From the human T2T-CHM13v2.0 reference genome, Homo sapiens: 64,000 nt of DNA. The stretch's first letter is position 1. Every line of letters begins with the position of its first letter. This document shows positions 1 through 64,000 of the stretch, in pieces. Location of the stretch: assembly GCF_009914755.1 (NCBI RefSeq), contig NC_060926.1. The stretch is one strand, 5' to 3'. Under the pieces are notes generated by a model. That model was not told the DNA's origin. It saw nothing but the letters and a program-made list of their open reading frames with translations, and ran no database searches. The position numbers were made by a program, and so were the translations under genes.

Positions 1-594
1 TTCAGCCCACTGCAGAAGGATTCTCTGGCAGAGGAAGCAGGATCTGTCACGGGCTCAAAAGGGGAAAGGAAAGAAGCCAGGCTGGAAGGGCAGGAGGAGA
101 TGATGGTGAGGGAGGTAGAGTCCTGGCCAGGGTGGCTAGAACAGCTTGACTCAAGCTTGTCTGGTAGTAATCAGACGGCCAGTGATCCATCTGATTAAAA
201 CAACTTTGTTGACCACTTGGGAGTTCTATTGTCTTGAGCTCAGATAGTTGGTTAGCCTCCCCCATGAACTCTTTTTGGCCAAACTGAGCACTAACGTTAG
301 GTAGACACTGGCTTGGGGCTTACCTGGGCCTGATACATCACCTACATTGGTTGAACTGACCAGTCGATTCCACGAGACAACTAATTTTACCGATTATTTC
401 CAGGAAACAGGCAGTTTATAGCATTAACTAAAATCAGCAGTTGTTCTGGCTTTTTGGAGACAGTCTTTGGATCTGACATCTTCAGTCCTCAGAGACATTC
501 AGGCTACCTGCCACTGACCAACAGTAGTCAGATTCCTGAGAAGGCTGGGAAAAACCCTACCAACAACGGGCGTCAGGACTCAGTCTCTCTCATC

Positions 595-626
<32 letters not shown>

Positions 627-2998
627 GGATCGAACTAGACCAGGAGTGGCAAACACATGGTGTGAATCCTGCCACTCCTTTTCTTTCATCCATGGCAGAC
701 ATTGCTAATCAATTATAGCACTCATTCCCAAAGGGACCCAGATGCAGCCTCAGGATCCTTTTCAACACAGAGCTTCAGGCAGCCTCTACCAATCAATTAG
801 ATTTGGCATGCGTGATAAAAAGCATTTGTCCTCTGGACTAGATGATCTCCAAGCCTCCCTCCAGCTGTGCTGATCTAGAATTGCAACTGATTAGGCATCT
901 TGAGGACTCAGCCTGGGGACCACCAGGTCTACAGCTGTCCCTGGGGCATCCAGGTCTGTGGGGCTGCCCTCGAGCTGGTGCCTTATTAATTTTCCTCACT
1001 GCTAATAAATGTGCATTGCGTCAGCTCTGTTCTGCCCCCTCATGTTCTCTGGCTGCTGCCATCAGTGGGGACTTTTTCAGAGAGCTGCAAAAATAGTTTT
1101 TTGTTGTTGTTGTTTGAGGAGCCTACACAGAAGCAGCAGCCAAGGCTTTTTTGCTCCCTTTCTTTTCTGAGGGAATGGGGAAATGCGGAGGGAAGACCTC
1201 ACAATGAAGGAATGTGCTCCTTGGGGAACTGAAAGTTGTTTTCCTTAAAGAAGAAGAAGATGAAGAAGAAGTCAGCACACTCTAACTTCACATCTAGCCG
1301 CAAAGCACATCTGCGGGGATTGCTAACAGCTCCCAGGAGATCGCTGGCTCAAGCCAAGCCTGGTTAGGCTGTTGACAACTAGGTCCTGATGAGCAGAGCC
1401 CTAATGAGCAGCTTGCTCACTGTCTGCCCTCCCGGCTCATCCCTCGTTGATGTTCATTGGGCTCATCGAGGCCCTGGGAGACAGTTTTTCTTGCCTGCGA
1501 TGGATGTTAGGCATGCAGGGGAGCTCACTTTCTCACGGGTGAATGTTTCACTTTTCCCCACTGCTGTGCTCTGGGGTTTTTAAGAGGCTTAAGACAAATC
1601 CTAAGACACTAGGGATGGGAAGAGCTTGAGATCTGTGGGTTCCACCTCCCCCTCTCTTTTCTCCGTTTATAGATGAAGAGGCTGAGGCTTGCGGTGGGGC
1701 GGGAGGGGGAAGATAGAGGACAGGGGAGGCAGATGCCGAAGGGTACCGAGCTGGTCCTGGGAAGACAATGCATCTCTCAACTTCCAGACCACTAAGTCAG
1801 AGGTGCAGAAAACTCAGAGAGTGTCCAGCCCAGAGCTTCTTGAACTTGAGTAACATATGCCCTTGTCCCAAAAGGAAACACATTGTCCCAGAACCCTAAG
1901 ATCAGAATTATGCTCTTGTACTTTATGTTTTTAATTCTTATATAACTATAAGCCCAAAACAAATTAATAAATGAATACAAGCAAAACTACAAAGGTGATC
2001 AAAATTCACTTTAACAAACAGGTTAATATGATGAATAATATTGTTTTGCAGAAACAGAATCTCACAGGGCACAGGAGAGGAGCAGAGCACCAGCAGGGGA
2101 CCCTAACCTTCTTCCTGCATCCATCAGAGCCTTCAGAATGAAGAATCTGGGGGACAGGAGGATGTCAGGGGGAGGGAAGAGGAGCAAGAGAAGGCAGGGA
2201 CAAGTCAGATGCCAGGCAGAGGAAGCCGAGAGCCTGGAGACTTGGCTGCTCCAAGGCAGCGCACTTATCCTCTTGGGGCCGACCATGTTTCTTCCTTAGG
2301 CAGGGCTCCTTGAGGCTGAAATCATCCCTAACAGACCCTCAACGGTCAGGACAGTGTCATGTCACCTTCCAGTGGGAACCTCACTGGGCTCTGCCCACAC
2401 CCAAGCACTGCTCCTACCTGCCACTTCCTGTCTCCTTCAAGTGGGGACACAGAACAAGCACACTGCACAAGTAAAGCATAGAGCATGTCATAAGGTGAAA
2501 TGGCTGGTGGCTCCAGCTGGAAACGGGTGGTAAGGGGAGGCCTCAGTGACCAAGTGACATAATGGCAAAGGTTTGGAGGAGGAGAGGAAGCAAGCCATAG
2601 GCATTTCTCAGGGAGGTGGTCTGCCCGGCCAAATCCCACCATCTTTCCAGCCTGGTTTAAATGCCTCTTCTTCCAGGAAGTCCCCCAGAGCTGTTTGGCT
2701 ACACTCTGAATTCCTACAGCTTTTTCCTTAGTGTCTATCACTGCGTACTGGTTCAGACTTGCATTATCTTTCCTACTGGACTCGGAGTTCCTTGAGGTGG
2801 GCACTGTGTCTCCTCTTACTAGAATGTCAGCTCCACAGGGTAGAGGTTTTGCTCTATTCACTGCTGCATAACCCCAGGCTTAGCAGGTGCTCTACAGAGG
2901 GTAGCGAAGGCTTATGGTGGATAAAGGAAGGGATGAGGATGGTCTCTTTGCAGGACGTGAGCTCTTGATGGCAGAAACCTCACCAAACTTATCTTTCT

Positions 2999-3299
2999 TC
3001 TTCTTTTTTTTTTTTTTTGAGATGGAGTCTCGCTCTGTCACCCAGGCTGGAGGACAATGACGTGATCTTGGCTCACTGCAACCTCCGCCTCCCAGGTTCA
3101 AGCGATTCTCCTGCCTCAGACTTCCAAGTAGCTGGGATTATAAGTGTGTGCCACCACAACTGGCTAACTTTTTGTATTTTTGGTAGAGACAGGGTTTCGC
3201 CATGTTGGCCAGGCTGGTCTCAGACTCCTGGCCTCAAGGGATCTACCTGCCTCAGCCTCTCAAAGTGCTGTGATTACAGGAGTGCGCCACCGTGCCCAG
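2999..3299 (-). mobile_element. Alu (S/J-like)
   Basis: Antisense Alu body after T-tract; 19-bp TSD TCACCAAACTTATCTTTCT at 2980 and 3300. Confidence 0.95.
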
Positions 3300-3593
3300 T
3301 CACCAAACTTATCTTTCTAACCAGCCCCATTACAGTGCCCGGCTCAGCTCGAGTTCTGTCCAGTGTAAGAATGACTGTTGACTTGAATCCATTGCTCCCA
3401 ACTCAATTGATCAGGTTGGGGAACCCAATGCCAGAGAAAAGATTGTGGATTCAAGACAACCACAAGTTCTTGGCAGTCAGGGCAGCTGTGCCTTTGACAT
3501 GACCAACTCTGTCTCTGGATCCACTGTTTTTTTCTGGTCAAAGCAGCTGACTAAATAGCTGAGCAGGTCTTGGTCCAAACAGAGGAGTGGACC

Positions 3594-4100
3594 TTCATTC
3601 ACTCAGTAAGTACTTATTGAGTGTCTACTGTGTACTAGGGATTGTTCTAGCGGCTGGGATATAGCAGTAAACAAGGCAGGCAAAAATCCCTGACCTCATG
3701 GAACTGACCTTCTAGTGTATGGGAGACAGAAACCAAGCAACCAGTGATATCTATAGTATGTCAGATGATGGTAAATGCCATTGAAAATAAAGCAAGGAAG
3801 AGGTAGATAATACTGAAGGGGAAGGGTACAAACTTCATAGAGTGTGATTAGGGACAGCCTCACTGAGAAGGGGACATAGAAACACCAGAAAGGGGTGAGG
3901 AAGTGAACCCTGAGGCTACCCGAGCTAAGGGCATTTCAGGCACAGTAAACAGCCAATGCAAAGGCCCTGAGGTGGGAGCCTGCTGGGTAGGTTCAAGGAA
4001 TGGCAGGGAGCCCTGTGTGGTGAGAGCAGAGTATATGGGCTAGGGCGGGGGATGAGGTTAGAGAGGAAATGGGGGACCAGATGTCAACTTTTGCTCCTAC
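3594..4100 (-). mobile_element. L2 3' fragment
   Basis: CATTCACTCAGTAAGTACTTATTGAGTGTCTACTGTG...GCAAAGGCCCTGAGGTGGGAG antisense L2 tail. Confidence 0.8.
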
Positions 4101-4104
4101 TCGA

Positions 4105-4560
4105 ATGTTTCAGTTCTCTATTTCTGTATAAGAAACCACCCCAAAATGTAGTGGCTTAACACAACCATTTAATATTCTTTCTCATGTTTCTGTTAGTTGA
4201 CTGGGTTCAGCCGGGTGGTTCTTTAGTGGGTTCCCCCATGGGGCTGCAGCCAGCTAGAGGCTGGGGCTGGAGGCACCCATAAGGTTCTGCTGAGAGCCTT
4301 CTTCACTCATATGTCTGGCACTGTGTTGCTTTCTATGTGGCCTCTCTCTTCAGCAGAACCCACCGGGGTTTCTCACTTAGCAACTAAAGGCTTCCAACTG
4401 GCCGGAAGCCTAAACAGCCAGTCTCCATAAAGCACAGCAGCACTTCTGCAGGGCTCCATTAGCCAGAGCAGTCACAGGCCAGCCCAGGTTCCCAGCAATG
4501 GAGGGACAGACTCCACCTCTCCATGCATGCAGGGAGGGAAGGAATTCATAGCAGCCACGA
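4105..4560 (-). mobile_element. Old MLT1-type LTR
   Basis: AAACCACCCCAAAATGTAGTGGCTTAA...CACTTCTGC...AGCAGTCACAGGCCAGCCCAGGTTC pattern typical of antisense MLT1. Confidence 0.7.
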
Positions 4561-5626
4561 ACATCCGAGCAAAAGAATTCAAGCGGAGGTTTTAAGCAGA
4601 GAAATGACATATGTCCTGCTTTAACAGGACACCTGGCCAATGGTGTGGAGATATGTCATGCCAGCCTCCTCCTGTTTTTTGTTGACAACCCTCGTGACCT
4701 TTTTCCCTCCCCACTCTCCCTTTCCACTCTGACCAAGAGTCAGGACTAAACCCTACCCCCTGGGCACTGCCCTCTGCACATGTGTTAAGAAGGTACACAG
4801 AGCATGTGCTGAGATGGTGCACACAGCGGGTCTCAGGGAGAGAGTGCCCTTATCTGGCATCTGCCCAGCCCCAAAGACTCGGTTTTCCATAATTGGGATG
4901 GCCACTTGAATAGAGGAAGGTAGAAGGAAGATTGCAGGAGAGTCTGAAAGAGCTTCCTGCCTGGATGCCTCATCACTGTCCTCCGGATCCAATGTCCTGC
5001 TGGTTAATGGTGGCAGTGCTAGCACTGTGAATGGGAGGCGGGGAGGATCTCTGGATTCTTCTTATTCCCCTGGTTGGCCCTTTCTGGAGCTGCTGTGAGT
5101 ACCACCCCAGGGGGGCACCATTCATGCTGTGTCTGTTTCCACCAGGAGAGTTTCCTCATGGCAGTCTAGTTTCCACTCTTCCTCCCTTTCTCTAACGGGT
5201 GCCACACCTACTTTGGAACAATCTGAACAGCCATAAATAGGGACTCCAGATTCAGGAATGCAGAGCTTCATGTAGCAAGCATCCAAGGTTCCATCCTATC
5301 CGGCCAAGAAGCAGCTAATCACTGGCCTGCAGGGCTGTCCTGTCTGCACTCGGGTGGTGTGTGCACCAAGGAACTGCTGGGCAGATTCCACTGGCAAGGA
5401 GGGAGGGCTCCAGTGCCTGGATACCAAGATCTGGGCTCTATATGCCCTTGCCATCTGACCCTGACTAGAAGGAGCTAGAAGTGCACTGTGCTGGACCAAG
5501 GGAGGCCAGTGGCTCCAGCTGAGAGGTTGACAGCAAGAAGCCCACCAGGCTGGCAGCACAGCAGGAAGAGCTGGCTTACACAGGCCAGCCCTATAGGTGG
5601 CCCAGTTATCACCTCCCAGATGCTAG

Positions 5627-6013
<387 letters not shown>

Positions 6014-8060
6014 TGACTGCTCTTTCTGTTGGCAAGATTATTTTTTTCCCCACTAAGAGCCTTAGTCTTCTTATCTGTAGAGTGGGTTTACTTCCCTGGG
6101 TGATGATAAGGATTAGTGAGATAGAGTTTGTATGCACTCCTTGCATGGCAGTATTAAAGAATTAACGATTGCCTGACTTTCTAATATCTGTTCCCAGTGG
6201 CCTGACCCCTAAGCTCTTGCTTTGCCTTCCCTTTTTATCTTTATTCCTTTTCCCTAGACCAGCCATCCAAAGGGGTATGGAATCTTCCAGTGACAACATC
6301 CCTCGATCCCAGGGTCACCTCAAATGGTTAATTCAGTGGGCGATGTTTTTAATGAAGGGCATAGGGTGTCGTCTGCATTGTACCATCCAAAGGTGTGAGT
6401 AGGGACAAATGGAGCCTTGGGAGACTTTTTATCCTGGAAAGTCTATGAATTCATGAAATCCACATTACTGTCATTACAGGGCCACCACAATGGGCAAAAG
6501 TTCCTCATGGGGAGACCGCAGTGTTGTGTGCAGTCCCAATAGTGTGATACCACCAGGGGGTGCTGCCCAGCTGGTCTCTGCCCCAATTCTCAGCAAGGCT
6601 GAGGAAGGCAGAAGTGAGAGCCCTTGGAAGACAGGTTTGACCCCTAGGCTGGTGGGGCGTGGGCAGCCAGCCTGGACCTGGAAGGTCTGCAACCTGGCAG
6701 GCTGACAATGGCAATAGCAGGGACTCCACATCAATCGGCCTCTTTACAATTTGTCGCCTGTTCCCACACACACCATTCCATCTCAAGACTCAAGAGATGA
6801 TGCCCAGATAGTGAACAGAGGCTCAGAGAAGTCAGGGAGCTGCTCAAGGTCACACACCTGGTACGTGACAAGGTGAAGATCCCTCTGGGCTTGCCTGTTG
6901 CCAACTCTGGGGCCCTGGCATTTGGCCAGCGGGAGAGGCAGCATGTTGAGGAGAAAGAGCCTGTCTGGAAGCCTGTAGCCCGGCTTGGAGCCCTGCTCTA
7001 CCTCCACCCTGCATGGCTGATCATTCCTATCCAATCCCTTCGCCTCCTCCTGCCCCATGGGATCTCGGTGACCTTCTCCTCTATTTGGGGGGAAGTTGGC
7101 ACGGGGCTTAGGATCAGTATGAGTGGATCCTTTGGTATTCAGCCAAGATGTGATTTTCCCAGACACAGCTTGGCCTCTTTAAGGACAAAATTCAGTCCTG
7201 CTAGAGACTTCTCACACAACCTCACCAGCCACGGGCACCCCAGTCTTCAGCTACACCCAAGTCTGGGATGCAAGGGGGCCTTAGCAGCTGGCTGACCCAG
7301 GATGCCCAAGGTCACCATTCCCTAGACTCTAGGCATCATGCCACATGCTGCACATGCTGCGTCTTTGAGTCCTTGCAGCCGTGTGAGGCACGGTATCATT
7401 ACTCCCGTTTTACAGAGGAAGCTACTGAAGCTCAGAGAGTACCTGAGCAGCCCTGGAGAAGGAGTGTCACTTTTCCTCCATCTCTGCCACTGACTGGCTG
7501 GATGCACAGGAGGACTGGGTCTCCAGACAGGACTGTAAAGGGCACGAGGGTTGCTTGTCCTTATCAGAGGTTTCCTGAGCACCAGCCTTTAGAGACAGGG
7601 AGGAAGGCAAGAGTGCGCCTTTGAGGAACGCACAAGCCCAGGAGTTCCAACAGGGCTGCAGTGGAGGCTAAGTTGCAGCAGGACTTTTGAGCAAGCATGC
7701 ACACAGGCCAGCAAGAGCAATTGGAGGCTATGGTGAGCAGGGAAGGTTCGCGGGAGGAGGGGGACCGGAGCTGGTCATCGAAGGGTGAGGAAGAGTGTGC
7801 GTTGCAAAGGGGAGCCGTGGGAGACCTGGGAGCAAAGGCCAGAACTTTAGGGTTCGAGGCTGAGCAGGGAAACGACAGGAGAATGAGGGCTCCTCTTTGG
7901 CAGCACACACCTGGTCTCCAGGACAGAGATAAGGTGCAGGAATATGCAGGTGTCCAGGGAAGACGATGTCTCCGGGAGCACATGCTTTATGATGCTGGCA
8001 CCCACCTTGGTGGCAAAATGAGATTTTGCATTTACTATATTCAGAAAACTGCATGCCTCA

Positions 8061-8080
8061 GTGTGTGTGTGTGTGTGTGT
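8061..8080. repeat. (GT)10 microsatellite
   Basis: Direct observation. Confidence 0.95.
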
Positions 8081-9239
8081 CTATGTTTGAAGTCTTATGT
8101 CAAAGTCCTTTGACATCCATCTCTTTGTCCTTTCCCAGCTACCCTGAGAAGGTTGGCTGGAAATATCCTCAAAGACAGAAAAGAGTGACGGTGGGAGGAA
8201 ACGTCTTGCTCGTGGTCATGGGGTTCCGTCGTTGACAAACCAAGGCTCAACCGGGGCTGCTGGCTGCAGCTCCATGCTCCTGCCCCCAAAGCTATGCCCA
8301 GATCCCCATCCCACCTCCCAGCACCCTGCGTGCCATCTGCCTCCTCCACCCCTAGGCATTCTCCCATGGAGGAGAGAAGCACTCCACTCTGTGTGAGCCC
8401 TTGTGTTTTCATCAGAGTTCAAGGCCAGGGTCAAGGGTCCATCTTCTCCCAAACCACCTTGCTGGCTTTTAGTGTCCACCTTCCTTAAGGAGTAACAGTC
8501 ACAGAGAAGGGACCAGCAAGGAGTGAAGCCCTGTTCTGAGCCTCGGAAGGGAGCGGCTGGGAAGCAGTCCTCTGGCAAGGACATCTGAGGGCCTACTAGT
8601 TTGACCCCTTCTTTCCAGAATCTCCAGTGGAATGGCACTGATGACTGAGGGTCTGGGGGGTCTACCTCTGCCCCTTGCCAATAACCGTGGGCACCTGCAA
8701 AGCTCTCACCTGGTGCCAGGCACTGCTCTGAGTGCCTTGCGCATACACGCTTTTCACACCGCCTGGGGAGGAAGGTACGATTATGACCCTCGTCTTACAG
8801 GTGAGGAAAGGGAGGCACAGAGAGGTTAAGTGACTTTCCCAAGGTCATTCAGTGAGTGGCAGAGCTGGGGTTTGAGCCCAGGAAATCTGCCTCAAGTAGC
8901 TGTTTTGCCTCAATAAATAATACTAACAACAACCACAGCTACCATTTGACGACCCGTTCCTATGTGCCTAGTGCTTTAATTCCTCAGAGCAATGCTGTGA
9001 CTTAGGCGTTGTTCTCCGAATTTCTCATTTCACAGATGAGTAAATCCCGGTTTAGCAGGGCGCCTGGAGTGAGGTGACTGCGGAGGCTCGCAGACGTTAG
9101 GTCTGCCTAAATCCGAAGCTTCCACCCTCCTCTGCCTCTGTGACTTGCTGCGTGACTTTGGAGCTTTCGGAAACTCAGTTTCCCTGTCTTAAGCCCTCTG
9201 CTCCTCTTGCTTTCCCGCTCCAGCAAGTGAGAGTGGACT

Positions 9240-11310
9240 GGGTTGCCGTGCCGGGCGGGTGTGGGTCGCCGGGCAACTCCGGAGTCTCCCCTTCCCCATC
9301 GGCCCCCAGCAGAAGTCCCAGCTCCCGGCGTTTTCTGTCTCGTGGCGAGTTGGGGCGGAGGGAGCGGCGGGAAGGTGCCGGGTGGGCAAGGTCGGAGCTG
9401 CGTCACCGAGAGGCCGGCAAGGCCAGGGAGAAAAGGCCCCGCTGTGATTTGGGGAAGGGCCGGGGGCCCATAAGTCACGTGCTCGGGGCGGTTGTGCAGG
9501 AGCGGACTGTCCTCTGGGAACATAGAAGCGCCCCCGACTAGAGTAGGGGCGGGGAGGGAGCGCCGGAGGAGGCAGGTTCTGGGCCAAGGGGATGGGGGTG
9601 GGGGGGAGGTAGGGAGCCCGCGGACAAAGGAGGCGGCCGGCGGCCCAGCTGTTTTGAAAAATGCTTCCTGTTTCTTTAAAGGCGCTCGCGGCTCGGGCGG
9701 CCCGGGCTGGGGAGGCGGTGGCGGCGGGAGCTGCCTCCTCTCCGGGCGGCGGCGCTGACTGATCTCGCGAACTGGGCTTCTGTGTAAACTGAGGCTAAAC
9801 AAACACAGATGGAGCGCAGCGGGCGTTCTCCAGAAATGCTGGCAAGGAGGCAGCGACTTCAGATGACACTCTGAGCGCTCCGGGAACGGACAGCCCGGCG
9901 GCTTCCCGAAGCCGGCGGCGCAGCTGCCCGGGGCGAGGGGGAGAAAGGGAGAGAGGGAGGGGGAGGGCGGGCGAAGCGGGAGAGCCAGAGACTCCTCGGC
10001 GCTGAGCGCGGCGGCGGCCCGGGCAGCCCCACGCCCCTGCCTCGCGCGCCGCCCGCGCCATGAAGCACATCCCGGTCCTCGAGGACGGGCCGTGGAAGAC
10101 CGTGTGCGTGAAGGAGCTGAACGGCCTTAAGAAGCTCAAGCGGAAAGGCAAGGAGCCGGCGCGGCGCGCGAACGGCTATAAAACTTTCCGACTGGACTTG
10201 GAAGCGCCCGAGCCCCGCGCCGTAGCCACCAACGGGCTGCGGGACAGGACCCATCGGCTGCAGCCGGTCCCGGTACCGGTGCCGGTGCCAGTCCCAGTGG
10301 CGCCGGCCGTTCCCCCAAGAGGGGGCACGGACACAGCCGGGGAGCGCGGGGGCTCTCGGGCGCCCGAGGTCTCCGACGCGCGGAAACGCTGCTTCGCCCT
10401 AGGCGCAGTGGGGCCAGGACTCCCCACGCCGCCGCCGCCGCCGCCTCCTGCGCCCCAGAGCCAGGCACCTGGGGGCCCAGAGGCACAGCCTTTCCGGGAG
10501 CCGGGTCCGCGTCCTCGCATCTTGCTGTGCGCACCGCCCGCGCGCCCCGCGCCGTCAGCACCCCCAGCACCGCCAGCGCCCCCGGAGTCCACTGTGCGCC
10601 CTGCGCCCCCGACGCGCCCCGGGGAAAGTTCCTACTCGTCAATTTCACACGTAATTTACAATAACCACCAGGATTCCTCCGCGTCGCCTAGGAAACGACC
10701 GGGCGAAGCGACTGCCGCCTCCTCCGAGATCAAAGCCCTGCAGCAGACCCGGAGGCTCCTGGCGAACGCCAGGGAGCGGACGCGGGTGCACACCATCAGC
10801 GCAGCCTTCGAGGCGCTCAGGAAGCAGGTACCCGCTCGCCGCCGCACGCCCTCACTGCGCCGGGGGACGACTGCGGGAATGGGTGGGCGAGTGGCCGGGG
10901 CGGGATAGAGGTGTGTTTAAGGGGCAAGCTGCCCCGCCCGGTCCGACCCTGGTGCCCAGACAGGTGTGGGCAGTCCTAGGGTATGGATCATAGTTTTCAA
11001 AGTGGCTATAAGAGTTGGTTATCTCTGGCCCGAGCACCCCCCGCCCTCAACCCCCGCCTCGGGGGTAACGCTGTCTGCGCTTCTGACTTCAGCCTCCATA
11101 GTTCACTTTTATGGCAGCGAGTATTTGCCTGCCGGAGTCCCCTGGGCGCGGTGCGGAGTGGAGAGGGGAAATGTGGGAATCTGTCAGCGGAGGAAGGGGG
11201 GAGCCTTCTCCAGTTGGTGGTGGCAAGGTCCGGAACGCTGCGGTGGGACAGTCCGGGGGAGTTGTCAGCCCCTCTTCAGGCCCCAGCGGTGATGCCCCGA
11301 ACACTCAGGT
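9240..11310 (+). promoter_or_regulatory. ATOH8: CpG island / ATOH8 promoter, 5' UTR and exon 1
   Basis: Very high GC and CpG density; GC boxes (GGGGCGG), GTCACGTG 9474-9481, TCTCGCGA 9763-9770, FOX-like GTAAAC 9784 and TAAACAAACA 9796-9805, CAGATG E-boxes 9806 and 9860; no clear TATA box. Confidence 0.9.
10060..10827 (+). CDS. ATOH8: ATOH8 coding exon 1 (aa 1-256): basic N-terminus, PV repeat, Pro-rich region, bHLH basic region and helix 1
   Basis: Kozak-like GCGCCATGA. Translation MKHIPVLEDGPWKTVCVKELNGLKKLKRKG...RRLLANARERTRVHTISAAFEALRKQ is recognisable ATOH8. Ends at phase-0 donor CAG|GTACCC (GT 10828-10829); 768 nt = 256 codons. Confidence 0.98.
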
Positions 11311-13633
11311 TGCTTCCGGGCTATGCACTCCTTGCCCTGGCATCCTCAAGAACCCGCGCTACAAGCCTGTGCCCTCTCCCCAGGGGTGGGCTCAGGAATC
11401 GGCTGGTGGGAGTCTTTCTAGCAGATCCCTTCCTTTCACCCGTGGTGAAGCAGGCAGCTCTGCCGAGGGGACTGCCTAGGTTGGGGATTCCCTCTGGAGC
11501 ATCTTCAGAGCCTAGTTCTGGGGTGGGTCCGGGACTTTTTAGTTTGGGGCTGGTGCGGGCTGCCCTCACCAGACAGTGCCCCTGCGCAGGTAGCGGAAGA
11601 ATACTTAACCCAAGAATTACCCGTGGTGGGGCGGGACAATCGCTTGGGCTTCTAGGCTTCTTATTTTCTTAGCGAGAAGGAGCTCTAGGAAGGAGGTGGT
11701 GAGTTCTCTCCCACCCCCACACAGGGCGTGGGGAAGGGTTAGGGTAGATGTGGCTGGTTTGAAGGGTGTTTTTTTTTTCTTTTTATTTGCATACTCTGCA
11801 GCTGACTTGCTGTGTGACTCCAGGAATGTTGCTCAACTTCTCTGGGCTTTATCCAGCAACAAAACATTTCAGAAACCATGATCTTCTTTTTGGATCACTC
11901 TCCTCTTCCTGCTGGGGGTTGGGGTGGGGTGGGGCAGTAGTGCCTGTGTCCATCCATGGAAAGGAAATTGAATCCTTGGAGGAAAGAGGCCCTATGACTT
12001 TTGAGCCAAAGTGTCTTGCTTGGGCTTGGGGAAAGTGGTCAGTGAGGTGGGGTGGGGGTGGGGGACGGGTGGCTGTCACAGACCAGGCTGGGCCTCTGCC
12101 CTCATCCACACCAGCTGGAACCCTGGGCGGTGGGTCCAGTGGAGCAGTCAGTCCCACCCTGAGCCAGCAGCTCTGTGTCTGCATCGCTGGGTAGAGGTGG
12201 CGGTGCGTGGGGGATCCTGCAACCCACTCCCCAGGACAGAAGGATAACAGAAGGGCAGAGAGATGCCTGTCCACCTGCCCACCTTGCCACTAGGGAAGCC
12301 CCTCCTAGACTGGGGAGGCACGTGCCCAGAGCCTCATAGCTGTTGAGTAGCAGGTCAGGGCTGGCACCTAGGGGCTTTGACTGCAGGTTCTGGGCCCTTG
12401 TGCTCCTCTATTGCCTCTGTATGCTGAGAGAATACTCATCTGAGTGCTTTGTTACATCTCATGTGCCCACTGACTTTTACTTCATTCAACAATCAATTCC
12501 ATCTCATTTGATCTAAACATAATCCCTGTCGAAATTGGATTAACTCATTTTATAGTATGGGACACTGAGGCCCAGAGATGGAAGGAGACTTGTCCAAGGT
12601 CACCTAGTGGGTTAGGGAAGATAACAGCAGTTTCTGGAATGCCCTCCTGGCCAAATGCTTCCCACAGTGCCATCTGTATCAGCGTCATGTGCCACCCCCC
12701 CAGCCCCCAGCCTGTGATGTTTGTTAACAATCAAGGCAGGGTGCACACTTGGCAGACCCTTTGAGATGAGATTGTTCATCCTGGTCTCCTTTTACTTCCC
12801 CCCTTACCGTGGGAAGTTCTCTATAAAAAGGGCAAGTTCAGTGTATCTAAGTAGAAGGCACACCCATGCCCTCTCAGGGAGAGCGTGTGTATGCAATGCA
12901 AACACACAGGCAGGTACACACACACATGCTCCTTACACGTGCTCAAGAGCACACACAAATGCATGGTCACAGAAGCACCTGTTCCTGTTTGTTTCCTCCT
13001 TGCCCTAGCCATTCTGCCCCTTCCCCAGAAAGGCTGCCAGGCCATAGTGGGCACCTGCCTGTTAGCTGGGAAGGAAAGAAATACAGCCAGGACGTTTCTG
13101 GTCATAGAACCAGGGGCCAAGGCCACACCCACCATGTCCTCCTCACCACCATGGCACCCATTCGATAGAGGAAGTCCTGTGTTCTGGAGGAGCCCCTTCC
13201 TCCTCTGGGCCTCAGTCTTCTCTGTAAAATGTACTCCGCACCCCCTCCCCGAATCCAGACGAGCTGCAGCTCTGGAGCTAGGCTCGGGCCTGACTGAAAT
13301 GGGACCTTGGAAATGGACAAAAGGCAGATCAGCTCCGCCTGAAATGGGGCCTTGGCCAGTGTGGCACTGAGATGGGTTCTGGGATTGTGGCTCTGGCCTG
13401 GGGCTTCATTCTCCTGAGCAGCTTCCTGGTACCATGAAAGAAGCACTGATCTGGGAAACTGGAGGCCAGGCATTGAGTTGTTCCTCCCCTGCATGCCTTC
13501 TGTGTGGCTGTGGACAAGTCACTGACCCTTTCTGGGCCTCAGTTGCTGAAGTTGTAAAATGGTAATATTGCTGACCTCATCCAGTGTTGAGAAGAGAAAG
13601 TGAGGAAAGGTAGGAGGCCTATAAGAGCAGTGA

Positions 13634-13952
<319 letters not shown>

Positions 13953-16900
13953 GAGCACTGAACATTTCTTAAGCATCTCCAAGGTCCTCAGGGCTGGGCA
14001 AGGCTCTCGACAGATGAAGCAATAAGAATTCTTTAATTGTTTTAATAACTGTCACAGAAATTAGCATTCATCACATGCTTACTTTGTGCCAGGCATGGTG
14101 CTAAGCTTGTTATGTGTATTAGTTCATTTAATGAAATAGATATTATTGCACCCCCTGCCCTGTTTCACAGATGGTGACACTGAGTTTCAGAGAGCTTATG
14201 TAAGTTGTCCCGGTCTTTTGCCACTGCACGTGGCCTTGTGGGTTTTGTGCTACATGCTACCTTGGCACGCAGTTTGCCAGCCTCCAGGGTGGCGGTGCCT
14301 CGTGGTCATGTACAGTGGCAGCCTGCGTAGCTGTGTGCCGCTGTTGCTGCGGAGCTTGGGTTGGGCTCCCAGGGCCCAGACTCCTAACAGCTCTGCTCCT
14401 CAGCCTGTCTAATGTCCTGGAGCCATCTACCCTCAGCATGAGGAAGCCAGACAGGCTCCCATTGTGTCATAATCCACTGTCCTCTCAACCAGGAAGGGAG
14501 CAGGGAGGGTGGCTGCAGGGCCGCAGGTGGGGAGGTGCAGGTGGGAGAGAGGCCCTCTGGTCTGGTCTGGTCTGGGCTGGGTGGTGCAGGGCAGATGGTC
14601 AGGCCCCAGCACATGCCACCAGCGCAGCTGCACCAGAGCCCTCCCTGCCGCCTCATGTGAAGGCCATGTGTGCACAGCTGGCCTGGCCCCGGGAGTGGGG
14701 CTGCTCCCTGCCAGGTGGGAGGGGTCAAAGGGAAAGGCTGGCCTTGAGGGGTGGTGAGGGAAGGGGCCAGAGTGGCAGGACCTTCTGTCTCACAAGCTGT
14801 GCCCACCCTTGGGGCATGTGGTGTGCGTGTGGATTTCCTCTCTCCCTTCAGGGCCCCTCAGGGTTGATGGAGGATGGCAGCAATGGAAGACAGTGCGGGG
14901 CCCCGGCTTCTGCCGTGGTCCTCTCTACGGAGGACATGCCAAGCACCTGGGGCCCGGGCTACCTCCCCTGCTGCCCCTGGAGCTTCCCAGGGGGTCTTCA
15001 CCGAGTGAACTCAGGGTGGCCCTGGAGAGGGCGTGGGAATGGTGCCCTCAGCACCTCCCTCACTCTGAAACCCCACAGGGTGCAAGGAGGGCATAGGGAG
15101 TGCAAAGCAGCCTGTACACCATCCTCTCGGGCAACGAGGGACAGGCCTGCTTGCACTGGGGGCTCCATGCAGGTAGGTAAGGGTGACAGAGGCCTTCCTC
15201 CTGTTCCATCATGTCCAAAGTCACCAGGGTGGCTGCCGTGGAGCCTCACTGCACTGAGTGAGGCCTTACCTGAGCCTGCTGTGGGATGTCCGTAGTGCTG
15301 TCTTCCCATTTTACAGATGAGGACACTTACAGAGAGGTGACGCAGATTGCTCAAGCCCACAGAGTGACCAGGATCTGTACTGTGGCCTGTATGACCCTGG
15401 GGCTATAGCTCTTAACCACCAAGACCCAGGTTCTCAGGGTCCAGCCTGGTGGCAGTGCAGGAGGCTGGGATTTTAAAGAACCTATTTAGATAGACTTTGG
15501 GAAGGACATTGAACAGCTCTGGGTAGAGTGGATTCACGTCGGGAGTCCAGCACTCACTGACACGAGACGATCAGATGATAATTTCAGTGGAATCCGGTGC
15601 TCATCTGTGTGTAGTGGATGTGGTGCTGTTGGAGCTCTATGGGCCCAGGAGTCTTGGTGGGCTTCCAGGAGGGCGTCTTGGGCTGGGTCTGCAGGGTGGG
15701 CAGGAGTTGGCACAGAAGCAGGAGCATGGAGGGCTTTGAGGCCTTTGTTGCATTCTCTGGTGGGTTCTCGGAGTTGTTTCTTTAGGAAGTTTTCCCACAT
15801 TTGCTCCTGCGATCTCATTCTGAGGTAGCAGGTGTTCTAATGCCCATTTTACTGGTGAGGAAACTGAGGTCCTGTAAGCTTGTGGACCTGCCTAAGGTCA
15901 CATGGCTGGCCAGGAGTGGAGCCAGGCCCTCGGGCTCCCAGGCCAGTGCTCTTCATGTTTTTTCATGCTTGCTGGAACTGGGTCCAGCTTAGGGTGGGTG
16001 GGGTGGAATGTTTTGGGGGCATATGGGACCTTGCGAAAATGCCAAAGTCTGTTCCTCCAAAGTTTAAAAATCCTTGTGGGATGAGCACAAGGCAGATCCT
16101 TTTACTTTTCTGGAAGTTGGGCAGTCTGTCGGGAGTGGGAGCCAGGTAATTCTGCCTCCTCCTTTGGCCCGTGTCCTCTGACCAGGGTGAGCCGACAATG
16201 GCTGTGGGGGACTCTGTAGGCGGTGCGGGTGGGTGGGCTCTGGGCCTTGCTGTGGATACTCTAAGAGGGATCTCATGGCATCATCAGCCCAGAACTCTCC
16301 ATCCCGAGCTCAGGAGGATGGGCTGCCTACCTCCTCACCTTAAACTATAGACACTTATTCAGATCCCCAAGCAGTTCATGCTGGAAAGAGCCCAGCTAAG
16401 CCACGAGTTCAAAACGCAGCTCTTCACTCACCAGTTGGGAGATCCAGGAAATTCCTACATGCCTGAGAATCACATGCTTTTCTGTAAAGTGGAAGTGACC
16501 ATTTCTACCTCATTGGGCCACTTAAAAGATGAATACAGACATTGTATTTGAAACATCCACCCTCTGCCTGGCCTTATAGATCGTAATAACTGCAAGGTGG
16601 CCTGGGCCCAACAGTCACGGAGAATCTGTGCCGCTCAGACTCCGGTGGAAGCTGCTTGATGTAGTCCTTGAAGCTCTGTGAGCTGCCCAGGCATTGCTAC
16701 TCCGACTTTCCAGATGAGGAAACGGAGGCTCTGAGGAGTGAAGGCACTTCCCAAAGTCACACCGCTTGTAAGTGCCTGGAATTCAGACGAGCTCTTTCCA
16801 CCATACTTCGACGTCCTAGAACCAGAACGGGTGCTAAATTCTCACTTTGCAGTGGCAGCCCAGGCTGGGGTGCCTCTGAGCTGGGCTGTTGGGGGCTGAG

Positions 16901-18604
16901 GGGCTGCATCCGGGGGCATGGGCACCAGGAGGATCTGGAATTGGCCAGGTGGTAAGGAGCTGCCTCTAGGGGTCGGGGAGAAGGAGAGGGGAGCAACCTG
17001 AAAGATGCCTTTGGTGTCCCTTATGTGGCTACCTCCGGTGTGGTGGTGGGAGCTGGGAGAGCCTAGTGGCTATGTGCCTGGTGTCAGTCAGATGAGTTTC
17101 AGGCTCCAGCCGGGTCTTAGCTGAGTGATCTGGGGCCCAATATGTCACCTCTCTGTTTTTGTGTGTACAGATGGTGGGGAAGGTTTTAAATGGGCTAATA
17201 CTACCTGTAAATAGCTACCACAGTGTCAGATATACAGGAGCTCAATGGATGGGTTTCTTCTTGTTAGATCTGGAGCTTGATAGAAACAATAGGGCAAGGT
17301 GACATATCTAGGACAGAACTGGCCCAGAACCTGGCATGGGGGCCTCTAGATTGGCCTTGGCCTCAGCTGTCACTTTGTGGTCCTACAGTGACCCTGGATC
17401 ACAGCGTACAGATCCCTTCCAAAATCCCTGCTCCCTCCTGGAAGCCCAGCTGTTACGGGCCATGGGCTCAAAGAGCTGGGTCTTTAAGGGAAACTCCTGG
17501 TGTGGCCTCTGTGTGAAAACAGTGCTGAGGGCTGTGTCACAGAGCTGCACCCAGTCCCCAGAGTCTCCCTCAGGCTGCCACACCCTCCCTGGGGTGAAGA
17601 GGAGGCAGAAGTGCTAGCTGGCCCCTGAGACCCCCTTCCCTGCCCCAGGACTACCAGACCTTGTTTATTTGTTCAGGTTGATAAAGCAGGATTCCCTGGA
17701 CTCTGGCTGGGAACGAGCAAAGTGCATTGTTCTGCCAGCATTTCTGGGATGGGTTTGGAGCTGCAGCCAGGGCTGGGAGTGGGAGATGGGGTGAGGGATG
17801 GAAATGCATGGGAGCTGGCTTTCTCTGTTGCCTTCTTCTCCCTCTCTGGGTTTCCTAGTCTCAGCACCCCCAGAGGGTGGAGGGTAGGGCAGGCACGTGT
17901 CCTGGCTCCAGACCTCTCTGGCTTCTCACCTCCTCTGGAGCCCCTCTTTGAGGACCTTCTGCAAGACCAACCATAATGCTTTCACAGACCTCTATCAGGC
18001 CTTACTCAATGCAATGCACACATCATCTCATTTAATCCTTACCTCCTTGTGAGATCAGTCCTGTTCCCAATATGACAAGGAAACCGAGGCTCAGAAAGAT
18101 TCTGTCTCTTGCCCAGAGCATTACAGCTAGACAAAGCTAGAGCCAGGAGTTGAATCCACGTGACAAAAAGATACGCTTAGCTTTATGCCAGATAGCTTCA
18201 TCTTCATCATCAGAGAGAGGAAAGGTGTTTGAGCCCAGTTCAAAATATTCTAGAGTGAAGATCCAGAGGGAGAGATCATTCATTTGTTCACTCATTGCCT
18301 TAATCAACAAACCCTTTTGAGGGCCTGTTATGGGCAGGACCTGTGCTAGGCACTGCAGACATAGGCCTTCCCCCCACAGTTCATAGGGAGACTGAGCACT
18401 AAAGAGCCACAGTATGGGCAGTTAAGGACAGACGGGGTGCTATTAGGGCCCTATTAAGGGCAAGCTGTCCCTCCTGGTGTAGGGTAGGGGAGGTCAGGGA
18501 AAGTTCTTGGACACAGTGAGGTTTAAAGTGAGATCAAAGTGGGCGATGTGTTTAGGGTCCCCAGTCTGGGGTGACTGTTCATGCTTTTTCTCCATGCTCT
18601 GGAA

Positions 18605-18782
18605 TAGGGATTTCCATCCTTGGCACTATCGACATTTGGGGGCAGGTAGTTCTCTGTTGTGGGGGCACTGTAGGATCCTGTGCTCTGTAGGATGTTTAGC
18701 TACGTGCCCACCTCCGTCCCTGCAATGCCCCCACTCCCCTGTCCCTAGGGGACAAAATCATCCCTGGTTGAGAATCACTGGC
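18605..18782. mobile_element. MER20-like hAT DNA transposon within L2 sequence
   Basis: CCTTGGCACTATCGACATTTGGGG...TGTAGGATGTTTAGC...CCCTGGTTGAGAATCACTG. Confidence 0.7.
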
Positions 18783-19684
18783 CTGAAAGAATGCCTGGCA
18801 TATGGTGGGCGCTCACTAAATACTTGTGTGGATGCATCGTGCCGTCCCACCCCCTGTGGGATACGAGTTCATCAATGATATGGATGCCACGTGTAGATCC
18901 TCAAGAGCCATAGCGAGGAGTAAACCAGGAGCCATCGTTGCTGGATTGTTAGCCCTTTAGGTGAACAGTACATCATAGGAACAGTGGGGTCTATTAGCAC
19001 CTATCAGGTTGATTTTGTGGAGCTATTTCCAGGTTCCAAGACAGAACTCTGTTCAAGTGTACCACAGTCTTTGGAACTTTTTGCTCATGCAGCACAAATA
19101 TTGGTGGAGAGACATATTAAAAATTAAAGGCTCCATCTTTCACCCCATACAAATCCCTGTGCAATTAGTGAGGAGCTAGTTGGTGATGAATCATTGACAA
19201 ACGTGTCAAGTTTGTTCAGTGCCGTGTGTATTACGCCACTGTTGTCTGCCCAGCAGCACCCCAAGTCCTGAGGGCACAGAGTAAAAGATTTTTAAAAAAT
19301 GAAAACCAGCCATGTTTGTGTCTTTCCAGCTGAGCACTGACACTTTCCTTCCTGTATGTCCCCAGAGTCCCAGGTGTGACATTATAACCTCACTCGAGTG
19401 TAAGTTCTCTGAAGTAGGAATCAAGTCATTCATTGTTGCACTCCCCAAGTGCCCAGCAAAACAAGTGTTGCTGAATGAATGAATGGAACATCAGAGCTGA
19501 AAAAACAAAATGCCTCTCAGGAATCTCAGAGAGATTCCTCCTCAAGAGGGTGGAGGACAGAGCTCTGTAGTGGTCGTGGAAATTCACTGAGCTTAGATTC
19601 AGACTGACTGGATGGTGGGCATAAGCCAAACCTGTTTCCTCCCCTGCAAAATGGGAATGTGGGTATATCTCAGAGCAGATGAGC

Positions 19685-19688
<4 letters not shown>

Positions 19689-19736
<48 letters not shown>
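19689..19736. repeat. (GT)24 microsatellite
   Basis: Perfect dinucleotide repeat 133 nt upstream of the exon 2 acceptor. Confidence 0.98.
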
Positions 19737-19739
<3 letters not shown>

Positions 19740-19869
19740 CAGCAGGTGCGTAGAGCAGATCATAAGATTAGGGTGGAGGGCTCAGATATACCATAGACAG
19801 GCCGTCTCCCATGCCTGCCAGGCTGGGCACTGCGCCCCTGCAGCCCCTCCTGACGCCTTCTCCCCTCAG

Positions 19870-20061
19870 GTGCCGTGCTACTCATATGGGCAGAAGCTGT
19901 CCAAACTGGCCATCCTGAGGATCGCCTGTAACTACATCCTGTCCCTGGCGCGGCTGGCTGACCTTGACTACAGTGCCGACCACAGCAACCTCAGCTTCTC
20001 CGAGTGTGTGCAGCGCTGCACCCGCACCCTGCAGGCCGAGGGACGTGCCAAGAAGCGCAAG
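19870..20061 (+). CDS. ATOH8: ATOH8 coding exon 2 (aa 257-320): bHLH loop, helix 2 and C-terminal KKRK
   Basis: Acceptor CTGACGCCTTCTCCCCTCAG|GTG with CTGAC branch point. Encodes VPCYSYGQKLSKLAILRIACNYILSLARL...AKKRK, completing the bHLH in frame. Donor AAG|GTATGC; 192 nt = 64 codons. Confidence 0.97.
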
Positions 20062-20524
20062 GTATGCACCAGCTGGGTGGGCGGTAGCTTCTGGGGAGCA
20101 TAGGGGAGGCAGGGACAGGAACTTGGGGGTGCCCTGCCTATGCCCAGAATTCTGAAGGGGCCAGAGAGATCAGCTCTTGGAGGTTTGCTGGGAGTTGCCT
20201 CAGCTTCAGTGCTCCTCAAATCCCTGGGATTATAGGTGTGTCTCTACTTCTGGTAACCGGCTGCTGGGTGACCTCGAACAGTCACCCAGGGTCTCTGGGC
20301 CCCGGTTTGCTCCTCACTTAAATGAAGAGGACCATTTATCTCTAAATCCCCTTCCTGGCCTTAGGTGCTCTGGTGCTGAATTCCTTGGGTGGCCTCTGAT
20401 AGATGTCATACCAGGACAAGATTCCCCTGAGCAGGGTGACAGCCCAGGAGAGCCCTTTGGCAGGTTTTGGGAGGGTGACTTGGCCTGTGGGTTATCTGAG
20501 GCTATGCATTAAGGGCGGTGATGG

Positions 20525-20950
20525 TCATTCATTCATTCATTCTGGAGAGACTGATGAAGCTCCAACCATGTGCTGAGCATACTGGGCAGGGGTATAAAGA
20601 TGACAAACATATGGTCCTGGTCCCCAGGCAGCTCATAGGAGGGTCAGGGAGACCCTCTTGTAAGTAGATGAGGGCAGGAGCCCTGTGCTAGGGGCAGTGG
20701 AAGGCCAGGTAGAAGAGAGACAGATTCACTCCCTGCCCACGGGAGTTTGAAAGGGCATCTTAGTGTAAGTGGTGTTTAAGCTGGGACCAGCAGGACCACC
20801 AGGTCACCAGGCAGATGAAGGAGGGAACAGCATCTGAGGCAGAGGGAACAGCTTGTACGAAGCCTGATGTGGCTGGGGAAATGCATTTAGGGGGAAAGGT
20901 GTTGGGCACAGCTATAGGTCCCCAGGTGGCCAAAGCTCTGGGCATTCCCA
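20525..20950 (-). mobile_element. L2 3' fragment
   Basis: (CATT)n start and CAGAGGGAACAGC...AAGCC motif. Confidence 0.6.
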
Positions 20951-21339
20951 GTCAGGGGTCAGTGCTGAGCAAGGCTTAGTGCAGCCCTCCGGATCTCTGT
21001 TACCACGTGGCTTCAGGGAGAGCAACAGAGAGTGGGATCCAGTCTACATCTGTGAGGCAAGAGGCCTGTCCCTGCCTAGGGCAGGGGGCGGACCCTGTCA
21101 TCCTCCATCCATTCTTTCCGCTGCCTCCTTCCTTCCTGGCCTGCCCCTCCCCCATCCCTGACATTCCTTTCCAGACCCCTTTCCAGCAGGCCCCTCTGTG
21201 GGTTCTCCGGGTTTCCCGGAGGTCCCCCACGGACTCCAGACTCATGCCAGGGAGGGTCACGACACCTCCTCAGGGCTCCCCGCTGCCGCTGCCACGGTAA
21301 CTGCACGTTGCATTCCTGGGAGTGCTTTAACGTGGACCA

Positions 21340-21560
21340 ATTAGACAAAATCCTCATCAAGTGGGTGAGAGAGGAAGCGCCACTGGCGGCTCTGGGCAGC
21401 TTTTCTCTGGAAAGTGACACTGGTAAATTAGGGCGTGATTGATGGCTCCCGCGGCGCTCGGTGACAAAGGAGGTTTGTAAACTCTCGGTGAACTTCCCCT
21501 GGCATTCAGGCGGTCCGGAGGTGTAGATGGGCAGAGTGGGCAGGCGCCCCGTCTCCATCT
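21340..21560. promoter_or_regulatory. Candidate intronic enhancer (PBX-HOX / MEIS / SMAD motifs)
   Basis: Locally CpG-rich unique sequence with TGATTGATGG 21436-21445, TGACAAAG 21462-21469, TAAATTA and GGCGCC 21543-21548. Confidence 0.45.
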
Positions 21561-23436
21561 CAGCCCCTCACTGCCCTACCCCCGCACCCTCCTCTTCACC
21601 CAGGGAAGGCAGAAGCCAGCGTGGAGGTCCCGCCTTCCCGGATTCTTTGAATGGAGCAGGGTCTTGGGCTGGGAGGAGGCTGGACGCCTGGCTGGTGAGG
21701 AAGGAGGGACAAGTTGGGTGGAGAGGCCCGACAGAGCCGAGCTTTTGGCTTCCCCTGAAATCACCTCAAATCTAACACATCTTAGACACCCTCTGGGCCT
21801 GGTCCAACCTTCCCATTGTGGAGTCTGGGACTCTACCTGAGGCTACAGATTGTGGTTAAGAGCATAGCACAGCCCCGAGTTCAAGCCCTGGCTCACCACT
21901 CACCAGCTGTGTTATCCTGCACCCATTGCTTAGCCTCCTCCGCCTCAGTTTTCTTGTTGATAAGTGGGGACGGTGGAAATACTCACTCATGGGCCACCGT
22001 GAAGATGAAAGGAGTTACTGCAGGAGAGCGTGTGGTGTCTGCATGGTCACCGTCCTCAGGGTAATGATAATGAGCCCCTAAAATGCTTGAGCTCTGAACT
22101 TGAGGCTTATCCTATGGGGCTTACTTATGTGGTGAAATTGCCCTGGAGAGGGATTTTGGGGGTCGAGATGGAAGTTCCAGGGTAGGAACTCGACTGTTTC
22201 CTCTCCACCCTCCCTCCCCCACACCCAGCCCGGGCCTGAGGGCACTTCCTGCCTCCTGCCCTCAGTCTTTCCCAGCTGGGTGAGGAGGTCACCCAGCTGG
22301 GACTCTGGGAGGTGGGGTCTGTATGTCTTTGCCCTAATGACCTTCATGGTCTCGCAGACTCACATCATATGTGTGGTGACACATTTCTCATATGAAACCA
22401 CTCAGGAAGCCCTGGCTGGCCCTGCGTCTCCCCATGGGGGCCGGTGTTCATAATTCCAGCCCTTCCCATACCAGCCCCTTCCATAGTTTTATCTGGACGA
22501 CCAGGATTTGACACGGCAGCCTTTGCAAGTGTGGGCATCTCAAGCAGCCAGATTCCTTTCCAGCTCAGGACCCCTGGAGTCGCTGGAGCCTTCGAGCTCC
22601 CAGGCAGCCCTTCCAGGCAGGCCCCTGTGTCCCGCTTCTGGGCACCTATGCTTTTGCGGTCATAATTGCTAGCTGTCACCCTCCATCTGTCTGTCTACCT
22701 GTCTTTCTCTCTGAGTCTGGCTCACACTGTTCCCCTCTTTATCCGCTCTCTTGGTGGGGATGTGTGGCCCCACACTGAAGCCCAGCATAGCTGGCCTTAG
22801 CTGGTCCCCTCGGCAGATGTCCTGCCCCAGAGTGGACTCATGGGCCCTGACACCGAGGGGGCCTGAAGCCCCAGGGGAGGGTACTTCCCTGCCTCCTGGG
22901 GCCCCTTGTCCTTCCCTTTTTTTGGGGGGCTTGAGATGGCATTGAATGAGGAGCCCATCTTTAGATGTGTCCTGGCTTTCGAGTTGCAATTGGAACCTCA
23001 CCGGTTTTATTTTCTTCGTTTTGTGGCCTCCCAGCCTGGGACTCCTGAGGCCCCACCTCCATTTACAGAGATTCTGTTTGGGGAATCAACCCCCAGGACA
23101 ATTGAACCAACAAATATTCTTTCCTCATGTCTAGGATTATTTCTGTGAAAAGACTTGCAAAGGTCTACCAGTAGATTGCACGTGGTTATGAGTTTTTGGG
23201 AAGAGGTGACTGAGAGCACGCACTGCTCACAGCGCTCAGTCCTGCCACACCACAGCCTGGGAGCCAGGCAGGGGCCAGGGGAAGCCCAGGAACTTATAAC
23301 AGGTGCTGGGAGGAAGAGCCCCTCTTCCCCACCGTTCACCCTCTTCAGCAGTTGTCTACCCCCCCTCAACAGGACATGTGACTACTGTAGGGGTCCCCAA
23401 GCAAGAGATGGGAATCTCAAAGTGCTTCTTGGTATT

Positions 23437-23658
23437 CCCTCTTCCCCTCCCCTCCCCTCTCCTTCCCTCCCCTGCCCTCCCCTCACTTCCTCCCTCCCTC
23501 CCCACTCCCCTCCCCTCTCCTTCCCTCCCCTGCCCTCCCCTCACTTCCTCCCTCCCTCCCTCCCCCCTCCCCTCCCCTCCCCTCCCCCCTCCCCTCCCCT
23601 CCCCTCCCCTCCCCTCCCCTTCCCTCCCCTCCCCTCCCCTCCCCTTCCCTTCCCTTCC
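23437..23658. repeat. Polypyrimidine (CCCCT/CCCT)n low-complexity tract
   Basis: ~220 nt almost purely C/T on the + strand. Confidence 0.95.
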
Positions 23659-26444
23659 ATGAACAGCTATTGAGTACCCTCTATGTACCTGACACAGTGC
23701 AGGTACAAAATAATTTACCACATAGTCCCCACCATCATGCAGCGACTGAACACTTCTTGGTCTAGAGGATTTGGGAACCAGGAGTGGTTAGGGTGAGAAA
23801 AAGGAAAAAGCAAACCAAAGAATTTCTGCTTCTAACACAAATTTCTAGCCATCAGGGGCCATCAGGAAGCTGTGGACTGTGGAGGGGACCCAGGAGGGCT
23901 GGAGAGATTGCCCAGAGTCCTGCAGGGGCACAGGAGGGCAGGAGAGGGGTGAGAACTAGAGCCTTCCATCCAGACCTGCTTTGCCCTCTCTGGGTCAGGA
24001 GGTGGGTTCATGGGTTGGAGTCCCCACCACACAGGGTCTGGATTAGCACACAGTCCCTGGGCCACCACCCTGGGGCTTGCCTCTTGGCGTCACCTTGGAG
24101 ATGGCCCTGGGACAGGAGCGTGGGCCCAGTTTGAGTCTGAATGATATTACGAGTGTGTAGTTTCTCTGTGAGGCCCCTCCACCTGACTTCAGGCCACTGT
24201 CCCTCTCACGACCACTCAGGGTTGCTGGAGTCCATTGCTGTTCCTCTCTGGAAAATGAGATGACCACCTAAGGCCTACTTGCTTCCCAGCCCTTCCTACC
24301 CCAATGAGCCACGCTTGCCGCTCCATGTGCTGTGGCTGTGGAAGCCTGCCTGGTAAAGGAATTCCTGACAAGGTGCATGGTGGCCCATAGCTTCACAGTC
24401 ACCCTCCTGGCAACTCAGTTGCATGTTAGCTGGGGTTTAAAGCCTTAGGGTAGAGGACTGCTGACAGGCCTGTCAGGCAGGGTTGCAGAAGCCTGGGAGC
24501 AAAAATCTGGACCAAAGGCTGTGAGGCCGCAAGCAGATGCCTGCTGTAGCAGCTGTGATGGCAGTGGTCATCGCTGGTGTGATTGGTGGCCATTTGAACT
24601 GTCCCATGCAGGGACTGCTTCCCTCAGAGCTACTGTGTCCAAAAGAGGCTGGGCGACCCTCCTTCAAGATGCCCACTTGGGAGGTTGAGCTCAGTGTCCT
24701 CTGAGGTCCCTCGCACCCCGAGGAGCTGCACTGTGGGTCCAGGTCAGCATTAAGAATGAGATTTAAAGGGCACTCAGCTCCCCCTCCAAGCCCAGGTGCA
24801 TCCTTCCGCCCATCTCAGCCCTCCTCGGCAGGGGGTGGGGAACCTGCATTCCTTGGCCAGTGAATCCTCCCCTTCTGGGCCTCACAGATCATGACTTTGA
24901 GGATTTGGAGCCCCATTTGGAAGCCCCAGTAGTGCAGAGGCCCATGTCAGAGGCCGCCCAGCAGAGAGACGGGCGGGAGGCCTGGAAGGACTCTGGGGAG
25001 TTCAGTTCTGACTCCGGCTGCAGCCGGAGATAATGCACGTTAAGCACCTGGCTCTGGGCCACTTTTCCACAGCTCCTGTTTTTAAAGCAGCAACTCCTGG
25101 GAGCTTCTGAGGAGGAGGAGGGGAAAGAGGAAGACAAGGAGGAGGCAGAACTGTTCTTCCACACCTGGGCTGGGTGGGCCACCCCCAGATCTATGGAATA
25201 GGAAAGCACTGATTTTGCACAAACCAGGGCATTGTCTTCTAATGATTTTAAGCCATCAGGTAGTATAATACTAACTACAACAACAGCTACTCAAATTGAT
25301 AGCATGTTTTGAGCCCTGGCAATAAATGGCCAGTAAGTTCCTGCCCTCAAGTTGCTCAAAGGCCCTGGTTTTGCATGGGAGACAAGACGAACCAGAAAGT
25401 GCTGAGTTGAGGGCTGTACCAGAGGCTTAGCCAGCAAGCTAGACCCCCCCGGGTGGTGTGCCTGCAGCCGTGTGCCAGTGCTGGGAAGGCGGGGTCTGCA
25501 GGGCTGGGAGGTTTGCTCCTGGCCCTGTGGGTAATCTGAAGCCAGAGGTGGCAATTAAGCCAGTGCAGCTTCATGAGATCTGTGTCCTCCCTCTTTTCCT
25601 TGCTGCTTTCTGGGGACAGGAGGCAGGTCCTAGTATGGCCTGGGTCCGCTTTGGAAGAACGTCTTGGGTGCAGACCCCGTAGCTTCGGTGCCAGGGACAA
25701 GATGAAGGCATATTGGATTTTGTCGGGTGAAGGGGGTTTGGTGTGAGCTGAGGGTGTGTAGGAGGGGCCCCCTTCTGTCTGGATAGCTGAGCCCAGGCCT
25801 CGGACAGGATCCCTGGGTGCCAGCCCCTTCTGTGGACTGTGGGAGGCGGAGTCTCCAGAGCCGCACCCTGCCTGGATTCAGTTCCACCTATGGCCCCTAG
25901 GGTGCCCACCAAGGGGCACTGTCCCAGCTTTGTTCCTACCTCCCATGTACATTGTCAGCCCTGCTGAGGCCTTGTCTCTGAAAAGTGAGGAGCTGTCATA
26001 AGTGATTTCTAAGGCCCTTGCCAAGCCCACCTAAATCCTCTTTCTGCTTTAATGACTGACCCCTGTGTTACTTCTCAGGGCATTTCACAGAGATTTGAAA
26101 GTCGCTCCTAGAGACTGTTGGGACCTCAGGGCGGTTTGCCCTGAGAATACTGGCGACATCTGATGTTCAGAGAGCGTGGATCATGTGCCAGGCATGTGCT
26201 TGGTGCTTCCCGGGTATCACCTCGTGGGCTCCTCTCACCAACCCTTGAGGTGGGGGACTGGTGTTGTCTGATGCACAGATGGTGAGTCCGGGGCTCCCTG
26301 AGCCCAAGGAACTTGCCTGAGATCACCTAACCACTAACAGAGGTGTGTGCCCCCAGCTCCTACTGCTTCCCTGTCCTGCTTCTCACATGGGAGTGGGGTT
26401 GAGGGGAGGTTGGTGGCTCGCATATCCAACCCCCTCCCGGCCCA

Positions 26445-26680
26445 GTTATTAAGTTAAATACCATCTGCTTTCAAAGCCCAAGGAGGCCATCTATGCTGGG
26501 GAAAAGGGGGGTGGGTGGGAAACCACCATCAAATTCCCAACTAGCCATAAAAATGGATGCAATTTATTTTTTCTGGCATTCCAATTACATAGACGTTTGT
26601 CGCCAGCTGTTTGTTCTAACACGGAGTGTTCTCTCAGCTGCCGTTTCTCTTCTCCCATTTGACACTGTTAGGCCACAAGT
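26445..26680. promoter_or_regulatory. Candidate intronic enhancer, dense developmental TF motif cluster
   Basis: CATCTG 26462, TTCAAAG 26470, GTGGGAA 26515, CCATAAAA 26545, CATTCC 26577, CAGCTG 26604 and 26635 in non-repeat sequence. Confidence 0.4.
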
Positions 26681-28269
26681 CTGGCAGGGCCTGGGCTGGA
26701 GGGGTCATTGGCTGGGGAGCCTCCCAGGTGAGCTGAGCTGGCTTTCCCTGAACGTGGACCGTGCCTCTGAGGTTCCCCGGGTGGTCTCGAGGCGAGGCGC
26801 AGGGAAAGGCTGGGGTGCCGCTTCCTCCCTCTTTTCACACTCTCTGCCCCTTTCCTCCTCCTCTCTCTTTTTCCAAATTGCTCCCCACCCTCAACATGCG
26901 CTCCCAGACCCCACCCTTCTCCCCAACACACTGAGAATGAATGAAAACTCAGGATCTCTGACCTAGGGAGAAAAACCAGCTCTTCCTGCTCAGAAGGTCT
27001 CTGAGACGTGGGAAGTCCCCTCTGATGCCCTAACTGACCACACTGGGGAATGCAGAGAACCCCCTGGAGCACCTCTGAGCCAAGATTCCCCTCTGGAAGC
27101 CCCTGTGGAGGCTCAGTGGCTCTCGGGACGCTGGAGAAGGGGTGTCTGTGTAGGGTGGGGGCTAACCCCAGAGAACGCTGTGGTTCTTTCTGGTGCTCTG
27201 TAGTGCTATCATTTAAGGCACAGGAACGCACGCTATGGCGGCCCTCAGCAAAACTGTGAAGTAGGCAAAGTGCAGAGTTCTGGGGCTGGAGACCTGGATT
27301 TGAGTCCTGGCACTGTCACTCTCGCTCTGTGGCCTTGGGCATGTTATTTGACCTCTCTGATCCCCAGTCCTCTCATCTGTAAAGTGAAAGCACACAAATC
27401 TGCCTTGCTGCCTTGCTGAAAGGATTAAACAAGACCCCATATGAGAAAGGGCTGGTGTTCCCGGTGAGTGCCAGAGAGGAAATCTCATGAATTTATAGCT
27501 ACAAGGTAACAACTTAATTGGAACCCCGGGAAGGAACAGCTCAGAAAAGGGCAGTGCCAGGGTGGATGAATGACCGACCAGCCAAAAGGCAGATGGGGAA
27601 GGACCAACCTTTCTGAGTGAGAGATTCTTTCCCCTCTAGCACTTCAGCTCAAACCCCTGGTCCTGCACCCTTAGCATAGGGTGCAGCCTGCAGCCCATCC
27701 AGAAATCCTCGGATGTCAAAGTAGAGGGAGTCATACCAAGAAACATGCATAACATGTGGTCATATAATAATGCTAATCGGCACTGCAGCAGACCACCGCC
27801 ACCACCAAGCACATCAACCATGTGGTGAGTGCCATTGTGTCCCCTTATGGGCATCCCACTCACATTATCTCTACCCCGTGTTATACTAACCCCAAAGTTG
27901 GGACCACTTCCCTCATTGCACAGATGGAAGACTGAGGCCAGGAGAAGGGCGTAACTTGCCTGGGGCCACATGGCCAGGAAGTGGCAGAGCTCAGTTTCCA
28001 ACCTGTTTTATCTCTTTGGTTCTGAGTTCTGAGCTCTTCAGTCCTGAGGCCAGCCCGCTGCCTGAAGCTCGCACACTGCCCAGCACAGTGGCCTGTGCCC
28101 AGGAGGCCCCCAGCAAGTGCCTGGTGCCATCCCTTGCCCAGAGCAACAGCTCTTATGTAAGCAGCCCGGCTGCAGCGCAGTGCAGGCTCCATTTAGCTGT
28201 GGGGAGCCAAGAGCCTGCTGGTGGTGGCCCTGGTGGTAGCGAGGGGTGGGTTGGGCAGGGAGGTGTCAT

Positions 28270-28850
28270 CAGCTGCGGGCACCCCCAGCTTTGTGCCGCC
28301 GGCGAGGACTGACACCAGGTTAAGTCGCCTGGCGGCCTTTGGCTGCAGCTGGGAGCGCGCCTGGTTCCCATTCGGGCGCTGTGGTTTTGATTAGCTGTTC
28401 TGCGAGGCGGGCCTGCTGGTGAGTCCATGGGAGCTCCGCTGGAACAGAGGGTCCCCCGCCCGGCCGCCGCGGCCCCCCCTCCTGGCAGCCCCAGACTCCA
28501 GATGTTCCGAGCGCTCGCTGGGAAGGCCTGCTGGCGCCACGGAGGGCAGAGGGCAGGGAAAGCACGCGAGCTGGAAGCCCAAGCACTCAGTCACCACAGG
28601 CCTTGGCAGCCCGCCCGGCCCTCTGCTGGCACATTCCCCAGCTCTCCCCTGGCCATCTGTTCCCAAAAAACCCTTTCAGAGCCTCATCATCACTCAGGAT
28701 ACAACAGCGCGAGCAGCTGGTTTGGAGGCAGCAGGGAAAACCGTGCAAAAGGTTCTTTGTGAGAGAGGAAACTCGCTTATGAATAACAGGACTGGACGCC
28801 GTAAAAGTTGGCGGCTGGAATTCTTGTTTCTCAGGCGCCGCTGTTTTCTC
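28270..28850. promoter_or_regulatory. Small intronic CpG-rich island / candidate BMP-SMAD1/5 element
   Basis: Clear CpG excess over flanks; GGCGCC at 28533-28538 and 28834-28839, CAGAC 28492, TGTGGTT 28380. Confidence 0.5.
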
Positions 28851-31800
28851 TTGACTTTTTATCTCTGGTTTTTATTTTTTTCCCGTTTTCTTTTAATGTT
28901 GTTTCTTCCTCTTCTCACATCAGTTGTGACTTTTCTTCCTCCTCTGCGAGCCCGAAGGCCACCTCATTAGTGCTCCTGACACTGCGGAACTTTTCTTTCT
29001 CAAGGCTGTTGTCACTGGGGATGGTTGAAAGTGACTATTTTCCTAAGAAAACAGCTGGAGGGGACATGGGAGCAAGAAGGTGCTTGGGAGCGCATCTCAG
29101 TGTTGAGGCTCAAAACAGGCAGCGCCATGGCAGAGTCATTCCGCCGTCACCCTGAATAAACCCCATGCACACAGACGAGAACAATGTCTCCTCAGAGGGA
29201 GGGTCTGGGAGACCGGACACCATGCAGAGACCCCCATCAGCTCATCAGAGAGCTTCACGGAGATGTTCTGGGAGGACAATCACATTCATAAATACGCCGG
29301 TGCCTCGGCTCTGCCGCTGACTGCAGCATGACATGAAGCCTTTTTTAAGAACTGGCTGCTGCCGCCAAAGCCTTCTGGGATATGTCTGCCTGGAACCTGG
29401 GCACCTCCTGGGAGCAGTCACTGGGTGGCCTGTCAGGGCCTGTGGGGTCCTGGGGCAGGGCCGGCAACTGGAAGCCAGCCCTGGGGAGGAAAGGAGAGAA
29501 GGGCAAGGCTGGGCTGCTTTCCTCACAGCCCCTGGACACTGAGGGAGGAGCTGAGTTGGGCCTGGGGCTGCCATGTGTCAGACAGTGGTGATGTGATGGG
29601 GGGACACAGGTCAGTGGCAGGGTACTGGGAGTTTCCCCTTTCCTTTCTCAGTTCTTTGCACCCATTTTCCATGGGCTGCCTCCCCAGATCCAGAAGCCCC
29701 AGCAGCCCCTCACCCCAGCAGTGGAAAAAGCCCGTCATTGACACGGCTGTGGGTGGCCGGCTTTGCAAAAGCCTCACATTTGGGGCTTTGGAGGGCTTTT
29801 TGCATTTCATCTTTACACAGGCTCCTGCACCTCATTCCTCTTGCCCTCCTCTCAGCTTTCCTCCCACTTCCAGTTAGAGAGATGGCAGCTCTGGCAGGAC
29901 CAAATATTGATGTTTATCACAGTTTTAGGGCCATTTGTCTCACCATCTGAAGGGCTCAGCGCAGGCCCACGGGATCCTCTCTCCTTGAGTGACCTCTGGG
30001 GGCAGGTATCTGGTTTGGATGCTGGAGCTGGTCCCTACTCTTCCCTTGGGGGCCGTGCGGCCGGGTGCTCAAGTGTTTTAACCTCAGGACCCTGATTAGT
30101 TATCATGAAGCTACCCCACCAGCTCCTGGGTCTGTTCATGGATTAGTGGCATAAAGGACGTAATATTGTTTTGCAAAATCTGCTCTCCCTCCCGTGTCTC
30201 CTGCCCAAGAAGTTGGTCTTCGTGGGGCCAAAGGCAAGGAGGACCCGAGGAAGGAAGAGGAACCACTGTCCCCAGCCCCTGGTATGGCATGGCGTCAGCC
30301 TAGTGACCAGAAATTGCTTTTGAACTCTGAGGCTTCCAGAGGACAAGAGGAAGAGGAGGACAGGGCTGCCCTGCCCACTGCTCAGCCTTGAGCCCTGCAC
30401 CTGGCACAGTGCGAGGCCTCAGACAGGGTGTCAGCAGGCCCTGGCTCCCCACATCCCATCCTTAAACAGGCCATGCCCTTTCTACCTGCCCCAGCAGACC
30501 AGAAAGCAGTTTCCATGGGAAACAACAAACCTTCCTTGTGCTCCCAGGATAAGTGTTTCTAGAGGGTGAAGTCGGGAGCCATTCTCTCCTTTAACATCTT
30601 GCCACCTCTGCCCAGAATTCACAGCCACCGGCGCCTGTCTTAGCTGCCCTGGCTGTCAGCCCCACCAGAGCCCCTCCTGGCTGCTCTGCTGAAAGCTGGT
30701 CAGACTGTCTCACTCCATCCCCTACTTAGCTCCCCTAAGGCCTAGGGGGCTCCCTACAGGCCAAGGGATGAGGCCAGACTCAATAGAACACCTGATAGGC
30801 CCCCCAAGTGACCTGGCCCTGGCCGGTCACTCCCTATGTCCCAATTTACACCCCAGCAGCACAGAACTCCTTGCTCAAAGGGGCTATTTTTGGCCTCTGT
30901 GCTCATGCCATCCCTTCTGCCTGGAATGCCCTTCTCCACTGTCTGTCTGGCTAACTCCTGCTCATTCTGGAAGGCTCAGCTCCTCCTGAAAGCCCTCCCT
31001 GACCCCAACCCCAGCTCCTTCCTCAGGGTGTCGTAGCACAGGGATGCTTTTGGTCTAATTCAGGAGAGCATCATGTGATATGCTTTTAAAGTAATGAGTT
31101 AAAATGTTAGACAATATGAAACTCTATTATGTGATATATTAGATTTCATGTCATTACATTGTATTATATTATATTTTTAGGTGGTATGCTATGTGACATA
31201 GGATGCGATGTGATATTACATCCCATGACACTATGTTACACAGTGTTGGATTAAATGCCTGTGTCTCTGGCTAGACTGTGAGCCCCTTTCTCTTTGTGTC
31301 CTGTCTTCTGGCACATACTAGGGCCCCCAAATAATGACACACCATTCTTTCCACTAAAATCCACACTGCTAGGGCTGAATGTCCCTATGCTGATGGCAAG
31401 GGACATTCCCTTCTAGGGAAGGATTAACTAGGGGCTTTAGGACACAGCTAGGGAGATGCCCCTGGGCTCTCCTGTGCTCCAGTTGGGCTCATACCCTTGT
31501 TCCCTTGAATCTGCAAGGAAAGCACTGTGTTTCAAATAACAGAAACCCCTCAAGCAGCAGCTTAAACTAACAGGGGCTGGCATTTTTCATAGTTCAGAAA
31601 TCAGCTGCTCCCTGGGATCCAAGAGTCCAGGCTTCTTTTGATCTTTGCCTCATGGCTGCAGAGTGGTTGCCACAGCACCGAGCTTTTCATCCTCAAGCTG
31701 CATCTACAGTCAGGGTAGGGGGCCATGCTAGGAAGAGTGTTTCTCCTCACCAGGGCAGTCAGTCTTGCCCAGACAGCCCCTCCCTTCCTCCAAAGGAAGA

Positions 31801-34109
31801 TGCTCCCCTCGAACCCGAGAAAAACATCAAGGTCTGTCAGCTGGGAGGGCAACAGAGAAAACAGCCATGTGGCTCGTGTCTGGAGGGTTGACCCTGATTT
31901 GTGACAAGGTGGTTTTCTTCCTGGGGAGCTAACTGTTGTCATTACCTTAACCACAATGTCAGAGCCCCACTTCTTTGAGCTTGCCCAGTCCTCACCACAG
32001 CCCCACAAATTGGGTGTCACCAGCCCCATTTTCAGGTGACAGTGCTGAGGTTCACAGAACTGAAATGACCTGACTAGGCCCCCAGCGACCTCGTTCCTGT
32101 GCACTGCACTTTCCGGTTTGCAGAGCCCTCTCACACCCATGATTTTCTTGAATCCTAGAACAAGCTCCTGGGGTCCACATTATTAAACATGGGAGTGAGA
32201 TGAGGCGAAGTCGCCCAGGCTCAAGCAGCTGGGCAGGGCTGGGTGGGGCTTGGACAGGCTGAATCCAGGCCACCGCTGTCCTCTGTCCTCTGTTCTCTCA
32301 AAGGTGAGGGTGTGAGCTTCAGGGGTTGCCTGGCGGCTTGGGGCCTGAGGCTTGGAGGCATGGTCTGAGTCTCAGCTCAACCACTCAGGAGCTCCGTAAC
32401 CTCAGGCACTTGCCTTCAACAAGCTTCACTTTCCTCATAAAATATGGATAAAAGCAGGTGAGGAGCGTTTGAGGAAATGAGGGCTGTGAAAGCATTTTGT
32501 CAACTGGAGGCACAGCACTCAGAGAGGGTCACTGGAGGCCACTGCTGGCCCATCAGGAAGGTGGGCAGAGGGACTTCAGTGTCCCCTCCTCACGCAGTGA
32601 CTTAGAGAATGTGCATGCATGCACACACGCAGGTGTGCTGGCGCGTCCGTAGGCACCGTCTGCTGGGGTCCGGTGGAGGGCCTCCTGCATGGTGGGCCGA
32701 TTTCCCATGCACATGGGAAGGAGGTACTCCCTGGAAGGCGGCTGATTGACTTCAAGGATTTCAAAATTGCTCTACCTGCACAGGGCCCAGGAGCCATTAA
32801 AGATGGACCCTCAGTGGCAGGGCAGGGCAGGGCAGAGCCAGGCAGCTGGGCACATGTTGGGCAGCTCTGGGAGTGAGCCGTTTGGAGCCCACCTGGAATC
32901 TGGAGAGCCGTGACCGGGCATTGCTGAGAGCTGTCCATCCCCCTGTCAGCAGCTGTGCCTCCCGCCTCGCTTTCCTGCCAGCCCTGTTCCTGCCACCACC
33001 ACGTACACACGAGTCCCTGCCACCACAGCCCACCCACCCCCTCCACACGCACACACAGGGGTTCTTCACTTGTTCAGTCTTTTTAGGTACCTGAGTGTTA
33101 AAAGATGAGTAAAACATGAAGGGCCCTGCCCTGCACATCTACTTAAGAATAAATCGCCCTGAGTGTTTACTCTGTGTCAGGTACTGTTCTAGTGCTGGGG
33201 GCATTTTGGAGAATAAAACAGAGGCCCCACCCTTCGGAACTCAGAGCTAAACTATAGAAAGGCTATGCATAAAAAATTCAGAGGAGGGCCCCTCGGTATG
33301 GTCTTTGGAGCCCACTGCACTTAGCCTGCATACAGTTCTTACGAGCTTGACTCTCAGGCCCCTCAGATCTGAACCTCAGAACAAAAACAGCCTATGAGGG
33401 CAGGGGTTGGGGTATCAGGCCATGGAGCAGGTACAGAGATAGCACCCAGAATCAGCCAGTGGCCTCATCGAATAAGAAGAAATAGACGCATGATAAAGAA
33501 CAAGGCCAGAGGCTCAGAAGGACCGAGAGGCTGGGGGCCCCCTTAGTGTCAGGGCAGAGAGCCGGCAAGCCTCAGGGACCTTGGAATTGTGTGTGCACTG
33601 ATGTTCGTGGACTTGACCTTGAGTTGTCAAGAGGAAGCTAAAGTACATCCAGTAATGTCGGGCTGAGAATGCAGGGAAGTGCATCAGTTATTGGGAAAGG
33701 GCCCATCCAAGCTGTTTTGGCACAGAAAACATGTGGCTTCCTTTCTCCAGGGAAGTCTGCTTCTGTGCAGGAGCCTGTTCTCCTAGGATGGCGGAGCTGG
33801 GAGGGCTGGGCTTCTCGTCTGTTTTGTTCACTTTGGGATCCCCAGAGCCTCCAGTGGAGCCTGGCGTGGTCTAAACGCTTAGTAAACATTTGCTGGATGA
33901 ATGGAGCAGTGGAAGCATGAGGTAAGGCGGTGTTTTCAGTTGTTTTCCACAAATACCGAAGGGCGGCTCCTCTGTGCCCATACAGAGGGAGGCCCTGGTG
34001 ATCTGAAGTGGAGACAAAGTTCCTGTCTTGAGTTGCTGATGGGTAAATGGGGTGGCTGGGGACCCTTCCTACCCCACCCCGATGGAGTCTCTGTGCTCCG
34101 ACATGTAGC

Positions 34110-34328
34110 TACTAAGCACTGAGTGCTTGGCTTTGCAGCCATTGTGTTCTTTAATCTTCCTGACAAGCTCATGCAGTAGATACTAATATTACCATTTTAT
34201 AGGTAAAGAAACTGAGGCACAGACAGGTTAAGCATCTTGCTCAAGGCCATGCAGCTGGTAGAATGGGGAAGTCAGGATTCAAACAGAGGCCGTCTGGTGC
34301 CATAGCTGGCACATTTAACCACTGTGCT
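34110..34328 (-). mobile_element. MIR
   Basis: CCATTTTATAGGTAAAGAAACTGAGGCACAGACAGGTTAAG core. Similar MIR cores occur near 8700-8900, 12500-12670, 15830-15950, 21850-22060, 27270-27460 and 62262-62420. Confidence 0.8.
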
Positions 34329-35002
34329 GGATTGTTTGCCAGTGAGTGTGCACACGTGCATACGTGTGTGTGTGTGTGCGCGCGCGTGTGTGGCAGTGAG
34401 TAAAGACCTCTAATCAGAGATGTCCCTACCCCCACCTGGATCCCTCGGTGGCACCTGCATCTAGCTAGGGGAGGGGCTTAGGGACAATGGAAGAGGCTAG
34501 GGGAGGTGTTCCTCATCTTAAAACTGCATTTGCATGGAACGCACACTGTTTTTGCTGAAATCACTGGATTATTTGGGCTTCCCAAATGTCTCACGGCCTC
34601 TCCAAGCCACGGGTGCCCCAGTGGTCCTGAAGTATCCACAGCCGGGCTCCGTCCTGGGAGTCTCCTGGAGAAGCACTGTGATCTCTGCAAAGGCTTGCTG
34701 GCCAGCACTTTGGTGTGACTTGGCTTGTCTGGTTGGTTGGTGCCCATCAATCCCTGCTGTCACTTTGCGGTAAGGACTGGGGAGGGGAGGCGCTTCGAGA
34801 GGCAGCAGGGTGATGGGAGCAGTTCCCAGTCCAGAAGGAGGCAGGCCTGATGGGGACCCTCCACCGTGGTCGGGGCATGTGAACTTACATGTCGTGTGGG
34901 GGTGTCTGTGTAAGGATCATAAGTCAGGCCCACAGGGCAGGTGAAGAGCAGAGCCTTTCTCGTGTGGCTGGGCCACCAGTCTGCCCATTGGTCTGCTCTC
35001 CA

Positions 35003-35183
35003 CCAGCCTGGGTGCCTCCTCCAGCCTGAGTGGGCTGCCCCCTCCTGCTTGAGTGCCCCCTCCAGCCTGGGTACCTCCTCCAGTCTGGGTACTCCAGCCC
35101 GGGTGCCTCCTCCAGCCTGGGTGCCTCCTCCAGCCTGGGTGCCCCCTCCAGCCTGGGTGCCCCCTTGAGCCTGGATGCCTCTT
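35003..35183. repeat. 18-bp minisatellite CCAGCCTGGGTGCCTCCT, ~9-10 degenerate units
   Basis: Directly visible tandem units. Confidence 0.9.
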
Positions 35184-37380
35184 CTGGCTCTGCAGTGCGG
35201 CCATGGGCCTTTTGAGCTGCTGGCATCTGGAAGAGCAGTGAAGCCAAGTGCGATGACCGGACAGCATCGCAGGATGGAAGCAGATGGGAAGCCGCAGCAG
35301 CTGCCTGCAGCTTCGCCTGGGCCAGCTCGACCCTCACAATGCCCCACGCTGGGGGTGAGCTGGGGTGGGGGGCAAGAAAGACAGATAGACTGATGGATAT
35401 GGAGAGAAAAACAAAGAAGAGGCCAAGGAAGAGTTGGCAGAGACACACAGGCAGAGCATGGAGAGGGAGACAGCTCGGCAGCCAGAGAGAGTGGCCTGCA
35501 GCCTGAGAAGGCGTCAGCATGGCATGGCTGCCTCTGCAGGCCCAGTGGGCTCCTCTAAGCTCTGGCCCTGGCCCTGGGGGTGCTGGGCCTCCCACTGCCA
35601 GCCACCTTCCCTTAGGCTCCAGGAGTCAAAGGCCAAGATTTTCTTAGAACCAAGGAGGTGACAGCTGGCTGGATGGCTTGGGGACCTGCCGTTCCTGTTT
35701 GCCAGTGAGGAAACTGAGGTCTGTAGGGGTTAAGGGTCTACCTTGCCCTGCTGCATCCTAGCAATGTGGCCTAGGGCAAGTGAGGTCACCACTCAGGCCT
35801 CCATTTCCTCATCTGCAACATGTGTGCAGCGGTAGGCACCTCCCAGGAATTGCAAAAGACAACGCATGCAAACAAGTGTGGCACGGTGCCTGGCAAGGAG
35901 CCGCCCTCCGTAAATGGTGGCACTGAACACTAATGCACTTGCTTCTGTTCCCAGGCCCTGGGAGGATGGGGTGCTCGTGGTGGAGGTGTGTGGGGTAGGT
36001 GAAGGGACCGTGGCAATCACACCGACAACCATTCGTGGCGTAAGGGGATGTAGGAGGAATTGGGATAAAGAGCTTCGGGAGTTCAGAGGAGGCACCTGTT
36101 GTCCCCACCTTGCGGTGGGTGTGGGGCTGGTGGGGGTAAGAGGGTGGACATGAGCAGGCCCTCATTGTCCTGGACTAGGGAGGCAGCAAGGACTCCAACT
36201 GGCAACCCCCAGCCCCAGCCCTGCACTTGTGGAACCTACATTCTAGTGGGTGGAAGTAACTCAAAGTAAGGGCCTGCAACACTGTGGAGTACATGGTAGG
36301 TGCTCAAGAAATGCTAGCCTAGGATACCTGGGACCCAGCACCACCTCTAGCATCTTAGCACAAGAAGGGCTCCCCCAGGTTACCTGCTCTCATCCTCAAC
36401 ATTGCCTGATGCAACGATTGTTTCTTACTGATAGGAAAGTTCTTCTGCACGGCCTTGACTGACTCCGAGGTTTGCAAACATCCACTGGCTTCAGTGAAGG
36501 AGGGGTTTGACCACTGGCCCTACCTTGCTCCTGACCTGGGGCCTGTGGGGCAGCTGTCTGCACAGCACGGCTGAGGCCTGTGCCAGTCCCCTCCTCTCTG
36601 GTGAGCAGCCTTGAGAAATACAGAAAGGACTGGGCGGAATCCACAGCAGCAGCCAGCAACGGTGGTCCTCAGCTTTCCCCTAGAGTTAGACTGTAAGCTG
36701 CCGCAGTGCCTGGGACAGGACTGGCCCCTATTAGGAACTAATGCATCTTTGTTGAATAAATGACTTTTTCTCCCCATTCTTGGTCCCCAGGCCAACTGTC
36801 CTGGCTCACTAAAGGCTCTGGCCATAACTGAAACTCTTAGACACTCGGGACCTTGAAGGGCCCTCCAAGCCCGGACACAGCACTATCCTCGATTCATGCC
36901 ATGTTCCCGCCCCCCGCAAATAGCAGCCAATTCCAACTGCTCATAAATTTCCTGCCTGTCACCCATGGCACCCAGGCCAGGCAGGCAGGAGGTGCTGGAG
37001 GCCGACTGGTCCATACTTGCTTCCAGGTCCCTGGGGAGCTTGGAGGCCAGAAGCCCAGGCTTTGCGCCTGTGCCCAGAATAACCTCTGCAAAGTCTGTCC
37101 CTTGGAGAAGATGTGAAAGCAGATCTGTCAAACGCAAGGATGTCCAGGCTTGAGTGTTAAAGAAAACACCAGTGCAGCTTATGATGCAGCTTGTACAGCG
37201 TAATTCCACTTTTCGTAAAATACTGTATGTGAGTACGCATATGCATGGGAATAGCATATGGGACAATAGTTAACCAAATGTTATCAGTGGTTTGCTCTCC
37301 GTGGAGAGATTAAGGTGATTGAAACAATTTTCTTTCTGTTCACTCTTCTGTATTTTCTTTTTCTTTTTTTTGAGGCAGAG

Positions 37381-37642
37381 CACTTTGGGAGGCTGAGGTG
37401 GGCGGATCACTTGAGGTCAGGAGTTCAAGACTAGCCTGGCCAACATGGTGAAACCCCGTCTCTACTAAAAATACAAAAATTAACCGGGTGTGATTACATA
37501 CGCTTGTAATCCTAGCTACTCGGGAGGCTGAGACTGGAGAATCATTTGAACCCAAGAGGCAAAGTTACCGTGAGCCAAGATCACGCCACTGTACTCCAGC
37601 CTGGGTGGCAGAGTAAGACTCTGACTGAAAAATAAATAAATA
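37381..37642 (+). mobile_element. 5'-truncated AluS fused to an antisense Alu tail remnant
   Basis: Starts at CACTTTGGGAGGCTGAGG and ends in an (AAAT)n tail; preceded by T-rich + GAGGCAGAG. Confidence 0.9.
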
Positions 37643-37656
37643 AAGATGAGGAAACT

Positions 37657-37975
37657 GACCAGGATGGTGGCTCACATCTGTAATCCTAGCACTTTGGGAG
37701 GCTGAGGTTGGAGGATCGCTTGAGCCCTTAAGTTTGAGACCAGCCTGGGCAACAAAGTGAGACTCCGTCTCTACAAAAGATAAAAAAAAACTAGCCAGGT
37801 GTGGTGGCATGAGCCTGTGGTCCCAGGTATACAGGAGGCTGATTGGGGAGAATCACCTGAGCTTGGGAGGCTGAGGTGGCAGTGAGCCTTGTTTGCACCA
37901 CTGCATTTCAACCTGGGCAACAGAGCAAGACTCTGTCTAAAAAAAATAAAAAATAAATAAAAATAAAAATAAAAA
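37657..37975 (+). mobile_element. AluJ inserted in a MIR
   Basis: GGAGGATCGCTTGAGCCC J-type features; TSD AAGATGAGGAAACTGA. Confidence 0.92.
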
Positions 37976-38721
37976 AGATGAGGAAACTGAGGCTTGGAGA
38001 GGTTAAGTATCCTGCTCAGGGCCCCCCAGCTGACTCTGGGGCCAAGATGAACCCCAGTAAGAATCAAGAGCAGCATTCAGAGGCAAACACGAAGCCCCAT
38101 TTCTAGCCCACATACTGGTGTACTTAACAGTGAAAGGCAAACTAATACTGTGGTTTTTGAAAAACTCTCCTCCCATGCCATATCTGCTCTTTTTTTCACC
38201 TTTTAGTTTTAAAATAACATTTGAAATCTGCCCTTTTTAGGAAAGACCAATTTAAAAAAAAAGTCAGGATTTCAACCCCATTGGAGGTTTATTCCTCCCT
38301 GCATGTAGAAGGCTGTATCAAAATTGCTTAAATACAAAAAATGTATAATTTGAAATAGTGGAAAATGGTTAAGTAGGTAAAGTGGGCATCATAGACTGAC
38401 AATAAATGTAAAAGGTAAAATAACTTAAAGGCAGATAAAATCATTTTTTTAAATGCCCCAAAGTGGTAAAATTACCCTGCAGTGCACAGAAGTGATCAGG
38501 ATAGGAAAACAATTAGAATTTTTTTTTTTTAAACTGGAAACGAACAAAAGCATAAAGGTTGCTAAATTGTTCCAGGGTTCATAACAATTACCACAACTTC
38601 CCTGAAAGTATAGATAGACCCATTTACAAAAATGCTCAATGTTACATTTGAAGTAGGAGAAACATCTTGCAATATATAAAGCCACAGTGAGTAAAATGCC
38701 TGTGACCAAAAGTAGCTATGA

Positions 38722-39169
<448 letters not shown>

Positions 39170-39291
39170 TGAACAGATAAAAAGATGATTTCTGCTTGTG
39201 ATAAATGCTCCCACTTTGCCACACTGACCAAATCACCTTGCTCTGATTCAGCACGTCAGAGCAGCTGAGAGGGACCTGTGAGGCCTCCTCA

Positions 39292-39969
<678 letters not shown>

Positions 39970-40325
39970 CTATCCCTCGGCCAGAGCTGATTGGTCCAGG
40001 GGAATAAATCAGACCTAGGCTAGACCAATGGGCGTCCTCCACTGGGTCTTGGGGATTGGCATGCTGGGAGACCAGGCCAGTCAGTAGTCAGGGAGGAAGG
40101 CGGATACCTGCAAGTGGCTGTTATTAGCAGGCGTCTAGAGGGCAGGGCCACAGACTGCCCCTGCTGACCTTTGCAAGCCCTTTGCTACCTATCCTGAGAC
40201 CTTCCCCCTGGTCTCTGTGAAATGCCCTTTTGTAACTTTAAGTGAGCTTCCCTTTCCTGGAGGGTTGAAGTGAGTTTCTGCTCCTCACAATGCAGTAGCA
40301 ATTACACGGTCAAATCAGTTGGGAA

Positions 40326-40614
40326 GGCTGGCTGCAGTGGCTCACACCTGTAAGTTTGGGAGGCTGAGGCGAGGGGATTGCTTGCATCTGGGATTTCAAG
40401 ACCAGCCTGGGCAACATAGTGAGGCCTTGTCTCTATAAAAAATAAAATAAAAAATTAGCCAGGCATGGTGGTGCATGCCTGTAGTCCCAGCTCCTTGGGA
40501 GGCTGAGGCTGGAGGATCGCTTGAGCCTAGAAGGTCAAGGCTATGCTGAGCCATGATTGCAACCACTACACTCAGCCTAAATAACAGAGTGAGACCCTGT
40601 TTCAAAAAAAAAAA
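40326..40614 (+). mobile_element. AluJ
   Basis: Diverged dimer; TSD AA(A/G)TCAGTTGGGAA. Confidence 0.92.
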
Positions 40615-41176
40615 GTCAGTTGGGAAACTGGGTCATTAAAGCCACACAAATTTGTTTACTGCAGGACTTTTCGGAGCCTTTGACATGCTAATACATACAG
40701 TGACTTTCCAAGTGGGACCAAGGTATGTGGTATTTCCCAAACTCATGGAATGCCTCACCTAGCTGGTGTTCACAGAACACCTTTTGGGCAATGCTAATCT
40801 GCCTCCCCTCCCCTCACTGTACAAGTGACGGAATGAAGGCACAGAGCGGGAGAGTGAGTTACCCAAGGTCACACAGCTGCTGAATTGCAGAGAAAGTCCT
40901 GGCACCTGAGGCCTCCTAGTGTTCTTCCCATTACATCCCAGTTGTCATAAGACTTCCTTGGATGGATGATGTATGTGCTGAGATTCTTGGACCGAGGTGG
41001 TGGTGGTCCAGTGTAGACGCCAGGAAAAGGGTGAGGTCGAGAATTGAAGGTCAGGCCTTGGTGAGAGAAACCCCTGTCTCCTTTAATCCTGGATGGTAGC
41101 TGTGGCTTCAGCGGGGACTAAGAGCCAACAGACGGCTTGGGGCTGGCCCCAGGCTGCCCTGACCGCCTTTACAGCA

Positions 41177-41280
41177 TGCCCAGGAGGACGGCTCCAGCCA
41201 ACCCAGCCTCCCCTTCTTCCTCAGGCCACGGGCAGGCTGAACAAGAGAAAAACCTTTTCTGCCCATGGCAGGGCCCGCCC
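41177..41280 (+). repeat. Left arm of non-Alu inverted repeat (intron 2)
   Basis: Aligns to the reverse complement of 43807-43912 with 7 mismatches and 2 gaps over 106 columns (manual alignment). Confidence 0.95.
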
Positions 41281-42946
41281 AGGCAGCCAGCGCCGGGATG
41301 ACGCGAGCTGTAAATCACCCCGTGGACCACAGACCCAGTGCCATCCCCACGGGTTTCCTTTCCGCTTCTTAATCCTCCTCCTCAGACTCGGTAACACAAA
41401 GCAGATTCCTGCTGGGGCCAGCCATGCACAGTGGGCTTGGAGAATGTGAGCCTGGGATTTACCACATCAAGATGCTCCCGCCTCTCACTTTTCCTTTTCT
41501 CCCTCCTGAGCCACTATTAGCTGGAGAGCACTCCCTCCCTCTGGCCCGGCTCCCTCGCCCTCCTTGGACCCCACTTCAGCCTTGCCCCAGACTTGCGTCT
41601 TGGCTGGCTGCCCCGGCCCACGGGGCTCACCAGGGCCTGTGGTTAGCAGGCCCTCCACGTCGTGGTTTGGCTCCATCCTGGCTCCCCAAGCCTCTGTCTC
41701 AGTGAGAGCAGCCTCTGTGTGGTAGAATGAACACTGCCGATCTGGATTCAAATCCTGGCACTGGCAACTTCTAGCACTTCCTTCTCGGAGCCTGGGATTG
41801 CTCACTCATGAGAGGGGGGAATGGGAATGCTCCCTGGCAGGTCGGAGGTGCCTGACAGATGTTTTGCTTTAAAAATAACTACTTATTAATAGCTGTTGGT
41901 TGAGGGTTGGAGCACGAATCAAAAGGGTGTTTGGAGTTGCTTTAAGAGGGTTATGTTGTACCAGGTTCAGGGACTTTGTTATTTTTCATCCTGGGTGGAT
42001 CTGGAGGTCTCACAGAGCCTCCCCACCGGCTCTGACCTCCCCAGAGAGCTAAAACCCCACAGGCCCCATGACCTTGCCCCCTGTCCCATCCCTTCCTGGT
42101 AGCCAGTTACACCGTCTGCTCAGAGCGCCAAGTTCAGCTGCCAGAATGAGGATTGCACAGATCAGGGCTGCAGGGAACTTAAAGGTGGTCTAACCCAGCA
42201 ATTTTCGAACTGTGCTCCTTAGCACCCTGATTCTCAGACATGTCCCAGGCTCTCTGTTGGAAGGAATGCAATAGGTCTCTGGGTCCCCCTTCCTCTGTGT
42301 CCCCTGACTCCACTGCAATCAAATAGACAGACACATGTTTTCTGTGTTAGTGTTCCATGTACTTCATTCTCCTGCTTAAAAGGAGCTTTCATCGATCTGC
42401 TCCAGCCACGCCATTTTACAGATGAGGACACTGAGGCCTAGAGAAGTCAAATGACTTGTTTTAGGTCACCCAGCTGGCAGGTGAATGTGCTACAACTAGA
42501 GTGGGCCTTGTGACTCCTAGGGCAGCGCAAGGAAGCTGCAGATGGCCATTCCAGTGGGACTGAGCCTGCAGAGGAGCCTGCCACCCCAGGGTGGGGACGG
42601 GCCTCTGAGATCCCTCAGAGGGGTGGCCCTGGGGATTGTGGTGTCAGCCCCAGGTGTCCCCGAGCTTCCAGCGGCCCTGGCTCCCACTACCCACTGTGGT
42701 CCTCTTCTTTCCCCAAACCAACCAAAACGCAGGGCCTCTGAAATGCAGCACTAAGGAACAGGGGGACAGTGTGGGCTCTGGAGGCAGCCAGGCCGGGGTT
42801 TGAATCCTGGCTCTTCCACTTATCGAACCCTTCAAGGTGGGGGCCCCTCTGCCTGGAGGACTCAGTGAAGGGACATTCTGCAGCTGTCCAGAAACAGGAA
42901 CCAGGTGGAGCAGGGGCAGCTTTTAATGGCTGGTCATGTCTTTCAG

Positions 42947-42952
42947 GAGTGA
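42947..42952 (+). CDS. ATOH8: ATOH8 coding part of terminal exon 3: Glu321 + TGA
   Basis: Acceptor TTTTAATGGCTGGTCATGTCTTTCAG|GAG TGA gives ...AKKRKE*, 321 aa total, matching the recalled ATOH8 length and C-terminus. Confidence 0.9.
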   Translation, partial: E

Positions 42953-43806
42953 CTGGCTGCAGGCAAGACCAAGGCCACCACTGTGGGCCCTCCTTCCAGT
43001 CAGGCCTGAGGACAAGGTGAGCTCGCTGAGTCCAGCCTCGTGGTCTTCTCCAAGATGCCGCCAGATGCCCAGCCTACAGCCTCTCAGGGTCGGATCGGAG
43101 CACGCCTGCCTCCCTCTCCCCTCCGCCCTCACCCAGCCAATCCGAGGCTGCTTCGCACTTTGCCCTCTGCCTGGTGGGGAGGGGAGAGCTCAGCCCCCGA
43201 CTCACTCAGACCCCAAGGCCCACTGTCCAGCTGCAGAAATTCGTTGCCAAAGATTGGACAGAGACACCGAAGGAAATGGGGTGGTGAAACCCCACAGCGA
43301 AAAGCCACACCGTTGCTCTGTGACTTTTGCTCCTCCTGTTGCCTGAGCCCCATCTCAAGCCAAAGATGAGTCAGTGGTTCTGCTAGGAACTCATGGAATG
43401 GATGGGCATTTGATGACCCCTGGGGGTCATCTTGGCCCTCTGACCTGGTGCTCTCTCTCCACTGGGCCTTGTGCTGGCTGAGTGCAAGACAAGCCTTAGG
43501 GGCTGTGAGAGGGAGGCTGGGGTGCCTGGGCGGGGCTGGGAGTGGGACCTGAGATCCCTGCCCACTCTCTCCCCTTCATTGGCTGCCCAGGCCACTGGCC
43601 CCAGTTCTCAGTGTCCCTTGGGTCCAGGCTCCTTGGGCCCTAAGCATCACCAGAAGGGAGTAAGCAGGGAGAGAAGCAATATTACTCCCTCCCCTACACC
43701 AGGGACTTGCCCCAGGGCAGCTACCTATGGGTCTTTGCTTCCCCAGCCAGCCTCTCCTCACTGTGACCCACCCCCATGGGCCCCCGTCCCAGGCAGCCAG
43801 CACCAT

Positions 43807-43912
43807 GGGCAGGCCCTGCCATGGACAGAAAAAGAGTTTTTCTCTTGTTCAGCCTGCACGTGGCCTGAGGAAGGAGTAGAGGCTGGGTTGGCTGGAGCCG
43901 TCCTACTGGGCA
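43807..43912 (-). repeat. Right arm of non-Alu inverted repeat (3' UTR)
   Basis: Reverse complement TGCCCAGTAGGACGGCTCCAGCCAACCCAGCCTC...CATGGCAGGGCCTGCCC matches 41177-41280. Confidence 0.95.
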
Positions 43913-44101
43913 AGATGGCGCCCCACTTGGAGGGCGGTGGTCTGTTACAGGGTGTGCAGGGGCAGAGAAGGAAGGGACCAGGGGACTGGGCCAGTATGTG
44001 GAGGATGGGGCCTGCGTGTTCAAAGCCAAGGCCCGCCCCTTCCTTGTGCTCAAATGGCCAAAGCTGTTCACGTCTGTGCTCAACCATCTGCTTCAAATTG
44101 A

Positions 44102-44107
44102 AGTAAA
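44102..44107 (+). terminator. Proximal variant poly(A) signal AGTAAA
   Basis: Known variant hexamer followed by GU-rich CTTGTGTTGAGTGGACTCTGTGGGTG at 44131-44156. Confidence 0.5.
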
Positions 44108-45689
44108 AGCCCCAAAATGTCAAGAAAATACTTGTGTTGAGTGGACTCTGTGGGTGACCAGGACTTTGGCCGGTCATCAGCTGGGGAGTGTGAGGGAGGG
44201 GGTTGGTTTCTACCTACAGGTTGAGAGCCCTTCAGGATCAGGCGCTGTCCGAGTGAGAGTGTGTGTGTCTGTGTGTGGAAGGGGGTGGAGGGCGGTTCCC
44301 ACAGTAGTCTCAGCCTGGACTAGTGACCAGGAGGCCTGGTCAGGAACACATGAGGAGCCCTCTCTGTCCGCACTGCACTCAATCTGTACCATGGATTTAT
44401 GAGATAGGGGCCCCTATTATTAACCCCGTTTCACAGATGGGGTAACTGAGGCCTCAAGTAGACAGGGTCAGTCGGTGACAGAGCCAGTCATCGAATCAGG
44501 ATGGGCTCACTTCAAATCCTGTGCTCTCAAACCTTTTCCAGCCCCATCACCAGTCCCAGCCCAAAGTCTCTTGTGTGGCCTTGTCACATTGCTTCACCTC
44601 AGCGGGCCTAAGGTAGGGACAATAAAGGCCCATTGGGACTGGGGGAAGGGGTGATAAGATAAAAAATAGGAGAGCACTGTCAAGGCAGAAGGGACAGGGC
44701 TGGCCAAGGAAAGGGGGATAGGAGGGGACCGGAGGCTGCAGCCATACAGGACACAGTTTGTCCCTTGGTTTCACCAGTGTCACTTTCTCGTCTCTGCTGC
44801 TCAGACTCCTGGGCTGGGCTGGGGCTGGCTGCAGGGAGCCCCCCTTGCAGTAGCGTTTCTCAGGCTGGCCCTTTACCAAGGACCACAGTGTCCATGCTGT
44901 CTTGGATCCCTAGGCTGGCACAGAAACAGGGGACCCAGGTGGCCCTGAGCACTCCTCAGAGCAAAGGTGCTCTGGAAGCAGACTGGACAGAGTGGGCATG
45001 GAATGGGGCCAGGAGGGTCTGTTAGGAAGGTTCAGCCACCCTGTGAAGCTGGCACAGATAACAGCACTGCTCTGTTGTCCCTCGGAGCCTCTGAGTAACC
45101 CTGATGGCACTTCCTAAGGCAGCAGGACATGTGGACTGACCAGCATCAAACTGTTGACATAGAAGACCATTTCTATTACCAAAGGGAGTGTACCCCATTC
45201 TGCTGCCAAGGGAGCAAACCCATGGCCTTACCACCCAGAAAGAGCCCATCCTCCACCTCCTATCCCCCTCCTGCATACATACTTCATTACATGTTTCCCT
45301 TTCATTCTGAAGCATCATTGATGACCAGCTGCCTGTCAGACACTAAGATAGGCAGTGGGAATGAAGAGATGGATCTTGTGTCATGCATGGCATCACGGAG
45401 CTCTGGGTTCTGTACGGAGGGTGGGACAGACAGGTAGACAAGCAAATAATTATGATTATAGCAGATGACTAAGGTGTTGTCGGGAGCTTCAGGAAAGGAA
45501 GAACTAACTCTTGGGGAGGTTCTCAGGAAGGATTTCCCTGGAAAGTAGCCATGGGACTTGCGTCTTAAATGGTGAGTAAAAGCTTTCTGAGCAGAGGAGT
45601 AGGAAAAGGGCTTTCTATGCAGAGGAGCACTCAGCGCTGGCAGGAAATTGGAATCACCCAAGGAGATTATTAAATATTAAATATTGATA

Positions 45690-45820
45690 TGAAGTATTGA
45701 TGCCCAATTTCATCTCCAGAAATTCTGATGTATTGGTCTAGGGTGTTGCCTGGTCATTGGGATTTTTACAAGCTCCTCAAGTGATCTTAATGTGCAGGCA
45801 AGGTTGAAGCCGCTGGTCTA
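45690..45820. mobile_element. MER5-like hAT-Charlie fragment in 3' UTR
   Basis: CCAGAAATTCTGATGTATTGGTCTAGGGTG...GTGATCTTAATGTGCAGGCAAGGTTGA. Confidence 0.65.
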
Positions 45821-47415
45821 AGTGGGGTCTGGTCTACGATAAGAAAGTGACTTTGAGCCATCGATTTGGGAGACAGGCTCTGGGTGGATGTGTGTGTGTG
45901 CACACATATGTATGTATGTGGATGACTAAAAGTGCATGCTCTCCTCTCCTTTCCCAGCTTCCTCTCCAGCACAGCAACTTGTGTTCGTATGCACACACAT
46001 GCACACTCTCTCTCATGGGCACATGCATACCCACACACACTCGTGTACATTTCCAGAAAATGGAATTACATTTCAGATAGATTCAGATTCCAACGGCAGT
46101 CTTCTAAACACTTTTATGCAAGCAGCCATTCAAGGAGACCCTCAGCAAAATATAAATGACGAGGAGCTGCCCTCATGGGGCCCTGTGAAAGCACTTTGCA
46201 GTCCAGCCTTGGGTTTGTGGTCACAGAGTCACCTGTGGATGTTTGTAGCACACTCTCCTTGTCTTGTCTGCTCTGGGTCACCAGGCACAGGCCATAAAGG
46301 GATGAGGGGGCCCTCTCCAGGGGCCCGCAAGATCTTCCTGGGTATGTCTGCATGAAGCCCCACGTGTGCACACCCATCTTCATGTGTGTGTGTGCCAGCC
46401 TCCTGCTCTCTGCAGAACAAAACCAGAAGGAATGGCTCTGGGAGTTGGAGATCTCAGCTCACAGGCCAAGCTTTGCAAGACTCTCCAAAGACTGCCCACA
46501 GACTGTGCTGCTTCCTGGGTCTGGCCTGAGACTATCCCAGAAGAGAGGGTTAAATTCTGGAGGTGAGGTTTTGAGCAAGTGTTCATCCCCCCACACTATG
46601 CTCCTTCCTGTCTCCATGGCCACATCCTTCAAGGCTCTGTGCTGTTCTCTTTTTTTCTGGATTTCTCCACCTCCACCAAGTTCCCCTTTCTCACAGCTAG
46701 TGGAGGCATGAGTAGGCAGGTCCCAGGGGCTGGGAACTGGGTAGCATTGCCATGTGCAGGGACTGTGTTGGGAGCTGCAGGTACAGAGCTCCTCTGTGCT
46801 CAAGAGCTTGCCGGTGAGCCTGGACGGAGGCATAGGTGCAGCTAATTAGGATAAGACAGGGGCCGCGCTGTGGTCAGCCGTGGGAAGCCGGCGAGGGGAC
46901 TGGAGTTGGGGCTACACTTGCCTCCCTCCTATGCTGCTTCCTGAGCCACGAAGTGGTCATTGCCAGCATCCCAGGCAACAAACAGCAAGACTCAGACATC
47001 TCCAAGGAAACCCTTTGAGTGGATCTGTACCGTTGTTCTCGTCTTGCTCTCTTGCTGCCCTGCCACCTTCACAGCTGCTTTCTGTTTCCTGGTTCCAGGA
47101 AGACAGCGGGGCACAGGGTCCCTGCTTTGTGAGGAGCAGCTGGCTTCTCCCTTTGCCCCCAGGTTTTGCCCTCCCACATGTCTCCCTTCTGGTGACCCGG
47201 ACCCCAGACAAACTATGCCTGCCTCCCTGAAGCCAGGCATCCTGAGGAACTTGATAGACAAACAATGACAGTGTTTTCCAGAACTGTGGGTACGTGTCTA
47301 ATCTCAGATGGTACTATGAATTCCTGGAGATCAAAGTTTGGATCTAATTCAACCCCTGATCCTCGAAACGGCTTTCTTGCAAAGTGTATATATTGGTTTC
47401 TTTGCTGAATGAATG

Positions 47416-47421
47416 AATAAA
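47416..47421 (+). terminator. Distal poly(A) signal AATAAA
   Basis: Canonical hexamer followed ~25 nt later by U-rich CATTTTTGTTTTCTT downstream element. Confidence 0.75.
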
Positions 47422-49415
47422 ACATGGAAAATGTGGTAATTCACTCATTTTTGTTTTCTTCCTTCCACAAATAACTCCCAAGCATCTAATTTGTTCAAGA
47501 CCTGGAGAAAACAGGACCCAGGCCAGGTGATCTTTTATATGGCTTCGGAGAGGCTTGAAGGGAGAGGGGCTTAGAGCCGAGAGAAGCCTGGCCTTGGACC
47601 TTTTTGCTCTTTATGTGGCCGAGTCTTTGAGAACTGAGCGAAGAGGACAGCATCACAGCACACGTGCTGGCACACAGGCACTGAATGAACAGTTACTGAA
47701 TGTGTAGATGAGTGAATGAATGCCGCCAAGCCTCCTTACAGCCCTGCCTCGGACATCACTAATCAACAGTGGCTCTTTTTCTCCAGGGGCTCCTACACTG
47801 CCTGAATTCCGCTCCAGACAATGCTCCAAGCAGTTACTACTAATGGATCGGAGAGATGAGCTCCCTCTGCCGCCCTGGTCCCGTGGCCTCCCTGGAGTGG
47901 GCCAGCCTCCTCGGGCCACCCCAGCATGGCGTGTTTGAGGTGATGTCAGGAGCTTCAACTTCACTGTTGCTCACGGGCCATGTGGCTGCCTCCTGACTGG
48001 CCTCTCTGTCAATGGTCTGTGACTTCCAACCCTGCCTCTGCCATGGCTGATAGGGGTTTATTTCCAAACTTCCTCCCTGGGCCCATTGCCTCCAGACTAC
48101 AGCCCAGGCTCCTTAGCTGACCATCATGATGGTCTTGTGTGCCCTCCAGGTCCACAACATCTCCCTGTCGCCACTGTCTGGGCATGCCCACAGCTTGGCC
48201 GTCTGGGGGTGGTGGCCAAATCCCATCCTGAGATATCATTAACAGCCCCTCTTTCTCAGCCGTGGCCCTGTGTCCTTCTCTCTGGCTGCCCATGAAACAA
48301 GATTCTTTCTTATCTTAATGTTTGCTGCAAAGGAAGCAGTTTCTTTTTGTCCTAACATTACCCGGCGTTGTATCCCGCCTAGCGCCTGGGTCCCCGGGGA
48401 ACTCTAGTTCTTTCAATCCCAGAACCTGGGGCGGACAGAGAGGCCCTACTTAACCTGGCAGCAACAACCTAGATGGCCGCCCTTCTGCCCTCGGGGCTCA
48501 TCTTGCCTTTTCACATATAAATAAAAACATTTCCACTCCCACGCCATGTTCAGTGGGAAGCCAGCCCGGCATTGCCCGTGTCTCTGAGGATTCTCGAGGG
48601 ACTTACATCCTTGGCTTTGATCTTTGGGGCCCACTGAATTCATCTCTTGCTCAGCGGCTCCCTATGGCTTCCTCCTTCTCTCTACTTTGTGGCCCTCAAG
48701 GGAACACACACACCTTTCCTCAGTTTCCCCAAAACATCCCTCACCCAAGGCAGTGGTGTGGAGAGGAATTATTTTTTCCATTCCTGATGAATCTTTTTAA
48801 ATGCTTACATGCATGAAAAAACAAACAGGACCTTGCCTTTTACTTCCTAACTTATGCAGCTGATTTCATGTATTTTTGACAGGTTCATCATGTTTCTGGC
48901 AGTTGTAACTTTTTTCCCTTCTGGCTTCACTCCCTGGTGCTACATTTCTGGGCTGTGACTCACCCAAGGTTGTCTCACAGCTGGCACTTAAATCTAGTAT
49001 TTTTTCTTCATTCTAACATCTTCCCCTGCCCCCCTTCATGCCCATCACCACCAATATGGTGGCTAATGGATAGACTATGAGCAAATACAGCAGCTGGTGA
49101 GGGCGCTCACCCACCCTCGGCGGCGCAAGTATCCAGGATCTCACCTCCAGGAGGAAAGATGCACCTCCCTGGACGAGCCAGCCTCTCCCCGGGCTCTCTT
49201 GTCACCAAGGCTTGTCCAAAGGCAGCAGATGGGCCACACAGCGGGGAGTGAGGCCAGGACAGAGCCTGCCCCCTCCCCAAGAAACCGGCAGAGCCAAGCC
49301 TGTGCCCCCAACCACCTCCAAAGCCATCTGGCCCACAGACAACATGCTTTCATCCTTTGGGATTTCATTTCCAGCACCACAACCAGAAGTTTCTAGAGAA
49401 TTCCCCTCTGGCAGG

Positions 49416-49474
49416 CACACACATGCACATGATACACACACACACAAACACACACACACACACACACACACACA
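49416..49474. repeat. Interrupted (CA)n microsatellite
   Basis: Direct observation. Confidence 0.9.
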
Positions 49475-49919
49475 TTTTTTCTTTTTTTAAATAAAGAGCT
49501 CAAAAATGTTTCCAAATCCCAGGAAAGGAATCTCCATTTTTGGAGAAGAAAATAGAACAAAACCAGCAAGTTTATTTATTTCTTTATTTTTAGTATGCTT
49601 TGAGATGGCCACATTGACCTTTATTTCCTAAATAAAAATCAGGACAAGAGGTTTGATGAAGATTTAAGTGCTTTTTCTGGACAGGTCCTGGTATGAGAGG
49701 CAGCCTAGGAAGTCAAACATTGTAATCTGGGGAGCGGCTCTAAGATGAATAAGATTAGGCTGTCTAAAAGCAACCGATTCAATGATCCTGTCCGTTGAGG
49801 ACCACAGTGTAATATATCCTTTTCCTAAAGGCTCTGAAAAGTCCTGCAGTAGAAAAACTCATTTAACTTTTTAAACTCCGTGCCTCTCAAACTTTTATGA
49901 ACACTTATCCTTTAAAAAA

Positions 49920-50360
49920 ATGTATTATGGTAAAATATCCATATGGTAAAATAATATTTAGCATTTTGACCATTAAGTGTACAATTCGGTGGCATTAAAT
50001 ACATTCATAATATGGTAATATGTGCAACCATGACAGTTATCTGCACCCCAAACATTTCCATCATCGCCAACAAAATTAAACACCCATTAAACAATCTGCA
50101 CCCATTAAACAATAATTCTCCCTCCCTGCCTCCCCCCAGCCCTGATAACCTTTATTCTACTTCCTGTCTGTATGAACTTGCCTATTCCAGGTACTTCATA
50201 CCAGTGGAATCACACAATATTTGTCCTTCTCTGTTGGCTTATTTCACTATGTGTAATGTTTTCAAGGTCCATCTGCGTGTTGGCATGTATCAGAATTTCA
50301 TTGCTTTTCATGGCTGAACAATGCTCCATTGTATGGATAGACCACATCTCTGTTGATGGA
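49920..50360 (-). mobile_element. L1M (MB/MC-like) 3' fragment
   Basis: AAGTGTACAATTCGGTGGCATTAAATACATTCA...GGAATCACACAATATTTGTCC...TCCATTGTATGGATAGACCACAT. Confidence 0.85.
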
Positions 50361-52350
50361 GAACGCTTATCCTTTATTACAGGGACCCATCTCTCATGGG
50401 ACACCAAGAAAGGTCCCCAGAACATAGTTTGGGCACTGTTGGTTTTTGGAACCACTAGAATGTTTGGATTTAGAAGGGGCCAGGATGTTCATGTTCTTAC
50501 CCACACGGTTGCCCCAGGCACTGACAGAAGGCCTTCAGTGAGCTCAGTCTCCAAACTTAAGGCAAAGGCTGAAGCCCTGAGTGGGGAAGCTGTCTGGGAG
50601 GTACCTGGGGAGTGGTCACCCCTGGGGGGAAAGCCGGGGCCAGCCTTGTTCTCTAAACTCCACAGGACACTTGGTCCTGCTGGACTGTGGGGCCTGCTGG
50701 GAAGGCTGACAGCTCAGTGTTGGTGCCATCTGTCAGGGCTGCCTTCCCTGGTTTTGAGAACAGGGCTGGACAGGAGCCAGGTTTGAGGGGAGCAGTTGCC
50801 CGGGAGGCCCTGGCCCCTTTTGGCAGCCTCACAGGTCCTGTTCCTACAAGGAGCTGGACACGCTGTCTGAACAACTGCCCCTGCCCTTCCCTGTCAGCAC
50901 CTCCCACGGAGACCCCTTTCTAGCGGGCAGACAAGCTGGGGATTAATGGGTTAGGGGGCCCAGAACCCCAGTTCAGGCAAGTGAGGAGACGCCCAGAGTC
51001 GAGCCTCCATGTTGTCCACGCAGACAACATGGGTCCCTCTGGGAAACCAAAGGCCTGGGCTCCAGCTTGGCCCGATCCTTCACTCCATGCCTGCAACCTC
51101 TGAGGTCGCTCCTGGCTTGGCAGTCTCCCACCTGGTCCTCACACTGCCTTGTCCCGCCCCGATGCTGGGGTTCAGGGTCAGATTAAAACTCCCCTCACTG
51201 GCTCTACTGCCCCCGGAGACCCAGGGTGCACCCTGTTCTTGCTGAAACAGCTGTATTTCCCCTCCTGAGAGATTTTCTTTTGAGCCAGAGAATTATTTGA
51301 AAGAGCAAAGACCTTCCAGAGTTGTTAAACAAAACAACACACCATCTCTAGAGGAATTACAAATAAATGGGGATTCACCCTTCAAATCTGGATAAAGCTC
51401 CCCTCCCCAGACCTCAAACTTGCTGCTCAACTAAAGCTGCTTTGACCTTGGACCAGACCTCCCTGTGCCTGGGCCTCCCAGGACATGTCCTCTCTCCCCC
51501 GTGGCCTGGTTCCTTGCACCTCCATCTGTCTTCCTGGCTCCGTCGTGCACTCCTGGAAGGCAGAGAGTGTGGTCATCTCCCCAGGGCAGAACGGCCCTCA
51601 GGACCTGCGTTGATGCAGCGCTGCTGGCCTGGGCTAGAAAAGTTTTTCGCGATTCTCTGCCCTGGCGAGTGGCTGCAGGGTCCTGCCCACCCCAACGCAG
51701 CCCAGCCCGGCCCTGGGGTTATCCTGCAGAGCCCAGCAGAGTCAGGTGTGGGAGGGAAGTATGAAGTAGGATGAATGCTCTCGGCACAAAATGGCTAAGG
51801 AGCTGGAGCCAGACGGAACACACAGTGAGGGGAACCCCGAGAAGTACTGCGCTTCTCCAGCCCAAAGCCATCTGGAGGGACTGAAGTGAATGTCTCGCTC
51901 ACACGACAAGGTGGCAGGGTTCATTCCTCCCAGGGCCCATCTGCAGCCCCCAGCCCCAGGTCCTGAGCCTACCTTGAGGCCTGCCTCCCTGCAGAGCTTT
52001 GTCTCTGTCTCCCACTGAGCCGGGCCTCTCCTCAGGACCCCCTTTCCTCCTCACAGAGGCCACCCCTCTCAGAGCCAGCCCTCTCTCGGCTCTCCCCGCT
52101 TTATCCTGGCCCATTCTGCCTCAGCTGCTTTCCTCAGTGCGTGGATTCCAGTGGCAGCAACATCTGCTGGGCACTGTCTGGCCCGTGGGTGGTCACAGGG
52201 TGCCAAGGACCCTAGTGCTGTTTCTTGGCCCTGCCACTCACTGGCTGTGTGACCTAGGGCAAGTCGCTCCCCTCCCTGAGCCTCAGTTTCTCTTTGTAAA
52301 AAGTGGTTGGAAGAGATGGTGACTAAAGCCTCTTCCAGGTACTTAATGGA

Positions 52351-52537
52351 CGCAGCCTGTTCCCCTGCTGAGACGCTGTCTTCACTGGCTCTGCGCCTCC
52401 GTCTCCCTGGTTTGGCTCCTGCTTCTTTGGCTGCTCCTTCCAGGCCCCCTTGGCCTGTTGTCACACTCCGGGGCTCAGTCCTCGGGACTCCCCACTCAGG
52501 CTGCTGACTTCCAATTCCTGTCTGTATCCCAGAGACG
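52351..52537 (+). repeat. Copy 1 of local direct duplication (L2-derived)
   Basis: Near-identical to 53205-53412. Confidence 0.92.
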
Positions 52538-53204
52538 GAGAGGATAATATCTGCTCATTCAACACCAGACTGAGTTAAATATCTAAGGAATTTCTACTCT
52601 AAACCCAGCGTTTAGAGCCAGCCCTGCCCCACTGGGCATCATCCACCACAGGCAGGCAGAGGCATTTCATTCCGTCTGCCTTCCCCCTCAGCACTGGCCC
52701 CGGTCGGCCTGTCCTTGCCCAGGTCCTCTGGGCCCCTCCCAGGGCTGTGGCCTTCCTTTGGCTGGGACCTTAGGCAGGGCTCATTTCCTCCCAGGCCTGA
52801 GCACTTTCCCAAGGAGCCAGCGCCTGTCCCTGCTGCCCAGTGCTTCCTCAGAGGCAGGACTTTGGCAAGCACTGCCTTGCTGCTGATGAGACTTAATTAA
52901 CGCAGGGATCCGCTTTCCTCCTGGCCCTGGGAGAGAGGCGCCCGCCTTGGAGCTCGAGGACACAGGGTACCCCATTGTTCTCTGGAGAAACACAGCTGCC
53001 CCTCTGCAGCTGCTGCCCCGGGCCTGTCAGCTGCCGTCTCTGCTCTCGGAGGTCCTTCCCACTCTCCTCCCTGAGGGGCTTATTCAAGTGCCCACCAGCA
53101 GAGATCCACATCCTTCCCCTGAGCTGGTCTCTTCAGGGTGTCCATGGTGCTGACTCCACAGGTCGAGCATTAGGCCTCATTGGACTGGACGTATCAGGCA
53201 TCGG

Positions 53205-53412
53205 CGCAGCCCGTTCCCCTGCTGAGATGTTGTCTTCACTGGCTCTGCAGCTCCGTCTCCTTGGTTTGGCTCCTGCTTCTCCGGCTGCTCCTTCCAGGCC
53301 CCCTTTGCCTGTTGTCACACCCCAGGGCTCAGTCCTCGGGACTCCCCACTCACTCAGGGCCACGCCCTTCATAGGCTGCTGACTTCCAATTCCTGTCTGT
53401 ATCCCAGAGACG
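53205..53412 (+). repeat. Copy 2 of local direct duplication (L2-derived)
   Basis: Near-identical to 52351-52537 plus a ~21-nt extra segment. Confidence 0.92.
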
Positions 53413-53724
53413 AATAGGAATAGATATCGCTCTGTCTATCACAATAGATATTCCTATCTGCATCACCCAGAGCGAAGCTGAATCCTTGCCTTCAAGGCCC
53501 CGCACCACCTGCCCTGGCACCTCCCTGACCTCACCTTCACTGCTGTCGTCTGTGTGGTTGACACACCAAACCCAGCCACTCTTTGCATTAGGCCTTCGCA
53601 TCGGCTGTTCCCCCTGCCTGGAATGCTCTTTCCCCAGTATCCGTTTGGCTCGTTCCCTCATTATCTTCAGTCCTCTGGTTGAACACCACCTCCTTAGCAA
53701 GCCCTTCCGTGATGGCTCGATCTT

Positions 53725-54036
53725 ATTTATTTGTTTGTTTGTTTGTTTGTTTTTTGAGACAGAATCTCACTCTGTCGCCCAGGCTGGAGTGCACTGGCGA
53801 GATCTTGGATCACTGCAAACTCTGCCTCCCAGGTTCAAGCGATTCTTCTGCCTCAGCGTCTGAGTAGCTGGGATTACAGGTGTGTGCCATCACATCTGGC
53901 TAATTTTTGTATTTTTAGTAAAGACGGGGTTCCACCATGTTGGCCAGGCTGGTCTCGAACTCCTGACCTCAAGCGATCTGCCCACTTCGGCCTCCCAAAT
54001 TGCTGGGATTACAGGTGTGAGCCACCGCGCCCAGCC
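53725..54036 (-). mobile_element. AluS inserted in an L2
   Basis: Antisense Alu with (TTTG)n tail; flanking ATGGCTC repeats. Confidence 0.93.
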
Positions 54037-56479
54037 AATGGCTCTATTTTAAATCGCAATACTCCCCTACTTCCCCTAGCACTCTCTCCCCTGCTTTATT
54101 TTCTCCATAGTACTCATCACTCTCTGCCACGCTATGTCAGTTTGAAAACACTATCACCTCCCTCTAGACCGTAAAGTTCACGAGAGCAGGGGTTTTTGTG
54201 TTGCTGACCACTGCATCCCTAGTGTCTAAACAGTGCCCCCTTGGGGCTTTTTGGAACTAGGAATGCTGTCCTCAGTCTCCAGTAGCTGATGAACAAATAT
54301 TTGTTGCACAAATGGATGAATGCTTCATTAAATGTACTTGTACATGTATCTTTATGTCCTGGTGGTTTGACTTCTGTAGACTAGATCATGGAAGTGTGGT
54401 TATTCTGTCCAGTGTATGTATAGAGTATTTTTAATTTTAATAAACAACTCTAGATTACTTTCCCAAGAGGTTGAAGCAATTCATGCCCATTTCTCTGCCT
54501 GTGCTGGACGTTATCACACTTGAGTTCTTGCCAGTCTTCTGGGGAAGCAGGGAAGGCATCTCATTGCTTTAATTTTCATTTTCCTGCCTAATAGAGAAGA
54601 ACATTGTTCATATTTATTGACCACTTGAATTTCTGTTTCTGTGAATTGTCTTGTTTATTATAGTCTTTGCCTATTTTTGTTTTTACAGGGGAGGTGGGTG
54701 GGGGAGGACTGACGTTTTCTAACATGTGTGTAAGACGGAATCTGCATTTTTTTTTTAAAGCATCCCAGGTAATTGTGATACTTATGGCCATTCCCAGCGC
54801 TATCGCTTAGTATGAGGATCCTCCTGGTCCGCTACTGCCTGGCAGGCTCTGGGGTCCTCTATGGGTTTTAGAATGAAAGGTTTTAAGGTTTTTTTTCATT
54901 GCTGGTACTCTGTACTTTCTACAACGATCTTGTGTTACTTTTTTAAAAAGGATATTAAAAAACAATCATAGGAAAACCCTTGTACTGTAATACCAAGTGG
55001 AAAAGCATTTACAGTTAGGATGTACTTTCTGATGAGAATGACATAAAAAGGCTCTCTGTATGCAGAAAACCCTAGCAGTGAATGGCCAGAATGAAAACAT
55101 AGGATTGTGGGTAATATTCCTTACAATGGAAGTTTTCCTTACGATGGAAGGCAGACAAGTGGGGGAAGAAGAGGTGAGGGTGAACCCCTAGTGGAAAAAG
55201 AGTGCCTGCTGGAATGGTAGCACTTGGGCTAAAATACCCTCCTTTTGTGGCTTGGCAGACATCACTAATTAATCACTTCAGCAGTTCCTCCTAAGCTCCA
55301 GCTTGGTCTTAGAATCTTTCTCAGCCCCATAGTCCAGAGAGCTACTGTCACAGATCAGAGCTGGCAGGCGACATTAAACCCAGTCACCGTCCTTGCCTGA
55401 GCAGGGGACAGCGCAGTCATACCTGGCAGCCAACTCTCTTGCTGGGGCAGCAACAGGCTCCCTGGCAGCCCTCGTGGCTATGTTGGGGCTGCAATCCAGT
55501 TGGCTGCTCCTACCTATCTGTGCCCTGGGGGTGGGGGAGGCACCTGGGGTCTTTTCAACCTGCACTGGCTCCCATCTCTTATATAGAGCATAGCTTCCTG
55601 GACTCTCTTCTCCTCCCAGCCCTGGGGGCTTGTTGGAAGTGGGAACGTTGTCCTCAGCCTGATGCTTGGCCCTGATGCAAAGTCCACATGTTTTTTCATC
55701 ATTGACTTTCAGGGTCAACATGTGGACCCTGGACCCTGGACCCTGGAACATCCCCTCCAACACCACACCTTGGCCACTCTCACCATTTGGGCGACTCTGC
55801 AGCCTCTGACCTCTGCTTTCATGATTTTTGGCGTAACCCCTCTCCACTCACATGGTCCCAGCTGTGACTTCGTGCCCTGATGCTGTGTTCACTGGCACAT
55901 CCTGACTGTCTAACCAGGCCCCTGGCCCCGCCCCACCTGCCTGCCCTGCACTTGGCATGACTCAGAGCTGACAGGTTCACCAGCCGGACTCACTGCACAG
56001 CGCCAGGAATTCCTCATCAGTCTTCTTCCTCTAGACCAGCTTGGGGTGGGGGCCGTGGGGGGTTGATTAGAAAGAGTAGGAAGAAATATTTTTATAGCTT
56101 TTTCTGGTTTTTTTTTTTTGAGAAACAGTAAATGATATAGAAAGATAACATAGAAATATATGAGGAAATCACCAATAATCTAATCACCTGGAGATAACCA
56201 CAGTGACTGTGTTGGTGAACATCCTTCCAGGCACCTCTCTGCCTCCACACTCACTGACATATACATATGCACATTGTCATAAATGGCATCGTGCTCTATT
56301 CAACCTGCATTTTTCACTCAACTATATGTCATGAGCATTTTCAAGAATGTCAATGACGAAAAAACATGTTTTCTTCTCCTAGAATGTAAATTATATTCCA
56401 CAGGATTCTTTTTTTTTCCTCCTAGCATATTTGTGTTTTTGTTTCCTCTGAGGCAGAAATGTTATTAATTTCCCATTTC

Positions 56480-57360
56480 TCTCCCATAGTAATAGACCAC
56501 CAATTTCTAGTTGTGTGGACAGCCACTACAATGAAGACAATGTATCTCAGCTTCCCATGGGGCTCTGTATGGCTGTGGGACTGAGTTCTAGTCAACGGGT
56601 GCAAGCAGAAGAGGTATGTGCAACACTGCCTGGATGTGCCCTGTGCTAGGTAGTTTTATATATGGCCATCAATTATTTGACAGTCCTTCTTTCATTTAGG
56701 TGGAGGCTTAATTCCCTTCCTTTAAGCATAGCCTGCACTTTGTGACTTGCTTCTAATGCATAGAACGTGGTAGAAGCAATGAACACCTGAGGTTGAACTG
56801 AAGAGGCAGTTGGCTTCCTTCTTGCTCTCTGTCTCTTGCATCATCCACTCTGGGGAAAACCAGCTGCCATGTCATGAGGACAATGTAGCAGCCCTATGGA
56901 GAGAAGACCCATGTGGCAAAGAACCGAGGCTTCCTGCCAACAGTCACGTAAAAGAGCCATTTTGAAAGCAAGTCCTTAACCCCCAAACCAGCCTTCAGGT
57001 GACTGTGGTGCTGGATGACATCTTGACTATAAACTCTGAATTCCTGACCCACAGAAACTGAGATAATAAGTGTTTATTGTTTTAAACAACCAAGTTTTGG
57101 GGTAATTGTTTTGCAACAATAGACAACTGATACATGCCCTTAAAAGGATGGGCGGGTCTTCCCTTCCCCTTTACCCTCTCTCTGGATGGAAGGTGGATGT
57201 GCAGTGTGCCATCTGGGATCTTGCAGATAAGGGCAACATGCTAGGGATGGAGGAGCAACAACATAGAGGGGGTCTGGGCCCTTGATGGCTTCATAGGACA
57301 GGGTCAGCATAACAACTCAGACTTCTAAGTGAGAGGAACATGAATGTCTATATTAATTAA
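56480..57360 (+). mobile_element. Nested MLT1 LTRs (inner element ~56643-57133)
   Basis: Inner element ends ...GCAACAATAGACAACTGATACA and is flanked by TGCCCT; outer pieces resemble an older MLT1. Confidence 0.65.
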
Positions 57361-57475
57361 GCCAGAGCATCCCAACCAATGCTGGGCCTTCCTGGAGTGC
57401 TGTCAATGGGTTGCAGGTGCATGAAGCTACTGATCCCCTCTGTCTCAGGGCCAGTTGCTTCTGCATGTAAGCAGC

Positions 57476-57822
57476 CTGCTATGGACTGAATGTTTGTGTC
57501 TCTCCAAAATTCATATGTTGAAACCTAATTCCCAATGTGATGATTTTCGGAGGTGACTAGGTCATGAGAGTGGAACTTTTATGAATGGGATTAGTGCCCT
57601 TATAAGGGACTAGCAAGACCAGAGATTTTTCCCTTTCCACCATATGAGGACACAGCAAAAAGGCACTATCCATGAACTAAAAGCAGGCCTTCACCAGACA
57701 CTGCTCTGCCAGTGTCTTGATCTTGGACTTCCCAGTCTCCAGAACTGTGAGAAATAAATTTCTGTTTATAAGCTATCCAATTTACAGTATTTTGTTTTAG
57801 CAGTCTGAAAGAAATAAGACAC
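57476..57822 (+). mobile_element. MLT1A/B LTR
   Basis: TGCTATGGACTGAATGTTTGTGTC...TTGGACTTCCCAGTCTCCAGAACTGTGAGAAATAAATTTCTG...AAGACA. Confidence 0.85.
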
Positions 57823-58472
57823 AGCCTTATTCTTTTACCCCCGTGAGCTACACAATTATTACAATTTTCTCTGTGTGCTGTGATGGGAATAATGTTTGGG
57901 AAGCTTTGGGTCTCTGTCATGACAGCCAAATTTTATCCCAACAAATACATTCTCCAAAGTGAGATGTGGCTTAGTACTTTTAACATATGCTGCTCTCCTT
58001 AATCAGGCTATGGGACACTCGTGCTCTGAGGGGTATGTCAGGTCTTGGCAGGTGAGGTGGCAGGTACTACAAGTGGTCGGGCTTTCTCTAGGTCCCAGAG
58101 GCCCCAGGTGTTTGTGATCACTCCCCTTGCCTGTGCAGGAGACTGATTCTGCAAACAACAAGAGCGAACCCTCCTCCCGGCCTTGGGGAACCACTCACAG
58201 TTTGCTTCTGACTCCAGCTCTCTTCCCCCTGAGCTGTGTCTGTATCCCAACCTCCCTTCTCTTCTCAGGCTCTGTCCGCTCAGGAACACAGATGGTAACA
58301 GTGCAGAGGTGGACACTGCTTAATAACATCATTTCTCCCTGAGGACGGTCATGGGTCACACACCCAAATCAAACCAAGCCTCCTGTGGACAGAATTCTAT
58401 TAGGAGGTATGGGACTGGGGCTTTCCTGATGTCGCCCACTCAGAAGAGCAGAATCTCTATTTTAATGGCTAC

Positions 58473-58836
58473 ATGTTATGCACGGAATATTTGTGTCCCA
58501 CCTAATTCATATGTTGACATTCTAATCCTGATATGATGGTACTCAGAGGTGGGGCTGTTCAGAGGTGATGAGGTCATGAGGGTGGAGCCCTCATGAACGG
58601 GATTAGTGCCCTTGTCATAGGAGCCCTGGGGACCTCTCACACCCTCTTCCACTGTGTGAGCACACCACTCAAGAAGAGGGCAGCTTGTAACCCAGGAGAG
58701 GCCTCAGCAGTACCTGACCATGCTGGCACCCTGAGCTCAGCCTTCCAGACTCCAGAACTTTGAGAAATACACTTCTGTTGTTTAGAGGCCACACAGCCTA
58801 TGGTACCATGTCACAGCAGCTCAAATGGACTGAGAT
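58473..58836 (+). mobile_element. MLT1A-like LTR
   Basis: TGTTATG...AATTCATATGTTGA...GGTCATGAGGGTGGAGCCCTCATGAACGGGATTAGTGCCCTT...GACTGAGA. Confidence 0.8.
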
Positions 58837-59029
58837 GGTGAGGTTCGCCAGACCCAGGCAATCTGCTGGATGTGTCCTCCCCTTTGCTTAAACTCAGGGT
58901 TATATGAAGTAAACAGAAGGATCCGTTTTAGCATGAGTGACATCACACTGTAACATGAGAACCATACACATTTTGTGATATTGCTTTTGCAGACTTAGAT
59001 CTACAAGACCATAAAGATTCCACAGTGGT

Positions 59030-59310
59030 GGCTGGGCACAGTAGCTCACGTCTGTAATCCCAGCACTTTGGGAGGTCGAGGTGGGCAGATCGCTTGAGGT
59101 CAGGAGCTTGAGACCAGCCTGGGCAACCTGGTGAAACCCCGTCTCTACTGAAAATACAAAAATTAGCCAGGCATGGTGGTGCATGCCTGTAATCCCAGCT
59201 ACTTGGGGGACTGAGGCAAGAGAATGGCTTGAAACCTGGAAGGGAGAGGTTGCAGTGAGCTGAGATTGTGCCACTGCACTCTAGCCTGGGTGACACACTG
59301 AGACTCCATC

Positions 59311-59354
<44 letters not shown>
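59030..59354 (+). mobile_element. Alu with pure A42 tail
   Basis: Full dimer; TSD AAGATT(C/A)CACAGTGG; poly(A) 59313-59354. Confidence 0.95.
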
Positions 59355-59356
<2 letters not shown>

Positions 59357-59659
59357 TTACACAGTGGCTTCTAGTCTCACTGCCCAGTGGCTCCTCATTA
59401 ATAACTGATAGGAACTCCAAACAGCATGGCCAGGAGACTGCATCAGCTTGGACCTGGTGGATCCCTCTTCTGACAGGCCCTGCTGCTCCCTTCAGCTCTC
59501 CACACTGCTCCATGCCCACAACTGCTAGTCTTGGGATTGAGTGTTTATTTCAGGGCTCTTATTTCCAAACTAGTTCAGCATCTGCTGAGGTGATTGTTCA
59601 AATTTTGCTTTGAGCATTAAGTTAGTGAATTTTTTTCTTCTTTTTTTTTTGGAGGGAAC

Positions 59660-60030
59660 AATTTTTTTATTGTGGTAAAATATATATAACATAAAATTTA
59701 ACATTTTAAGCATTTTTGGGTTTATAATTCAGTGGAATTAAGTACTTTCACAGTGTTGTACAACCATCACTACTATCCATCTCCAGAACTTTTCATCACC
59801 CCAAATTGAAACTCAGAAGGTATCAAACAATAATTCCCCATTTCCCTTCTGTAACCCATGGCAGCTCTATTCTACCTCTGGTGTCTATGACTTTGCCTAG
59901 TCTAGATATCTCATCTAAGTGGAATCATACAATCTTTGTCTTTCTGTGACTGGCTCACTTAGCATAATGTCTTCAAGACTCGCCCATGCTGTAGTATGGG
60001 TCAGAGTTTCCTTCCTCTTAATGGCTGAGC
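59660..60030 (-). mobile_element. L1M (MB-like) 3' fragment
   Basis: TTTATTGTGGTAAAATATATATAACATAAAATTTA...AAGTGGAATCATACAA...TTAATGGCTGA. Confidence 0.85.
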
Positions 60031-61374
60031 ACGTAAGTTTTTAATCCGTGGATTTCACCAAAGGTTGATGTTTCTAATGCATTCGGCAAAATTCCTGCAG
60101 ACACTTACTAAATGTGGAGTTGACTTCTCTTTTTCCTGCATCATTCTCTTCATTCTCTATACAGTGACTGTGTGACATCTGGTAGTGCGTGGTTAGGTGT
60201 TTCATTCATTCTCTCGAATGAGAGGAGGTCCTCCCAGGTTGGAGGTCTATGCTAGCAGCAGGTGCTCTGTGGAGCGGTGCCAACAGTGACACCGAGAGAC
60301 GCCCCTCTGTGGTGACAGCTCCGGAGCACTGCCTGTTACTCTACTCTTATATTCTGGAAGCCTCATCAACATCATGCTTTGGTATTTTTCAGTGTGGCTA
60401 CACATTTCTTACTTCATTTAATCCAAATGCCCTGATGGAGGCTATGTGTCAGTAACCCTTTTAACTCTGAGGAAACTGAGGCCCAGGGAGGTGATGGCTC
60501 TTGCCTCCCCAGGAGGTCAGTGGCAAGTGGGAGGCTGAAGCTTAGGGCACCCAAGTCCAGGACTGTTTTCTGCTTACCCCTCAGGGAAGGTGGCAGAGGC
60601 TTCAGGTTCCCTCCTTTTTGCACTGGCTTTTCTCCTCCTACCTTGATGGGCATGGATACACTGATAGGGGTTGGAGAAGGTGGGGAGATAGGGGAGAATA
60701 AGCACCAACCTTTCAATTCCTCAGCTTGTGCAAACCTTGTTTCTTTTGAACTGTCTTCAGGGCTGAATCTGGCACTCTCAAAAGGCAAGGGTAGGAAGGT
60801 GGCAAGAGGGGCTGTAACCACTTCCTGGGGACTGGGGCTAAAACCACGGGGCTGGAATCTTCCCCTCCCCCTGCAGGAGGATATCAGGAACTACAGCCAT
60901 TTGAGAATAAATGATTCTTGCATATGATTTAAAAATTATGAAATAAAGGAAATGAGGTGAAAAATCTCTTCACTCTTGTCACCAGCAGCCATTTTCTTCC
61001 TTACAGGCATCAATGTTTTCTACTTTTGCATATCTTTCCTGAGGACTGTTATGTATGCATATATACACAAGTACATACATACACGTATACGTATGTACGT
61101 ATGGGTATGTGTGTGTATATATATTCTTGTTTCATTTTCTCCCACAGATAGTAAGTATATTATGCATATTGCCCTGTGCTTTATTCTTCCAGCACTTTCA
61201 CATAATATATAATAGTAATAGCACTGAACATTTATTAAGTGCTTACTATGTTCTGGGGTTCTGGGTACTGCTCTAAGAACTTGGTATGGGTCAATAGTCT
61301 TAATACATTTCATCCTCACAACAACCCCATGAGGTAGCATCATTTTTTCAATCTATACATAGTAAAAAAAAAGC

Positions 61375-61773
61375 CCATGCAAGCTAAAACAACACTGAGA
61401 TACTATTTTTCATCCGTCATGCTGTTAAAGATCAAAAAGCTCACTAACACACGGTGTGGAAGAGGGTGTGGAGACATTGATACTCCATAGATTTTTGGTA
61501 AGCAATTCAGCAAAAGCTATTACCATTATAAAGACAAATAACTTTGATTCAGCAATTCCACTTCTAGGAATTTTTCCTGCAGATACACTTTGCAGATGCT
61601 GAATGAGTGGGGCACATATTATTCATGCACCATTGCATAATAGCAAAAGACTGGGAAAAAGTTAAACATGCATCAGTAGGGACTGGCTACATATGGTATA
61701 TTAACATCCATTTATTGAAATATTAGGCTGTGGGTTTTAAAAAAATGAGTAAATTATTGATGCACAGAGGTGG
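61375..61773 (+). mobile_element. L1M (ME-like) fragment hosting the THE1 LTR
   Basis: CTTTGATTCAGCAATTCCACTTCTAGGAATTT...ATAATAGCAAAAGACTGG...CATCAGTAGGGACTGG. Confidence 0.7.
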
Positions 61774-62136
61774 TGTTAGTCTGTTCTTACACTGCTAATA
61801 AAGACATACCAGAGACTGGGTAATTTGTAAAGAAAAAGAGATTTAATGGACTCACAGTTTCACATGGCTGAGGAGGCCTCACAGTCATGGCGGAAGGCAA
61901 AGCAGGGCAAAGCCACTTCCTACATGGTGGCAGGCAAGACAGTGTGTGCAGAGGAACTGCCCTTTTATAAAACCATCAGTTCTCATGAGACTTATTCACT
62001 ATCACAAGAGCAGCATGGGAAAAACTCGCCCCCATGATTCAATTACTTCCCACTAGGTCCCTCCCACAACACGTGGGGATTATGGGAGCTACAATTCAAG
62101 ATGAGATTTGGGTGGGCACATAGCCAAACCATATCA
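61774..62136 (-). mobile_element. THE1 (C/D-like) solo LTR, MaLR
   Basis: TGTTAGTCTGTTCTTACACTGCTAATAAAGACATACC...GAGATTTGGGTGGGCACATAGCCAAACCATATCA is the reverse complement of the THE1 LTR consensus. Confidence 0.93.
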
Positions 62137-63319
62137 GACTGGCTAAATACGACATATGATATGATATATTAACATCCATTTATTGAAATATTAGGCTGTG
62201 ATTTTTTTTTAATGAGTAAGTTATTCATGCACAGCGGTGGGATGCTCTCCAAGATGGAGAGGCAGTGCAACATCATGGTTAAGAATCCAACTTGAGCCAG
62301 GCTTCCTGGGTTTTAAGTCTGGCTTTGCTGCTTATCAACTGTGCAAAATTGGACTGTTACTCTACCTCTCTGCATCTCTGGTTTCCTCATCTGAAAAGTG
62401 GGGCTTGTAATAATAACACATTGTAATACCTCCAGCTAACCCTCAGACAAGTAGGAAATAAACGGTCATGGTCATATGCCACTGGAATTTTTTAAAAATA
62501 TTTTTTACACAGCATGAATGCAGTGATAACTAACTGATACAAGTGCACAGTAGTTGCTCAATAAGTATTGCTTAATAAGGAACTGAGCAAGTCCTTTCTT
62601 TATAGTGGGAAACTTCACAGGTTACCTGAAGAGCAACTCCATGTAGAGCCCAAAGAGGAAGCTCAAGGTTAATATTCAACATACAACCAAAGCACTGGGG
62701 TTTTATTTATTCAGCAGGCTGGTTTTTTTTTTTTTTTTTTTGAGTACTGGCTGTGCTAGAAGCTGACACACATACAAATAGAGTAAGGATTGACCCCTGT
62801 CCTCAGAGCACACACTCTCTGGAAGGACAAGATTTATAAACAATTAATTATAAGTATCGTGGCACTTGCTGTAACAAAGGTATGCAGAAAGTGTGCAAAG
62901 GAGGTAACAAGCATTTCAGCCTGTGGTGGATGCAGGGTGAAGGAGGTGAAGTCATGGGAGTTGGGGTGCCCAGTGAGCGGTAAAGGGATAGAAAGCTGCA
63001 AAGGTCAGCCAAATCCAGCATGGGAAGGGCCTTGAAAGCTTGGGAAGGAATTTGAGTGATACAATTTTTTGGCAGAGGGGTGCCATGATTTTGGAAAGAT
63101 CACTTTGGTGGCAATGTGGAAGGTGCAAAAGGCGGCTATTGCAGGGCCCAGGATGTGGGGTTGCTTACATCAGACCTCCTGCTACAAGGACAGAATTGAT
63201 CGGGGACAATTTCTAGGGACAGGATTGATCTGGGGGGTATGTGGCCCCAGATGAGGAAAGAGAAGTCCAGGAGGTGGTAAAATAAGTCCTTTCTTCTAAC
63301 TCCCCTGCTAGGTAGGCAC

Positions 63320-63845
63320 TGTACCAGTTAGGAAGGCATTTGGCTGCAGGTAACAGGAAACCTGGTTCTAGAAGTTTAATCACACAGGGGTGCCTTTTTC
63401 TCATAATAAGAAATCAGTAAATGGTGGTTGCTGACTTTGCTGTGGTAACTCGACAACTCTGAGATTCTTATGGCCTCTCCTCATGGTCTTAATGTGGTTG
63501 GTACAACTCTAAGTATCGTGTCTGTGTTTAAAAGAAAACCAAGAGGCAGAAAGGTGGAAAGAGAGGGCCATACCAGCTGCACCCTTTTGTCAGGAAACCA
63601 GTTTTACTTGACATTTGCACCCCACCCCCTGCCAGCTTCCACCTATATCTTATGGCCCTATCCTGGGTGCAAGGGGGCTGGGGAACTGAGGAACAGGCTT
63701 GTCATGCTCAGTGGAGCCTCTTTGTGGGACCAGGCCCATTTCCATTCCAAATGAATTGGGTTTGTTACAAGGAAGAAGGGGAAATAGATATTGATAGGCA
63801 GAAGCATGTCCCCAAACATGGCCAGAGATGGTGTATCTTCTGCCA
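63320..63845 (-). mobile_element. Old MLT1 (K/L-like) LTR
   Basis: CAGTTAGGAAGGCATTTGGCTGCAGGTAACAG start and GCAAGGGGGCTGGGGAA internal motif. Confidence 0.5.
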
Positions 63846-64000
63846 TAGGAACTCCTGGTGCATGGCACGAATTCAGACATCCTGCCTTCTGGACCTGACA
63901 CTATGAAGCCCCACTGTGTTTCCCCACTCCCATTCCAGGCCTCTGCCTCAGTGGGTCCCAGTTCATCCCTGTCCATCCCAGAGGGGCCCTCTGAAGTAGA

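What the first reader, a model, noticed from the sequence alone, without database searches (positions are those of the whole stretch)
41177..43912. Unique ~105-bp inverted repeat brackets the ATOH8 terminal acceptor and stop codon: candidate long-range RNA stem
Seen: 41177-41280 (intron 2) and 43807-43912 (3' UTR) are reverse complements with 97/106 matching columns, and I recognise neither arm as a transposon. In the pre-mRNA they could form a ~100-bp duplex looping out ~2.5 kb that contains the exon 3 acceptor (42946/7), the stop codon and a cryptic donor (43017). The duplex can exist only before intron 2 is removed, because one arm is intronic. Three mismatches place a 3'-UTR A opposite an intronic C, a context ADARs favour. 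Established: long complementary regions around exons can promote skipping, back-splicing or A-to-I editing. Inference: this may be a structural switch on ATOH8 3'-end processing.
Basis: partly seen in the sequence, partly recalled or inferred. Interest (0 to 1): 0.8.

Follow-up and report, generated by a model that had tools for sequence, protein, structure and literature searches.

The report
Known primate inverted repeat around ATOH8 exon 3
A real, genome-unique 105-base inverted repeat brackets the last splice acceptor of human ATOH8 and could form a long RNA duplex before splicing. It was already described in 2011 with the same splicing idea, and nobody has yet tested what it does.

Summary
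Bases 41177-41281 (intron 2) and 43806-43912 (3' UTR) are reverse complements: 98 of 107 columns match, blastn E 6e-37, and 2,524 nt lie between the arms. The arms are not a dispersed repeat, because the T2T genome holds only these two copies. As RNA they form 99 pairs (-206 kcal/mol; shuffles -65 +/- 6). The duplex survives in the minimum-energy fold of the whole 2.9 kb stretch and closes a loop holding the exon 3 acceptor, the stop codon and a donor-like site. The three 3'-UTR A opposite intronic C mismatches are real.

The feature is already in print. A 2011 PLoS One paper (PMC3150394) reports highly complementary sequences in primates, a "loop acceptor" in this intron and a "loop donor" in exon 3b. 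It proposes that the loop blocks exon 3b splicing, and a 2022 review repeats this. I found no experiment, editing report or circRNA report.

New here: the pair is unique in the genome. A 34-column direct repeat abuts the inner arm ends, which suggests a template-switch origin. Arm divergence fits a primate age.

Most likely this is a lineage-specific inverted duplication that can form nuclear pre-mRNA dsRNA. A regulatory role is unproven.

The parts
41177..41281 (+). Left arm of the inverted repeat, in ATOH8 intron 2. It is presumably the 'loop acceptor' of PMC3150394.
   Evidence: 91.6% complementary to the right arm; only two copies in the genome
43806..43912 (+). Right arm of the inverted repeat, in the 3' UTR of exon 3 (exon 3b). 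It is presumably the 'loop donor'. It carries both one-base insertions and all three A.C-mismatch adenosines (43811, 43825, 43878).
41282..43805 (+). The 2,524-nt stretch that the duplex would loop out. It comprises the last 1,665 nt of intron 2, the acceptor, the last codon and stop, and the first 859 nt of exon 3.
   Evidence: 99 inter-arm pairs kept in the minimum-energy fold of 41100-44000
41261..41294 (+). Left copy of a short direct repeat. It overlaps the inner 21 nt of the left arm and runs 13 nt beyond it.
   Evidence: 28 of 34 columns; 0 of 500 shuffles and 2 of 1,602 real windows reach its score
43772..43804 (+). Right copy of the direct repeat. It ends one base before the right arm, so 43772-43912 can be derived entirely from the contiguous source 41177-41294.
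42947..42952 (+). Coding part of exon 3 (GAG TGA: Glu plus stop), just after the acceptor tttcag| at 42946/7.
   Evidence: hub annotation
43012..43022 (+). Donor-like site AAG|GTGAGC, with the junction at 43016/43017. No listed transcript uses it.
   Evidence: hub annotation lists no exon ending at 43016
42408..42449 (+). Fragment of an old dispersed repeat (MIR-like; the name is recalled) inside the loop. It indicates that the loop DNA is older than the arms.
   Evidence: family D1; 7,550 genome matches against 1 for the reversed control

Best explanation
This is a genuine inverted duplication of about 105 bp that occurs nowhere else in the genome. It is the 'loop acceptor / loop donor' pair already reported for primate ATOH8. 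It is not a transposon pair. It most likely arose in a primate ancestor through a local replication or repair template switch that copied about 118 nt of nearby DNA, partly forward and mostly in reverse complement. One copy lies in the last intron and the other in the 3' UTR. In unspliced ATOH8 pre-mRNA the arms can anneal into a 99-pair duplex that closes a 2.5-kb loop holding the last acceptor and the stop codon. The expected consequence is that nuclear dsRNA-binding proteins, above all ADARs, bind it, leaving A-to-I marks on the arm that stays in the mRNA. A regulatory effect on splicing or 3'-end choice is possible but unshown. The default reading is a neutral or nearly neutral structural by-product. 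Shown here: the repeat, its uniqueness, its folding energy and its position. Inferred: its origin, its age, duplex formation in cells and editing.
For: Repeat and significance. Uniqueness: the genome search found 2 of 2 matches at this locus. The core 25-mer with up to 3 mismatches matched only the 2 arms, with reversed control 0. A second 22-mer with up to 2 mismatches gave 7 matches: the 2 arms plus 5 scattered places with two mismatches each. The positive control shows the method does detect old repeats (7,550 matches). No target-site duplication lies at either choice of outer boundary, and the inverted homology stops sharply (111 of 500 and 220 of 500 shuffles reach the flank scores). Duplex: 99 pairs, helices of 7/26/18/22/5/3/13/5, -206.1 kcal/mol, retained in the 2.9-kb minimum-energy fold. 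Both arms lie in one transcript. No poly(A) hexamer lies between 42947 and 43912, so every 3' end of exon 3 includes the right arm. Origin: a direct repeat abuts the inner ends of the arms. Age: 7 substitutions in 105 sites gives K 0.070, about 35 Myr at 1e-9 per site per year, with a 95% interval of 13-69 Myr. This fits the published 'in primates'. Prior description: PMC3150394 sections 5 and 13 and PMC8773363. This pair is the only significant complementarity between intron 2 and exon 3b. Class: a genome-wide dsRNA prediction preprint lists 497,429 non-repetitive human dsRNAs, of which 4,597 are edited. The edited ones have medians of 144 bp, -184.8 kcal/mol and 87.5% paired. Edited repetitive dsRNAs have a median loop of 2,035 nt.
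Against: No data on RNA duplexes, editing or splicing could be consulted, so duplex formation in cells is inferred from energy alone. The longest uninterrupted helix is 26 bp, a little under the 30-bp median of edited non-repetitive dsRNAs. The 2.5-kb loop is much longer than their 509-nt median. The direct repeat behind the template-switch reading is short, was noticed after the fact, and 2 of 1,602 unrelated windows score as high. Which arm is the copy cannot be told without an outgroup. I could not see Fig 1B or Table S1 of PMC3150394, so identity with its loop acceptor/donor pair rests on location and on this being the only such pair. A pair that has stayed 92% complementary in a gene with alternative 3' exons could be under selection. 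One genome cannot rule that out.
Confidence: 0.65

Rival explanations
1. The duplex is a working primate-specific switch. When it forms, it hides or loops out the exon 3b acceptor. Last-intron removal is then delayed or diverted to an upstream terminal exon, or the transcript is retained or edited, which tunes ATOH8 output. This is the reading of PMC3150394 and of the first reader.
For: The duplex is very stable and encloses exactly the terminal acceptor and stop codon. ATOH8 has alternative 3' exons (hub table). One paper reports an isoform with a different C-terminus and opposite activity, and says how that isoform is chosen is unknown (PMC8035989). Looping out exons by flanking complementary sequence is an established way to alter splicing (recalled).
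Against: No experiment exists in the two papers that mention the pair. The alternative terminal exon at 28924-31275 is transcribed about 12 kb before the left arm and about 15 kb before the right arm. The choice can therefore be made long before the duplex exists (inference from coordinates). Of the 7 substitutions between the arms only 1 keeps pairing (U.G) and 6 break it, so nothing suggests selection for the helix. A terminal exon has no downstream acceptor to skip to.
Confidence: 0.15
2. The repeat acts at the DNA level. It might form a 'DNA loop' or cruciform, as PMC3150394 phrased it, or serve as a substrate for inversion of the 2.5-kb segment.
For: PMC3150394 calls it a potential DNA loop. 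Inverted repeats can in principle mediate inversions.
Against: Two 105-bp arms 2.5 kb apart in duplex DNA have no plausible way to pair with each other, because extrusion would require unwinding kilobases (established physical reasoning, recalled). Arms this short and 8% diverged are poor recombination substrates (recalled). An inversion would destroy the exon 3 acceptor.
Confidence: 0.04
3. The arms are two copies, or the terminal inverted repeats, of a transposable element.
For: The geometry resembles terminal inverted repeats. No repeat library could be run here.
Against: Only two copies exist in the whole genome. There is no target-site duplication. The interior holds an old dispersed repeat fragment and an exon that PMC3150394 finds across eutherians, yet the arms are 92% alike. 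The arms are not in the hub's list of masked stretches of 100 bases or more (hub note).
Confidence: 0.03

Closest known systems
'Loop acceptor' / 'loop donor' complementary pair of primate ATOH8 (PMC3150394, PLoS One 2011; repeated in PMC8773363, 2022)
   Same: Same gene and same places: one element in the intron before exon 3b and one within exon 3b. It is described as highly complementary and found in primates, with the same proposal that the loop hinders exon 3b splicing. It is the only such pair in the locus.
   Different: The paper calls it a DNA loop and gives no energy, copy number, origin or age in the text I could read. Its coordinates are in Fig 1B and Table S1, which I could not open.
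Inverted Alu pairs in introns and 3' UTRs (ADAR editing, exon skipping, back-splicing, nuclear retention; recalled knowledge)
   Same: Two complementary arms a few kb apart in one pre-mRNA form a long imperfect duplex. The loop length is similar to the 2,035-nt median for edited repetitive dsRNAs.
   Different: The arms here are 105 nt, unique in the genome and much more alike (92%) than the Alu-like pairs in this window (70-84%). One arm is intronic and the other exonic, so the duplex cannot survive splicing.
Non-repetitive intramolecular dsRNAs of the human transcriptome (dsRNAscan preprint, PMC11838218)
   Same: Non-repeat arms. The stem energy and percent paired are close to or above the medians of the edited class (-184.8 kcal/mol, 87.5% paired, against -206 kcal/mol and about 93% here).
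   Different: The stem is shorter than the edited median (105 against 144 bp), the longest helix is 26 against 30 bp, and the loop is 2,524 against 509 nt. Editing is unknown. ATOH8 is absent from the one supplementary file held.
Hairpins and inverted copies created by template switching during replication (PMC5453318, PMC8794818, PMC10710096; search listing and opening of abstracts only)
   Same: An inverted copy of nearby sequence creates a ready-made long stem. A second short segment copied in the other direction sits at the junction.
   Different: Those papers' titles call the events short or short-range. That they act over tens to hundreds of bases is recalled, not seen. Here source and copy are 2.5 kb apart, and the ancestral state could not be examined.

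Membership tests
Published ATOH8 loop acceptor / loop donor pair (PMC3150394) | One element in the intron between exon 3a and exon 3b, and its complement inside exon 3b | tested here: met
   The arms lie at 41177-41281 (intron) and 43806-43912 (exon 3, which spans 42947-47443). This is the only significant inverted match between intron 2 and exon 3b. Paper text.
Published ATOH8 loop acceptor / loop donor pair (PMC3150394) | Same sequences or coordinates as in the paper's Fig 1B and Table S1 | not testable with these tools
   Table S1 is a .doc file that cannot be read here, and figures are not held.
Published ATOH8 loop acceptor / loop donor pair (PMC3150394) | Present in primates | not testable with these tools
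   No other primate genome is held. The arm divergence (K 0.070, about 13-69 Myr at 1e-9 per site per year) is compatible with a primate age.
Transposon terminal inverted repeats / MITE | Target-site duplication flanking the outer ends | tested here: not met
   The longest exact flanking repeat is 0 at both boundary choices.
Transposon terminal inverted repeats / dispersed repeat family | Further copies elsewhere in the genome | tested here: not met
   Searches found only the two arms. The positive control with a MIR-like 25-mer found 7,550 places. The tool warns that its counts are lower bounds.
Inverted Alu pair | Arms are Alu elements of about 300 nt | tested here: not met
   The arms are 105-107 nt. 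They match none of the roughly ten 300-nt repeat copies in the window and nothing else in the genome.
ADAR-edited intramolecular dsRNA | Long, mostly paired duplex between two parts of one transcript | tested here: met
   99 pairs, -206.1 kcal/mol, both arms on the + strand within the ATOH8 transcription unit.
ADAR-edited intramolecular dsRNA | Clusters of A-to-G mismatches in RNA reads on both arms | not testable with these tools
   No RNA-seq data or editing catalogue is held. Full-text searches for ATOH8 with editing terms gave nothing relevant.
Template-switch / templated inverted insertion | Inverted copy of nearby sequence with sharp ends | tested here: met
   Homology ends abruptly at both ends. 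The source and the copy are 2.5 kb apart.
Template-switch / templated inverted insertion | Junction signature of a second switch (adjacent segment copied in the other direction) | tested here: inconclusive
   A direct repeat of 28 of 34 columns abuts the arm. 0 of 500 shuffles and 2 of 1,602 real windows reach its score. It was noticed after the fact.
Template-switch / templated inverted insertion | Ancestral allele lacking one arm | not testable with these tools
   No outgroup genomes are held.

The most novel reading that the evidence does not exclude
The pair is a primate-born RNA latch on the last step of ATOH8 processing. Once polymerase passes 43912, the arms snap together, delay removal of the last intron and recruit ADAR. 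Editing of the three 3'-UTR adenosines that face cytosines would tighten the helix, while editing elsewhere would loosen it. ADAR level would thereby set how much ATOH8 mRNA, or which 3' isoform, leaves the nucleus. A stem made in one mutational step by template switching would then be an example of instant birth of a regulatory RNA structure in a developmental transcription factor gene.
Probability: 0.1. Interest if true: 0.55.

Novelty: already known. Interest (0 to 1): 0.2.

Why it matters
ATOH8 is a developmental and cancer-linked transcription factor. One paper reports an alternative isoform with the opposite effect on metastasis and says its regulation is unknown (PMC8035989). A long non-Alu duplex around the terminal acceptor is a concrete, cheaply testable candidate regulator, and a clean natural case for asking what an intron-to-3'-UTR duplex does. 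But the pair and the splicing idea have been in print since 2011. Thousands of non-repeat dsRNAs of this kind are catalogued, and nothing yet shows an effect.

Tried and rejected

2. Rfam over 40900-44200 at E up to 1 gave 1 match: NPPA-AS1_3 at 41399-41502 on the minus strand, 19.3 bits against a gathering score of 55. It lies outside the arms and is taken as chance.

3. I looked for extension of the inverted homology beyond the arms and found none.

4. Transposon reading: no target-site duplication and no further copies.

5. 'A 2.5-kb insertion into an older palindrome', which the pattern arm-direct repeat ... direct repeat-arm suggests at first sight, is rejected. The interior holds an old dispersed repeat fragment and an exon reported across eutherians, while the arms are 92% alike. 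There is also no poly(A) tail at either junction (sequence view).

6. Literature: ATOH8 with A-to-I/ADAR, with 'inverted repeat' (2 papers), with circRNA/back-splicing and with 'RNA editing' (9 papers). From the listings, none concerns this structure. I saw only the listings.

7. Table S1 of PMC3150394 is unreadable. The one readable file is Table S3, which is irrelevant.

8. The dsRNAscan preprint has one supplementary file held, and it does not mention ATOH8.

9. I tried to place the published ATOH8-V1 isoform (60-residue tail). None of the 5 alternative exon forms in the hub table gives such a tail directly after exon 2; they give 1, 7, 7, 29 and 8 residues. Read-through of the exon 2 donor gives 13 residues. 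This is unresolved.

10. All 8 unpaired right-arm residues are A (7) or U (1), and all unpaired left-arm residues are G or C. A naive test gave P 3e-4. I reject that null. Given GC-to-AT mutation bias, the real question is 6 against 1 substitutions between the arms, which is not significant (my arithmetic).

11. I considered sampling the genome for a base rate of unique inverted repeats but did not do it. The preprint's counts were used instead.
Full report
**1. Is it there?**

Yes. The repeat finder reports two overlapping inverted pairs that are one gapped repeat. A gapped alignment and blastn place the arms at 41177-41281 and the reverse complement of 43806-43912. The alignment has 107 columns, of which 98 are identical, 7 are mismatches and 2 are one-base gaps. 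Identity is 91.6% and E is about 6e-37. The spacer is 2,524 nt.

In a self-comparison of the whole 64-kb window, 30 inverted matches of 60 nt or more passed the filter, and the 25 best were listed. Among those listed, this pair has the highest identity. The other 24 listed are repeat copies of about 245-320 nt at 70-84% identity, which are Alu-like. The family name is recalled, not tested.

**2. Is it a dispersed repeat?**

Not detectably.

- The window's own complete assembly was searched with one arm, and both of the 2 matches are at this locus.
- A 25-mer that is identical in both arms, allowed 3 mismatches, matched only the two arms. The reversed control matched 0 places.
- A second shared 22-mer, allowed 2 mismatches, matched 7 places: the two arms and 5 scattered places with two mismatches each. 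That is roughly what chance gives.
- As a positive control, a 25-mer from an old repeat fragment inside the loop (42414-42438, MIR-like; name recalled) found 7,550 places against 1 for its control. The method therefore does see old families.

The tool warns that its counts are lower bounds, and no repeat library could be run. There is no target-site duplication at either plausible outer boundary. The inverted homology ends sharply: flank alignments score no better than shuffles, with 111 of 500 and 220 of 500 shuffles reaching the observed scores. Rfam has nothing on the arms.

**3. Anatomy as RNA**

Both arms are on the strand that ATOH8 transcribes. Together they form 99 pairs (98 Watson-Crick and one U.G) in helices of 7, 26, 18, 22, 5, 3, 13 and 5 pairs. 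These helices are interrupted by:

- G.A at 41184/43905
- a 2x2 loop at 41211-12/43877-78
- G.A at 41231/43858
- bulged A at 43835 and at 43829
- C.A at 41262/43825
- C.A at 41276/43811

The 2x2 loop contributes a third C.A (41211/43878).

The duplex energy is -206.1 kcal/mol, against -64.6 +/- 6.0 for 200 shuffles of one arm. Each arm alone folds at about -37 to -38 kcal/mol. In the minimum-energy fold of 41100-44000 all 99 inter-arm pairs persist.

The loop contains the acceptor tttcag|GAGTGA (42946/7), the one-codon coding end with its stop, and a donor-like AAG|GTGAGC at 43016/7. No poly(A) hexamer lies between 42947 and 43912. The first are AGTAAA at 44102 and AATAAA at 44621, and the annotated end follows AATAAA at 47416. 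Every exon 3 mRNA therefore keeps the right arm.

**4. It is already in print**

The PLoS One paper PMC3150394 (2011) has a section 'Gene structure of vertebrate ATOH8'. [quoted passage not shown] One lies in the intron between exon 3a and exon 3b (the 'loop acceptor') and the other in exon 3b (the 'loop donor'). [quoted passage not shown] The discussion adds that once the loop forms, access to exon 3b splicing may be blocked, so that exon 3a would have to be used. I read sections 5 and 13 in full and other passages.

A 2022 review (PMC8773363) repeats this in one sentence (passages). A full-text search for ATOH8 with 'loop acceptor' finds only these two papers. Neither reports an experiment on the pair.

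The coordinates are in Fig 1B and Table S1, which I could not open. Identity therefore rests on location and on this being the only significant complementarity between intron 2 and exon 3b (the next best inverted match is 19 nt, E 0.087).

Searches for ATOH8 with editing, inverted-repeat or circRNA terms gave nothing relevant (listings only).

**5. Origin (inference)**

Just inside both arms lies a short direct repeat: 41261-41294 against 43772-43804. It matches in 28 of 34 columns, including a 16-of-17 core. No shuffle out of 500 reaches its score, and 2 of 1,602 unrelated windows of the real sequence do. It ends one base from the right arm.

The left copy overlaps the inner 21 nt of the left arm, which are themselves nearly palindromic. 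The whole right-hand block 43772-43912 can therefore be written as a forward copy of 41261-41294 followed by a reverse-complement copy of 41177-41281. Both come from one contiguous 118-nt source. The reverse direction, from right block to left block, needs the same number of steps, so the donor cannot be named without an outgroup.

Two segments copied in opposite directions from one nearby source is what replication or repair template switching produces. Papers on that process say it can create RNA hairpins in one step (listing and the opening of abstracts only).

An alternative that the layout suggests is a 2.5-kb insertion into an older palindrome. It is rejected because the interior holds an old dispersed repeat and an exon reported across eutherians, while the arms are 92% alike.

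**6. Age**

There are 7 substitutions in 105 aligned sites, which gives K = 0.070. At 1e-9 per site per year this is about 35 Myr, with a Poisson 95% interval of 13-69 Myr. At 0.5e-9 it is about 70 Myr. The rates are recalled values. This fits the published restriction to primates. Error-prone copying at birth, or gene conversion since, would bias the estimate.

**7. Does anything point to function?**

One genome says little. Of the 7 substitutions one keeps pairing (U.G) and six break it, so there is no sign that the helix is being preserved.

All unpaired right-arm residues are A or U and all unpaired left-arm residues are G or C. Given GC-to-AT mutation bias this amounts to a 6-to-1 split between the arms, which is not significant (section 'tried and rejected').

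The geometry argues against the published version of the switch. The alternative terminal exon at 28924-31275 is transcribed about 12 kb before the left arm and about 15 kb before the right arm. Commitment to it can therefore precede the duplex by minutes (inference; elongation rates recalled).

What the duplex could do is slow removal of the last intron and attract dsRNA-binding proteins. A genome-wide dsRNA prediction preprint (PMC11838218; passages and Table 1) lists 5.13 million predicted human dsRNAs. Of these, 497,429 are non-repetitive and 4,597 of those are edited. The edited non-repetitive class has medians of 144 bp, 30 contiguous pairs, -184.8 kcal/mol, 87.5% paired and a 509-nt loop. 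Edited repetitive dsRNAs have a median loop of 2,035 nt.

The ATOH8 stem is as stable and better paired than that edited class, but it is shorter (105 bp, longest helix 26 bp) and its loop is long (2,524 nt). It is a plausible but unproven ADAR substrate. That A.C mismatches are favoured editing sites is recalled knowledge.

**8. Verdict**

'Not a transposon' holds. The long-range RNA stem is thermodynamically sound. But the pair and the splicing hypothesis have been published since 2011, the class (non-repeat intragenic dsRNA) is catalogued in the thousands, and no evidence of function exists.

I put about 0.65 on a lineage-specific structural by-product that forms nuclear dsRNA without a shown regulatory role, and about 0.15 on a real splicing or processing switch. 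The rest goes to DNA-level or transposon readings and to explanations not considered. Interest is low, and novelty is 'already known'.

Noticed in passing
window 42408-42449 and 44423-44464: Two fragments of an old dispersed repeat (MIR-like core; name recalled), 76% alike. One lies in the loop and one in the 3' UTR. A 25-mer from the first has 7,550 matches in the genome at up to 3 mismatches.
   Followed up: partly
window 37379-37623 / 38780-39025 and 38798-39041 / 39366-39607: Inverted pairs of Alu-like copies of about 245 nt, 82-83% alike and 1,157 and 325 nt apart, lie within ATOH8 intron 2. The last copy ends just before MIR6071 (39662-39739, minus strand). These are ordinary candidate dsRNA and editing substrates in the same pre-mRNA.
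   Followed up: no
window 28924-28929 and 42947-42952: The alternative terminal exon starting at 28924 begins TTG TGA, and exon 3 begins GAG TGA. After exon 2 (phase 0) both add a single residue (Leu or Glu) and stop. This does not fit the 'novel C-terminus' that PMC3150394 expected for exon 3a, nor the 60-residue tail of ATOH8-V1.
   Followed up: partly
window 43016/43017: A strong donor-like motif AAG|GTGAGC lies 70 nt into exon 3, inside the loop. No listed transcript uses it. Together with the flanking inverted repeat it would allow a 70-nt back-splice in principle.
   Followed up: no
window 43811-43905 (right arm) against 41184-41276 (left arm): Every unpaired residue of the right arm is A (7) or U (1), and every unpaired residue of the left arm is G or C. 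The left arm is 63.8% G+C and the right arm 57.9%. This may reflect GC-to-AT decay concentrated in the 3'-UTR copy, or errors made when it was copied. It is not significant under a fair null.
   Followed up: partly
window 41399-41502, minus strand: A weak Rfam match to NPPA-AS1 conserved region 3 (19.3 bits, gathering score 55, E 0.28). It is taken as chance.
   Followed up: no
window 22487 onward: A purely mechanical scan of intron 2 for AG sites in phase 0 with a pyrimidine-rich upstream stretch found one site that would add a 61-residue tail after exon 2. That is close to the 60 residues reported for ATOH8-V1. There is no evidence that the site is used.
   Followed up: no
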